In this document: piece by piece, positions 1 to 64,000 of the stretch
Layout: each line of letters starts with the position of its first letter
How positions within the stretch are numbered: the first letter of the stretch is position 1
Assembly (NCBI RefSeq): GCF_964194155.1
Contig: NC_135887.1
Location: forward strand, 21,204,001-21,268,000
Source of the DNA: Cetorhinus maximus
Taxonomy: Eukaryota
DNA: 64,000 nt
Reading direction: 5' to 3'
Program-made: the position numbers and the translations under genes
Notes under the pieces: generated by a model
What the model was told of the DNA's origin: nothing
Databases searched by the model: none
What the model saw: only the letters and a program-made list of their open reading frames with translations

Positions 1-250
1 GACCGAATTTGAGGTACTTAATCTACCGGTTGTGACCGCCTCCTGAAACAAAGCGTCCAGGTAACTCTCCCCCTCTCAGATGTGCTGGAGCTCGGACTCC
101 AGCTCATCAATTCTGAGCCGGAGTTCCTCCAGCAACCAACATTTGCTGCAGACGTGGTTACTACGGCTCGCAATGGGATCTGCCAGCTCCCACATCATAC
201 AGCTACAGCACATCACCTGCCCAGCCATCTCTACTTAGTTAATTAATTTA
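1..250 (-). mobile_element. CR1 LINE 5' fragment (ORF1 N-terminal zinc finger/coiled coil)
   Basis: Minus strand from 228 reads MAGQVMCCSCMMWELADPIASRSNHVCSKCWLLEELRLRIDELESE, homologous to the ORF1 start at 45615. Confidence 0.75.
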
Positions 251-269
251 CTAATTAGCTTTGCACTAA

Positions 270-3200
270 TAAAATCTGCAAAGAAATTACAGAGAGGTGC
301 AAGACCTATAGAGTAATTATAATGGAGGACTTTGATTATCCAAATATAGACTGAGATAGGAGTGATGCAAAGGGACAAGAGGGGTTGAGTTCCTGGAATG
401 CATTCAAGGCCATTTTCTCGTCATGAAGAGATATTAATGTCTATAATGTTATTGGAAATAATTTTTTTGAACAGAGTTTAGTGGCGTCAGTGTTTATATA
501 TGTGTGTGTTTGCCTTAATTGGATTAAAGCCATCTGGTCTCGAGGCTTTGAAGTACAGAAAGAAGTAGGTTTGAGATGGTAATTAGATAAACATGGGGAA
601 GTTTAGAAACATAGGCGTCAAGGGGGAAAATTGCATTTTTAAATAAACCATTCAAAAGAATGGGTGAATTCTTGCACTAGCTAGAAGATGCCAAGCAATG
701 TGTTTATTTTTGTTTTCAGCTTACTAATAAAATTGTTGGGCTGAAAGGAAGTCATTGTTAGAAGAGGTAAAATTAAAAGCCTAGTGATACAATGGAAAGT
801 TTACATTCAAAGAGAAAGATATGTATAAAGGGGAAAAGAGATTGTGGGTAAGGTAGAGGCATTTTAAGATCCATCAAGTGTGAGAAGCTTCCAGCCTGTA
901 AACCTCAATTCTGTCTGCAAGGACCCAGAGCTGAAAGAAACTCATTTTGAATGTGACTGTCCAGGGTGTGCCCTGTCAGGTGTCTCGTTCAATTTATGAG
1001 ATGTACTGTTGCCTTAACAGGGGTGTAACTGAGAGTCAGATTAATTAGGGGATTTTTGTAGTTATTATTGTAGTAATTTTGTAGACATATGTATGTGCTT
1101 ACAATTTTCTTGTATTGATAAATGTTTAATTTAGTTTTATAAAACCCTCTTGAGACTCGGTGGTCTTATTACTACTGAATTCAAAGCCTGCATCTCGAAA
1201 CATACAAATTGCAAAAAAATGGGTTATGACAGTTGTTTCCAGTTTTCCCCTGGGATTTGAAGAACTCAGCCTTTACCATCAGCTGTGTCATAATATTCTG
1301 CAGCAGCATGTTTCCGATCCAACAAGAGGGCAGGCACTGTTGGACCTTGTTCTGGGGAATGAATTGGCCCAAGTGCACCAAATATCAGTGGAAGAGCATT
1401 TAGGGGACAGTGACCATTGTATCATAAGGTTTAGGTTGGCCATGGAAAAAGACCAGGAACAATCCAGAGCAGGGATAATTAATTGGGGGAAAGCCAACTT
1501 CGATGGGAATGAGAATGCATCTGAGTCGAGTGAGTTGGAATCAAATGTTGGCAGAAAAGACAGTGGCTGAACAATGGCCACCTTCAAAGAAACAGTATTG
1601 GAGGCAATGTCAAGGTATATTCCCTTGAAGAGGAAAGGTAGGACAAATAAAACCAGAGCGCCCTTGATGACAAGAGAGATAGAGATGAAGATGAAAATAA
1701 ATTAGTGGGCGTACGACAGATGGCATGTAGAAAATACAATGGAGAATTAGGCTGAATACAAAAGGACTAGAGTGGAAGTGAAAATACTAATAAGAAAAGT
1801 GAGGAGAGAGCATGAAAAGAGACTGTCAGCTAAAATAAAAGGGAATTCCATGGTCTTTAAGCATGTAAATAACAAAAGGGTGATAAAAGAAAGAGCAGGG
1901 TTGATTAGGGATAAAAGGGAACTTGCATGTGGGGGCAGGAGAAATAGTGGAGGTGTTAAATGAGTACTTTGCGTCTGTCTTTACAAAGGAAGAAGATGCT
2001 ACCCAGGCCGAGGTGAGAGAAGAGGTAACTGGTACATTAGAAGAAATTACAATTGAGAAGGAGGTGGTGTTAGAAAGGCTAGATGTGATACATCCAAGGA
2101 TACTGAGGGAAGTGAGAATGGAAGTTGCAGAGGAACTAGTGATAATTTTCTCGTCTTCCATAGACATAGGGGTGGTGCCAGAGGACTGGAGAATTACGAA
2201 TATTACACCCTTGTTCAAAAAGAGATGCAAGGATAAAGTTGGCAACGACAGACCAGTTAGTTTGGCTTCAGTGGTAGGGCAACTTCTGGAAACTATAGTT
2301 CAGGACAAAATAAATAGTCACTTAGACAAGTGCAGGATAATTAAGGAAAGCCAGCATAGATTCATTAAAGGAAAATCATGTTTAACTAACTTGCTGGAGG
2401 TTCTTTGAGGAGGTAACAGAGAAGATTGATAATGGTAATGCTGTTGGCTTGGTGTATATGGATTTTCAAAAGGCATTTGATAGTGTCGCACAACAGACTT
2501 GTGAGCAATATTCTAGCTCATGGAATAAAAGGGAAAGTAGGCACTTGGATATGAAATTGGCTGAGTGACAGGAAACAGAATAGTGATAAATGGTTGTTTT
2601 TCAGATTCGAGGAAAGTTTGAAGTGGAGTGCCCTAGGGATCAGTGTTGGGGCCCTTGCTCTCCCTGATATATATTGATATTAACACTACCTAGACTGTGG
2701 TGTTCAGGGCATGATTTCAAAATTTGCAGATGATACGAATATTGGAAACGTTATCTTTTGTGATGAGGATAGTCTTGAACTTCAAAAGGGCAGAGACATG
2801 TTGGTGGATTGTGCAGACAAGTGGTAGATGAAGTTCAATGCAGAGAAATGTGAGGTGATTCATTTTGGCAGGAAGAATCTGGAGAGACAGTATAAAATAA
2901 AGATAGAACCTCTAAAGGAGGTGCAGGAACAGAGGGACCTCAGTATGTATGTAAATAAGCCATTGAAGATGGCAGGGCATGTTGAGAGAGAGTTAATAAA
3001 GCATATAATATCTTAGGCTTAATTAATAGAGGCATTGAGTCAAAGAGTAAGGAGGCCATGGTAAATTTGTATAAGACACTAGTTTGGCCCTATCTAGAGT
3101 ACTGCATCCAGTTCTGGGCACCATACTAGAGGAAGGATGTGAAGGCATTGGAAAGAGTACAGAGAAAATTCATAGAATGATTCCAGGGGTGAAGAACTGT

Positions 3201-3625
3201 AGCCCTGAGGATAGATTGGGACTGCTTTCCTTGGAGAAAAGAAGGTTGTGAGGAGACTTAATAGAGGTATTCAAGATCCTGAGGGGTATGAACAGGTTAA
3301 ATAGTGAGAAGCTGTTCCCACTCAATAGAGCATCGAGAACTAGAGGGCACAGATTCAAAATAATTTGGCAAAAGGAATAATAGTAATGTGAATAAAATTT
3401 TTTTCACCCAGAGGGTGGTTGGAGGCTGGAACAAATTTCCTGAGAGAGTCATGGAGGCAGATTCAATCGAAGTATTCAAAGGGGATTGCTACCTTAAAAG
3501 AGAGAATGTGCAAGGTTACAGGGAAATAAGACAGGGGAGGGGGACTAGGTTGAATACTCTTTCAGAGAACCAGTGAAGATTTGATGGGCCGAATGGCCTC
3601 CTTCTGCAGTGTAAAGATTCTGCAA
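270..3625 (+). mobile_element. Degenerate CR1 LINE ORF2 (APE endonuclease + RT) and 3' UTR, interrupted by a solo LTR
   Basis: Motifs LLDLVLGNE, HLGDSDH, PEDWRITNITPLFKK, GKSCLTNLLE, KFADDT, FFTQRVV; many stops and frameshifts; tail gatgggccgaatggcctccttctg. Confidence 0.92.
419..1295 (+). mobile_element. Solo LTR (family L, copy 1) inserted in CR1
   Basis: Ends cGTCATG...CATAAtA (decayed TG..CA), flanked by 4-bp duplication TTCT (415-418, 1296-1299). Removal restores CR1 frame ECIQGHFLQQHV. Homologous to 10500-11275 and 51762-52666. Confidence 0.75.
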
Positions 3626-3639
3626 TTGCAATGTCTGAA

Positions 3640-4110
3640 ACTCTGGTTCCTTGAGCTGTAGCTACTTACTGCTGTGGTTCACACTGGTGTCCACCAGCTG
3701 CAACTCATCACCTGCCCTACCATCTCTTTTATTTAACTAATTAAGGTTTTAAGTTTAGAAATATCATTCAACGATTATTTGTAGTTCTTCAAGTAGCTTT
3801 ACAAATTAAATATAAAGTTAGTGCAATACTTATCCCTCTCCAGTACTATTTTAAACTACTGCCCCAATTTGGAGAAAAAAAAGAAACCTTAAAAATCACC
3901 AATCAATCTCCTGCCTGCTTATCTAATTAATGCCTCTGGGCTTCAGCTCTTAGGTCTGTCTCTTGCTCCCTCTCTTGGACCACTCCTTGTTCTGTAAAAG
4001 AGCTGAACAGCACGTCATCTCTCCCTGCACTGAATTCCCTCACTCACCAAATTCTTGAGTTGTTACCTCTAGGCTTGACTTTTTAGTGTTTGGCCATCTG
4101 CGCTGTACTT
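3640..4110 (-). mobile_element. CR1 5' UTR/ORF1-start remnant
   Basis: catcacctgccc...ttatttaactaattaa and aattccctcactcaccaaattc motifs shared with 45600-46240. Confidence 0.5.
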
Positions 4111-4189
4111 TACTTACAAACCCATCAAATGATTTTCTGCTTGTGTCCCATCCTGTTTAGAAAGCCCCACACAGCTATCAGCCCGTTCA

Positions 4190-4600
4190 TGGACATTGGC
4201 TTCCTATCCCTAAATGTATTGATGCCAAAATCTTGATCTTCCTTTATAGATTACTTCATGACCTTACTGCAACCTAATTCTGCAAGCTTCTCCAACCCTA
4301 TGTCCCACCTTGAACCTGAATGTTTTTAAATATGGACTTGTATGTCCTCCTGGCTCACTCCACACCATCACTGCTCATAGAACGTTCAGCCATCATGGCC
4401 CTGCACTCTGAAATTATCCACCTTTATAACCCTTTGTCTTGCTGCACCTTGCCCATTTTTAAAAGCCCACTCAAAATCCGCCTCTTAGTTGGTTGCTTCA
4501 GTTACCTTCCTTAACTTTTCCCCCCTGTTCCTGTTTGATATCTGATCTGCCCATTTGAATATTTTGCTATACTATCGACATTGTATAAGTTTAAATTGTT
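4190..4600 (+). mobile_element. Old L2 LINE 3' fragment
   Basis: Resembles the 3' part of the L2 copy at 38700-39390 (ttcagccat...ctctgaaatt...tttaaaagcccactcaaaatcc). Confidence 0.45.
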
Positions 4601-4919
4601 AACTGCTATTCTTTTCCTTTGGCAATTGTATATCTTTATATGGACAGCCCTAGCCTATATAGTATCTGAGTACTGAAGCAAATAACCTCATTATGTAAAC
4701 AAATTGCCAATGTTCTCTTTAAAACTAATTAATTTAGAACACAATGGACTATTACTGCCTCATTTGTGGTCTTCAGTGACAATCTGCTAAATACAGTGTC
4801 ATTGAAAATACATGGCATTTGGCCTAAATAATCAAATTTCAAGTCGATATCTATAAATTGGACACGGAGAATTCCCTACGTTTGTTGTATTATAATTTGG
4901 TTAACAAATGAGCTTTGCA

Positions 4920-6410
4920 CAGGTGTTAGTACTCTCTCCCTCAATCAGTAGATAGTAGGTTCAAGCCCCACCCAGCTGTGGCTCAGTTCATAGCACCCTC
5001 GCCTTTGAATCAGAGGGTTGTGGGTTCATGTCCCACTCCCGGAAACCAAGAACTGTGATTGTACTCGAAAGAGTTGCAATCTGTGACTGTTGATAACTCG
5101 AGAGAGTTTCCATACTGCAGGAGGTGTCAGCTGTGGCTCAGTTCATAGCACCCTCGCCTTTGAATCAGAGGGTTGTGGGTTCATGTCCCACTCCCGGAAA
5201 CCAAGAACTGTGATTGTACTCGAAAGAGTTGCAATCTGTGACTGTTGATAACTCGAGAGAGTTTCCATACTGCAGGAGGTGTCAGCTGTGGCTCAGTTCA
5301 TAGCACCCTCGCCTTTGAATCAGAGGGTTGTGGGTTCATGTCCCACTCCCGGAAACCAAGAACTGTGATTGTACTCGAAAGAGTTGTGGCTGTTGATAAC
5401 TCGAAAGAGTTTCCGTACTGCAGGAGGTGTCAGCTGTGGCTCAGTTCATAGCACCCTCGCCTTTGAATCAGAGGGTTGTGGGTTCATGTCCCACTCCCGG
5501 AAACCAAGAACTGTGATTGTACTCGAAAGAGTTGCAATCTGTGACTGTTAATAACTCGAAAGAGTTTCCATACTGCAGGAGATGTCAGCTGTGGCTCAGT
5601 TCATAGCACCCTCGCCTTTGAATCAGAGGGTTGTGGGTTCATGTCCCACTCCCGGAAACCAAGAACTGTGATTGTACTCGAAGGAGTTGCAATCTGTGAC
5701 TGTTGATAACTCGAAAGAGTTTCTATACTGCAGGAGATGTCAGCTGTGTCTCAGTTCATAGCACCCTCGCCTTTGAATCAGAGGGTTGTGGGTTCATGTC
5801 CCACTCCCGGAAACCAAGAACTGTGATTGTACTCGAAAGAGTTGCAATCTGTGACTGTTGATAACTCGAAAGAGTTTCTATACTGCAGGAGGTGTCAGCT
5901 GTGGCTCAGTTCATAGCACCTTCGCCTTTGAATCAGAGGGTTGTGGGTTCATGTCCCACTCCCGGAAACCAAGAACTGTGATTGTACTCGAAGGAGTTGC
6001 AATCTGTGACTGTTGATAACTCGAAAGAGTTTCCATACTGCAGGAGGTGTCAGCTGTGTCTCAGTTCATAGCACCCTCGCCTTTGAATCAGAGGGTTGTG
6101 GGTTCATGTCCCACTCCCGGAAACCAAGAACTGTGATTGTACTCGAAAGAGTTGCAATCTGTGACTGTTGATAACTTGAAAGAGTTTCCATACTGCAGTA
6201 TATAATCCAGGATAAGACTCTTGTGCAGTACTGAGGGAGCGTGGAGGGCCAGCCATTTTGATTACACTAGCAAGGAGGTTCAGCTACTTTGCATTAAACT
6301 AAGTAACTGTCTTAACTGTTCTAGTCGTTCAGGTGGATGTTAAAGAACCCATGACACTGTTCAAAGAGCAGAAGTTTATCTGTGTTCCCTCAACAGTGAT
6401 TGCCATGTTT
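4920..6410 (+). mobile_element. SacSINE1/DeuSINE-like SINE split by a tandem array
   Basis: Decayed head with B box ggttcaagcccc at about 4958; body resumes at 6200 (gtgcagtactgagggag...ggtggatgttaaagaacccatgacact). Confidence 0.65.
4973..6198 (+). repeat. Tandem array, 8 copies of a 155-bp unit containing a tRNA-derived SINE head
   Basis: Units start at 4973, 5128, 5283, 5431, 5586, 5741, 5896 and 6051 (third unit 148 bp); near-identical; each has A box TGGCTCAGTT (TGTCTCAGTT in units 6 and 8) and B box GGTTCATGTCC. Confidence 0.97.
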
Positions 6411-6837
6411 ATCTACATTTTAAAAAATTTGTTCATGGGATGTGAGCGCGCTAGCATGGGCAGTATTTGTTGCTGTCCACGTTGTGTACTTATGTTCTGT
6501 AGGTGCACTCATAGTACTATTATAGAAGGGAGTTCAGGATTTTGACCCAGTGACAGTGAAGCAATGGCAATACAGTCCCAAGTCAGGATGGTGTATGACT
6601 TAGTGGTAAACTTGCAGATGGTGGTATTTCCATGCATCTACTGCCTTTGTCCTTCTAAGTGGGTAGAGGTTTCTGGTTTGGAAGGTTTTTTCGAATGAGG
6701 CTTGGCGAGTTGCTGCAGTGCATCTTGCAGATGGAATATACACTGCTGCCACTGTGTGTTGGTAGTGGAGGAAGTGAATGTTTAAAGATGGTGGATGGGG
6801 TGATGATCAAGCAGACTTCTTTGTCCTGGATGGTAAT

Positions 6838-8078
6838 ATAAAAACAAAATGCTGCAGATGCTGGAGATCTGAAATAAAAACAGAAAAGGCCAGAAAAACT
6901 CAGCAGATCTGGCAGCATCTGTGAAGAGAGAAACAGAGTTAATGTTATGAGACCAATCTGACTCTTCTACCTCTCTTCAGTTCTGAAGAAATGTGATAGG
7001 CTTTATCCTGTTGAAAAAAGAGGGAGGGGAGTCAGGTGGAACAAAAGTCAGAGAGTTCTCCATTCCATTCTTCCAGTTTCACCCTCTCCATCACATCTGT
7101 TCTGATGTTGCTATTTTCCACCACGGTGCTTCCAACATAGCTTTTTTTTTTCCTGAACCGAGGATTCCCCTCCCTCACCGTAGTTGACAGGTCCCTCAAC
7201 CATGTCTGACCCATTTCCTGCACTTCTACCCTCACCCATTCCCCTCCCTCCCAGAACCACAATAGGGTTTCCCTTGTCCTCACTTTCCACCTATCATACT
7301 CCATCTTCAAAAGACCATCCTCCACCATTTCCGCCACCTCCAGCACGATGGCAATACTAAACACATCTCACACCTTCCTGTCAGCATTCTGAAAGGACCG
7401 TTCCCTCCCTGGTTCACTCGCCTATCACTCCCAACACTTCATCGCCTTCCCATGCAATCGCAGGAGGTATAACATCTGATCCTTTACCTCCTTTCTGCTC
7501 ACTGTCCAAGGCCCCAAATGCTACTTCCAGGTGAAGCAATGATTTACTTATGCTTCTTTCAATTTAGTCTACTGTATTTGCTGCTCACAATGTGGCCTCC
7601 ACTGGGGAGATCAAACATAGACTGGGTGACCGCTTTGCGGAACACCTCCGCTCAGGCCACAAGTATGACCCCAGCTTTCCGGTTGCTTGCCATTTCAATT
7701 CACCATCTTGCTCTCATGCTCAATTTTCTGTCATCGGCCTGCTGCAATGTTCCATTGAAGCCCAACACAAGCTGACGGAACTGCACCTCATCTCCCAATT
7801 AGGCATTTTATAGCCTTCTGAACTCATCATTGGGTTCAACAACTTCAGACCATGAACTCTGTCTTTCATTTTAAATTCTTTTCCCCCCCTAAGTGTCAGT
7901 TTATATCTTGTTTTCATGTTTTTGCTTTCGGACAGAACTAACCTTTGTTCTGCTATTAATTCCTACTCCAGACCAATGCTTTGTTTCTTTACTACTACCG
8001 TTACCATCCCTTTGCCTTTTGTTCCATGACATGTTTGGTATTTAATCTCCTCCGCCCTCTAGCCCATCCCTGACCTAC
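6838..8078 (+). mobile_element. Penelope-like element (family N) 3' part with GIY-YIG C-terminus and inverted 5' terminal repeat
   Basis: GEIKHRLGDRFAEHLRS..PVACHFNS..GLLQC..LHLISQLG (ORF 7592-7813); 6838-6975 is an inverted copy of the family 3' end. Confidence 0.85.
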
Positions 8079-8342
8079 CCTGGCAAGGCCATGGGAAAAG
8101 TGCAGGGAAATGTAACTAATTGGATTGCTCCCCAGAGAGCCAGCATGCACTCTGGGCCAAATAGCCTCCTTTTGTGCTGTAATGATCCTACTTGTACCTT
8201 GTAGATGGTTGACAGGCTTTGAGGATTTAGGCAGTGAATTAGTCACTGCAGAATCCCCAGCCTCTGACTTTCTCTTGTAGTTATATGGCTGGTCCAGCTA
8301 AATTCCTGGCAACCTCAGAATGTTGTTGGTGGGGGAATTCAT

Positions 8343-9738
8343 GGAAACATAGAAAGTAGGAGCAGGAGTAGGCCATTTGGCCTTTCAAGCCTGCTGCGCC
8401 ATTCATCATGATCATGGCTGATCATCCAACTCAATAGCCTGCTCCTGCTTTCTCCCCATATCCTTTGGTCCCTTTCGTCCCAAGAATATCTAATTCCTTC
8501 TTGAAAACACCTGGGCCAGAATCTCCCCGTTGGCGATTTGGGGGCGGGGCCCACTCGCAGACGAGAAAATGACGTGGGATGACATTGGGAGGAACCCCCG
8601 ACGTCATCCCGGTCCCTTTAAATTTTCAGGAAGGCAGGCAGACAGTGAAATCAGCTGTCCGCCTGCCGACCTGTCAATGGCTAATTGAGGCCATTGACAG
8701 GGTACTTAAAGTAATTAAAGGACCTGCACGTCCAACCTTAAGGCTGGCAGGCAGGCCAGGCGCCCCAGCGGGCTTCTGATAATACATGAAACCTCATCCA
8801 CTGGCGGGATGAGGTTTCATGTTCCTTTTTAAAAACTTTAATAAATGTAAAGTTATATTTATTAACATGTCCCATCTCGTGTGACATTGTCACATGAGGG
8901 GGACATGTTAATATTTTTATTTTTCTATTTTTTAAGTTTTTTAGACTGTCACTGATCTCCCTGAGACAGCACTTTGTCTCAGGGAGCAGTGCGCTCTTTC
9001 ACGCGCAGGCGTGAAAGAGCACACTTTGACAGCTGGGGATTCCCCCCCACCCCCGCACTGGAAGCGCATAGCGCTTCCTGTCGGGCAAGCCGCTGGGTGG
9101 ACCTTAATTGGCCCACCCACTCAAAATGGCGGCGGGCCCCGTTTCGGCGATGCGGGTCAGCTGTCCGCTCGCCACCGAGCCGGTGGGCCCCGCACGCCCA
9201 TCAAGGGCAAAGTTCTGCCCACAATGTTTGGCCTCAACCACTTTCTGTGGTAGCAAATTCCACAGGCTTATCACTCTCTGGGTGAAGAAATTTCTCCTCA
9301 TCTCAGTCCTAAATGGTCTACCCCATATCCTCAGACTGTGACCCCTGGTTCTGGACTCCCCCACCATCAGGAACATCCTTACTGCATCCACCCTGTCTAG
9401 TCCTGTTAGAATTTTATAGGTTTCTATGCGATCCCCCCTCATTCTTCTGAACTCCAGCAAATATAATCCTAACCGACTCAATCTCTCCTCATATGTCAGT
9501 CCCACCATCCCAGGAATCAGTCTGGTAAACCTTCGCTGCACTCCCTCTATAGCAAGAACATCCTTCCTCAGATAAGGAGACCAAAACTGCTCACAATATT
9601 CCAGGTGTGGTCTCACCAAGGCCCTGTATAATTGCAGCAAGACATCCCTGCTCCTTTACTCGAATCCTCTCACTATGAAGGCCAACATACCATTTGTCTT
9701 CTTTACCGCCTGCTGCACCTGCATGCTTACCTTCAGCG
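8343..9738 (-). mobile_element. CR1 LINE 3' fragment (family A), relatively young, interrupted by a DNA element
   Basis: ORF 9104-9640 LYRALVRPHLEYCEQFWSPY...EMRRNFFTQRV; tail cctactttctatgtttc. Confidence 0.92.
8513..9220 (+). mobile_element. Non-autonomous DNA element with short TIRs (family H copy A, PIF/Harbinger-like)
   Basis: Ends GGGCCAGAAT...AGTTCTGCCC; interrupts CR1; homologous to 26901-27539 and 47201-47895; four internal palindromes. Confidence 0.75.
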
Positions 9739-10499
9739 ATGGTAATGCCGTTGAATGTCAAGGGGAGATGATTAGATTCTCCGTTGTTGAAGGTAGCCAT
9801 TACCTGTAACTTGTGTGGTACAAATGTTGTTTGCCACTTATCAGCTCAAGCCTGAATGTTGTCCAGGTCTGCTGCATGCGAGCACGATCTCCTTCAGTAC
9901 CTGAGAAATTGCAAATATCAATCACTGCAATCATCAGTGAAAACTTCTGGCCTTATGATGGAGAAAAGGATATTGATAAAGGAACTGAAGATGGTTGACC
10001 CTGGGACATTGCCCTGGGGAATTCTTACAACAATGTCTTGGGACTGAGAGGATTGGCCTCTAATAGCCACAACTGTCTTCCTTTGAGCTAATTATGACTC
10101 CCTCAAGTGGAGAATTTCTTCCCATTCCCACTGACTTCAATTTTGCTGGGACTCCTTGATGGCACACTCAGTTAAATGCCAACTCGATTGATGTCAAGGG
10201 CAGTCATTTTCATGTCATCTTTGGAATTAAGCTCTTTTGTCCATGTTTGGACCGTGGTTGTGATGAGGTCAGGAGCTGAATGTCCCTGGAAGAACCCAAA
10301 CTGAATGTAATGAGCAAATTATTACTGAGTAAGTGCCACTTGGCAGCAATGTCAACAACACCTTTAATTATTTTGCTGATGATTGTGTGTAGACTAGCGT
10401 TAATTGCCTGGTTGGATTTCTGCTTTTTGTGGAAAGGCAATTTTCCACATTGTTGGGTGGATCCCAGTGTTGTGGCTGTAATTCTATGTGAAGTGTTGA

Positions 10500-11275
10500 G
10501 ATGCGATAGGTGCTGCAGTTGGTGAAGCCGAGTTATTTAAAATTCCCAGAGGGAAACTTTAAACGACTGTCATAACCTATATAATTTTAAGTGCTATGTT
10601 TGAGATGCGACTCTAAATTCAGGAATCAGACCACCAATTCTCAAGGCTTTACATTAAACTAAGTGAAACATTTTATTTATTTATAAAGGTTAAAATATAT
10701 ATACGCGTGGCTTCAAATTACTGCTATCATCTCTTTTAACAAATTCCCAAACTAATCCCCATTAAGGCAACAGCAACCCATAGACTAAACCAGACACCAG
10801 GCAAACATTTTCACTGTACGAATTCAAAATGAGGTTCTTTTCATTTTGGTTCCTGTGGAGACAGTTGGAGGCATGCAGCTGCCTTTTGACCTTACATTGC
10901 CTCTGTTCTGCACTCCCGAAAACTGTTAAAGTTATACCTATGACTACTGATTGAATACAGATTCTCATTGTATCACCAACCTCTTTGAACTCTATCTTTT
11001 AACAATAAAACTCCTTTCATAGTACCAATTTTATTAGCAATACAAACATATTGCTTGGTAACTGCTAGATAGGTGCCAGTTTTCACCCCACTTCTTGAAT
11101 ACTCTATTCAAAAAACACAAATGCACTCTACCTCTCTATTTATATCTCAAAACTAGTACATATCAAAGCACCCAGACTAGCTGGCTTTAATCCAATTAAG
11201 ACACACCCACAAACTAAACCCCTATTTTAAAAGAAAAACATTTTCCAAAATATATACATTAATAGCTTCATGACA
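10500..11275 (-). mobile_element. Solo LTR (family L, copy 2)
   Basis: Reverse complement of 419-1295 (ctgtcataacc...gagatgc...aattcag...agaccacc; end cttcatgaca). Confidence 0.75.
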
Positions 11276-12269
11276 GTGCAATGTGTCAATTCAACATAGC
11301 AGAAGTGTAATCTGCTGTTCTCAGTGTCATTTGTCATTTTTTTAATAGATTTATTTGGGTAACCAACTTTTTAAAATGATACAGAATTAAAAGAGTTCTC
11401 TTGCCATTGTGCTCCCAACAGCAACATTTTGGGTAGTGCACCGATTGATAATTTGGAGAAATGCTGTTTCAGAATGTGCGATTTGCTACAAAATAAAGTA
11501 AATGCAACTGAATGTTGGTAAGTATTTTTAAAGGGCTTGCAAATGTTTTACTTGTCAGATAGATTTTTAATTAATCGGCATCGTACACGCTTTCAGAATC
11601 ACTGGATGTCAGGTGTAGATCATATTGATCACTGTGTACTCTCAACCCTTGGGAAAAAAAGCAAATACAGTTATACCATAATTTCTTTTAAATCGAGGAA
11701 TGTATGCACCAATGTAGAAGAGGTTAATGATTAATTTAAAGAAATGAAAGTTATTTTCTCTGTGTGGTTCCATTGGGATGAAGCATTGGGAGCCATTTCT
11801 GCTCTCGCATATTAAGATCTGGAAGGTTTTGTGCTGATAAAGAACTTAAACTTGACCAGTTGTGACCCATTTCCAGCTTAGTGGAGGTACTCCTTGATTT
11901 TGTTGCTATGTTTATTTATGGACAAAATCCAGAAGCAAAAACTGAAAGATTGGTGTGTGGGAAAGGGCTTTTAGATCAATGTTTGTCCCAAAGGATTACT
12001 TTAACTGATCCAGTGAGCACTGGAGCAGTGATATTATGGTGGATTTAAAGTTGAATGAGTACTACAGGCTCCCAACAGCCAGAATGGAATAAAAATAACA
12101 TTACTATCGGTTTTTTTTTAACAGTTAAATTGTTTTTAAATTTTGGCTTTAGCTCTCATTTGAAGCTGCACAACCATGGTAAGAATTATAGCAAACCAAC
12201 CAACAAAATTGTACAAGGCTGAAGTCACTTAATAACTTAAGGAAATGCCAAATTTTAAGTTGATGTTTG

Positions 12270-14480
12270 ATGAACATAGAAATACCTTGAAGTTGCAACA
12301 TGGAAACAGACCATTCAATTTGTATCAGAGTTTCACTTGAGCAAAGTATTTCCCATTTGTTCTCCTATCCCTTCCACTCCTTTTCATCATCTAGCTATCT
12401 GATTTAATCTTGAATGTTGACATAGTTTCTGTCTGAATCATATGAATTCCCCATTCTTAACTCTGTAAAGAGATTTCTTCTACACTCTGTGGCAAATTTT
12501 TTGCATTGAATCTGTATCTATGACCCCTTGTTCTTGACCTGTCAACTACTGTATAGGGAACAATCTGCTATCCATTGTTCCAAACTTTCATAATGTTAAC
12601 TGCTTTTATCATATCTCTGTAATCTGCATTTTCTTCCTTTGTATTTGTATTTCCTTATACAAGATGCCACTCTAGTCCTCTGCCTTTTCCATGACCTCCA
12701 GTGTGATGCCAGCAACAAACACACCTTCCTTTAATCTCCCATTCCACCATTCTGATATCTTGGTCCACTTCTCAGTCATCTCCAATGCCCCCTCCCTCTT
12801 TCCTATGGCACTTTTCCATGCAAATGCGGCAGATGCAACACCAGTCCTTTCACCTCATCCTTTCTCACTGTCTAGCACCTCAAACAGTCCTTCCAGGTGA
12901 AACAGCAATTTGCCTATATTTCTTTCAATTTAGTGTACCGTATTCACTGTTCACAATATGGTCTCCTGCATTTGGGAGACCAAACGCAAACTGGGTGACT
13001 GCTTTGTTTTTCCATTCAGTCCGCAAGCCTGATCCTGAGTTTCCAGTTACCTGTCATTTTAATTCTTCACCTTTATCCCACTCTGACCTCTCTGCCTTTG
13101 GCCTCCTACAATGTTCAAATAAAGCTCATGGTGAGGAACATTACCTCATCTTTCAAGTGGGTATTCTGCAGCATTCTGGACTCGACATTGAGTTCAGTAA
13201 TTTTAGATTGTAACCGCTGCTCTCATTTTGTTTCATTTATCTTTGCTGGTTAGGTTTTCTTCTCTCTTATTTCTCGCATTTCTTTTCCTTTGTTTTCGAA
13301 CAGCAGCTATTCAGGATCTTGTCGTTCACACATCCTGGACACAGCTTTTGTTTGCTCACTTGACCCATTACCACTTCCGTTGGCCTTGAACCATGTAAAC
13401 TTTTGCCATTTGATTTCTCCTGCCATCCACCCTATTACAGTCCTTCCCTTTTGTTTCTTTTCCCAACCTCCCCTTTTCATTTGTTCAAAATCTTTTACAC
13501 TTCTAACTTTTTCAAGCTCTGATGAAAGGTCATTGATCTGAACTGTTAACTCTGCTTCTGTCTCCACAGATGTTCCCAGACCTGCTAAGTATTTCCAGCA
13601 ATTTTTGATTTAATTTCAAATATCCAGCCCCAGCAGTGTTTTGCTTTTGTATCACTCTAGTGAATCTGTACTGTACCAACTCTGAATCCTCAGTATCATA
13701 CTGAACATAATACTCTAGGTCTTAAAGTTTGAAATTCATAATTACCTCTTACCTTTTTCATTCTGTTCTTCTTATGATAGAACTGAAGTTTCCAATAACT
13801 TTTTTATAACCTTATCAGCCTGAGCAGCTATCTTTAGTCGCTCTGTTCTTCCACAATACCGAGTCTACTTCCATTTTTTTCATTAAAAACTGTTGCAAAT
13901 TACTTATTGGGCGCATCCGCCACTCTTTGATCATTATCTACAAGTTGAAATCCTTTCTTTTCAGACGTCTCACCTCACTTTTAATTGTATATTGATTCAT
14001 ACACTTGTAAAATAGTTTACTATTCCTTTTATTTTTATTGTAAATTCCATACTCTTGGAATTCTTTGCCTTCCCCTTAACCACTTTTTATTTTCTCTCAT
14101 TCACCTTTAATTTTTTCATTATTCTTCTTATTGTACTCATAAGCCCTCTTTTTCAATTTTGGGTTGGTTTCCAACCTCATGATTTAACCAGGCACCTTAA
14201 AACTCATTGTAGCTTCCATTTTTAACACAGTATTGTTATTCTGCTGATTATTGTGCCAATTTCTCCTTCCACCTCACCCCAGCTAGCTCACTCCTCAATT
14301 TTTTGTAATGTTCCTAATCCAATCTGATGTTCTAGTTTTTCTTCTGATGTTTTTTCTCTCTGTTTTAGTTGAGACCATTTGCTTCTAACTTTGTTTATGA
14401 AACTTTTTCATAGCTCAAGTTCAAGCATCTACTCCTGATCAGAATCTTGATTGCAATACAGTTTTTTGAAGACGTTTGTG
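12270..14480 (-). mobile_element. Highly decayed CR1 LINE, interrupted by a Penelope-like element
   Basis: CR1 3' UTR-like text at 12270-12660; continues after 13653 (ctctagtgaatctgtactgtacc, tcagcctgagcagc). Confidence 0.55.
12677..13652 (+). mobile_element. Penelope-like element (family N) 3' fragment
   Basis: HSVRKPDPEFPVTCHFNSS..GLLQCSN..EEHYLIFQVGILQHSGLDIEFSNF; 9-bp duplication CACTCTAGT at 12668 and 13653; hammerhead-like motif at 13519. Confidence 0.88.
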
Positions 14481-15024
14481 CGAGCTTGCATAGTTATTGT
14501 TCTTTTCAAAGCTGGGAAAAAGAAAAATATATTTGATTTTTATAAATTCTTATTAAATTTGCAAGTTATCATTTGACTTGCCTGTTGAACTCAGGAACAC
14601 CGCTCCTCTCTTACCAACTCTGATCTTCCACTGGTATTCCCCCAGTCCCTATCCTTTCGGCTCCTAATCTGCCGCTCTCTCTCTCCACAGCGTACTAGTA
14701 TGTTTAATGGGCTATCTAACTTTTCATTTCTTTTAACTTAAAAGCCAATTTGCTGAAATAAAATAATTTGTTTTAGTTCCAACGATTAAAATTATTTCCA
14801 AGCTTTCTGTTCTTGATTTTGTAGGTGTACTGTGGTGACAGTGCATGAAGCAGTCAGGACACATTAAAATCAAATTTCCCATTCTCTGGGGAGCCACAGT
14901 GACTTATTGGATATTTTTCCAGAGTGAAGTTTTGATTTTAATGTGTGCTGACTGTTCCATATCACCACTAAACACCAATATAATAGGGGAAGGGACGACT
15001 CACGTTAAGTTATTTTAATTAATA

Positions 15025-15428
15025 AAAAAAAATTGCATTTATATCGCGCTTTTCACAACCACCGGATGTCTCAAAGCTCTTTACAGCCAATGAAGCATTT
15101 TTATAGCCACTGTTGTAGAGAGGAAACGCTGCAGCCAGTTTGCACACAACAAATGCCCACAAACAGCAATGCAATAATGACCAGATAATATGTTTTTGTG
15201 ATGTTGATTGAGGGCTAAACATTGGCCAGGATACTAGGGATTGCTCTCATGCTGTTCTTGAAATTGTGCCATGGGATCTTTTGTGCCTCATCCAAAAGAC
15301 AGCACCCCCAACAGTGCAGTGGTACGCTGGAGTGTCAGCATTGATTTTTATGCCCAATTCCTGAAGTGGGACTTGAAACCAGAACCTTGTGACAGGCAAG
15401 AGTGCTGCAAACTGAGCCATGTCTGACA
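15025..15428 (-). mobile_element. SacSINE1/DeuSINE-like SINE
   Basis: Reverse complement has TGGCTCAGTT, GGTTTCAAGTCCCAC, aaagatcccatggcac and L2-like tail gcgcgatataaatgcaa. Confidence 0.85.
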
Positions 15429-16177
15429 CAAATTAAATCTTCAGAATAGAAATCATCCTTTCAGAAAAGCGCCCTGTAAGTGAAGACAATAATGCAAATT
15501 TCGAATTTTAAGTAAATATACATTAGATGGGGTGAAATGGCATGCTAGAAGCTGGAATTGTGGTGTCAGCCTCAGATATTAACATAAAGTTTAGGTCAAG
15601 GGGCGGTTTCCTTGTAGCTTCTTGATATCATTATTAACATGATTAATATTAACATGTTTGAGAGAGGTGTAAGCCCTGTGATATTGTTGTAATTTTGTCC
15701 TATCTGCAGATCATAGAAGTATTAGGGTGAAAAGTAGTGGGAGGTTGTCTTATCTATGAGTTGCCTGAAATAGGAATGTAAATTGTGAAATTTTGGTATG
15801 AACATTGGACTGAGCAGTATGGTAACGAAGAGTTACAGTAGAACATGTAACTGTTCATCTGATCATTTGGGCAAATGAAACAAGGCAGAGATAAATTTAA
15901 AAAAATGGAATGATTTCACACATTCTATAATATTTGCATATTTACAAACTAGTGATTTACTTTGTTTTTTCACTGGCTTGTGAGTGGGATTTTTCATTCG
16001 CTGCCTCAAATTATAGGAAGGATTTGAGAGTGAACAGATCTTCATCACAGGAATATGTGCTTAAAGTCCAGCCATGTTTATTCTTATAAAGACATTAACT
16101 GGAGCTACTCGTGTAAATAACACCAATTCATGTTTAAAAGAAGGCACTTGAAATAAAGGTGCAGTACAGCATACTAT

Positions 16178-16390
16178 GGGGGCTGGTTAGCTCAGTTAGC
16201 TAGTTAGCTAGATGGCTAGCATGTGGTTCAGAATAATGACAACAGCGTGTGTTTGATTGCTGTTCTGGCAGAGGTAGACTTGGCACCTGCCTCCTTGTAT
16301 TGCCCCTGAGAGTAGGAAGCAATGGCAAGCCACCACTGACAAAAACTGCCAAGAAAAACAGTTCAGGATGAAGCATCAGCAGACAATAAG
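16178..16390 (+). mobile_element. tRNA-headed SINE with RTE-like segment
   Basis: gggggctggttagctcagtt A box; aggaagcaatggcaagccaccactgac..tgccaagaaaa resembles the RTE/Bov-A motif. Confidence 0.55.
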
Positions 16391-18339
16391 CCAAGTTCCT
16401 GGCTTGGTCAGAGCACACTGCAAATTTGCAGGATCCATTTTCACCTGATACTATTGTAGATGATGGTGTGTTCACTAATTGGTGCTAACTTGTAAATTTT
16501 AGACCTTTTACTGGCCTTTATTTAAACTATGCAAGATTTAGCCTGCACTTTTCCTCTGTAAAGAAGAAGTTTATAACATATGACTGCAGATGGAAAATAA
16601 TAGGCTCAGACTTGACAGTGCAACATTTATCGTCTATCAGAATGAGTTTGAACACTTTTAACTGTAAACAACTACCACTAACATTATTCAAGAGTGTGAG
16701 GGTTGATGAGAAAGATGGTTGGCTGAATAGACTGTACTTTATTTTTAGGCTATGTACAGATAAAGTTAGGAATGCTACGCATTATTTTAAAATGTTTGAA
16801 AATACAGTTAAATAGAGATCACCTCCTCAAAGAACATGTCTAATTTTTCAAGTTGTGATATTCAAGTTCCATATTGATGAACCTGCCAATATATGCGTAT
16901 TCATGAAGGGTGTTTCTTTTGGCCCTTTGGATACCATAATTCATTTTGCTGTGGAAACAATATCATGCTAATTACATAATATAATCTTTCTAAATTGTAG
17001 AATGTAGAGTAATACTGTCCCCCTGGTACTGAGTTTGTCTATGCATAATACCAGGATTTGCTATTCAGGTTAGGATCTAGATGAATTCATAATAGGTGCA
17101 ACTAACACACGATGTTGGGTGGCACTTTAGAATTGCTGTATTTATGAAAGAAATATGCTCTTAATGGAATGCTGATCTGGTGGCACTTAATTACTTGCAA
17201 AATAAAGTTGAATTGTGATGCTAATGTGAATCTTTATATGCCCTTAGTAGAAAGTGATGGTAGCAGATTATATACTTCCACCAAGCTTTGAGTGGGGGAA
17301 TAACTTACATTTGAATCTTCAATAAACTGTAAAATATCACTTTTGTAATTGATCTGTGGTAACAGTATAGCTAATTTTTTCCTTGATATTCTTCTGGCAG
17401 TATAGGCTAACTTTACCATCCCTTGATTCTAACATCATTATGCACTGGATGTTAAATATTTGAGCTGTAAGCACTGCTCTAAAAGAACATAGAAATAGTA
17501 ATTGCATTGTCGAGTGTGAATTCTGTACCTTTTCCCCCACACCTCCAAGCCTAATTATCTATTATATATTTGTTGTAATTGCCTAGTGGGCTTGGAACCT
17601 ACCCTTAGCATAGAAGATTCAGGGGAGAGAGATGTAGGATTACTTCAGAGGAATTTCATGGAAGCAATTTAGCAGGCAGTGACCAAACCAGCCACTTGAT
17701 TGAGTTGTGGAGGTGGCAAGTTAATTATATCGGCCCATGTCCATAGTTTAAAACTTGAAGTGTTAGTGGAACATTGGACTGTAGGGAAATTTTTCTTGTA
17801 ATTGAACTACTTGCTGTGTGATTCTGGAAATTTTTCATGATGTTAACTTAAAAAATCAAATGGATCGTCATTATTCTTGCATGTCAATTTGCTTCCAAAT
17901 TTCACAGCATCGAAATGATCAATGCTATTATCTGATTCAGATTCAGGTTTACATAATGATTCATAACAGGATTCAAAGTAGTTGATGTGCACTATGGTCA
18001 CAATGGAAAATATTTCACAGCTGGAAAAGAAAAGAACATGCAATTAAACTGCTACTGCAGGGAATTGAGAGAATATATTGAGATCAAAGAGTTAATGAAC
18101 ACTTTTGGGGGTATCTAACATTGCTAAATAGAGTAAGAAAGAGCGTCTGAAATTTCCCTGTCTACAAACAACTGCAAAAATAATTAGGGTCATTGGACAA
18201 AAAGGGAAATGGTAAGTGAAAGCTGCTATTGACTTTCATTTTCTAGATTATCCTGGCTTGTCTGGAAAGTTATGGTTCATCAAGTTTTGGTGCTCAAGCC
18301 ACAGCCTTAAGAGTGTAAAACAACTGCCGTACCATTATG

Positions 18340-18573
18340 AAGGCAAAATACTGTGGATGCTGGAAATTTGAAACAAAAACAAGAAACGCTGGAAAAACTC
18401 AGCAGGTCTGACAGCATCGGTAGAGAGAAAGACCGTTAATGTTTCGAGTCCGTATGACCTGTATGTCCATATGCTCTGAAGAAGAATCATACGGACTTGA
18501 AACATTAGCTCTGTCTTTCTCTCCATAGGTGCTGTCAGACCTGCTGAGTTTTTCCAGCATTTTTTGTTTTTGT
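18340..18573. mobile_element. Foldback mini-element made of two inverted Penelope family N termini
   Basis: gctggaaaaactcagcaggtctgacagca...tgctgtcagacctgctgagtttttccagc; imperfect 15-bp flanking duplication tgccgtaccattatg/tgccttacctattatg. Confidence 0.85.
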
Positions 18574-19888
18574 TGCCTTACCTATTATGCTGCCTCATCA
18601 GCAAGGTTCCTTTAGTATTTTATTTTTGTTAAATTTTTGTACAAATTCCTAAAATTCTTTGTATCTGCATCAATCTTATATATTGTTACAAATGGCAAGT
18701 TGAAACCAAGTGTGATATTCCGGTCAAGCAATGTTAAGAGGATGGAGGAATATTTGGATCCAAGCAGAGAAGTGGATAGGAGAAGGAGAATGGGGATAGA
18801 TGGGCAAAAGAAGGTGGCAGGAACATGTATGGAGGTGGAAGAAGGGAGAGAGGATGAAGAAGGTACTGTGGCTTTTTGGGAGTCAGAATGGTTTATAATC
18901 TGGTGAACTGAGGTGTAAGGTAGTGAGCATTAAGGGAAACCAGTGATTCATTGGTACAGGGATTGGATGCATAGGTGTGATAAGTCATTGAGATGGATGG
19001 ATAGTTATTAGTGGAAAGCAGGTGTGGACAATGAGATTCCTGTCATGGATATTTGGGGTAAGGGCATTTGAATAGTTGAGGGGGGGGAATAGTTTTGATA
19101 TGGGCAATGGACAGTGAGTATGTAGGGTACTGATGGGATAGTGGATATTAGTGTGTGGAAATCAGTGGAAATAGGAAGTAGAAGGTGATAAATCAAAGTT
19201 TCAGTTTGAAATAAATATAAATGGGCAAAAGTAGATTTGGGAGTATGAATGGATATGTAAATTGGAAAAGAGCGGGACCAAATTGGAAGCCAGCAGCCAC
19301 AGAAGAAAGGAGAGAAAGCAATGTAAAAGTGGACCATGATTTCCTGATCCTATTTATTTAATTAGCAGAAACCCAATTTGTTCAGGTCCCCATTATTAAA
19401 TAAAGTTGTGGGACCCTGCTTCTCTCCAAAACTGGGTTCCATTTATTCAAGGCACATTTTTTGAATTCATGAACTTTCAGTTGGCCCGGTTTTTTGAGGT
19501 CAAATTTATTTAGCTACTCATTGGCTAGCCTGCCATCCCAGTAACCGCATTACATTTCTTCAGACTACGCACACACATACAAACGTATGCATATTATATG
19601 TGTATAAATACACACAAATAATTGTTTAACAAATTCCTAAATGGCCAGCTCCCTCAATGGGATTAAGTATTTAATCTCTGACTGATGAGTTCCCTTAAAC
19701 TTGACTCGATATTTTGAGGCTGTATTGATTGAACGATGCACCTAGTGTTGATGATGATGATGTCAATAATGGTTTCTGTTATTGATGACACATTGAGATT
19801 GGTGGCTTCTGCCACCAACACTTATCCTAATCCTAAATTGGCAGTGGCAATAATATGGTACAGGGTTTGCTGTGGTGTTAATAATCAA

Positions 19889-20480
19889 TGGCCCAGAACT
19901 TCTGATCTCCGATGGTCCTACCCCAGACGATGTGTTACAGAACCCCTCAGAAGTCCTGATGCACTGACTACACGGGAGTTGCCTAGGAAGATCGGACATC
20001 CATTGGGCAGTCCCCTGCATCCGGTACCCTCTGAAAAAGTCCTCAACTCTGAGTTAGAGTCCGATGGTTCTGACTTACTTTTCTGGATAGTTATCCAGGA
20101 AACGTTAGACAGGAAAGAAACAGTTCTAACTCCTGGGTAATAATCACTCACAATGACCCCTCCCGACCCAACCTGACTACTTCCCCGGCCCTCTGACTTC
20201 ACCCCCAACTCTCCAAAATCCTTGACCGTCCGACTCCCCACCCACCCCACATCCTGACCTGACCCGACCTTGCCACCCTACCCACCCACCATCCTACCCA
20301 TCTGACCTGCCACCCTACCCACCTACCTCATATTAATTCACTAACACAGTGAAAAGCTATTTAAATGTCCCAAAGCTTTTCACTGTGTTAGTGAATGAAG
20401 ATTTACCAAAATATGGCAGCTAGTGCTGTTAAACTGGTGTGGGGCTTGGCTTCCCCTGGAGGATCCTGCACTATGAAGCA
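19889..20480. mobile_element. Probable non-autonomous DNA element fragment with C-rich (ACCCG/ACCT) internal repeats
   Basis: Starts tggcccagaactt, similar to family H termini; low-complexity ccgacc/cacccaccc tract at 20155-20330. Confidence 0.35.
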
Positions 20481-20494
20481 GTACTCCCAGAATT

Positions 20495-20735
20495 CTAATT
20501 TAAACAAAAGCTTGGCAGTTAACTGTTCCCTGTTGCATTCTCCATAGCAACACCTCTACCAATCCGAGCCCACTTGCTGACCAATCAACACTCTCTTCTC
20601 ATGCAGTATAAATTGTTGCTCCCTTTACAGTTGGTATTCTTGAGCATCTGTCCTAATGAGTGCACAACAAAAGGCTTAGGCAACATGTCTCTTTTTTTCA
20701 GCAATACCCAAGTTCTAGCACTCCTAAACGACTAT
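20495..20735 (+). mobile_element. Penelope-like element (family P) 3' terminal fragment
   Basis: Homologous to 53415-53640 (ccaatca.cact...cagtataaattgt...tgtcctaatgagtgcacaacaaaaggctt). Confidence 0.75.
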
Positions 20736-23174
20736 AATACTATTATAATAATAATTATTATTATTACAGATTACACAAATGTGGGACCACGTGTAATCTC
20801 TCAGTCTTTCCAACTCCGCCTGTTTTGTAGGATCTCACACTTCCCATCCAATACTTTTGGCTCTTGAGTCTCATTAACCAGCAGCTGTATTCCATCCAAA
20901 GCCCCTAGACATGTTTACTACCGACAAGGTGCACGTTTATGAGCCCTCTCCCACTGGGGTCACGACAGTCCTGATGGAACAGAATTCTTAGAGACTCCCT
21001 TCTTTGACCACTCTGATGGGCTGTAACACCACTTCAACAGCAGCCATGAGTATTGTCCAATCCACAATCCCTTGCTCTTCCTGTCTCCCTTTCCTCAGTG
21101 TTCTGTCATTTTCAATTGTATAACACACGCAGTAACACAGTCTCTGCTCTATTCTCAAATACCTGCTTCAATACCAGGATCTGTTCGCGGACCACCAAAC
21201 AGAAAACTGTTCCATTCGGAGAGAGCCTTGCTTGTTTTCTCCTTGCCCAAATTCCCAGTATTCAGAACTTTAAAACCAAAAAACAGGCTAACCCTATCCC
21301 ATAATAATTAGCTTTCTATTTACCCCTTGCTTCTTAGCTGTTCATTCCTCCTGGCAGCCCCAGGTCACATGCATTTCTTGGAACTAATGAAGTCATAATC
21401 AGGAAACTAATGAACCCTCTTTCAAAATACTTCGTCGTCCACTTTGTTCTTAAAGGAACATTGCGCAAAAGAAAATACAGGCTTTTCTACCACTTGGTTC
21501 ATTACGTGCTGCCTGTAAAACTGAAAAACAGTTTAAAATTCCAAGTACAAAGAGTTTTATCCAGGGATATGACTCCAGCATTGTGTTGCCAGTTTTGCAA
21601 TTCTGCAAAGCAGAAATCATTTCATAGAAACAGAAGTGGCACCATGATTGTAGTCCAAATATCTCAACTTCTACCTTTGTGTCTTTTCCCCATTATTTGA
21701 TTCTGCTCTATTATAGCTAGTTTTATTTTCATTTCAGTATCCCTTCATTTATCTTTCATTCTTGACTTTGCTATCTTTCTAGCATGTACAGCAGGATTTA
21801 AATTCAAAGTTTAAAATAGCAGTGGTGTTTTTATGTGAGAGCATGTATTTTTTAAGAGCATATTTTATTTATGGTCAGTCCATGGTGATAAAATGTTGGG
21901 ATTTTCTGTTAAGATTATTTTGTTAAGTTGGGTACTTTGTACATTCCCCTCACTTTTGTTCCAATTTCTCGATATATCTTCAACATAAATAAAAGATGAT
22001 TTTTTTTTTAAATGACTTTTAATTCAAGTCAAAGAATTTGTCAGAGTTGGCACAAATATTTAATTTATTTTGTTTTCCTTGGGTATAGTAATTAGTATTT
22101 GTGGCATCTTAATAAAGATTTTAATAATGGTAAAAGCTGCACTGAGTCTTGCCATGCTGACAGTAACACAGCTGGGTATCTATACTTAGCATACCTCAGG
22201 AAAAATAATAAATGCGACCACAGTTAATTGTTGTCAGGCACAGTCTGTGTTAAGTCCTTTAGGGGTTGCTCATATTGATATTTTAAGTTTTTGAGTTTTC
22301 ATTAATTGATAATGCTGTGGAACTTGCTTGTCGTGAATTCTGCAATGCTGAAACTGTAGAGTACAAGCAATTTCCATATTGGTAAATAGATGATACTTTA
22401 GAGAATTGTTGTTGCTTATGGCGAGCAGGTGAGCACTAAACTTCCTTGCTAATTGGTGGAATGAACATTATCAAATGAATGTAAACTGATACCTTCAATA
22501 ATATAGTGAGCTTTACATCTGGATTGATAGCTACATAAGTGAGCAAAGCATCCGTTAGGATGCCAAAAGCTACTTTTCTTGATATCTCATGATAATCAGT
22601 TTTCATGTTAACATAATTGTATGTTTTACATAGCTAAGTAACCAGGTATCAAAAACATAAACTGTTTTCAATATTTTGAAAATACTCTGCACATCTACCT
22701 GTAATATATTGAATATGCATGCTGTTTGCTGGCTCTGTTATAAATTCTCATGCCCACATACATAATAGAAGCTGCCTGTGTAAACTTATCCCCATAATTA
22801 CATCCAATAATTGGTAAAGATTTTGCACTTTCACTGCTGACAAGACTGGATAATTACACCATGACAACCTCACATAGGTAGTTTCTAATGTAAATGTGGA
22901 CGCAGAAATTCATGAATGAAATAATAAAGACTGAATGTACAACATTAAAAACCAAATAATGTTTGCATACCCTGGTCTAATTATTCCCTTGTCGTTTATT
23001 CCCATTTCACCTGAAGATTATACTGGTCTTAATTCCCCAAGTACAATGCCATGGGATGTCAACTACTTTATGAATTTAATTAATTAATGCTTTGGAAATT
23101 AATTTCACATAGATTTTAAATTTTGAAAGTATTTTTTGCCCTGCCTCATTAAATTGCTCTGGACACTTATCAGT

Positions 23175-23520
23175 TGGTGGAATTTAAATTCACTTAATAA
23201 ATCTGAAACTATAAAAAGTTAGCCTCAGTAATGGTGACCATGGCAATTATCATCAATTGTTGTAAAAACCCATCTGGTTCATTAATGCCCTTTTGGGAAG
23301 GAAATCTGCCATCCTTTGGTGGTCTAACTTACATGTGACTTCAGACACACAGTGATGTGGTTGACTCTTAACTGCTTTCTGAAATAGAATAGAATCATAG
23401 AATAGTTGCAGCAAAGCAGAAGGCCTTACAAGTCACTCAGTTCAAGGGTAACTAGGAATGGGCAACAAATGTTAGTCTCGCCAGTGATGCACACATCCCA
23501 TGAAAAAATAAAGAAAAAAA
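23175..23520 (+). mobile_element. SINE sharing the 3' tail of CR1 family B
   Basis: gtaaaaacccatctggttc...ggaaggaaatctgcc body and tail ggcaacaaatgttagtctcgccagtgatgcacacatcccatgaaaaa, matching 43795-43850. Confidence 0.75.
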
Positions 23521-24274
23521 TGGCTTGGTAAGGTAGCTGATTCCCTGTCTTCCATGTAGAAGCTGATTAGGTTGACTCACTCTCCAAAGGCTGCAGTCCC
23601 CTTTTCTGGGAAATATGCCTTGCATCTTCTCTCATTATCCAGATCACCAATATCAGATGATGCACCTTGATGTATGAAGGACAAAGCAGGAGGATGTGCA
23701 TCTGCTATTCGAACAAATATGTTTGTACTGCGGAAGTAGCACTCACCATGTGGAGTTTATATCATGATTGTTCCCTTCCGCCTAAAATCTATGGGAATTT
23801 AAAACCCACGTGTGCCATACCCTTTAAATTTACCTCCTCTGCGTTTCAATTCTTTCAATTTTGTTGGTTTGTTGCAGAATGGGCCTTGGTGCTTCATTTG
23901 GACTTTTTAGTAGTATAAACATACTGCTGGTTTCCACTACTTGTTTATTGCTATTGTACATTTGACATTACTTTTGAGACAAAATTTCTGATGAGTGGAA
24001 ATTTGCCTAGCTAATGCACAGGTACATTTTCAGTTGATTTGTAAACATCCTCAGGCTGTACTGGATTCCAGATAATAAAATGTTATGACATAAACTCTGG
24101 CACCAAAACAACATTGTTGTCTTGTTAAATACTCTTCAGAAACATGTGAGCAATGGTTGTCAACATTGCTGCTGATTTAATTTAGCTGTTGGTATCTGCA
24201 TGACTTAATCACTGTAAAATTAAATTTACTGTAACTTTCTATATCCAAAAAATATTTCTTACCCCTATTTGCAG

Positions 24275-24434
24275 ATGCTGGACAAGCTGCAAAGTCGCTG
24301 GATGCTCACAGGATTGTGGGATAAACTGGAGGAGGTCAAAGCCGTTGTTGTTGAGGCGAAAGGAGGTGATAAAAGTGACTTTGATGGATTGCTGCAGTCC
24401 TACTATAATGTTATAAAGGACAGAGGAAGCAAAG
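24275..24434 (+). CDS. BRIP1: Internal coding exon of FANCJ/BRIP1 helicase (equivalent to human exon 15)
   Basis: Translates MLDKLQSRWMLTGLWDKLEEVKAVVVEAKGGDKSDFDGLLQSYYNVIKDRGSK, matching FANCJ [53 protein letters not shown]. Acceptor tatttgcag, donor G|gtacat, 160 nt, phase 0 to 1. Confidence 0.95.
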
Positions 24435-24846
24435 GTACATCAGAGAGGAAATGTCAGTAATTTTAAATCTGCAAAAATGTTTGCCTTTTTACAATTTGGG
24501 CCAAACTACAATTAGTCTGCGTGGATTTAAAGCTCAAAGTCCCAAATCCATAAGCAGAAGTGAGGCATTATAAGGCCATGTCAACATGAATTTTGATACA
24601 GCACACTTAGAAACGTATGAGCAATTTTTGTTTTTTGATTGTGTTAATTTACCAACAAAAAATATGTAAATTATTTTTAAAATTATGTTTCAACACTGAA
24701 GTTAATATGGGGGAAAAATCATGTGTATATTATTTTGACAATAGAATTTAATCAAGAAATGTTATCCATTGAATCAAGTATGGGTGTGATGAGCTCTGCA
24801 CTTAAATGATAGGTTCATTTTTAGGTAGAACCATAGCTAATTCTGG

Positions 24847-25990
24847 TGCTACGATCACTGTAGACCCTGACAACTTTTTAAAAAAAAATTTGAATCAAGA
24901 CTTCAAGTTTTAAGACAACAGACAAACTAAAATCAAAATCGACTAAATATTACTAAATAGGCAACTAATACTTTAAACTACAGAAACAACATCCCTTATT
25001 AGAGTTTTAACTCAATTCATAACCCCATGCCACGTTTATGCTTTACGCCATACACTCCGCGGAATTGTAGTCTTTACAGGAAACCGTCTCAGGTTACTCC
25101 TAGTTTCCAATGGGTTCACTTCTCCCTGTTTTGGTAAGTTGTAATCACCGGTGACCACTGAAAATCCTTTACCTCAGCTGAGGAATCCCGAGCCTACCTT
25201 CAGCCCATTGCTCACTCCAGTGATTCCTTCCTCCAGCCATGCCAGGATGAATTTTCCAGTGCCCTTAAATTTCCACAGGTTCCGTCTCTTCGGCCAGAGA
25301 ATGTCTTTCCACCTGCATTCTGTCTGGTAGCTAATGGAGAAAAACTGCCTTTTTCCTTTCTGCTACTGTCCCTGTCTCTCTCTCTCTCTCTCTCTCTGGG
25401 ACTCGCTGTCTCTCACCCTCTCTCTCTTTCTCGGTGTTCAGGGTTTTTTTTAATCAGACTGCCTGGGAGTCGTTAATTCTGCACAAAGCAAGAACAGCTG
25501 CCTCCTTTGTGTTCAGGTGTGAAATATGGCACTGAGTTTCAATAGGTCGACCTGAGCCCACTGACCCATGGTAACCATAACATGGCCTGTTGCCTGGCAG
25601 AGTCCAATACAACTTTACATCAACCCCCTTTTCCAGGGCACCCTGTTTTATCCTCAAAATAAGAAAAAACAGTCGAAAACATTTCCATCTTAAAACACCT
25701 CACATTTGTCATTGTATGATGCTTGCCAACACCTTCCCTTGTATCCTAATTAATTCCAATGCATTTATCTTAATTATCTGTTAAGTTATTACCAGGTGAG
25801 AAGGGGTGAACTGGCTCCCCTCTAATCAAACGCCTCGGTTGGTCACAACAAAAGTTTAAGTTTCTTTTTCGCAAGGATACGCTTTTTCTGAATCCAAATG
25901 TATTTAATTATTTAAGCTGCGAGCAATACCACGTGCACGCACACACACACATATCAGAAATGAGGGAAGGTAAAGCCCAATGAAAAAAAG
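24847..25990. mobile_element. Probable LTR-derived fragment(s) in the short BRIP1 intron, with (TC)n and (CA)n tracts
   Basis: Begins tgctacgatc (compare tgttacgatc at 41061); (TC)n about 25374-25397; no coding similarity recognised. Confidence 0.35.
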
Positions 25991-26183
25991 GTTAAAAGAA
26001 TGGGATGTGGTGTGATGACCAAAACCCGTGCACACTAAACTGCATATATAATGGCCTAAAATGACAGAGGATTGCTGGACTTTTTAGCCCCAAGTCAAAA
26101 TGTTTAGCTATCCGTGTTTAGTAATCTTTTGCAAGCTTATTTATCTTTACCCTTTTAACCTTCCTTTTGGTGAAGTGCCTTGA

Positions 26184-26345
<162 letters not shown>

Positions 26346-26900
26346 TAAGGAAGAATGGGCTGCTGAAACCTTTCCACTTGCAAAATAACCCATAAAAATG
26401 TATAGGTTAGAACAAAATGCCTGCAGGATCACATAAAAAAAAAAGTTAAGTCCCAGCACCTTTGTTATTGTGCAGTTCGTGCAGCAACACATCTGTGCCG
26501 CATTTTGTCCCCAAAATCTGCTGGCAGAAATGTAATACTAAGCTAATTTAACATTTAAAAAGAAAACTAGTCAACAGAATGTACAACAGCAAACTTCACA
26601 CATCTGCTTTTCTTAAAGGCTTAATAGACCAAAATCAAGCGATTCAATTTACATTGGAAATTGCAGGAATCCTTAAGGCCTAAAATTTCCATTATAATTT
26701 TGTGCATATATTCTGTAGGTAAAATAATATTTTTATAACTTTATTAAAAATGTTTCTTGATTTTCTTTACCACAATTGAAAATTACCGCTGCAAAGTGAC
26801 CAAATTGGCTGAGATTTGCTACAAATTTATTCAAACTTAATAAAACAAAACTTAACTCTTCTTTTCAAAAAGCTAGATTGGTTTAATTGAAAAATTTCAT

Positions 26901-27539
26901 GGGCAGGATTTTTACCTCGGCGGGCAGGCCCGGGAGCGGTCGCGAAGCCGACCGCTGCCTGCAATTGGGTCCCGACATCGATTTCACGCTGGATGGCCAA
27001 TTAACGGCCAGCCAGTGTGAAAGATGCGTGGCAATGCTGAGTGCTGCTAGGGGCGGGGGGGGTGGGGGGGCGGGCGGGAGGAGGGCGAGCGCAGAAGTTT
27101 GTGCATGCGCGCACTGAAAGCTCCCTGAGGCACAGAGCTGCCTCAGGCAGCTGAAGATTTTTAAAAACGCAAATAAAAATTTTACAAATGTTAAAAACAT
27201 GTCCCCTCATGTGACTCTGTCATGAGCAGGGACATGTTATAAATAATATTTCAACATTTTTATTTTATTTTTAATTCCTCTTGGAAACCTTGTCATGTCC
27301 GTGGATGAGGTTTCATAAAAAAATCCAAAGGCTGCCTGGCCGATTCGCCTGCCCGCCAAGCGTAAGGTTGGACGGGCAGCGAAAAATTGCGTTCAAATGT
27401 GACTTTAGTAACCTTAATAGGCCTTTTAGTTGTTGAAGGGCTTGCTGCCGATTCCCGCGCGCGCCCACTGACCGAAATATCACGTGAGTGCACGATGATG
27501 TCGGGTACGTGCCTGCATGCTCAGCGAAAATTCCTGCCC
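26901..27539 (-). mobile_element. Family H non-autonomous DNA element, copy B
   Basis: GGGCAGGATTTT...AAAATTCCTGCCC with 3-bp duplication CAT; related internal palindromes in reverse order. Confidence 0.8.
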
Positions 27540-27961
27540 CATGTCCCCAATTGGATATGTGGGGACCAACCAAAAATAAACCATTGTAAGTGAGGTACAG
27601 ACACTTAAAGGTCAGCATTTCAGCAGTTCTCTTCTGCATACTTTTAGTTTTATTCCCACTTTTCACATCTCCAATAACCCATAACAAAATGATAACAAAG
27701 GGTAAATCTCATGCCTAATTTCCTGCTGTGTACTTGAGTCTGCCTCTCATATCCCCTTAACCTGAGCTGTTCACATTGTGTTCTTCCACTCTAGATATTT
27801 CCCATTATTCCCCTTGATTTGTGAAAGCAAGAAATATTGTTGTTACAGTCCTCTATTGAAATTGGATTCTTTGTACAATGTGGTACAGCATAATGATGCT
27901 GAAAGTTTTTGTGTTGCTTACACACTGCTTGGCTTACAAAACAAACATTTTGCATTCTAAT

Positions 27962-28142
27962 TGAAAAGCAGAACACTGCGGATGCTGGAAATCTGAAATA
28001 AAAGCAGAAAATGCTGGGAATATTCAGCAGGTCAGGCAGCATCTGTGGATAGAGAACAGAGTTAGCATTTCACTCTGTCCTCTCTCCACAGATGCTGCCT
28101 GGCATAATGAGTGAGTATCACCAGCATTTTCTGTTTTTATTT
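27962..28142. mobile_element. Foldback mini-element of Penelope family N termini
   Basis: ggcagcatctgtggatagag...ctctctccacagatgctgcc inverted arms. Confidence 0.75.
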
Positions 28143-28999
28143 TAAATTCTAAATTCAGCTGTATTTCTTTCATAAATCTTTCTTGCTGGTTTTCTCTAGA
28201 TAACCAACCAGTTCTGTACATATTTGTATGTATTTTTCTCTCCGATGTTCTCCCCCTGCTCCTCCCTCAGGTGGTGACATGCTGGGTATGACTTCACAGG
28301 TAGTAGACTCATCTGCACTTCATTCAATTGGCTATTATTGTCTATTTAAACCATCAAAGGTGGGGTTGACCGGCAATCGCCTTCTCCTCTTCTCTGTGAA
28401 TGCACACTGTAAACAGGGACAACTAGATAACATCCAGCGCTGACAATTCTCTTCAGTTTTCTTTACTCCGTCCCCAACTTGAAGATGCTGTGACAAATGT
28501 AATAGTTAATTGTTTCAATAGCTGAGATTTTCTACCTCATTACAGGGAATGAATCTTGGATTTTGTTGATCTGTAGGCCAGTGCAACAACATGTGCATTT
28601 CTCACTAAATCATAAAATGTCTGAAATTCCTATTTGCATAGAGAGTTTTGCTTCCTATCAGCGATTCTTTTCACTGTGGTGTCTTGGGCATTATTACACA
28701 TTGCTAAATTTCCTCAAAAATGAGATTGCAGTGTTTAAAAAAAAGCAAAAAGATGTGTCGTACTCTACTGTGGGAATTTCCCTGCAAATGATACAATAAT
28801 TACTGTTACTAAATGATTATATCCTTCATTCTACAGAGATCTTTATTTAATGTTTTCCATATGATATAAGGTTGATCTGAACTGCCTTTCAGTGTTTGCA
28901 TTGTTTGTTGTTGGAGGGTCTGAGCCACAGGTTAAGAATGGATTACATATGTTGCAGGTGATTTCTGACCTTTTTTGTGATGGCTAGAAAGAGCAAACT

Positions 29000-29400
29000 G
29001 AAATCGTATTTATATACAGTCATTGGACGTCCCAAAGTGCTTCACAGTCCATTTATTACTTCTGTAATGTAGCCACTATTCTTACACAAACAAATGCAGG
29101 AACTGTTTTGCATAAAGTATGATCCTGCAAAACAGCAAAGGACCAGTTAAAACCCCCTGCTTTTAGTCATGTGGGTTCAGGGAGGAATGCAAGCCAGGAC
29201 AGTGGAACTCCCTGTTCTTCTTCACCTCACGCTATGCAATCTTTTGCATTCAAACAGTGAAGCAGGGCCTCAATTTAATGTTTCCTGCAATGGAACACTG
29301 CACCCATAGTGCTATACTGCTCTTTAGCCTAGATTTTGTACTCAAGTCCTGGAGTGGAGCTTGAGCCTGTAACAACTTTATCCTGAGACAAGAGTGCTAA
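29000..29400 (-). mobile_element. Decayed DeuSINE-like SINE
   Basis: Colinear with 15025-15428 (atttata..tcccaaagtgcttcacag...ctcaagtcctggagtggagcttgag). Confidence 0.6.
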
Positions 29401-31326
29401 ACTTAATGTTAAACTAACATGTTTTTTCTGCATTTAAAGCCCCCTAAGGACTCAAATAAATTGAAATGTACTGTAGGCCTTTACTTCTTCAGAATCAATT
29501 TCCCCTAATTACATTTCCTTTACATAGCTGATCATTTTTGCTTGGAGATTTTGAATGCTGTAGCAAGAACAGCACTACTTGATTCTATCTTTATGGAAGG
29601 CGCAGGAGCTGAATCAGATTGTGATTCAGCCACCTCATGCTAGAATTTTCTCACCAAATTTGTGTTGCTCCTATTCAAAATTTGGTGAGAAAATCATTGT
29701 TCGACAAGAGTATGAGATTCCAGGAGAGCTCTCACATGGGGGCAGCAAGAAGGTATACTGGATTATTTTTCTTAGTCTCTTTACATAGTAGGTTGAACTT
29801 TTTTTTTTACCATGGGTGAAATAGGAATTGCATACTCTTTTGTTGGTTGGGAATAGAAACTGGCAAGTTAGTGGCAGTGGATGGAACGTACAACATCTTC
29901 CAAACATCAGTTTAAAACTTTGACTTTTCTCTGTCTGTTTTTTGAATTGTAAGTAATAAGTCTGTGAAAATGGCAGAGCAGTCCAGCTTTTTCTTTGTTT
30001 ATCATGTCCTTAGCAAGTTGCATTGACCTTTAAGATTTTACTTTCGATCAAACTGTGCACAGGGTTTGAAAAGTGGAGCTGTCACCTTGGGGATTCTTAA
30101 TAATGATTGACACTTATAGTTCACCTTAGACACAGTGGCATGAAGCACATAGGAGTGATGTACCTCCAGGGAAGCTGTTTGATTTTTTTCACTTCTGCTT
30201 GGCTGACAGTAGATTGAATTTGCTGTTCATAAGAGAGTTTTGGTTGCATTAGATTTTAATCATGTCACTTGTTTAGAAACCCTGGAAGCAACTGGGATTG
30301 AGATGAGTAGATGAGACCAGGGTAAATTTGCACCATGATTTCTTGAAGCATTAAGTTTTGTGTTTGTGGAAATGCCACATAGTGTGCTACTATTCACTGC
30401 AAGTACCTGTCCCTTACCTGCACGTACCTGTCCCTTACCTTAACCATGTTAAAATTGAACAGCTCAGAGTGGCAACTATGCAAACAAGCACTTGGAACGA
30501 CAGACTCTTTATACATCTCAATGCAAATCTGATTATTTAATATTTTGTGCACTTGGGTGAAAATATCTCACTCTGCTCATTAATGAGGTCTTCATTTCCT
30601 AATTATAATTGTTGGTGGCTGAATGACCTCTTTCTGTGCTGTAGTTCAAACTGAAGCCGGGGTGTTAAATTTGAACAAAGGAAATTGTGAAGGTATGAGG
30701 GCAAATTAGCTGAGGTGGATTGGGAAAATACATTAAAAGGTATGATGGTATAAAGGCAATGGATGGTCTTTAAAGAATTATTACATAGTTTACAGCATTG
30801 ATACATTCCTTCAAGGCACAAAAACCCCAAAAGAAAAGCCAGCTAAACATGGCTAGCAAAGGAAGTTAAGGATTGTTTAAAATTAAAAGAAAAGGCCAAT
30901 GAAGTTGCCAGAAACAGTAGTAAACCTGAGGATTGGGAGCATTTTAGAATATGGCAAAGGATGGCCAAGAAACTGATAAAGAAAGGGAGAGTAGAATATG
31001 AATGTAAACTAGCAAAAAACTTAAAAACGGGCTGTAAAAGCTTCTATAGGTACGCAAAAAGGATGTGTTTGGCTGAGACAAATGTGGGTCCATGGCAGGC
31101 AGAGTCGGGAGAATTTATAATGGGGAATAGAGAAATGGCAGAGCAGCTAAATTATTACTTTGTGTATGTCTTCGCTGAGGAAAATACAAGAAATCTCCCA
31201 GATTTAGCATTCCAAGGGACCAGGGAGAAAGAGGTATTGAAGGAAACTAGTATTAATAGGAAGGTTATATTGGTGAAATTAATGGGACTGAAGGTTGTTA
31301 TGTCCCATGGACCTGATATTCTACAT

Positions 31327-34300
31327 TAGCATAGGGACGCGAGAATAAGGGAAGTAATCAAGTGGCTAAAGGAGCGGTGCGGGAAAGAGGGGTTCCATTT
31401 CGTGGGGCACTGGCATCAGTATTGGAACAGGAGGGATCTGTACCGTTGGGACGGTCTCCACCTGAACCGATCTGGGACCGGGGGAGGGGGTGGGGGTTTG
31501 GTGGGGGGGGCTCCAAGAAATATGACTAATGGGAAACAAAGCAGCAGGTTAGTGTGTGGGGGGATGGATTCAACTTCATGGAAAATTATGAAAAAACTGA
31601 AAAGAAAGGAGAGGCTATTAAAGTCTCCAGAACACAAAATAGGACATAGTGTTTGGAAAGGGCTAGGAATCTAACTTCAAGCACATCAGATAAAGGGACG
31701 ACAATGAGAAAGGGGATGGGAAATACAGGACTGAAGGTGTTGTATCTGAATGCACGCAGTATACGAAATAGGGTAAATGAGCTTGTGGTGCAGATTGAAA
31801 TTGGCAGGTATGATGTGGTGGGCATTACGGAGACATGGCTGCAAGGGGATCAGGACTGGGAGCTAAATATCCAAGGATATACATCCTATCGAAAAGATAG
31901 GCAGGTTGGCAGAGGGGGTGGGGTTGCTTTGTTAGTAAGAAATGAAATTAAATCGATAGCAAGAAATGATGTAGGGTCAGATGATGTAGAATCTGTGTGG
32001 GTAGAGTTGAGGAACCGCAAAGGTAAAAACACCATAATGGGAGTTATGTACAGGCCTCCGAACAGTAGTCAGGATGTGGGGCATAAGATACACCAGAAGA
32101 TAGAAAAGGTGTGTAAGAAAGGCAAGGTTACAGTGATCATGGGGGATTTCAATATGCAAGTAGACTGGGAAAATCAGGTTGGTAGTGGATCCCAAGAAAA
32201 CGAATTTGTGGAATGTCTACGAGATGGCTTTTTGGAGCACTAGGGAACATGCAATTCTAGATTTAGTGATGTGTAATGAGGCAGATTTGATAAGGGAGCT
32301 TAAGGTGAAGGAACCCTTAGGAGGAAGTGACCATAATATGATAGAATTTACCCTGCAATTTGAGAGGAAAAAGCTGGAATCAGATGTAATAGTATTACAG
32401 TTGAATAAAGACAACTACAGAGGCATGAGGGAGGAGCTGGCCAGAATTGATTGGGAGATGAGCCTAGCAGGAAAGACAGTGGAACAGCAATGGCAGGAGT
32501 TTCTGGGAGTAATTTGGGGGAGACAGCAAAAATTCATCCCTAGGAAGAAGAAGCATACTAAAGGGAGAACGAGGCAACCATGGCTGACAAGGGAAGTCAG
32601 GGACAGCATAAAATCTAAAGAGAAAGCATACAATGCAGCAAAGAGCAGTGGGAAACCAGAGGATTGGGAAGCCTACAAAGACCAACAGAGGACAACTAAA
32701 AAAGAAATAAGGAGGGAGAAGATTAAATATGAGGGTAAACTAGCAGTAATATAAAAGAAGATTGCAAGAATTTTTTTAGATATATAAAGGGTAAGAGAGA
32801 GGCAAAAGTGGACATTGGGCCGCTGGAAAATGCCGCTGGCGAAGTAGTAGTGGGGAACAAAGAAATGACGGAGGAACTGAATAGGTACTTTGCGTCAGTC
32901 TTCACAGTGGAAGACACGAGTGACATCCCCAAAGTTCAAGAGAGTCGGGGGGCAGAGGTGAGTATGGTGGCCATTACCAAGGAGAAGGTGCTAGGAAAAC
33001 TGAAAGGTCTGAAGGTGGATAAATCACCTGGACCAGATGGATTACACCCCAGAGTTCTGAAGGAGAGAGCTGAAGAGATAGTGGAAGAGATAGTGGAGGC
33101 GTTAGTGGCGATCTTTCAGGAATCACTGGAGTCAGGGAGGGTCCCAGGGGACTGGAAAATCGCTAATGTAACCCCCCTGTTTAAGAAGGGAGTGAGGCAA
33201 AAGATGGGAATTTACAGGCCGATTAGCCTGACCTCGGTTGTTGGTAAGATTTTAGAGTCCATTATTAAGGATGAGATTTCAGAATGCTTGGAAGTGCATG
33301 ATAAAATCGGGCAAAGTCAGCATGGTTTCATCAAGGGGAGGTCATGCCTGACAAATCTGTTAGAATTCTTTGAGGAGGTAATGAGTAGGTTAGACAAAGG
33401 AGAGCCAATGGATGTTATCTACTTGGAATTCCAGAAGGCCTTTGACAAGGTGCCGCACAGGAGGCTGCTCAGTAAGATAAGAACGCCTGGTGTTAGAGGC
33501 AAGGTACTAACATGGATAGAAGATTGGCTCTCTGGCCTCCTGCCTCCTGCAGAGAGTGGGAATAAGGATGGCGGCCAGTGACTAGTCGAGTTCCGCAGGG
33601 GTCAGTGTTGGGACCACAACTTTTCACTTTATACATTAATGATCTAGATGAAGGAACTGAGGGCATTCTGGCTAAGTTTGCAGATGATACAAAGATAGGT
33701 GGAGGGACTGGTAGTATTGAGGAGGCGGGGAGGCTGCAGAAGGATTTAGACAGGTTAAGAGAATGGGCAAAGAAGTGGCAGATGGAATACAATGTGGGGA
33801 AGTGTGAGGTCATGCACTTTGGTAGGAAGAATAGAGGCATAGACTATTTTCTAAATGGGGAGAGAATTCAGAAATCTGGAGTGAAAAGGGACTTGGGAGT
33901 CCTAGTCCAGGATTCTCTTAAGGTTAACTTGCAGGTTGAGTCGGTAGTTAGGAAGGCAAATACAATGTTGGCATTTATTTCGAGAGGACTAGAATATAAA
34001 AGCAGGGATGTGCTGCTGAGGCTTTATAAGGCTCTGGTCAGACCACATTTAGAATATTGTGAGCAATTTTGGGCCCCGTATCTCAGGAAGGATGTGCTGG
34101 CCCTGGAGAGGGTCCAGAGGAGGTTCACGAGAATGATCCCAGGAATGAAAGGCTTAACATATGAGGAACATTTGAGGACTCTGGGTCTATACTCGATGGA
34201 GTTTAGAAGGATGAGGGGGGATCTGATTGAAATTTACAGAATACTGAAAGGCCTGGGTAGAGTGGACGTGGGGAAGATGTTTCCATTAATAGGGGAGACT

Positions 34301-34599
34301 AGGACCCGAGGGCACAGCCTCAGAGTAAAGGGAAGACCTTTTAGAACAGAGATGAGGAGAAACTTCTTTAGCCAGAGAGTGGTGAATCTATGGAATTCAT
34401 TGCCACAGAAGGCTGTGGAGGCCAGGTCATTGAGTGTATTTAAGACCGAGATAGATAGGTTCTTGATTGGTAAGGGGATCAAAGGTTACGGGGAGAAGGC
34501 GGGAGAATGGGGTTGAGAAACTTATCAGCCATGATTGAATGGCGGAGCAGACTCGATGGGCCGAATGGCCTAATGTCTGCTCCTATGTCTTATGGTCTT
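31327..34599 (+). mobile_element. Young 5'-truncated CR1 LINE: end of esterase ORF1 plus nearly complete ORF2 (frameshifted)
   Basis: ORF1 end GHWHQYWNRRDLYRWDGLHLN (SGNH esterase); ORF2 YLNARSI, GITETW, YRPP, GDFN, SDHN, PGPDG, VPQGSVLGP, FADDT; tail cctatgtcttatggtctt. Confidence 0.96.
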
Positions 34600-35586
34600 A
34601 TCCCAGAGTGTTGAAAGAGGTAGCTGTGAAGATAGTGGATGTATTGGTGATTATCTTCAAAAATTCCATAGATTCTGGAGTGGTTCCTGCAGATTGGAGG
34701 GTAGCAAATGCCACCACACTATTTAAGAATGGAGGGAGAGAGAAACTGGGAACTACAGACCTGTTAGCCTTACATAAGTAGGGAAAATGCTAGAATCTAT
34801 TACAAAGGATGTGATAAATGGACACTTGGAAAATAAAGATCTGATTGGGCGTAGTCAACTTGAATTTATGAATGGGAAATCATGTTTGACGAACCTGTTG
34901 GAATTTTTTGAGGATGTTTCTAACAGAATTGATAAAGGGGAGTCGGTAGGCATAGTATACTTGGATTTTCAGAAGGCTTTTGATAAAGTCCCCCCACAGG
35001 AGGTTGATTAGCAAAATTAAAGCACATGGGATAGGAGGCAATATACTGGCATGGACTAAGGATTGGCTAATGGGCAAAGAACAGAGAGTAGGAATAAACG
35101 AGTCATCCTCGCATTGGTAGGCTATGGCTAGTTGGGTACCGCAAGGATCAGTACTTGGGCCCCAGCTGTTTGCAATATATATCAATGATTTGGTTGTGGG
35201 GACCAAATGTAATATTTTGCAGGTGACATAAAGCTAAGTGGGAATGTGTGTTGTGAGGAAGGTGCAAAGCAGCTTCAAGAGGATTTGGACAGAAGTGGGC
35301 AAGAACATGGCAGATGGAATATAATATGAAAAAATGTGAGGTTATCCACTTTGGTGGGAGGAACAGATGTGCAGAGTATTTCTTAAATAGTAAGAGATTA
35401 GAAAGTGTAGATGTACAAAGAGACCTGTGTGTCCTTGTCAATAAGTCACTGAAAGCTAACATGCAGGTGCAGCAAGCAATTAGGAAGGCTAATGGTATGT
35501 TACTCTTCATCGCAGGAGGATTTGAGTACAGGTGAAGTCTTGTTTCAATCGTATAGAACCTTGGTTAGATCGCACCTGGAGTACTG

Positions 35587-35869
35587 TGTTATATGATGTT
35601 GAATGTGCCTGCATGCCATTGTGATGTCAAGGTGTTCGGCGAGCAAGGGTTAATGTGTGACTGGAGAATAGCACTACCCATTGTATGATGTATAGAGTCA
35701 CATGGTATTAGACCCCGAGAACACACTAGAAGCAGTTGGTAGCAGCACCATGCGTGCCATTAACTGGTGATCTGTACATATTTAAAGATTAACAGTAAAT
35801 GATTCATGTTTAAACATACAAGTCTCAAGGTCTCATCATTGAGACATCAAACAAGTCCATAGTCCAATA
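35587..35869 (+). mobile_element. Short (about 280 bp) insertion, probable small solo LTR
   Basis: Interrupts CR1 motif HLEYC|VQFW; begins TGTTATA, ends CCAATA; TACTGTGT repeated at both junctions. Confidence 0.6.
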
Positions 35870-38699
35870 CTGTGTGCAGTTTTGGTCTCCTTACCTTAGG
35901 AAGGATATTTCCGTAAAGGGGGTGCAATGAAGGTTCACCAGACTTGTTCCTGGGATGGCAGGACTGTCCTATGAAGAAAGATTGCAGAAACTAGGCCTGT
36001 ATTCTCTAGAGTTTCTAAGAATGAGAAGTGGTCTCATTGAAACATATAAAATACTTAAAGGAATAGACAGGGTAGATGCAGGTAAGATGTTTACCCTGGT
36101 TAGGGAGTCTAGAACTAGTTTCAAAATATGGAGGAAGCCATTTAGTCTGAGATGAGGAGAAACTTTTTTTACTCAAAGGGTTGTGAATCTTCGAAATTCT
36201 CTACACCAGCGGGCTTTGGAAGCTCAGTCATTGAGTACGTTTAAAACAGAGATTGACAGATTTCTAAATACCATGACAGAAAGGGATATGTGGATAGTTT
36301 GGGGGAAAAGGCAGTGAAGTGGATGATCAGCCATGGTCGTATTGAATGGCAGAGCAGGCTCGATGGGCTGAATGGCCAACCTCTATGTTCCTATGCTCCT
36401 ATGTAGCAATCTACGATCTTTATGGTTTCAGCTGTAATAGCACTCCGGGTCCTGCAATTGGTCTCATTACCCTTGGATTAGAAAGGGACTAATCAGCCAG
36501 AATTCAACATGTTGGTCTCTAGCCACTGACCTCAGTTGACTAGTTCATGTCCATAGTTGTGAGGTGATAATTCTGCTTTTGTGAAATTTAGTGAAAAAGT
36601 AGCTATTTCACTATTTCGTAATCACAACAATTTCCAATTGTGTGTGCCAATCAAGAATGCACTATCACTTCTGTTCTCACCATCTTTCTTTAACTGCTGC
36701 TCCTCTCTGTCCTACTTGATTACAGTCTGCATTTTGCAGTTACCAACTTTTATAGTATACTGCAATTTTAATGTTACTGCAAAGCTTCATTGTATAGAAT
36801 CTGCATACTAATATCTCAGATCTGATATTACAGAGCAGCTTGTGGTATTACTTAGCAGCAATAATCCGATGGAGCTGGCAGAATCCAGTGTTTGCACTGT
36901 AACTACATTCAAAGTGCATTCAGTGGCCTTCTGCACAAGTTTCTCATTAAAAATTGCATCCAGCCCATTCTTCTAAGTTATTGGAAATTTAATGGGTACT
37001 GAGTAACAAGTGAACAGGGTAGATATATGCAGTGACCTCATTACTGGCAGTATGGTCTTGTCGCTACTAAATGTGTCCCTGCTGCTGCATTGGTTGTTGG
37101 GTAAACCAGGACATGAGAGAACTTTTTTAGATATATAAATCTTTGTCTGAGTATTAGTCTGTAACGTTAATCCCAAGATGGAAGAAAATGTTTGGTTAAG
37201 TGTACAGCACTTTTGTTACATTTTTAATGATTTTATTTTCACATAGTTAAACTTAAATTATTTAGCATCTGAGTGACAGCAGATAAAAATGGAAAATGTT
37301 TTGTTACGTCTCAATGAAACAAGTTGTCTTTGCATTGTTTTTTTCTGTTAGACTAGAAAGCTTTATAAGTTCAAATTAGTCAATTACTCGTTCTTTAACA
37401 TCTCCATTGACACATCACATTAACTGAAAGATAGTACGTTTCTCTGGTTTGATTGCATTTCTACCCAATTTTATCTTTCAAGCATGCTTTACGTTTTACT
37501 TCAGTTTTGTGCTTGTGTTTTCCTGCAGGTGTCCCTTGTTGCCTGCTCTCTTCTTTCAACTAGAGAGGCAGATGGCCTTTTGCACAGATTCCTCATAGTG
37601 TCCATCAGTGGCACTACAATTTTCTAATGTGAGGTGCACTTGTAGCTATCATGGATACCAATCCATTCCTGTATTGCTTTTTTATTCATGTCCATTCTAA
37701 GTGAACTTTCAGAACGTGGTCAAATAAGTCCATTTTATTCTCCCTATTAATGTGCTTTATCTCTGTACTTCCCGTGTGTGAATGTATACGGGGTGTATAC
37801 ATTCTATTATCTAATCGAGTGCTCCATCCCCTATGCAAGGGGCAAATGTGGTTGGTGAATGTTGTCAGTGTCAAGCTCTTGAGATGGAGGTACTCTAGTG
37901 CCTGACATATCTAATGATGCCTGGTGGTCTTGTCCTTTATTCTCTCCAGCACAGTATGAATTATTTGAGTTAGGGCATTTAGGTAGGATCTCCATGGTAT
38001 TGCAATGAGAGACTACCACAGTTTTAGTCTACTCCTCCTATTTACCTGCTGGGCACTTTATTAGCATGCCTGGTGATCTGCTTGGGAGGAGACACTGCAC
38101 ACTAGATTATTGGAAGCCTTGCATTGTATCTCAATTTGATTTTCTCCAGTCTGTTAAAATAAAAAGAGATTGCTTGAATATTGGAACCAAGGTAGCTATA
38201 ATTTAGTAACAACTTTCATAGAAAAATTGTGTCTAGGTTTAAGCTCATTGTCACTTGGGGTTCCACTGCAGATGGCTTTTTAGTGGTCATTATCTCCATA
38301 ATGTTCTACATTCCTGTTAGGTGGCATGTGTCACTATGCATAGACTCTTCCATTGTTGTCGAGAGACCCCACAGAATGCATGGTACATGTTTAAAAAACT
38401 GTATGAAGTGCTCATGTTTAGACATTGTTTCCTGAGGTCCCAGTGCTTCGGCTGAGCAGCTAATGGAGGATTCAGACTGGCAGCTTGTTCATCCTTGCGC
38501 TTTCCACTTTGCTCTCGCAACTCAGTAACTGGACCCACCACTCCACTTGAATGGGTGCATAAGTACTGGCTGTGAAGTAATTATGAAGTGAATTATGCAA
38601 GGTGGTGGAAACCCAATAAATATTGGCCTTTGGGGATCTTCTCTAGATATTTGTTCCCTAGCCACCAATTGCATCCCTCTCTTCGGCCACTTTCTGAGG

Positions 38700-39392
38700 C
38701 TGTAACAGACTGTTCTTAACCTTAGCATCCTTCCTGACCTTGAGATGAGCTTCTGAATACATATCTACTTCATTACCAAGATCACCAACTTCCACCTCAA
38801 TAATATCGCCTGTCTCCTACCCTGCCTCAGCTCATCTTCTGTTGATACCCTCATCCGTGCCTTGTTACCTCCAGACTTGACTATTCCAATGCTGCCTTGG
38901 TCAGTTTCCATTTTGCACTCCCCAGAAGTTTGAGTTCATCCAAAACTCTGCTGCCAGTCACACCAAGTCCAGTTCACTGATCACTCCTTGCTCGCTGGCA
39001 TTGGCTTCTGGTCTGCCAGCACTGCAATTTAAAAATTCTCATCCTTTTCAAATCCCTCCAGGGCCTCATTTCTCCATATCTTTGTAATCTCTGATGTTTT
39101 TGCAGTCCTCCAATTCTTGCTTCTTGGGCATCCATGATTTTAATCACTCCACCAATTGTGGCAGTGCCTTCAGCCGTTTCGAGTCTATCACGGGAATTTC
39201 CTCCTGAAACCAGCCCACCTCCCCAGCTCCCTATTCCCCTTAAAACTTACCTCTGGCTAAGTTTTTGGTCATCTGTCCCAATATCTTATGTAGCTAGGTG
39301 TCAAACTGTGTTTGACAATGTTCTTATGAAATACCATGGGATATTTTACCACTATAAGCACTAAGGCACTATATAAGTGCATGTTATTGTCA
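38700..39392 (+). mobile_element. L2 LINE 3' fragment
   Basis: Decayed LIRALVTSRLDYSNA / IQNSAA-type coding text and L2 tail gcactatataagtgcatgttattgt. Confidence 0.8.
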
Positions 39393-39544
39393 TCTCCTTG
39401 TGGACAATTTAGAATCAGAAGACGAATGTATCTTAGAATGGTGGCAGTAAGACACCCCTTCAAAACACGGTTTACGTAGCAAAATAATGCATATTGTGTT
39501 GCTGCATTTTGAATCTGTGTCAGTGAGTGGTTTAGCAGAGGAAA

Positions 39545-39690
39545 TTTTTAAAATTCATTTATGGGATGTGGGTGTTGCTGGCTAGGTCATCATTTATTGC
39601 CCATCCCTAATTGCCCTTGAGAAGGTGGTGGTGAGCTGCCTTCTTGAACTGCTGTAGCCCATGTGGTATAGGTACACCCATGGGTACACC
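39545..39690 (-). mobile_element. CR1 family B 3' tail
   Basis: attcatttatgggatgtgggtgttgctggctagg...catttattgcccatccctaattgcccttgagaaggtgg. Confidence 0.85.
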
Positions 39691-40239
39691 CAATTATAAT
39701 AAGCAGCAATGTTACTCTTTCTGATAATGAAGGAAGCTGCTTATATTCCCTGCTCCCACTCCTGTTATGTCTTCTGATCCTAGAGTTTGAAGGATTCTTT
39801 CAATGGGACTCAGTAGTTACAAGCATTTATTCATGTTTGCAATTTTAGTTGGTGCTCCAGACCCAAGACCTCTACTTTAATCTCCCTTTTTCTTCACTCT
39901 TGCACCTCTTGAATCCTTCCTTTCACCCAGTTACATCACATTTAACTTCTCCTCTGAATGTGTTCATTCTTATGTATCTGATCATAGCCAGAGTATCTCC
40001 ACCAATGTTTTCCCTTTACATCCCTGTTGCTTATCAGAGTGCCCATTTGACATGCTGACTGTGGAGCCCCAATTTCATCCAGTTAGCAGTAGGAGTACCA
40101 AAGCCATAGTCTTTGTTTAACTCCTTGCTGGCACAGAAATAGGCTTCTAGTGGCAGGGCTGTAGACCAAAGCGATTGTCTTCAGTCCCTGAAACAAACTG
40201 TACACCCTTACCACTGATTCCATTTCTTCCTGGCCACTG

Positions 40240-41060
40240 TCCATAGGAACATCGTATTTAGGCGCAGGAATAGGCCATTTGTCCCTTTGAGCCTGCTCCG
40301 CCATTCAATAGGATCATGGCTGATGTGGGTGTGGTCTCAATCCACTTTGTCTGTCCCCATAACCCTTGACTCTCGTCTATCAAAAATCTGTCTAACTCTG
40401 CCTTGAATACATTCAATGACTCCACTGCTCTCTGGGGAAGATAATTCCACATGTTCGTCACCCTCAGAAAAAAATTCTCATCTTAAAGGGAGACCTCTTG
40501 TTCGTAAACTGTGTCTCCTAGTCCCAGTCTCCCTGACAAGTGGAAGCATTCTCCCCATATGTACCCTATCAAGTCCCCTCAGGATCTTATATGTATCAAT
40601 AAGGTCACCTGTCATTCTTCTAAACTCCTATGGATATAGGCCCAACTTGGTCAACTTTTCTTCATAGGAATAAGCCCTTCATCCCAGGAATGAGTCGAGT
40701 GAACTTTCTCTGTATTGCTTCTACACAGTTATATCTTTTTTCAAATGAGGAGACCAAAACTCTGCAGTCTTCCAAATGTGGCCTCATCCTGTACAGCAAC
40801 AGTAAAACTTCTTTACTTTTATATTCCATTCTCTTTGCAATAAACGCCCTCACTCCATTTGCCTTCCTAATCACTTGCTGTACCTACATACTAACTTTTC
40901 CTGATTCATGTGCCAGGACACCCAGATCCCTCTGTACAATCTCTCTCCATTTAAATAGTATATTGTTTTTCTATTCTTGCTAGAAAAGTGGACAAATTCA
41001 CATTTTCCCACATTATACTCCATCTGCCAAATTTTGCCCACCCATTCAACCTGCCTATAT
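40240..41060 (-). mobile_element. CR1 family A 3' fragment
   Basis: IRKANG..FIAKRMEYKSKEVLLLLY..RPHLE; tail cctaaatacgatgttcctatg. Confidence 0.9.
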
Positions 41061-41310
41061 TGTTACGATCCCAGCTATTGTAAATACTGGACAAGTCAGA
41101 TCCCAGAGTGAAACCTGGCTTGATAGATCCTAACTTTTTTTTTGGAAGAAAACTGCTGAACAAATTAACAAGAGTCTGCTGATGAACTTTCAGGGCAGAA
41201 ATAAAATGTTTATTAAAACAAGTGAACTATATTACATCAGACAAAAAAAGTTGGAAATATACACACACAAACAAACCCAAAAGACCTGAAACCTTTTAGT
41301 GACAAGCCTA
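41061..41310. mobile_element. Probable LTR fragment
   Basis: Starts TGTTACGA abruptly inside CR1; truncated by the next element. Confidence 0.4.
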
Positions 41311-41314
41311 TCCA

Positions 41315-43855
41315 GGGGAGGTGGTGGCGTAGTGGTATTGTCGCTGGACTGGTAATCCAGAGACCCAGGGTAATGCTCTGTGGACTCGGGTTCGAATCAC
41401 ACCAGATGGTGAAATTTGAATAATAATCAGGAATTAAAAGTCTAATGATGACCATGAAACCATTGTTGATTGGCAGAATGCCCTTTAGGGAAGGTCTACA
41501 TGTAGCACTGAGGGTAGCAAGGGGGCAGAATGTACACTGGGTAGGGGAACTTCAATGTCCATCATCAGTAGCATCACTACAGGTTGATTCCTAAAAGACA
41601 TAGCCGCTAGTCTGCGGCAGGCAGTGAGGGAACCAACAAGAGGGAAAACCATATTTGACCTGCCTGCTGCAGAAGCATCTGTCCATGACAGTATTGGTAG
41701 GAGTGATCACCGCACTGTCGTTGTGGAGACGAAGTCCTGTCTTTACATTGAAGATACCCACTAAATGGGGTAGATTTCGAACAGATCGAGCAACTCAAGA
41801 CTGGGCATCCATGAGGCACTGTGGGCCATCTGCAGCAACAGAATTGTACTTGACCTCATGGCCTGGCATATCCCCCACTCTACCATTACCACCAAGCCAG
41901 GGGATCAACCCTGGTTTAATGAAGAGTGCAGGAGAGCATGCCAGGAGCAGCACCAGGCATACCTAAAAATGAGGTGTCAACCTGGTGAAGCTACAACCAA
42001 GGACGACTTGCATGCCAAACAGCATAAGCAGCAAGGGACAGAGAGCTAAGCAGTTCCAACGGCAACTGGTTGTGGACAATAAAACAACTCACTGGAGAAG
42101 AACACTCCACAAATATCCCCGTCCTCAAAATGGAGGAGTCCAGCACATGAGTGCAAAAGATAAGGCTGAAGCATTCGCAACAATCTTCAGCCAGCAGTGC
42201 CGAGTGGATGAGCCATCTTGGCATCCTCCGGAGGGCCCCAGTGTCACGGATATCAGTCTTCAGCCAATTTGATTCACACCATGTGATATCAAGAAACGGC
42301 TGAAGGCATAAAAAAAACCCATTCTGGATACTGCAAAGGCTATGGGCCCTGAAAATATTCCAGCAATAGACTTGTTCTCCATCCCTAGCCAAGCTGTTCC
42401 AGTACAGCCAAAGCATTGGCATCTACCCGGCAATGCGGAAAATTGCCCAGGTATGTCCTGTACACAAAAAGCAGGATAAATCCAACCCGGCCAATTACCA
42501 TCCCATCAGTCCACTCTCCATCATCAGTAAAGTGGTGGAAGGGGGTCATCAACAGTGCTATCAAGCAGCACTTTCTTAGCAATAACTTGCTCACTGGTGC
42601 TCAATTTGGGTTCCACCAGGGTCACTCAGCTTCTGACCTCTTCAGTCTTGATTCAAGCATGGACAAAAAAGCTGAACTCCAGAGGTGCGGTGAGTGTGAC
42701 TGCCCTTGACATCAAGGCCGCATTTGACTGAGTGTGGCATCAAGGACCCCTAGCAAAACTGGAGTCAATGGGGATCGGGGGAAAGCTCTTCACTTGTTGG
42801 AGTCATACCTAGCACAAAGGAAGATGGCTGTGGTTGTTGGAGGTCAATCATCTCAGTTTCAGGACCTCACTGCAGGAGTTCCTCAGGGTCGTGCGCTTGG
42901 CCCAACCATTTTCAGCTGCTTCATCAATGAGCATCCTTCCATCATAAGGTGAGAAGTGGACATGTTCGCTGATGATTGCACATATGTTCAGCACCATTTG
43001 TGACTCCTCAGATGCTGAAGCAGTCCATGTCCAAATGCAGCAAGCCTTGAACAATATCCAGGCTTGGGCTGACAAGTGGCAAGTAACATTTGCACCACAC
43101 AAGTGCCAGGCAATGACCATTTCCAACAAGAGAGAATCCAACCATCGCCCCCTTGTCATTCAATGGCATCACCATTGCTGAATCCCCCACTATCAACACC
43201 TGGGGGGCTACCATTGACCAGAGACTGAACTGGACTAGTCATATAAGCTACAAGAGCAGGTCAGAGGCTAGGAATCCTGCAGCGAGTAACTCACCACCTG
43301 ACTCCCCAAAGCCAGTCCACCACCTACAAGGCACACGTTATGAATGTGATGAAATACTCTCCACTTGCCTGGATGAATGCAGCTCCAACAGCACTCAAGA
43401 AGCTTGACACCATTCAGGACAAAGCAGCCCGTTTGATTGGCACCCCTTCCACAAACATTCACTCCCACCGCCACCGCTGAACAGTGGCAGCAGTGTGTAT
43501 CATCTACAAGATGCACTGCAGAAACTCACCATGGCTGCTTAGACAGTACTTTCCAAACCCATCACCACTACCATCTAGGACAAAGGCTACAGAAACATGG
43601 GAATACCACCACCTGAAAATTACCCTCCAAGCCTCTCGCTATCTTGACTTGGAAATATATCACCGTTCCTTCACTGTCGCTGGGTCAAAATCCTGGTACC
43701 CTCTCCCTAACAGCACTGTGGGTGTACCTACACCACAGGGACTGCAGTGGTTCAAGAAGGCAGCTCACTACCAACTTCTCAAGGGCAATTCAGGATAGGC
43801 AATAAATGCTGGCCTCGCTAGCGACACCCACATTCTGTAAATGAATTTTTTAAAA
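41315..43855 (+). mobile_element. tRNA-derived SINE head joined to CR1 family B ORF2 (endonuclease end, RT, 3' tail)
   Basis: A box TGGCGTAGTGG and B box GGTTCGAATC at 41322-41398; then KPGDQPWFNEECRRA, GVPQG..LGPTIFSCFIN, MFADD, AWADKWQVTFAPHKC; tail aataaatgctggcctcgctagcgacacccacat. Confidence 0.88.
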
Positions 43856-43857
43856 AT

Positions 43858-46240
43858 TCAGGTTTAAAGCACTAGTCTTAGACCCACCCATCACTCCTTT
43901 AAACTGAAGATGAATTTCTATCATGTGATGATTGCTGCTCCTAAAGGCTCCTACCATGAAGTTATTGATTAATCCTGCCTCATTGCTCACTACCAGGTTT
44001 AGAATAGCTGCTCCCTGGTTGGCTGTAGAATGTACTGCTCTAAGAAATTGTCCTGCATACACTGTATGAACTCATTTTCCAGGCTACCTTTGCCAATCTG
44101 ATTTGTCCAATCTACATATGAATTTAAGTCACCCATGATTATTGTGGTACCTTTCTTACACACCCCATTTATTTCTTCCTTTATACCCTGTCCTATATTG
44201 TAGCTATTGTTAGGGGGCCTATAAATTATCCCCACAAGTAACCTCTTTACCTTTCCTATTTCTTAGCTGTACCCAAACTGATTGTACATCTTGCTTTTTC
44301 AAGCTAAGGTCATCTTTCACTACTGTACTAATGACATCCTTAATTAACAGAGCTACCCACCGTGTTTTCCTAGCTTCCTATCATTTCAAGATGTCAAAAA
44401 TCCTTCAAAATTCAGGTCCCAGCCTTGGTCACCCTGCAACCATTTCTCCGTGATGGCTATCCAGTCATACATATTAATCGCTACCTGTGCTAACAATTCA
44501 TCAATTTTGTTACGAATGTTACGCTTATTCAGATACAGAGCCTTTAACTCTGTCTTTTACCATTTTTTCAATCTCTGGCCCTATCAGCTTGCACATTCCT
44601 ACGTTTGTGCTTTCTGTCCCTTCCACACTCTGGTTATCTTTACCCAATCACCACCCTGCTCCAGTAACTCGGTGTTACCCTTTGATTTACTACATCTCCT
44701 CCCACGATCCTTTCCCCCACCATTTAATTTAAAACCCTCTCTAGTTTCTCACTCACCAGAACACTGGTCCCAGTACAGTTCAGGTGAAGCCTACCCCAGT
44801 GGTACAGCTCTCACTTTCCCCAGTACGGGTGCCAGTGCTCATGAATCAAAGCCTGCTTCTCCCACATCAGCCTTTGAGTCATGCATTCATCTCTAATCTT
44901 GTTTACCCTCTGTCAATTTGTTCGAGTTTCTACATTTTAATTTAGCCCCTAGCTGCTCATAATCCCTATGCAGAATCTTTTTCATAGTCCTACCTATGTT
45001 ATTGGTATCAACATGAACTACGACAACTGGATCCTCTCCCTCCCACTGCAAGTTCCTCTCCGGCCCCGAGTAGATGTCATGAACCGTGGCACCGGGCAGG
45101 CAACACAGCCATTTGGACTCATGCTCTCAGCTGCAGAGAACTGTGTCAATCCTCCTGTATATACTATCGCCTACTTCCACTACATTCCTATTAACTCTTC
45201 CCCACGCGAATGGCTTCCGGTACCACATTGCCATGATCAGTGTGTTCATCCATCCTGCAGCCTCGGCTTTCGTCCCCATAAGCTGCAAGAACCTCGAACC
45301 TATTGGACAATTGCAAGAGCTGAGGCTCCTCCACTACTGCCTTCTCGATCTCCTTACCTGCCTCACTGGCAGTCACACTCTCCTGTTCCTGACCACTGAC
45401 CAAATCAGAAGACTGTAGCCTAAGGGGTATGACCACCTCCTGGAATAAAATGTCCAGGTAACTTTCCCCCTCCCTGATGCATCACAGTGCCTGCAGCTTG
45501 GCCCAATGATTCTGAGCCAAAGCTGCTGACAGTTACTGCAAACATGTTTGCCCAGGATCACACGGGTCCAGAAGTCCCATGTTCTGCATTCGCAACACAT
45601 CACCTGCCCTGCCATCTTTATTATGTGTTAATTAATTTATTATTTTCTTAATTAAATTATAATTAGTAAACCTAGCTATTCCCAATGAGCTTTACTTCTG
45701 CTAGTAAACCTTAAAATTGCCAATGAAACCTTGCAATTACTAATTAATTATACTAGTTTTAAAAGATAAATTAGCAAAATACTCACCAACCACTTACCTG
45801 TTTCCCTCCTCCCTCACTGCACCAAGTCCCCTCACTTACCAAATTCCTTTGTTCATACTGTATGACTAGCTGTGCTCCTTTGTGATCTACTGTCTTCATG
45901 CTTGCTTACTTTGTACGCTTAGCAAGACCACCTATATTTATACTAGCTGAAATTCTACAGAGATGAGCCAGCACTGCTGGCTAGAGAAACTAGTTCAAAC
46001 TAGCTACCTAATTAACTAACTGCAGCTGCCCCTCCTGTAGGGAGCTTGTTTATCCCTGACTAAGTCTGAAGGAAACTTAACTTCAACAGTAAATTGTTGT
46101 TAAATTCTGAATGCAAACTAGACTAGATTTTAGAAAGAGATTAGTCCTTAAATGTAACCCTTAAAATTCCTTCACTCATCAAATTCCCAACTTCTCACAC
46201 TGTAATTAGCTGCACTCAGTAATGAGCTGCTGTCTTTGTG
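43858..46240 (-). mobile_element. CR1 5' half: 5' UTR, ORF1 (zinc finger + esterase) and ORF2 endonuclease
   Basis: MAGQVMCCECRTW..HVCSNC, LQLSNRFEVL, IYRPPN..IIMGDLN..DW; probably the same insertion as 40240-41060 with the RT middle lost. Confidence 0.85.
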
Positions 46241-47200
46241 CTTGCTCTGGGTTCACCAGATCGTTTGCACACTTGGCATCCTATTTGATCCCATGCTGAG
46301 CTTCCATCACAAAGACCACCTCCATAACATATCTCACTCCCATCCCTACCTCAGCCCATCCACCGATGAAATCTTCATCTATTTCTTTGTTTCCCACAAT
46401 TAGCAAATGGTCAAATTGACAGAATATGACTATTTTTTAACTAGGAATGACAGCTGTCCAAGAGCTGCTGATTTGTCAGATATTCAACCTGCATACTCAG
46501 TTAATTATTATAGCATGTTGATCTTGTGAAGCGACAGCATTGCAATGGAACTGCAAATTACCAAGATTTAGAATTACACTCATGGCTCAAACTGAAGCTA
46601 AATCACCTTCCTTATTTTCTAACTTGATACTAGAAACCACTATGAATTTAACAATGCTTTAATAATCAATAGTTGTACTTCGTTAGTACTGAATTTTTTT
46701 AAGGGTAATCTTTATGCTTGGAGTTTCAGGTGTGTAGCTCTTGGAGTTCAAAATAGAAAATCAGTGCATTTGGTAGCACACTGTAGTTTATTGCAAATAA
46801 ACATATTTTTCGTATTTATTTTCATTTTTGGGGGAGAAAATAATGTTATTCAGTGCTGACACAAATAATTTTTAGTTCATTTTTCTTCAAGGATTAATGA
46901 GATGATTCGTTTTAAAGAAAACCAGTTAAGATGTCATTGATGCATTTATGTAAGTGCAATCAGTGTTGCAATTTTGACCAGTGCAACGAAAACTGCAGTG
47001 ACATGCAGTATGAAATGCAGTGACATTTTCCAGTTTGTAGCTGGCATTTACTGTTGCAGTGGTTACTTGAGGTGGAGAAAGATGGCTCTTGGTGATTACT
47101 CAATCTCAATGTCAAGTTCAACAAGTCCTTTACAAAAGATTAATACTCATGGGTTTTCAATACCTCTCTATCATCATTGCCAAACGGCATAGTAAACATA

Positions 47201-47895
47201 GGGCAGGATCTTCCAATCAGTGGGCGGGACCCACTCGCCAATACGTAAAATAATGACGGGGGGTTGGGGGGGGGGGGACTCCTGACGTCACCCGCGTCAT
47301 TTCCATTTTCAGGTTGGCGGGGGCACAGCCAAATTAGACCTGTCAACGACCTATTGAGGCCATTGAAAAACGAATTAAGGTCATTAATGGACCTGCCTAT
47401 CCAACCTTAAGGTTGGCGGGCAGGCCGGGAGCCCTGGCGGGCTTCGGGAAAAGCATAAAACCTCATTCACGGGTGGAATGAGGTTTCATGAGGGTATTTA
47501 AATTTTCAAGAAATGTTTCAATAAAACTTATGGACATGTCCCAACTCATGTGACAGTGTCACATGAGGGGACATGGCAGAGAAAATTTTTAAACATGTTT
47601 GATAAACGTTTTAAATCGGAGCTGATCTCCCTGAGGCAGCACTTAGCCTCAAGGAGATCTGTGCGCTCTTTTGCGTGCATGCGCGAAAGAGCGCACTCCC
47701 AGCTGAGGGATTCCCCCCCCCCCCCCCGCCCACACAGGGAGCGCATCGCGCTTCCTGGAGGATGCCATGCTGGGCGGGCCTTAATTGGCCTGTCCACGTA
47801 AAATGGCGGCATGTTCGCGACCAGGGACGTCGATTGGAGGTGTGCTCGCTCCTGCACTCCCCCCCCACCCCTAACGGGAGGGGGGAATTTTCCCC
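47201..47895 (+). mobile_element. Family H non-autonomous DNA element, copy C
   Basis: GGGCAGGATCTT...GAATTTTCCCC with 3-bp duplication ATA; colinear with 8513-9220. Confidence 0.8.
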
Positions 47896-48439
47896 ATAAT
47901 TTGCTTTGACATACTGCAACATGTGTCAAGCTTGAAGTCAAGGACTGGAATTATTGTGATATTCGTTGTCTTGTTCATCATCGTCGTGTATTGTCCTTTA
48001 GCTGACATTGTTCAGGAGCATTTTGCAACAATTGTGCTTGATCTGAGGGAGTTTCTCTTTTGTTTGAATCGGTACTGTCAAGCAGTTTCCATAGTCACAC
48101 TTGTGGTGTCAGATTCTACCCCAAAGTTGATTATATTGCATTCATTATCACAGCTCATATGGTATGGATTTGTGTCACACCCGGCATATAACTGTAGTTA
48201 TTCAGTGTTGGTTAAGTGCAACAGCTGATTCAGTGCTGCATACACTGTCATAATCTGTGGGTCAGAGTAAAGATCTAAAGAAATCTTGCCGGTATTTACT
48301 TGACAGACATAGTTTTGGTTGAATGCACAATAAAAATGTTAGTTCATCTTTCTTAATGATAAAGTACTGGTTAATTTTATCCATTGCTAATTACATATAA
48401 ATATGTATTATATTCCCTCTAGCACTGTAAGCTTATTTC

Positions 48440-51400
48440 CCTTAAGTGGCCACTCAATTTCATTTTGAAATCATTCATCGTCTCTGGTTCCACCACCCTT
48501 GTAGGCAGTGTTTCAGGTCATTCCCACTCGTGCGTAGTTCATCATATCCCCCATTTCTCTTGCCCAAAACTTTAAATTTGTATCCCTTAGTCCTTGTGCC
48601 GTCAGGATGAGAGCAACTTTTCTTTGTCTACTTTATCTACACCGGTCATAATTTTGTATACATCTATCAAATCTCCCCTCAATCTCCTTTGCCCCAAGGA
48701 GAACAGCCCCAGTTTCTCCAACCTAGCCTGATAATACATTATAGTACCGATGGAGCATTGCACAGTCAGTCTTTTGGGTGAGACGTTGAAATGAGGCCCC
48801 ATCTGCCAGCTTGTGTGGATGTAAAAGATCCCATGGCACTATTTCAAAGAAGAGCGGGGTGTCCTGCCTAATATTTATCTCTCAATTAATATCACAAAAG
48901 ACAGATTATCTGGTCATTGCCACATTACTGTTTGTGGGAGTTTGATGAGCTGCATTTCCTAGGCTGCAAGTGACTCCACTTCAAAAAGTATTCATTGGCT
49001 GTAAAATGCTTTGAGACGTGGTTGTGAAAAACGCTGTATAAATGCAATTCTTTCTCTCTTGCTTACTTTCTTGCTTTCATTCTTTCTAACCTTATAGCTA
49101 AAATCCCTCATCCTGAAAACATTCTGGTAAATCTCTGCACCTTCTCAAGGACCCTCATCTTTCCTAAAATGTGGTGACCAGAACTGGATGCGATACTCTA
49201 GTTGTGGCCTCACTAAAGTTTTATAAAAGTTCAGCATAACTTCCCTATTTTTGTACTCAATGCCTCTATTTATGAAGCACAAGATCCCATATACTTTGCT
49301 AACCACTCTCTCAATATGTCCTGCAACCTTCAAAGATCCACACACATGTACCCACAGGTCCCTCTGTGCCTACACACTCTTTAGAACTGTGATATTAAGT
49401 CTATATTGCCTCTCACTATCCCTACTGCCAAAATTTATCACCTCGCTTCTATGTATTAAATTCCATCTAACATTTGTCTGCCCATTCTCCTAGCATGTCT
49501 GTGTCCTGTTGCAATCGATTAGCATCATACTCTCTGTCTGCCACACCTCCAAGTTTGGTATCATTGGCAGCTTTTGAAATTTTACTCTGTATTCAAATAT
49601 TCAAATCGTTTATAATATATCAAAAAAAGCAATGGTCCTCGCACTGAATCTTGGGGAACATCACTGTCTACTATGCTCCAGTCTAAAAAACAACCATTTA
49701 CTATGACTCGCTGTTTTCTGTCCTTAAGCCAACTTTTTTATCCACTGATCCTCCTTTTCCATGAGTCTCAGTTTTGTTAACCAGCTTTTTATGTGGTACT
49801 TGACAAATGCTTTTTTAAAATCCATGCATAAAATCCATACAACATACCTTACTTTCCGTCATCAACCTTCTCTGTTACTTCATTGAGTAATTCAGTTACA
49901 TTCGTCAAGTTTGATCTGCCTTTTACAAACCAATGCTGGCTATCCTTCATTCACTCAAACCTCACCAAGCCCCAGTTGATTTTTTTTCCTGATTATTTTT
50001 TCTAAAGCCTTACTCTGTACTGATTTTAAATTGACCAGTCTGTAGGACTGTCCTTATACCCTTTCTTGAATAAGGGTTTAACATTTGCCACTCTCCAATC
50101 CTCTGACACCTCCCCAGCATCTAGGGAAGATTGGAAGATTATAGCTAGCCCTTTCACTCCCTCCACACTCACTTCCTTTAGCAACCTGGGTTGCAAGCCA
50201 TCAAGACCAGGTGACGTAACCACTGTAAGCATAACCAGCCTTTCCAAAACATCCTTCCTAACAATTTTCACCCCATCCATCTCTGCTTCTACTAATATTT
50301 TGTCAACATCCCCTTCCTTCGTAACCACTGATACAAAGTACTCATTAAATGTCCTAGTCTTGCCCTATGCCTCTAAGCATAAATCACCCTTTTTGCCCCT
50401 AATAGGACCCACCCCAACTCTCCCTGCTTACTATTTACGTATTGGTAGAAGATTTTTCAGTTGCCTTTTATATTAACTGCCATTCTATTCCCATATTCTC
50501 TCTTTCAAGCCTTCTTTTCTTGTTCACTTCTCCTCTCAACCTGTTGTATTTGGCCTGCTTCTCACCTGAAGAATTCACCTAACATGCATTACACGCCCTC
50601 TTTGTTTCCTTTTAAATCATATTCTCTACCTCCCTCATCATCCAAGGGGCCCTGGTTTTGGTTCCCTTACCTTTTTCCCTTGTTGGAATGTACCTAGCCT
50701 GTAACTGAAGCATCTCCTCCATAAAGATCACCCATTGTTCCGTTACAGTTTTCCTGTCAATCTTTGGTTAGATCCCCTCTCATCCCATTGAAGTTGAGCA
50801 TCTTCCAATTTAGAAGTTCTACGCTAGATTGTTCCTTGCTTTTCTCTGTTACTAATCCAAACCTTATGATACAATGATCTTTCTTACCCAAGTTTTCCCC
50901 CGGAGATGTTTGGTCTACCTGATCCACCTAACCAACCTCATTCCCCAGCACCAGATCCAGCAATGCCTTCATCCTAGTTGGAAGAAGAACATTTGGTCAA
51001 AGAATTTCTTCTGCATGCATTTCATAAATTCATCCTCCTCCTTTCCCTTTACTCTAACACTACCCCAGTCGATAATTGGATAATTAATGTACTTCAGTAT
51101 CACTACCCTATAGTTCTTGCACATTTCTGTAATTTCCTTGCAGAGATGCTCCTCATATCTCTCTCTATTTAGAATCCTATAGAGTACTCCAAGAAGCATG
51201 ATCCTATCCTTTTTGCTTCTCAACTCCAACCAAATGGATTCTGTCTTTGTCCCCTCAAGGGCATCCTCTCTTCCCAACATTGCAATGTTTTCCGTAATCA
51301 GTATTGCCACCCTGTCTCCCTTTTTTATCCTTCCCTATCTTTACTGAACACTTTTTATCAAAGCTTTTTTGAACACTTTGCATTCCTGAATATTAAGCAC

Positions 51401-51500
51401 CCATTCCTTACCATTTTTAAGTCATGTTTTCATTATTGCCTCTGCATCATGTTCCCCCATGGCTAGATGTGGTTGTAGCTCACCAACCGTACTCACCACA
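48440..51500 (-). mobile_element. Degenerate CR1 ORF2 (endonuclease to 3' end)
   Basis: ESIWLELR..GVLYR, SPGLDGLQPRLLKE, EDWRVANVKPLFKKG, LVRPQLEYRIQFWSPH, RRLRGDLI. Confidence 0.9.
48735..49060 (+). mobile_element. DeuSINE-like SINE (5' truncated) inserted in CR1
   Basis: gtggatgtaaaagatcccatggcactatttcaaagaagagc; tail cgctgtataaatgcaattctttc. Confidence 0.85.
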
Positions 51501-51761
51501 CTATTATATATATAGGCAGACAACAAATAAAAAATTAGGCTGATGATTGCTTAAGATTTGGAATAAACAAATATACTGCTTTTTCAGTTGTTATGCCACA
51601 AATCACTATACATAAAATAGTCAACATTTCACACTGAGAAGAATTTGTTGTCCAAAACCTGTATAGCCTCTTTTACTGCTTTAAAGGTGTCATTTCTTAT
51701 TAATTATATTGTTAAGATTTAATGGCAGTTACATGGTTAAACAGGTGATGGGTAATAGTAC

Positions 51762-52666
51762 TGTTATGACGTGGCAGATGATGTGTGCCAGGCGGACCAA
51801 ATCCACAAGGGAAACTTGGTCGCGCTATCACAGCAGTTTTGTAATTTGTATTTATTACGAGATGTGTGCACTGAATTCAGAAGTAATGAGTCCGCCAAGA
51901 CCTTTGGAGATTTTAAAAATTAAATCAAAATATTTATTAACAAAATAAAAGATTTCGACCGCATACATAAGACTACAATTACTTATTGCTGTAACAAATC
52001 CTAAAATTCCTAATTGACCTGACTCCCAGTTACACACCCTTTTTAAGGCAACGGTCCAAAATAGGTTTTAGATTTAAACAAACCCAGCAAGTTAACACAG
52101 TGGAATTCGAAATGTTTTTTCTTCATCTTCAGTTACTTTACATAACAGCTGGAGGCTTCTTGAAGGTTGTTTCACACACTCCTGTTAAATCTTACATGGC
52201 CTTTTCTCACATAGCCTTTCATTCTCCTTTATATATGTTTCTCCCTGTTTGATATGTAAATTCTATTGTTCCATATGTCTTTGAAACTGTATCTTCCTCA
52301 TAATATAAAAACTTTCATGCTGCCAATGTTGGCAGTAACCTTTGGGAAAAATAAACATTCCTTAGCCTTGCTTATCTGGCTAGTTGTAAACAGACTAACC
52401 TGCCTTTGAAGTCCAACAATCTCTTCTTTTATCTAAAAATCCAAATTCCCTTGACATCTTACATGCTAAGCCAGCATCCATGTTTACTCATTAGCATATC
52501 AAGCACATTTCTACACCTAGCTTCCTTTGATGATTTCAAAAAAAGCTTGCATTCTATTTGACTCCAAATGTAATTAAATCACATAGGCCCAACTATAATC
52601 ATACCCATAAACCTACTTCTCAATAAACTAGAAAAATATTATGAAAATTATTGTACTTTCGTCACA
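51762..52666 (-). mobile_element. Solo LTR (family L, copy 3, diverged)
   Basis: TGTTATG...CGTCACA termini, flanks GTAC/GTGC; colinear with 10500-11275. Confidence 0.75.
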
Positions 52667-52836
52667 GTGCACCTATAAATGGGGATAGCTGGCACACTGG
52701 TGGGGGTAGAGTAGTGTTGTTTGTGAACTAAGTCAATAATCTTTCCAGCAAAGAAAGCTGCTGTGTCTTAGTTTTAACTTTAACCAGCGTGGATCCAGTT
52801 AAAAACAGGGATCAAAATTTCACTAAGCAACTGCAT

Positions 52837-53640
52837 TGCTAAAAAAAGAGACATGTCTAAGCTTTTTGTCTTGTACTCATCAGAACACTCACAAGAATAC
52901 CGATATAAGGGGGAAAACTTCAATTTATACTATATGCGCAGAGAGTGCTGATTGGTTGGCAAGCAGCATTGCCATGGAGAATCACTGATGGTGATTGACA
53001 GTTAAATTTCAAACAAAGCTTGGCAATTAAACCAGGCAGCTTGACCCTGATTGATCAAGGCGTTTCCCTGAGGAAGGAGTCAGTGAATGGCTGTCACTTA
53101 CTTTGTGAAACTGAAATAGGCACAATGTATGTACATGTTCTTTCTGTCTGCGATTGGACAACATTTGATAAATAATCCTCAGTGTGCTAAGAATTATACT
53201 GACAAACAATTTACGATTGTCAGTTGGGCTCGCAATATGGAGCATTTGTGTGTACTCGAAGCTACATATATTAATACACAGGGCCCTGTTCTTTGCAGAC
53301 AGAAAGAACATGTACATACATTGCACCTGTTTCAGCTAAACAAAATAAGTGACAGCCATTCGCTGACTCATTCCGCAGGGCAATGCCTTGACCATGCAGG
53401 GTCAAGCTGCCTGGTTTAAATTTCAAACAGTGCTTGGAAGTTAACTGTCAGTCACCATCAGTGGTGCACTCTCCATGGCAACGTCACTTGCCAACCAATC
53501 AGCACTCCCATAACACAGTATAAATTGTCGTTTTCCGCCTCACATTGGTATTCTTGCTAGTGTCCGGATGAGTGCAAGACAAAAAGTTCAGACATGTCTC
53601 TTTTTTTCAGCATCAATCAAGTTCTGTACTACCAAACAAC
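52837..53640 (+). mobile_element. Penelope-like element (family P) 3' end with about 315-bp inverted terminal repeat
   Basis: SAIGQHLINNPQCAKNY..F.IVS.AR..HLCVLEATYINTQGPVLCRQKE (GIY-YIG C-terminal region); arms 52837-53151 and 53295-53612. Confidence 0.85.
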
Positions 53641-55329
53641 CGCAAGAATACTGTTCATGCAAGCAAAATAAGCTTTGAATTGGGAAGATTTGTTTTAAGT
53701 TATTCTGATTCTTGTTTAGTTTATCCATTCGCTTCCATTCACCATTCACAAAATAAACTGTTTCTGTTCCATGCCAATTTTAAAATCTTGCACTTTATGT
53801 AATTTTTCAAACTTTAAATGGTGGTTCTTCAAGGTAATGACTCCACTGTATATTAATTTGCCAACTTTCTCCCCATCTTCAGTCTTGAAACTATTTGCAG
53901 TTTGCTACTTAGAGTTCTGCCTGCATTCATTGGATGCCCTCCAACATTCCAGGTGTGTGAACCCAGACATTGTGTGTTGACAAGTTATTCAATGGTAGAA
54001 GCATTGCAGCTGACCTTGATTCTCCCTTCATCCAACAGTTACAGCAGGGATTACTATGTAATGATTAGAAGCAGGAGCCTTGTCTGATTTTTTTCTCTCT
54101 CTCTCTCTTCTTAAACATGCCTATTTAAAGCACCCCTATTGTTACTCTGGCTGAATTCACTTACGTAGCACAGACCAGGAATTGAATTGAGATTTCCTAA
54201 TTTATACTACCATAATAAGCTCAGCCATCTAGGAGCCCATTATACTGTAGTTTTATGGAAGTTGATTAGAAAGGATATTGCCAGAATTCCTACGTCCAAG
54301 AATTGCAAGTCAGAACAATGATAATTGTTCCCAATCATTGTCATGCTCCTGTAGTGAGATGCCACTGAGTCACACAAGGACTCATTTGGTTTAACACACA
54401 AGTTGAAATCTTTTTGAGATCAAGCCTGCTATATTATCAACAGTTAAGTCTGAATGGATAAAGCTCCATTGTGGCTATCAACACTGCAAAGAATAGGCTT
54501 CGTACCCTTATTATTCTGTGAGTTCTCCTATCCTGTTTTAGTCCATTGCTGGGTGAGGAACTGAACAAGACATTCTTATGATAACTCCTGCCAAAGATTC
54601 TTTTTAAGTACTATTTTTTTTAGAGAGAAGCCAAGTTTTGAATGCCAAACGCAGAAACCAATGCTTTATTTTCTTATACTATTTACACCACTGGAACTGG
54701 TTAACTTGGCAAAAATCTAATTGGATGCCTTTTTTATTTGATTTCCACCAAAGAAATGATAATGGAACACATTCCAAAATAAGAGAATTACTGGTTTAAC
54801 ATAGAATTGCTTTTGACTTCAGATAAATGTTAAACATTCAAGTAAGTTTATACATTCACACATTACTTTCAGAGCTTGACATAAGATTTCTCTTTTGGTT
54901 GAATCAAATTGTCTTTGGTATTACCATCTGAGCCAATGGTTCACATAAAATATGGATTCCACTATAGTATGTAATTCTCATAAGCATGCATAGAAGAAAG
55001 TGAAAAGGCAGATTGCTAATCAATGACACAATTATTTTTGGAAATATTGGTTTCCCTTCAGTGCCTTACTTTTTGTTAGAGATTTTGGTTTCACTCTTGA
55101 TTGGGTAGTTCAAAGGCTAATTGAGGATGAGTGATTTATTCATGTACTGCAGAAGTGCAATTAGAGGATTTTTTGCCAGTCCCCCTTTAAAAATCCAAAG
55201 TTGACTATGTATTATGTTTAAATGTGGCAGTTTCTTTCTGTCTCAGAACCTTTACCTATCTATGGTGCATCTTCTGGTTTTGGGCAGGTATATAGGTATA
55301 AGACAGCTCTATTATTTATTATGATGCTC

Positions 55330-55765
55330 ATTGCACTAGCTCAGGCAGGTTGCCTTTATGTCAAGGGGGTTGGAATACAAAGGGCAGGAAGTTATGCTTC
55401 AGTTGTACAGAGCCTTGGTCAGCTCCAATTTGATCAAACACAGCAACAACAGCCTTTTGGGGAGTGAGTTCCAGGTTTCCACTAGCCTTTGAGTGGAAAA
55501 ATTGTTTCCTAATTTCACTCCTAAATGACCTGTCTCCAACTTTAAAACTATGCCTCCTTGTTCTAGATTCCCCCGCCAGAAGAATTGTCTTCTCTATCTG
55601 CTCTATTGAATCCCTTAATAATTTTAACTACCACAAATTGTTCACCCTCTCAACCTTCTAAACTTGAGGGAATACAAGCCAAGCAACTTGTTCTCGTAAC
55701 CCTTTAAGCACTGATATAATTCTGGTGAATCTACACTGTACCCCTTCCAAGGCCAATATAAACAG
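55330..55765. mobile_element. Decayed CR1 3' fragments in opposite orientations
   Basis: Plus piece ggaatacaaagggcaggaagttatgcttcagttgtacagagccttggtcag, followed by minus piece LGLYSLKFRRLRG. Confidence 0.65.
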
Positions 55766-56834
55766 GAGGAATAAGCATCGTGGGCCAAGATATTTTTCTT
55801 ATTCCCGTCTTTTATATTTTTAAATAGTGCTACTGTGGTCAATTTTTGCCTCTCCTCAAGAGTGCCAACAAACCACACTTGAAGACTATCTTAATCAATT
55901 TTCCATTTTTAGAGCATTCACAGGTTTCTGCTAATTGTCAGCTAGCCTTCCGAATCTCTAAAATGCACTTTTTCTACATTTAGTTCTCACAGTTGACCAA
56001 GACAAGGTACAGAAATTCTTTGACTTTGCACAAGTTAAATTGTATCTTTACCAGCTTATAACGCCAAATATCCAAAATGTTGAACCACAAACAGTTTTTA
56101 AAATGGTGCATAACACTGCTTTGACGTGAACAGTGTCTAGCTACATCTTTTAAAATTTGATTTAAAGTTTTAAGTCTAAGCTTTCAAGCTTAGAAAGCTG
56201 CCAGTATGGTCAACCAGTGTTTCAGCAATTAAGTCAATACTGAAGATATTAGAAGAATGAGCATAAAGCCAAAAATAAATAATAATAATAAAGCAACCCT
56301 CATGAGCACATTGTCATTTTGTTTACAGGTCATAGGCATCAGGTTGCTTATAGTTTTTTCATGGCTGCTAACCAAGTCAATTTGGCTATTGGCAATTATA
56401 GCTACTGTGGCTAATTATGGCAGCTAGTCAAAACAATTAACTTCATTCTTTGAACTGTCAGGTTTAGCATGACATATCAGTAGACTTGAGGATAATTGCT
56501 TACTGTTGTAATTCAGTTTGAGGTCAGTGCACATTATAGTGACATAGACATATGACTAGAGCTCAGATTTAATACTAGCAGACCAGAAATGTATGATTCT
56601 ATTTCAGTTTTGCTTTTCTTCATTCCAACTAATTACTACAAAATGCTACTTGTAAGTAGCAACAGTTTATTTTCTGGGTATGCTACTGATTGTCAGGCAT
56701 GCCTTAGATGTTTTAAAATATGGACATATTTAATACATGGATGATATCAAAGTTTAAGCAAAATTACTTTGGATATCATTACTGAAAATAATAGATAATG
56801 GGACATTTGCAACTAAAATAGATATAGAACTGAT

Positions 56835-57545
56835 TAAAAAAAAAAACAGAAAATGCTGAATGGTTGCACAGCATCTGTAAAGGGAAAAGATGGGTTGTTG
56901 TTTTGAGTGTGAGTTCTCCATCAGAACTGAACTGGGAGATGAGCAGTTCCTTTTTGGGAGACCAGAAAGAACGAAGGCTGAAAATAACAGATAAAAATCA
57001 ACCACTGGGTGTGTTAACTTCCACCATAAAGAAACAGATAATGAGAAGGTCATTTCAGTCAGGTAGTGGAAAGGCATAAGTGTGGGACAAAAAGAACTCC
57101 AAAATGCAGAGGATTGAAATGAAAGATGAATGGGAGAAATTGGTGGGAAAATTGGGGATGCGACTAGGGTCTGAATTTACTAAAGTCTTGTTCAGGCTAG
57201 AGGATGTCAAAGATCAAATGGCATTCCTGAAGTTTGTATTTACTTTGGTTAAAACATTGTTCCCACCTTGGGTCTCTCCAATGTAAATGAGAAGAATAGT
57301 TCAAGTGGCATGCCACAGGGCAGTCAGAATGATCATTGTGGTTGGCACTGAAATTTTCACTAAAGTGGCAGACAATCTATGTTTGGTTTCCCAATTTAGA
57401 AGAAACTGCACTGTGAGCAGCAAATATTATACACTAGTTGCAGCAAGTACATGTAAGTTGCTACTTCACATGGGAGATGTGTTTTGGGACACACTTGGCA
57501 ATGATGTGGAAACCAATGAATGAACATATTTTGTATCTGCTAAGG
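56835..57545 (-). mobile_element. Old Penelope-like (family N) fragment
   Basis: aaaacagaaaatgctgaa..cagcatctgt terminus; weakly colinear with 57900-58597. Confidence 0.55.
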
Positions 57546-57901
57546 TTGTTTCTATGTAGTATACTCATTATGTTTAAGGGCTAGTTAAACTCCACTTTTG
57601 GGCATTCAAAACTTACGTAGGAGTTAACTGTTGAAACAACTGGGTCATCCTACATGACAATTGTTGTTATGATGGAGGGAGTGTGAAGGAAGCTCCAAAC
57701 CATTGGTACATTCACTCAATTCTGCTGCACACAGGCCTTGATTCCTCCTGCTTCAAATAAAACCAGCCTTTTTGTTTTACATTTTATATTAGTTACACCC
57801 CTCTTTGCCATTGTTGTCTTTTAATTGTCACATTTAATATTATGATACATATAAAGATTAATATGCTTAGAATATTGCTGTACTAAACATTAACTAATGT
57901 T

Positions 57902-58597
57902 AAAAATAAAAATACCTGGAAAAACTCAGCAGGTCTGACAGCATCTGCGGAGAGGGACACAGTTAACGTTTCGAGTCCGTATGACTCTTCAACAGAACGA
58001 AGGAAAAATAGAAAAGAGGTGAAATATAAGCTGGTTTGGGGGGGGACAAGTAGAGCTGGATAGAGGGCCAATGATAGGTGGAGATAGCCAAAAGATGTCA
58101 GAGACAAAAGGACAAAGAGGTGTTGAAGGTGGTGATGTTATCTAAGGAATGTGCTAATAGGTAACATTAAGGGTAGAAAGCAGGACGAGCAAGGTACAGA
58201 TAGCCCTAGTGGGGGTGGGGTGGGGAGAAGGGATCGAAATAGGCTAAAAGGTAGAGATAAAGCAATGGATGGAAATACATTTAAAAATAATGGAAATAGG
58301 TGGGAAAAGAAAAATCTATATAAATTATTGGAAAAAAGGGGGGTTCGGAAAGGGGGTGGGGATGGTGTTGAACTCAATATTCAGTCCGGAAGGCTGTAAA
58401 GTGCCTAGTCGGAAGATGAGGTGCTGTTCTTCCAGTCTGCGTTGAGCTTCAGTGGAACATTGCAGCAGGCCAAGGACGGACATGTGGGCATGAGAGCAGG
58501 GTGGTGTGTTGAAATGGCAAGTGACAGGGAGGTCTGGGTCATGCTTGCGGACAGACCAAAGGTGTTCTGCAAAGCGGTCACCCAGTCTGCATTTGGT
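57902..58597 (-). mobile_element. Young Penelope-like (family N) 3' fragment
   Basis: Minus strand encodes LEEQHLIFRLGTLQPSGLNIEFN; terminus with hammerhead-like motif at 57961-57998; flanks taatgttaaa/taacgttaaa. Confidence 0.88.
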
Positions 58598-59634
58598 AAA
58601 TAACGTTAAATGTACCTTTTCCTCTTCCCGATTTAGTTTTGTTAATAAGCTGTTTGGATTTGAAACTTAGTGCTTTGGCTCCAGATCAAAGTTTTTAATG
58701 ATTGTCTGGATAGTTTTAGCTAAACGTAAGCTATAAAATGTAAGTGATACTTTAGTTGTTGGGTTTGCAGAAATGGTTTTGTATTGTTCAAACTGTTTTA
58801 AAATTAGTGTCATATTTTTGATTAACTTAAGAGGTTTTTGAAATTTAGAAAATTGTATTTAAATGTTAGGCGCTGCTGCATTCCCTGTTCATTTTTCCTT
58901 GATGAAATTTCCTATTAATAAGTTATCATACAAACATGCTGAATCTCTGGATTGATGCCAGTGCAAATGGCTAAAGGTTGATAAAATGAGTGGTGCACTA
59001 TTAGTTGGGTGGCAGCATTCATTAAGAAATCAATCATCTCCGTATTTCACCCTTTGCAAAACAATGGATTAACCCTTTGAGGATTAACTTTGAAAGTATA
59101 TTGGATGCTCTTTTGCTACCAGTCATTAATTTGAGGAGAAAAAGTGGTAGGTGGCATTCAGGCTTTTAGTCAGAACTGTTACTAGTTACCCTGGAAATTC
59201 AAAAGAAAGAGAATAAACCTGTGTTTCATTTGTTTGATTCTTTATTACCTGTTTGTAGGAATTGCATTTCTGCTTTAGTAAATTAGAGCAAATGTATTTT
59301 GGCCACCAATTTTTCCTGCAACTTGATCTCTTATCAAAAGCATTAACTCATTGCCATGCTGTGACTTCAAAATCTGCATCTGCTACACAACATATATATT
59401 CAACTGATGTCACAGTGCCTTTTACTGCCATTACTTTGCATTGTGGAAACTGCTATGTTTTTAATTGAGAAAATGGCTCCAATGGTTTGAAGAGCTGATT
59501 AGATCTACAACAGTGTCTGCTTTTGTGATTAGTTTTAAGAAGCTGTACTTATAACTCTCTTTCCTTTCACAAGTCGGAACTGTCTCAGAAGCTTAAAAGA
59601 AAAGCATCCACGCAATCGTAGATGCTGGTCTTCA

Positions 59635-59910
59635 GCCAACTCGATTCACTGCACATATCATTATGAAACAACTGAACACACTAGACCTAGCAAAGACTTT
59701 GAGCCCCAACAGCATCCCAGCTGTAGTACTGAAGACCTGTACTTGAGGACAAGCTAGACCTCTAGCTAAACTTTCCCAGTGCAGCTACAATACAGAATCT
59801 GTCCAACAATGTTGAAAATTACCCAGATATGTCTTGCCCGTAAAAAAATAGGGTGATACTTTGCCAGCTGGATTTCTCCTATCAGCCTTTACCCAGTCAT
59901 CAGCAAACTG
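59635..59910 (+). mobile_element. CR1 family B RT fragment
   Basis: Colinear with 42258-42530 (cttcagccaactcgattcac...aacagcatcccagctgtagtactgaag). Confidence 0.7.
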
Positions 59911-60439
59911 AAGAAATAACAATGCTAGAGAATACTGTACAGGAGTGCTCGAAGTTGGTGTTTTATTTGTAGGTATATGTAGAAATACTGATAATACTGC
60001 TTTGGGGGAGAAGGATAAGATAAAATCAATGTTTGTATCTCTGGATAAGTGATATTTTGATCACTTTTGGTATTTGGCTTTCAGTTTGTCACACTTGATT
60101 ATTTTGTCTTTTGTTTACAGTTTTGTTCGACACGAATTGCTTAATGATAGTTGACATATTGCACACTAGGTTTATGACAGCTGGCAATTTTGAGGACCAA
60201 CGCCACTACATGACTAGCTGGTCTCAGACTTTATTGTACCTCATTGGTTACTTCATATAGGGGAAAAAAGGTAATTGATGATCTAAGCATTTGACAATGG
60301 TTTGGTGCAATGCAGACAGGTTGAATTTTGCCACCAAAATATGACTAATTTTAATGACGTCCTTGAAAGTCCTAGTGAACTACTTGAAGAAAATTCTGAT
60401 TGTAGGAACACTGAGTGAGCTTAGTTTTCCAGTGGACAT

Positions 60440-60715
60440 AACCTCTGCATGAGCATTTCACCTAGTGCCATTCTCCTGCCTTCTCCCCATAATCCTTAAG
60501 ATTGTTTCTTTTCAAATAATCATATAATTCCCTCTTGAATGCCTCGATTGAACCTGGCTCCACCACACTCTTCAGGCAGTGCATTCCAGACCCTACCTAC
60601 TCACTGTGTGAAAAAGTTTTTTCTCATTTCGCTTTTTCTTCTTTTGCCAGTTTGCTTTTTCCTCTTTTTCCAATTACTTTAAATCTGTGCCCTCTCGTTC
60701 TCGATCCTTTCACAT
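60440..60715 (-). mobile_element. CR1 3' fragment
   Basis: cctcgattgaacctggctccaccac...aatctgtgccctctcgttctcgatcc. Confidence 0.75.
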
Positions 60716-61739
60716 AGATCAACAATCGTCAAAGTAGACAGTCTCACGTTCCAACATCAATATCCACTCTTTGCTGAATATTGCCACACACATACCCTTT
60801 TTTCATAGGCTTTTAATGAACAATCTTCCCACTTCCAACAATGCTTCTGTGTATAAGGCACAATTAATATAGTTTGTGTTATTTTTAATGTTGGTGAGCC
60901 AGTATTTCTTTTTTGATGAGCGCATAACTTTATCATTTCCCAGTCGTTCTGTGGCTTTGATTTTGAAACCTCAAAGCAGAAATAAAGAGCCCCAGAAAAT
61001 CTTAATGGGAACAAGCAAAATAAAGGTACAGACCTGGAATCAAGATATGAAAATGGTCTGTTCTCAGTATTGACCTAAATAACATACTGAGCTAGAGGAG
61101 CTAAATATCTTTTATCCCAAATGTTATTTTCTTTATATTCAGAATGTCGCTTTTTTATTATAAAACCAAGTTTAAATTCACGTTTATAAAAGTGTTGAAA
61201 TGCAATTACACATTGTTAAAGGACATCAAAATTTTTAAAAAGCAGAAATATTGCCAAGTAAACTAGTAAATAACATTTGAAGCTTTGATTTTTAGTGTTT
61301 TAAAACATAAGACCTCAAAACTGATTTGAATTAATTTATAATATTTAAAAGGAATTGGTTCAATATGTATTGAGAAGTTGGGTGGAGAGTTATGCATATT
61401 TTACACACTACTTGACTTTTTCGGGGAGGTCGGGGAAGGAAATGGTTTACTAAAATGGGAGACATCAGGTGATTTGGGAGTGAAGTCAATGATAGAATAA
61501 TCATTCATGGACTCGATGCTTTGGGTTCAATAGGTTGAACAGCCTATGCTCTGGATTTTCGTATGTTCTGAACTGCAAAAGACTGACACTTATGGATACA
61601 GTTATGGAACAAATTAAGATTTCTTTATTCAAAGTGATAGAATGAACAAATTTTTAAAAATATTGAGTCTCTGTCACAAAACTGCAACTGCGATCCTCAG
61701 TAGATTAATATGATATTTTCTTACTCGGGGTTATTCACA

Positions 61740-62940
61740 CGTTCAGTATTGCTGAAGCTGCTGAAAGAGTTGTGAATTGTTGAGGTGCTTTGCTGCTGTT
61801 GCTTGTAGCTATTCCTACCAGTAGATCTGCTGTCATGTTATGTCACGCTCATCCTTACATATCCACTGTAGCTCATCTGCAACCACTCTGAGACATCCAT
61901 CATCCAACTAGGTTGACCCCTTTTTCTGCTGTCTTCCACTTTGTCCTCTAGAAGAGATCCCTGTAGCTTTTCAGCTCTGATCAAATGTCTGAAATACTGA
62001 CATTTTCTTTTCTGAGTGTCACTTTTTAAGAGTTCTTTTTGTTCTTGCAATTTCAAGCACCTCTTCACAATTCTTATAGTCTGCATATGGAATTTTTAGT
62101 GATACCTTAGTATCCACATTTCAAAGGCCTCTATTTTCTTCCACAGATCTTTATTTATTGAGACATACAGAAAAGTGAATAGAATGTAGCATCTTATGAG
62201 TTTTATTTCCTTGTTACAAGCTTGAGGGTTCTTGTTGTTAATACATCCTTCATCTTCACATAATTACTTTTGGCTATCTCTATCCTTCTAATTTTGACAT
62301 TGCATCTACCATCTTCAGTTATCATTTCTTGACAAACTTATCTATTTGTTCCAGTGTGACATCATCCACTTCAATCTTCACTCTTATTTCTTCTAATGTG
62401 TTCCTTCTCACTACCATTGTTTTTGTCTTTGGTGTTCATGCTCAATCCACATTCTAAACTTCTAGATTTTACTTGATCTACAATATTTTGTAGGGCCTCT
62501 TCAGATTCTGCAAGTAGCGCTGTGTCATCAGCGTACGGCAAGTTGTTATGTACTTGCCTTCAATTTTTACCTCTGGAAGTACATCTAATTCTCCGAATAT
62601 TTGTTCTGTGTACAGATTGAATAATTTTGCCGACAATACTTTGTCTTGTCATAATCCTCTCCTCGCTTAACATGTCTGATTGTTCCTTTTCTAGCCTGGT
62701 GCTTGCTATTTGGTCTATGAAGCATATATGTATGTTCTTGTTTACTCCTAGATATTATCGAAGATTGTTCTTAGGTTAAATACTCCCTCTTTTGTTTCTA
62801 CTCCAGGTCTAAATACAGACTGTGTTTCACCAATTTCTACTTCAAATATGTTATATTTTCTTTTCTATTATGATTTTCAAGAGCAGTTCAATGAAATGAC
62901 TTGTTAAGCTTATGGTTCTAAATTGATTGCATGTCATTGA
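61740..62940 (-). mobile_element. RTE-clade LINE RT fragment
   Basis: Minus strand NLPYADDTALLAESE (about 62500-62545) and KRKCQYFRHLIRAEKLQGSLLEDKVEDSRKRGQP..W, a typical RTE C-terminus. Confidence 0.8.
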
Positions 62941-63274
62941 GGTGATTTAACAAATAAATTATGGCATTAAGCAAACTAAATCCTATAAGTAATTGTTTAG
63001 TATTTTAAAATTCTGTATGATGTGAGTTTTTTGCTATCTTCATTGGAAAAAAATAAATTGAATACATTAGTAAGAAATTTTTAGAAAGAGGAAGAGAGGA
63101 GTAAGATCCTGACATGGAAATGGCAGGAGAAAGTGTATGAGATGCACTAGAGAGTGTGGACGAATGTAATTGTACAACAAAGATAATTTAACTATTTTTG
63201 TGTGTTGGAAAACATAGAACAACTAGTACATATTTTAAATAAGTATTAAATTTAAAACAGCAAATGAAGATATA

Positions 63275-64000
63275 GAATAAGAACAAAAATAGTTGGAAAA
63301 ATTCAGCAGGTCTTGCAGCATCTGTGGAGAGAAACAGAGTTAACAGACGGAATCTTGTTGTGGTGTTGCGGGGGTGGGACGGAGGTGTTTCGCCAGCCAG
63401 CTGAATAGCTGGCAAGAGGCCCATGTTGCCTCTTTTCAGGAAGGCCCGCTGAACCACACGGAAGGCAGTGGTGAGGCCACTGGTGGGCCTTCCTGTGGAA
63501 TCAAGACCCTGAAGGTGGAAGTCCTGCCTAGCAAGAGCTGCTGACCAATCGGAGACCATCATCTCTTGCGCTCAGCAGTGCTATTGGGGAGGCTGTGGCT
63601 GCTGCTGAGAGGACACCCCCAAAATCCCAGGATCACGGAGATCCCAGACTATAGTTAAGTGATGTGGGGGGATCAGAAGCAAGAGCAGGAGGCTGTCTCT
63701 CAGCAGGCACCCTGCGCTCCCTCCTGATGTCCAATCCCTCAATCAGGCACTGATTGCCTTTGATCAAAGGACCACCAACCCCCTGCCTCCCCACTGAGGT
63801 GACAAGTGTCCCGCACAGGTTCACTTGTCATGCACACCGCAGGGTGACATGCCCACTTGCAGTTGGGTTAATCCCAGAAGAGGCAGGATGAGGCCCTTAA
63901 GTGGTCATTAATTGGCCACTTAAGGGCCTCCATTGGCATTAGGGCAGGATGGTTGACCATTGGCCTTCCCGCCCAGAACTTCTGCTGTCACTGGTGGAGG
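63275..64000. mobile_element. Penelope terminus (63275-63343) followed by a GC-rich family H-related DNA element running off the window
   Basis: ggaaaaattcagcaggtcttgcagcatctgtggagagaaacagagttaac, then GC-rich sequence with palindrome ggcccttaagtggtcattaattggccacttaagggcc. Confidence 0.6.

Follow-up and report, generated by a model that had tools for sequence, protein, structure and literature searches.

The question raised by this locus is how eight nearly identical units with tRNA-like heads came to lie head-to-tail within a host gene, and whether the array they form is a peculiarity of the locus or one product among many of a wider process. The window, by which we mean the entire stretch of 64,000 nucleotides from Cetorhinus maximus that was analyzed, was originally predicted to contain eight units of 155 bp at 4973..6198, and Tandem Repeats Finder bears out that the array is real (period 155, 8.0 copies and 96% matches at 4973-6198 of the window).

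Anatomy and context of the array

The units of the array differ at few sites; unit 3 measures 148 nt and unit 8 stops at the host sequence. The predicted period of 155 holds, as the sum of a 142-nt SINE and a 13-nt spacer, but the predicted unit start does not, the true SINE start lying 7 nt earlier. In the corrected register the array consists of one 5'-trimmed and seven full SINE copies, head-to-tail and on the + strand. Copy 1 (4973..5107) is without its first 7 nt, has no target duplication on its left, as is the case for the array as a whole, and carries a GAGA loop in hairpin 2, a variant that recurs in the full-length, 142-nt copy 2 (5121..5262). Copy 3 (5276..5410) has a 7-nt deletion in hairpin 1 and is followed by copy 4 (5424..5565), by copy 5 (5579..5720), whose private G98 is held in common with copy 7 (5889..6030), and by copy 6 (5734..5875), whose private T9 is held in common with copy 8 (6044..6185). 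Copy 8 abuts the target and was likely the first to be inserted, judging from the polarity of the mixed arrays discussed below. The 13-nt spacer (5108..5120, repeated at 5263-5275, 5411-5423, 5566-5578, 5721-5733, 5876-5888 and 6031-6043, + strand) is a target copy, identical to the first 13 nt of the array's right flank.

The host of the array is an older, decayed tRNA-head SINE, which we take to be akin to SacSINE1. Its 5' part (4925..4972, +, boundary approximate) forms the left flank, which ends in CCACC before the TTC start and thereby fits the target motif of the SINE family; the target sequence and the 3' part of the host SINE occupy 6186..6400 (+, end approximate). Another older tRNA-head SINE, with a canonical B box, lies at 15358-15429 on the minus strand and could serve as an outgroup for the family head. 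Downstream of the array, an open frame at 26184..26345 (+) contains a FANCJ/BRIP1-like helicase exon (Helicase_C_2), and exons of the same kind also lie upstream on the + strand (loci L241 and L243), which makes the array intronic and sense. The predicted position inside BRIP1 is upheld to that extent, the gene name itself being a presumption from sequence motifs.

The array is very young: its copies are 1-2 changes off the family majority, and CpG decay stands at 1.6% as compared to 10.4% in 113 other copies. The original description of a recently amplified, SINE-derived, multimeric insertion is upheld. The private variants shared by units 5 and 7 and by units 6 and 8 each occur in 0 of the 113 other copies, a pattern that fits block duplication of 5-6 to 7-8. 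The loop variant of units 1-2 is also present at other loci of the family, and more than one template may have contributed to the array.

Contigs of the best-matching sample, which may be the assembly's own source and which reach into the array by fewer than 31 letters (too few to span the eight units), track both array junctions without differences, with spacer depth 2.6-5 times that of the flank. In organisms D and F, orthologous contigs run along the left flank as far as 4971 before departing from the window sequence, and one of the two has zero depth over the SINE tail, from which it follows that the insertion is likely lineage-specific; loose ends in the search for an empty site proved to be a mixture of two contigs (agreement 0.65-0.67). 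Genome-wide, the pattern of the 13-nt spacer was found at the seven places in the window and at two places without a SINE tail. With this spacer at no other SINE locus, there is no sign that the window array has acted as a source.

A dispersed SINE family and its probable Tx1-type partner

The segment of about 70 nt that follows the head in each unit had been described as absent from the other SINE copies of the window and hence as unique, a view that a genome search overturns, with 33 of 41 places lying outside the array. It is the tail of a young, dispersed, 142-nt tRNA-head SINE: at 36 of 36 non-redundant outside loci the tail lies within one short element, the head also being present at most of them. 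A 19-mer from the tail has 9,753 exact matches genome-wide (control, 1), for a family size of about 10,000 copies, and a pattern that joins tail to head across tandem junctions has 2,142 (control, 0). With such numbers the array is no peculiarity of a single locus. At 68 loci per 100 junctions, we estimate that there are roughly 1,400 arrays; multimers make up 5 of the first 26 distinct, unselected loci, and roughly a fifth of family copies have another copy following them. The traits of the SINE class are present throughout, i.e., short, dispersed, non-coding elements of high copy number with target site duplications and 5' truncation. The copies end at a hairpin, with no poly(A) and no microsatellite, and are frequently flanked by target duplications, which are 12-17 nt long in 38 of the 39 measured. 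The literature search returned no account of this family, which is apparently undescribed; Repbase, Dfam and SINEBase fall outside that search, so deposition there is possible.

The subfamilies differ chiefly in what follows the B box. The simplest, ancestral one keeps about 25 nt of the older SINE past that box and has one hairpin, and the others have two hairpins and differing linkers; on this comparison the presence of two hairpins would seem to reflect duplication of a LINE-end signal. Some insertions end at hairpin 1, which suggests that either hairpin can direct priming. Non-CpG divergence is 1.6% in the ancestral subfamily versus 1.0-1.4% in the others. The bases just past the SINE also track subfamily (TAC in older types and TTC, TTG or ATC in the window's type), hinting at pairing between the RNA end and the target or at different partner lineages. 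Several loci have features of their own. Diverged copies (88-89%) at L031-L033 (G000:C63:455-485 kb) have been amplified inside a larger tandem repeat with identical flanks, and L026 has seven copies in tandem, an inverted one lying 123 nt upstream of them, and a short spacer that recurs at L030 on another contig. A variant found at L020, L129, L157, L172 and others has a T run right at hairpin 2, i.e., a built-in terminator that the window copies do not have.

The partner LINE emerged from the flanks of the arrays. In 6 of 68 arrays (all from contig C1) the 3' end of a longer element with the same hairpin lies directly to the left of the SINEs, with the same spacer between; exclusion-pattern searches for such a partner had returned 25 and 17 matches, all of them SINE variants or truncated copies. 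The LINE-end sequence has 492 matches, and 29 of 30 that were fetched align to the LINE. One copy encodes an intact 1,303-aa ORF2 with endonuclease and reverse transcriptase domains, which is 50% identical over 99% of its length to the 149-kDa protein of Xenopus TX1, and by this predicted protein the partner is a member of the Tx1 clade; Penelope, RTE and Vingi elements had been considered as partners and were dropped once the Tx1 ORF was found. The intact ORF2 is at L235:2882-6793 (G000:C1:75.74 Mb), inside a Harbinger-type transposon and between two SINE arrays. It is likely, on comparison of these sequences, that the SINE is mobilized by the Tx1-type LINE protein, although the stretch over which the tail of the one can be aligned to the end of the other is short, at about 20 nt. 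A further point against concerns the window's subfamily: the main LINE lineage ends at TAC or TAT in 30 of 30 loci, and the window has a TTC junction. Junctions of the TTC type occur in only seven matches, six of them LINE ends, of which four are from a sister lineage that is ~70-81% identical; the TTC junction is thus rare in the main lineage and commoner in the sister lineage. The Tx1 LINE also builds short-period tandems of its own. At L238 (G000:C1:92.05-92.06 Mb) there is a tandem of period ~1.33 kb with at least five units, each consisting of a truncated LINE and a truncated SINE.

Promoter-like and hairpin motifs had first drawn attention to the array. The A-box-like motif of copy 1 (4979..4990, +) is found at the same offset in every unit and its last base, A, is non-canonical; the B-box-like motif (5023..5033, +) reads GTTCATGTC, in which a T stands in place of the host SINE's A, the host SINE and the older SINE at 15.4 kb having TTCAAG. 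The A and B boxes of the original prediction are therefore present as motifs, but each is one position off the canonical consensus, and ARAGORN found no tRNA gene. The array units contain no T4, as had been noted; the first one downstream, and the nearest possible Pol III terminator, is at 6256 (6256..6259, +). In alignment, hairpin 1 of copy 1 (5058..5080, +) corresponds to the Tx1 LINE's 3' end, and hairpin 2 (5095..5108, +), at the 3' end of the SINE, would be a second, shorter copy of the LINE-end signal. Both fold better than shuffled sequences (z of -2.84 and -2.83), as predicted, although each has the predicted form with a GAAA loop in only five of the eight units. For hairpin 1 the exceptions are units 5 and 7, where the loop is GAAG, and unit 3 with its 7-nt deletion; for hairpin 2 they are units 1-2, with a GAGA loop, and unit 8, where the stem is altered. 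The loop of the LINE hairpin is of 5 nt or AAAA, and the GNRA loop is thus not conserved. The hairpins are best read, from this alignment, as the 3' recognition signal of the partner LINE.

The same motifs had led to a different proposal, namely that the array arose by a rolling-circle or retrozyme-like process and has hairpins that cleave themselves, or that the host gene has exapted it as a TFIIIC boundary. An array with no T4 could indeed give rise to read-through RNA. Nevertheless, an Rfam scan to E 10 matched no ribozyme family in the array, the sole hit being U6atac, below threshold and on the minus strand; the spacers are locus-specific copies of target DNA, arrays elsewhere mix subfamilies, the B box is non-canonical, the GNRA loop is not retained in the LINE, and the insertion appears to be absent in organisms D and F. 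A contig that spans a dimer with a different spacer comes from one sequencing run surmised to be RNA, and is of no use as evidence of expression. We regard this proposal, taken whole, as scarcely credible, and found nothing in support of the TFIIIC boundary reading, which is not supported.

Spacers, insertion order and the origin of the arrays

The spacers between copies are the most informative part of the arrays with respect to how they were built. Among 127 spacers in 66 other arrays (L197 and L204 were left out of this count because they run past the fetched stretch), 104 reproduce the local target; of the remainder, 12 are of foreign sequence, 8 consist of T only and 3 are direct joins. 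Two of the foreign spacers can each be traced to one donor locus on a different contig, whose 3' flank they match (L154 to L155 and L256 to L254), the match extending past the donor's duplication up to a T run; T3 occurs near the end of 6 of the 12 foreign spacers as compared to 7 of 66 control flanks. For two of the five foreign spacers tested no donor was found, and one foreign spacer recurs only as another internal spacer. Other small RNAs have been captured as well: a tRNA with a T5 trailer (L138:1299-1371) and a full-length 5S rRNA (L165:1301-1421) are each fused to the 5' end of a SINE copy. Donor trailers that reach to T runs, along with the fused tRNA and 5S rRNA, form the pattern expected of Pol III transcripts and of end-to-end template jumps, and these sequences are indirect support for transcription of the SINE family by Pol III into RNAs that would end at T runs. 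Jumps of this kind are known for R2 proteins, according to passages of PMC11371274. Separately, the spacer of L204 is the target duplication of L202 and that of L109 is like that of L110, the loci of each pair being 1.2-1.5 Mb apart on one contig; gene conversion or hopping over such local distances may be responsible, and the retrozyme-like proposal could draw on the same sharing, which could stem from multimeric RNA.

The composition of the arrays is equally instructive. They mix SINE subfamilies and LINE fragments, and in nine of nine mixed arrays the copy of ancestral type is rightmost (in one of them it is also leftmost; a sign test on the eight others gives p of about 0.008). Copy pairs differ on average at 4.96 positions within arrays versus 4.64 between unrelated copies, and adjacent copies differ at 4.63, being identical in only 1 of 59 pairs. 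Mixed subfamilies, polarity and within-array distances equal to those between arrays argue against duplication of a single copy or rolling-circle amplification; they favor target-primed insertion that took place repeatedly at the left duplication.

We consider it probable that the window array, eight copies of the dispersed young SINE, was stacked by repeated Tx1-type insertion at one site, followed by local duplication of blocks. SINE copies would be transcribed by Pol III as far as the next T run, and the Tx1 ORF2 protein would bind the terminal hairpin and nick a GCAnC|TWCM-like target, with reverse transcription primed just after the hairpin and a second nick 12-17 nt away giving rise to the target duplication. 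That duplication would restore the target on the 5' side, where the upstream motif is kept, and the next copy could land there; at the 5' end of its template the enzyme could also switch to a different small RNA, at the U-rich 3' end of the latter.

For TSD-(SINE-TSD)n arrays, passages of PMC11481361 put forward another route, in which the target duplications on either side of a single copy recombine unequally and give a dimer that then expands. Shared private variants do attest to local duplication in the window, L169, L136 and L204, and to this extent unequal recombination accounts for growth of the arrays, not for their origin. It cannot yield mixed subfamilies, pieces of LINE between SINEs, foreign trailers or, where the first copy is truncated (the window, L018 and L039), inner copies of full length, and the low frequency of identical neighbors also counts against it. 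As the main origin it is contradicted by the mixed arrays, and we judge it most improbable in that role.

A closer competitor to serial insertion is the reiteration of copying within a single event, in which the enzyme, having copied one RNA, would move to the overhang of the target, copy its 13 nt and prime anew on a different RNA; a founder array would then arise at once. Jumps between RNAs within one insertion are evident at L138, where the tRNA and the SINE lie inside one duplication; L009 has two spacer lengths with a common right border; and the leftmost copy of an array is often truncated without a duplication, as it is in the window. Equal distances within and between arrays would also be expected from a single event with near-consensus RNA, and the subfamilies barely differ in age, which weakens the serial reading and allows that the polarity may reflect a bias in initiation. 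Rightmost placement of the ancestral type in all nine mixed arrays is nonetheless not predicted by single-event reiteration alone, and we think this reading unlikely, favoring serial insertions, generations apart, over one event.

Target preference bears on the same choice. SINE and LINE share one hot spot in a Harbinger-type transposon (DDE_Tnp_4), a preference that is weaker for the window's TTC-type subfamily. Among the first 100 of 2,227 matches listed, 26-28 have this site filled, and with occupancy near 27% repeat hits are expected there without recourse to a single event. LINE insertions at L223 and L227 occupy a second site in the Harbinger-type repeat, ~50 nt off the main one and in opposite orientation, with a similar target sequence. 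Most arrays lie elsewhere (39 of 66 by script, where the hot-spot flag, set for 27 of 66, is a loose one that also takes in a few loci of doubtful status, e.g., L118, L128 and L200), as do 4 of the 5 multimers from the 26 unselected loci and 4 of the 9 polar mixed arrays. Outside the Harbinger site the target motif amounts to only 7.4 bits (n=24), from which we calculate that re-use by chance would occur about 2 times in 10,000, so that serial insertion there would need some further attractor. Single-event reiteration requires no long-range attractor and so accommodates the weak motif. Ordinary target sites are re-used far more often than chance accounts for.

One way in which this re-use could come about is that a resident SINE recalls the Tx1 enzyme to its 5' edge, for example through a bound Pol III complex or RNA-DNA pairing; another is that the enzyme cycles between the overhang and fresh RNAs. 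In either case a hairpin of ~14 nt would suffice to turn any small RNA into an insert that can be stacked and that has a site preference, and would open a direct route from SINE to tandem DNA. We put this forward tentatively, as a conjecture that is somewhat more apt to fail than to hold.

Relation to other tandem SINEs and significance

Tandem SINEs spaced by target site duplications (TSDs) are already known. The nearest relatives in kind are the crocodilian SINEU-3 elements, for which passages of Kojima 2015 (PMC4494074) describe tandem copies "sandwiching a TSD", mobilized by Tx1-Mar and ascribed to sequential insertion. In that paper the heads of SINEU elements are of snRNA type, their tail is poly(A), and the tie to Tx1 is by target and 5' ends, and Tx1-9_AMi is reported there to target Harbinger transposons. 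From what those passages contain, the present family is alike in being Tx1-mobilized (as is likely here), in sharing a site preference in a DNA transposon and in forming TSD-spaced tandems; it is unlike SINEU-3 in its tRNA-type head, in having no poly(A), in the 3' hairpin that it has in common with the LINE and in that most of its arrays are outside the hot spot. The TSD-(SINE-TSD)n arrays of the blood clam have the same architecture as those described here, so far as sections of Martelossi 2024 (PMC11481361) portray them: they run up to 4-15 units, occur in introns too, make up ~3% of SINEs and consist of highly similar units, and they were ascribed to unequal recombination. The present family differs in that about a fifth of its copies are in tandem and in that its arrays mix subfamilies.

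Other precedents come from further afield. Tandems of R1 and P elements in Drosophila, which arise by double insertion, keep the target duplication in the junction and later undergo unequal exchange (passages of McGurk and Barbash 2018, PMC5932611), are similar to the present arrays in their junctions and later growth, although R1 and P are autonomous and those passages describe no captured small-RNA trailers. Almost half the copies of the Dip SINE are in multimers, with up to eight full-length SINEs, according to portions of Vassetzky 2023 (PMC10702118), and a high multimer share is thus not unprecedented. In the squamate satellites derived from SINEs (sSats) that the same portions treat, the repeated unit is an internal portion of the SINE; the window units are whole SINE copies plus a target spacer, and assignment to the sSats was rejected. 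SacSINE1, a Deu-SINE of cartilaginous fishes, has a tRNA-type head, a Deu body and an L2-derived tail (sections of Luchetti 2017, PMC5499810), and the present SINE shares a head of this type but has no room for the body and has a Tx1-type end. We found in the literature no hairpin-sharing, poly(A)-less pair of a tRNA-head SINE and a Tx1 LINE, the repeat databases being outside this search, and in passages of PMC3747384 the word Tx1 is confined to phylogeny.

Taken alone, the window array, an ordinary member of its family, is unlikely to be of consequence. The significance lies with the family, in which a SINE and a Tx1 LINE form a young pair, ORF2 is intact, the 3' hairpin is minimal and poly(A)-less, and the order of insertion and the template jumps can be read from over a thousand natural products. 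It makes testable how a Tx1 enzyme chooses its RNA, how the 5' junction is completed and how sites are re-used, it bears on the origin of tandem repeats from retroelements, and it shows unusually clearly how such elements stack up and capture other small RNAs.
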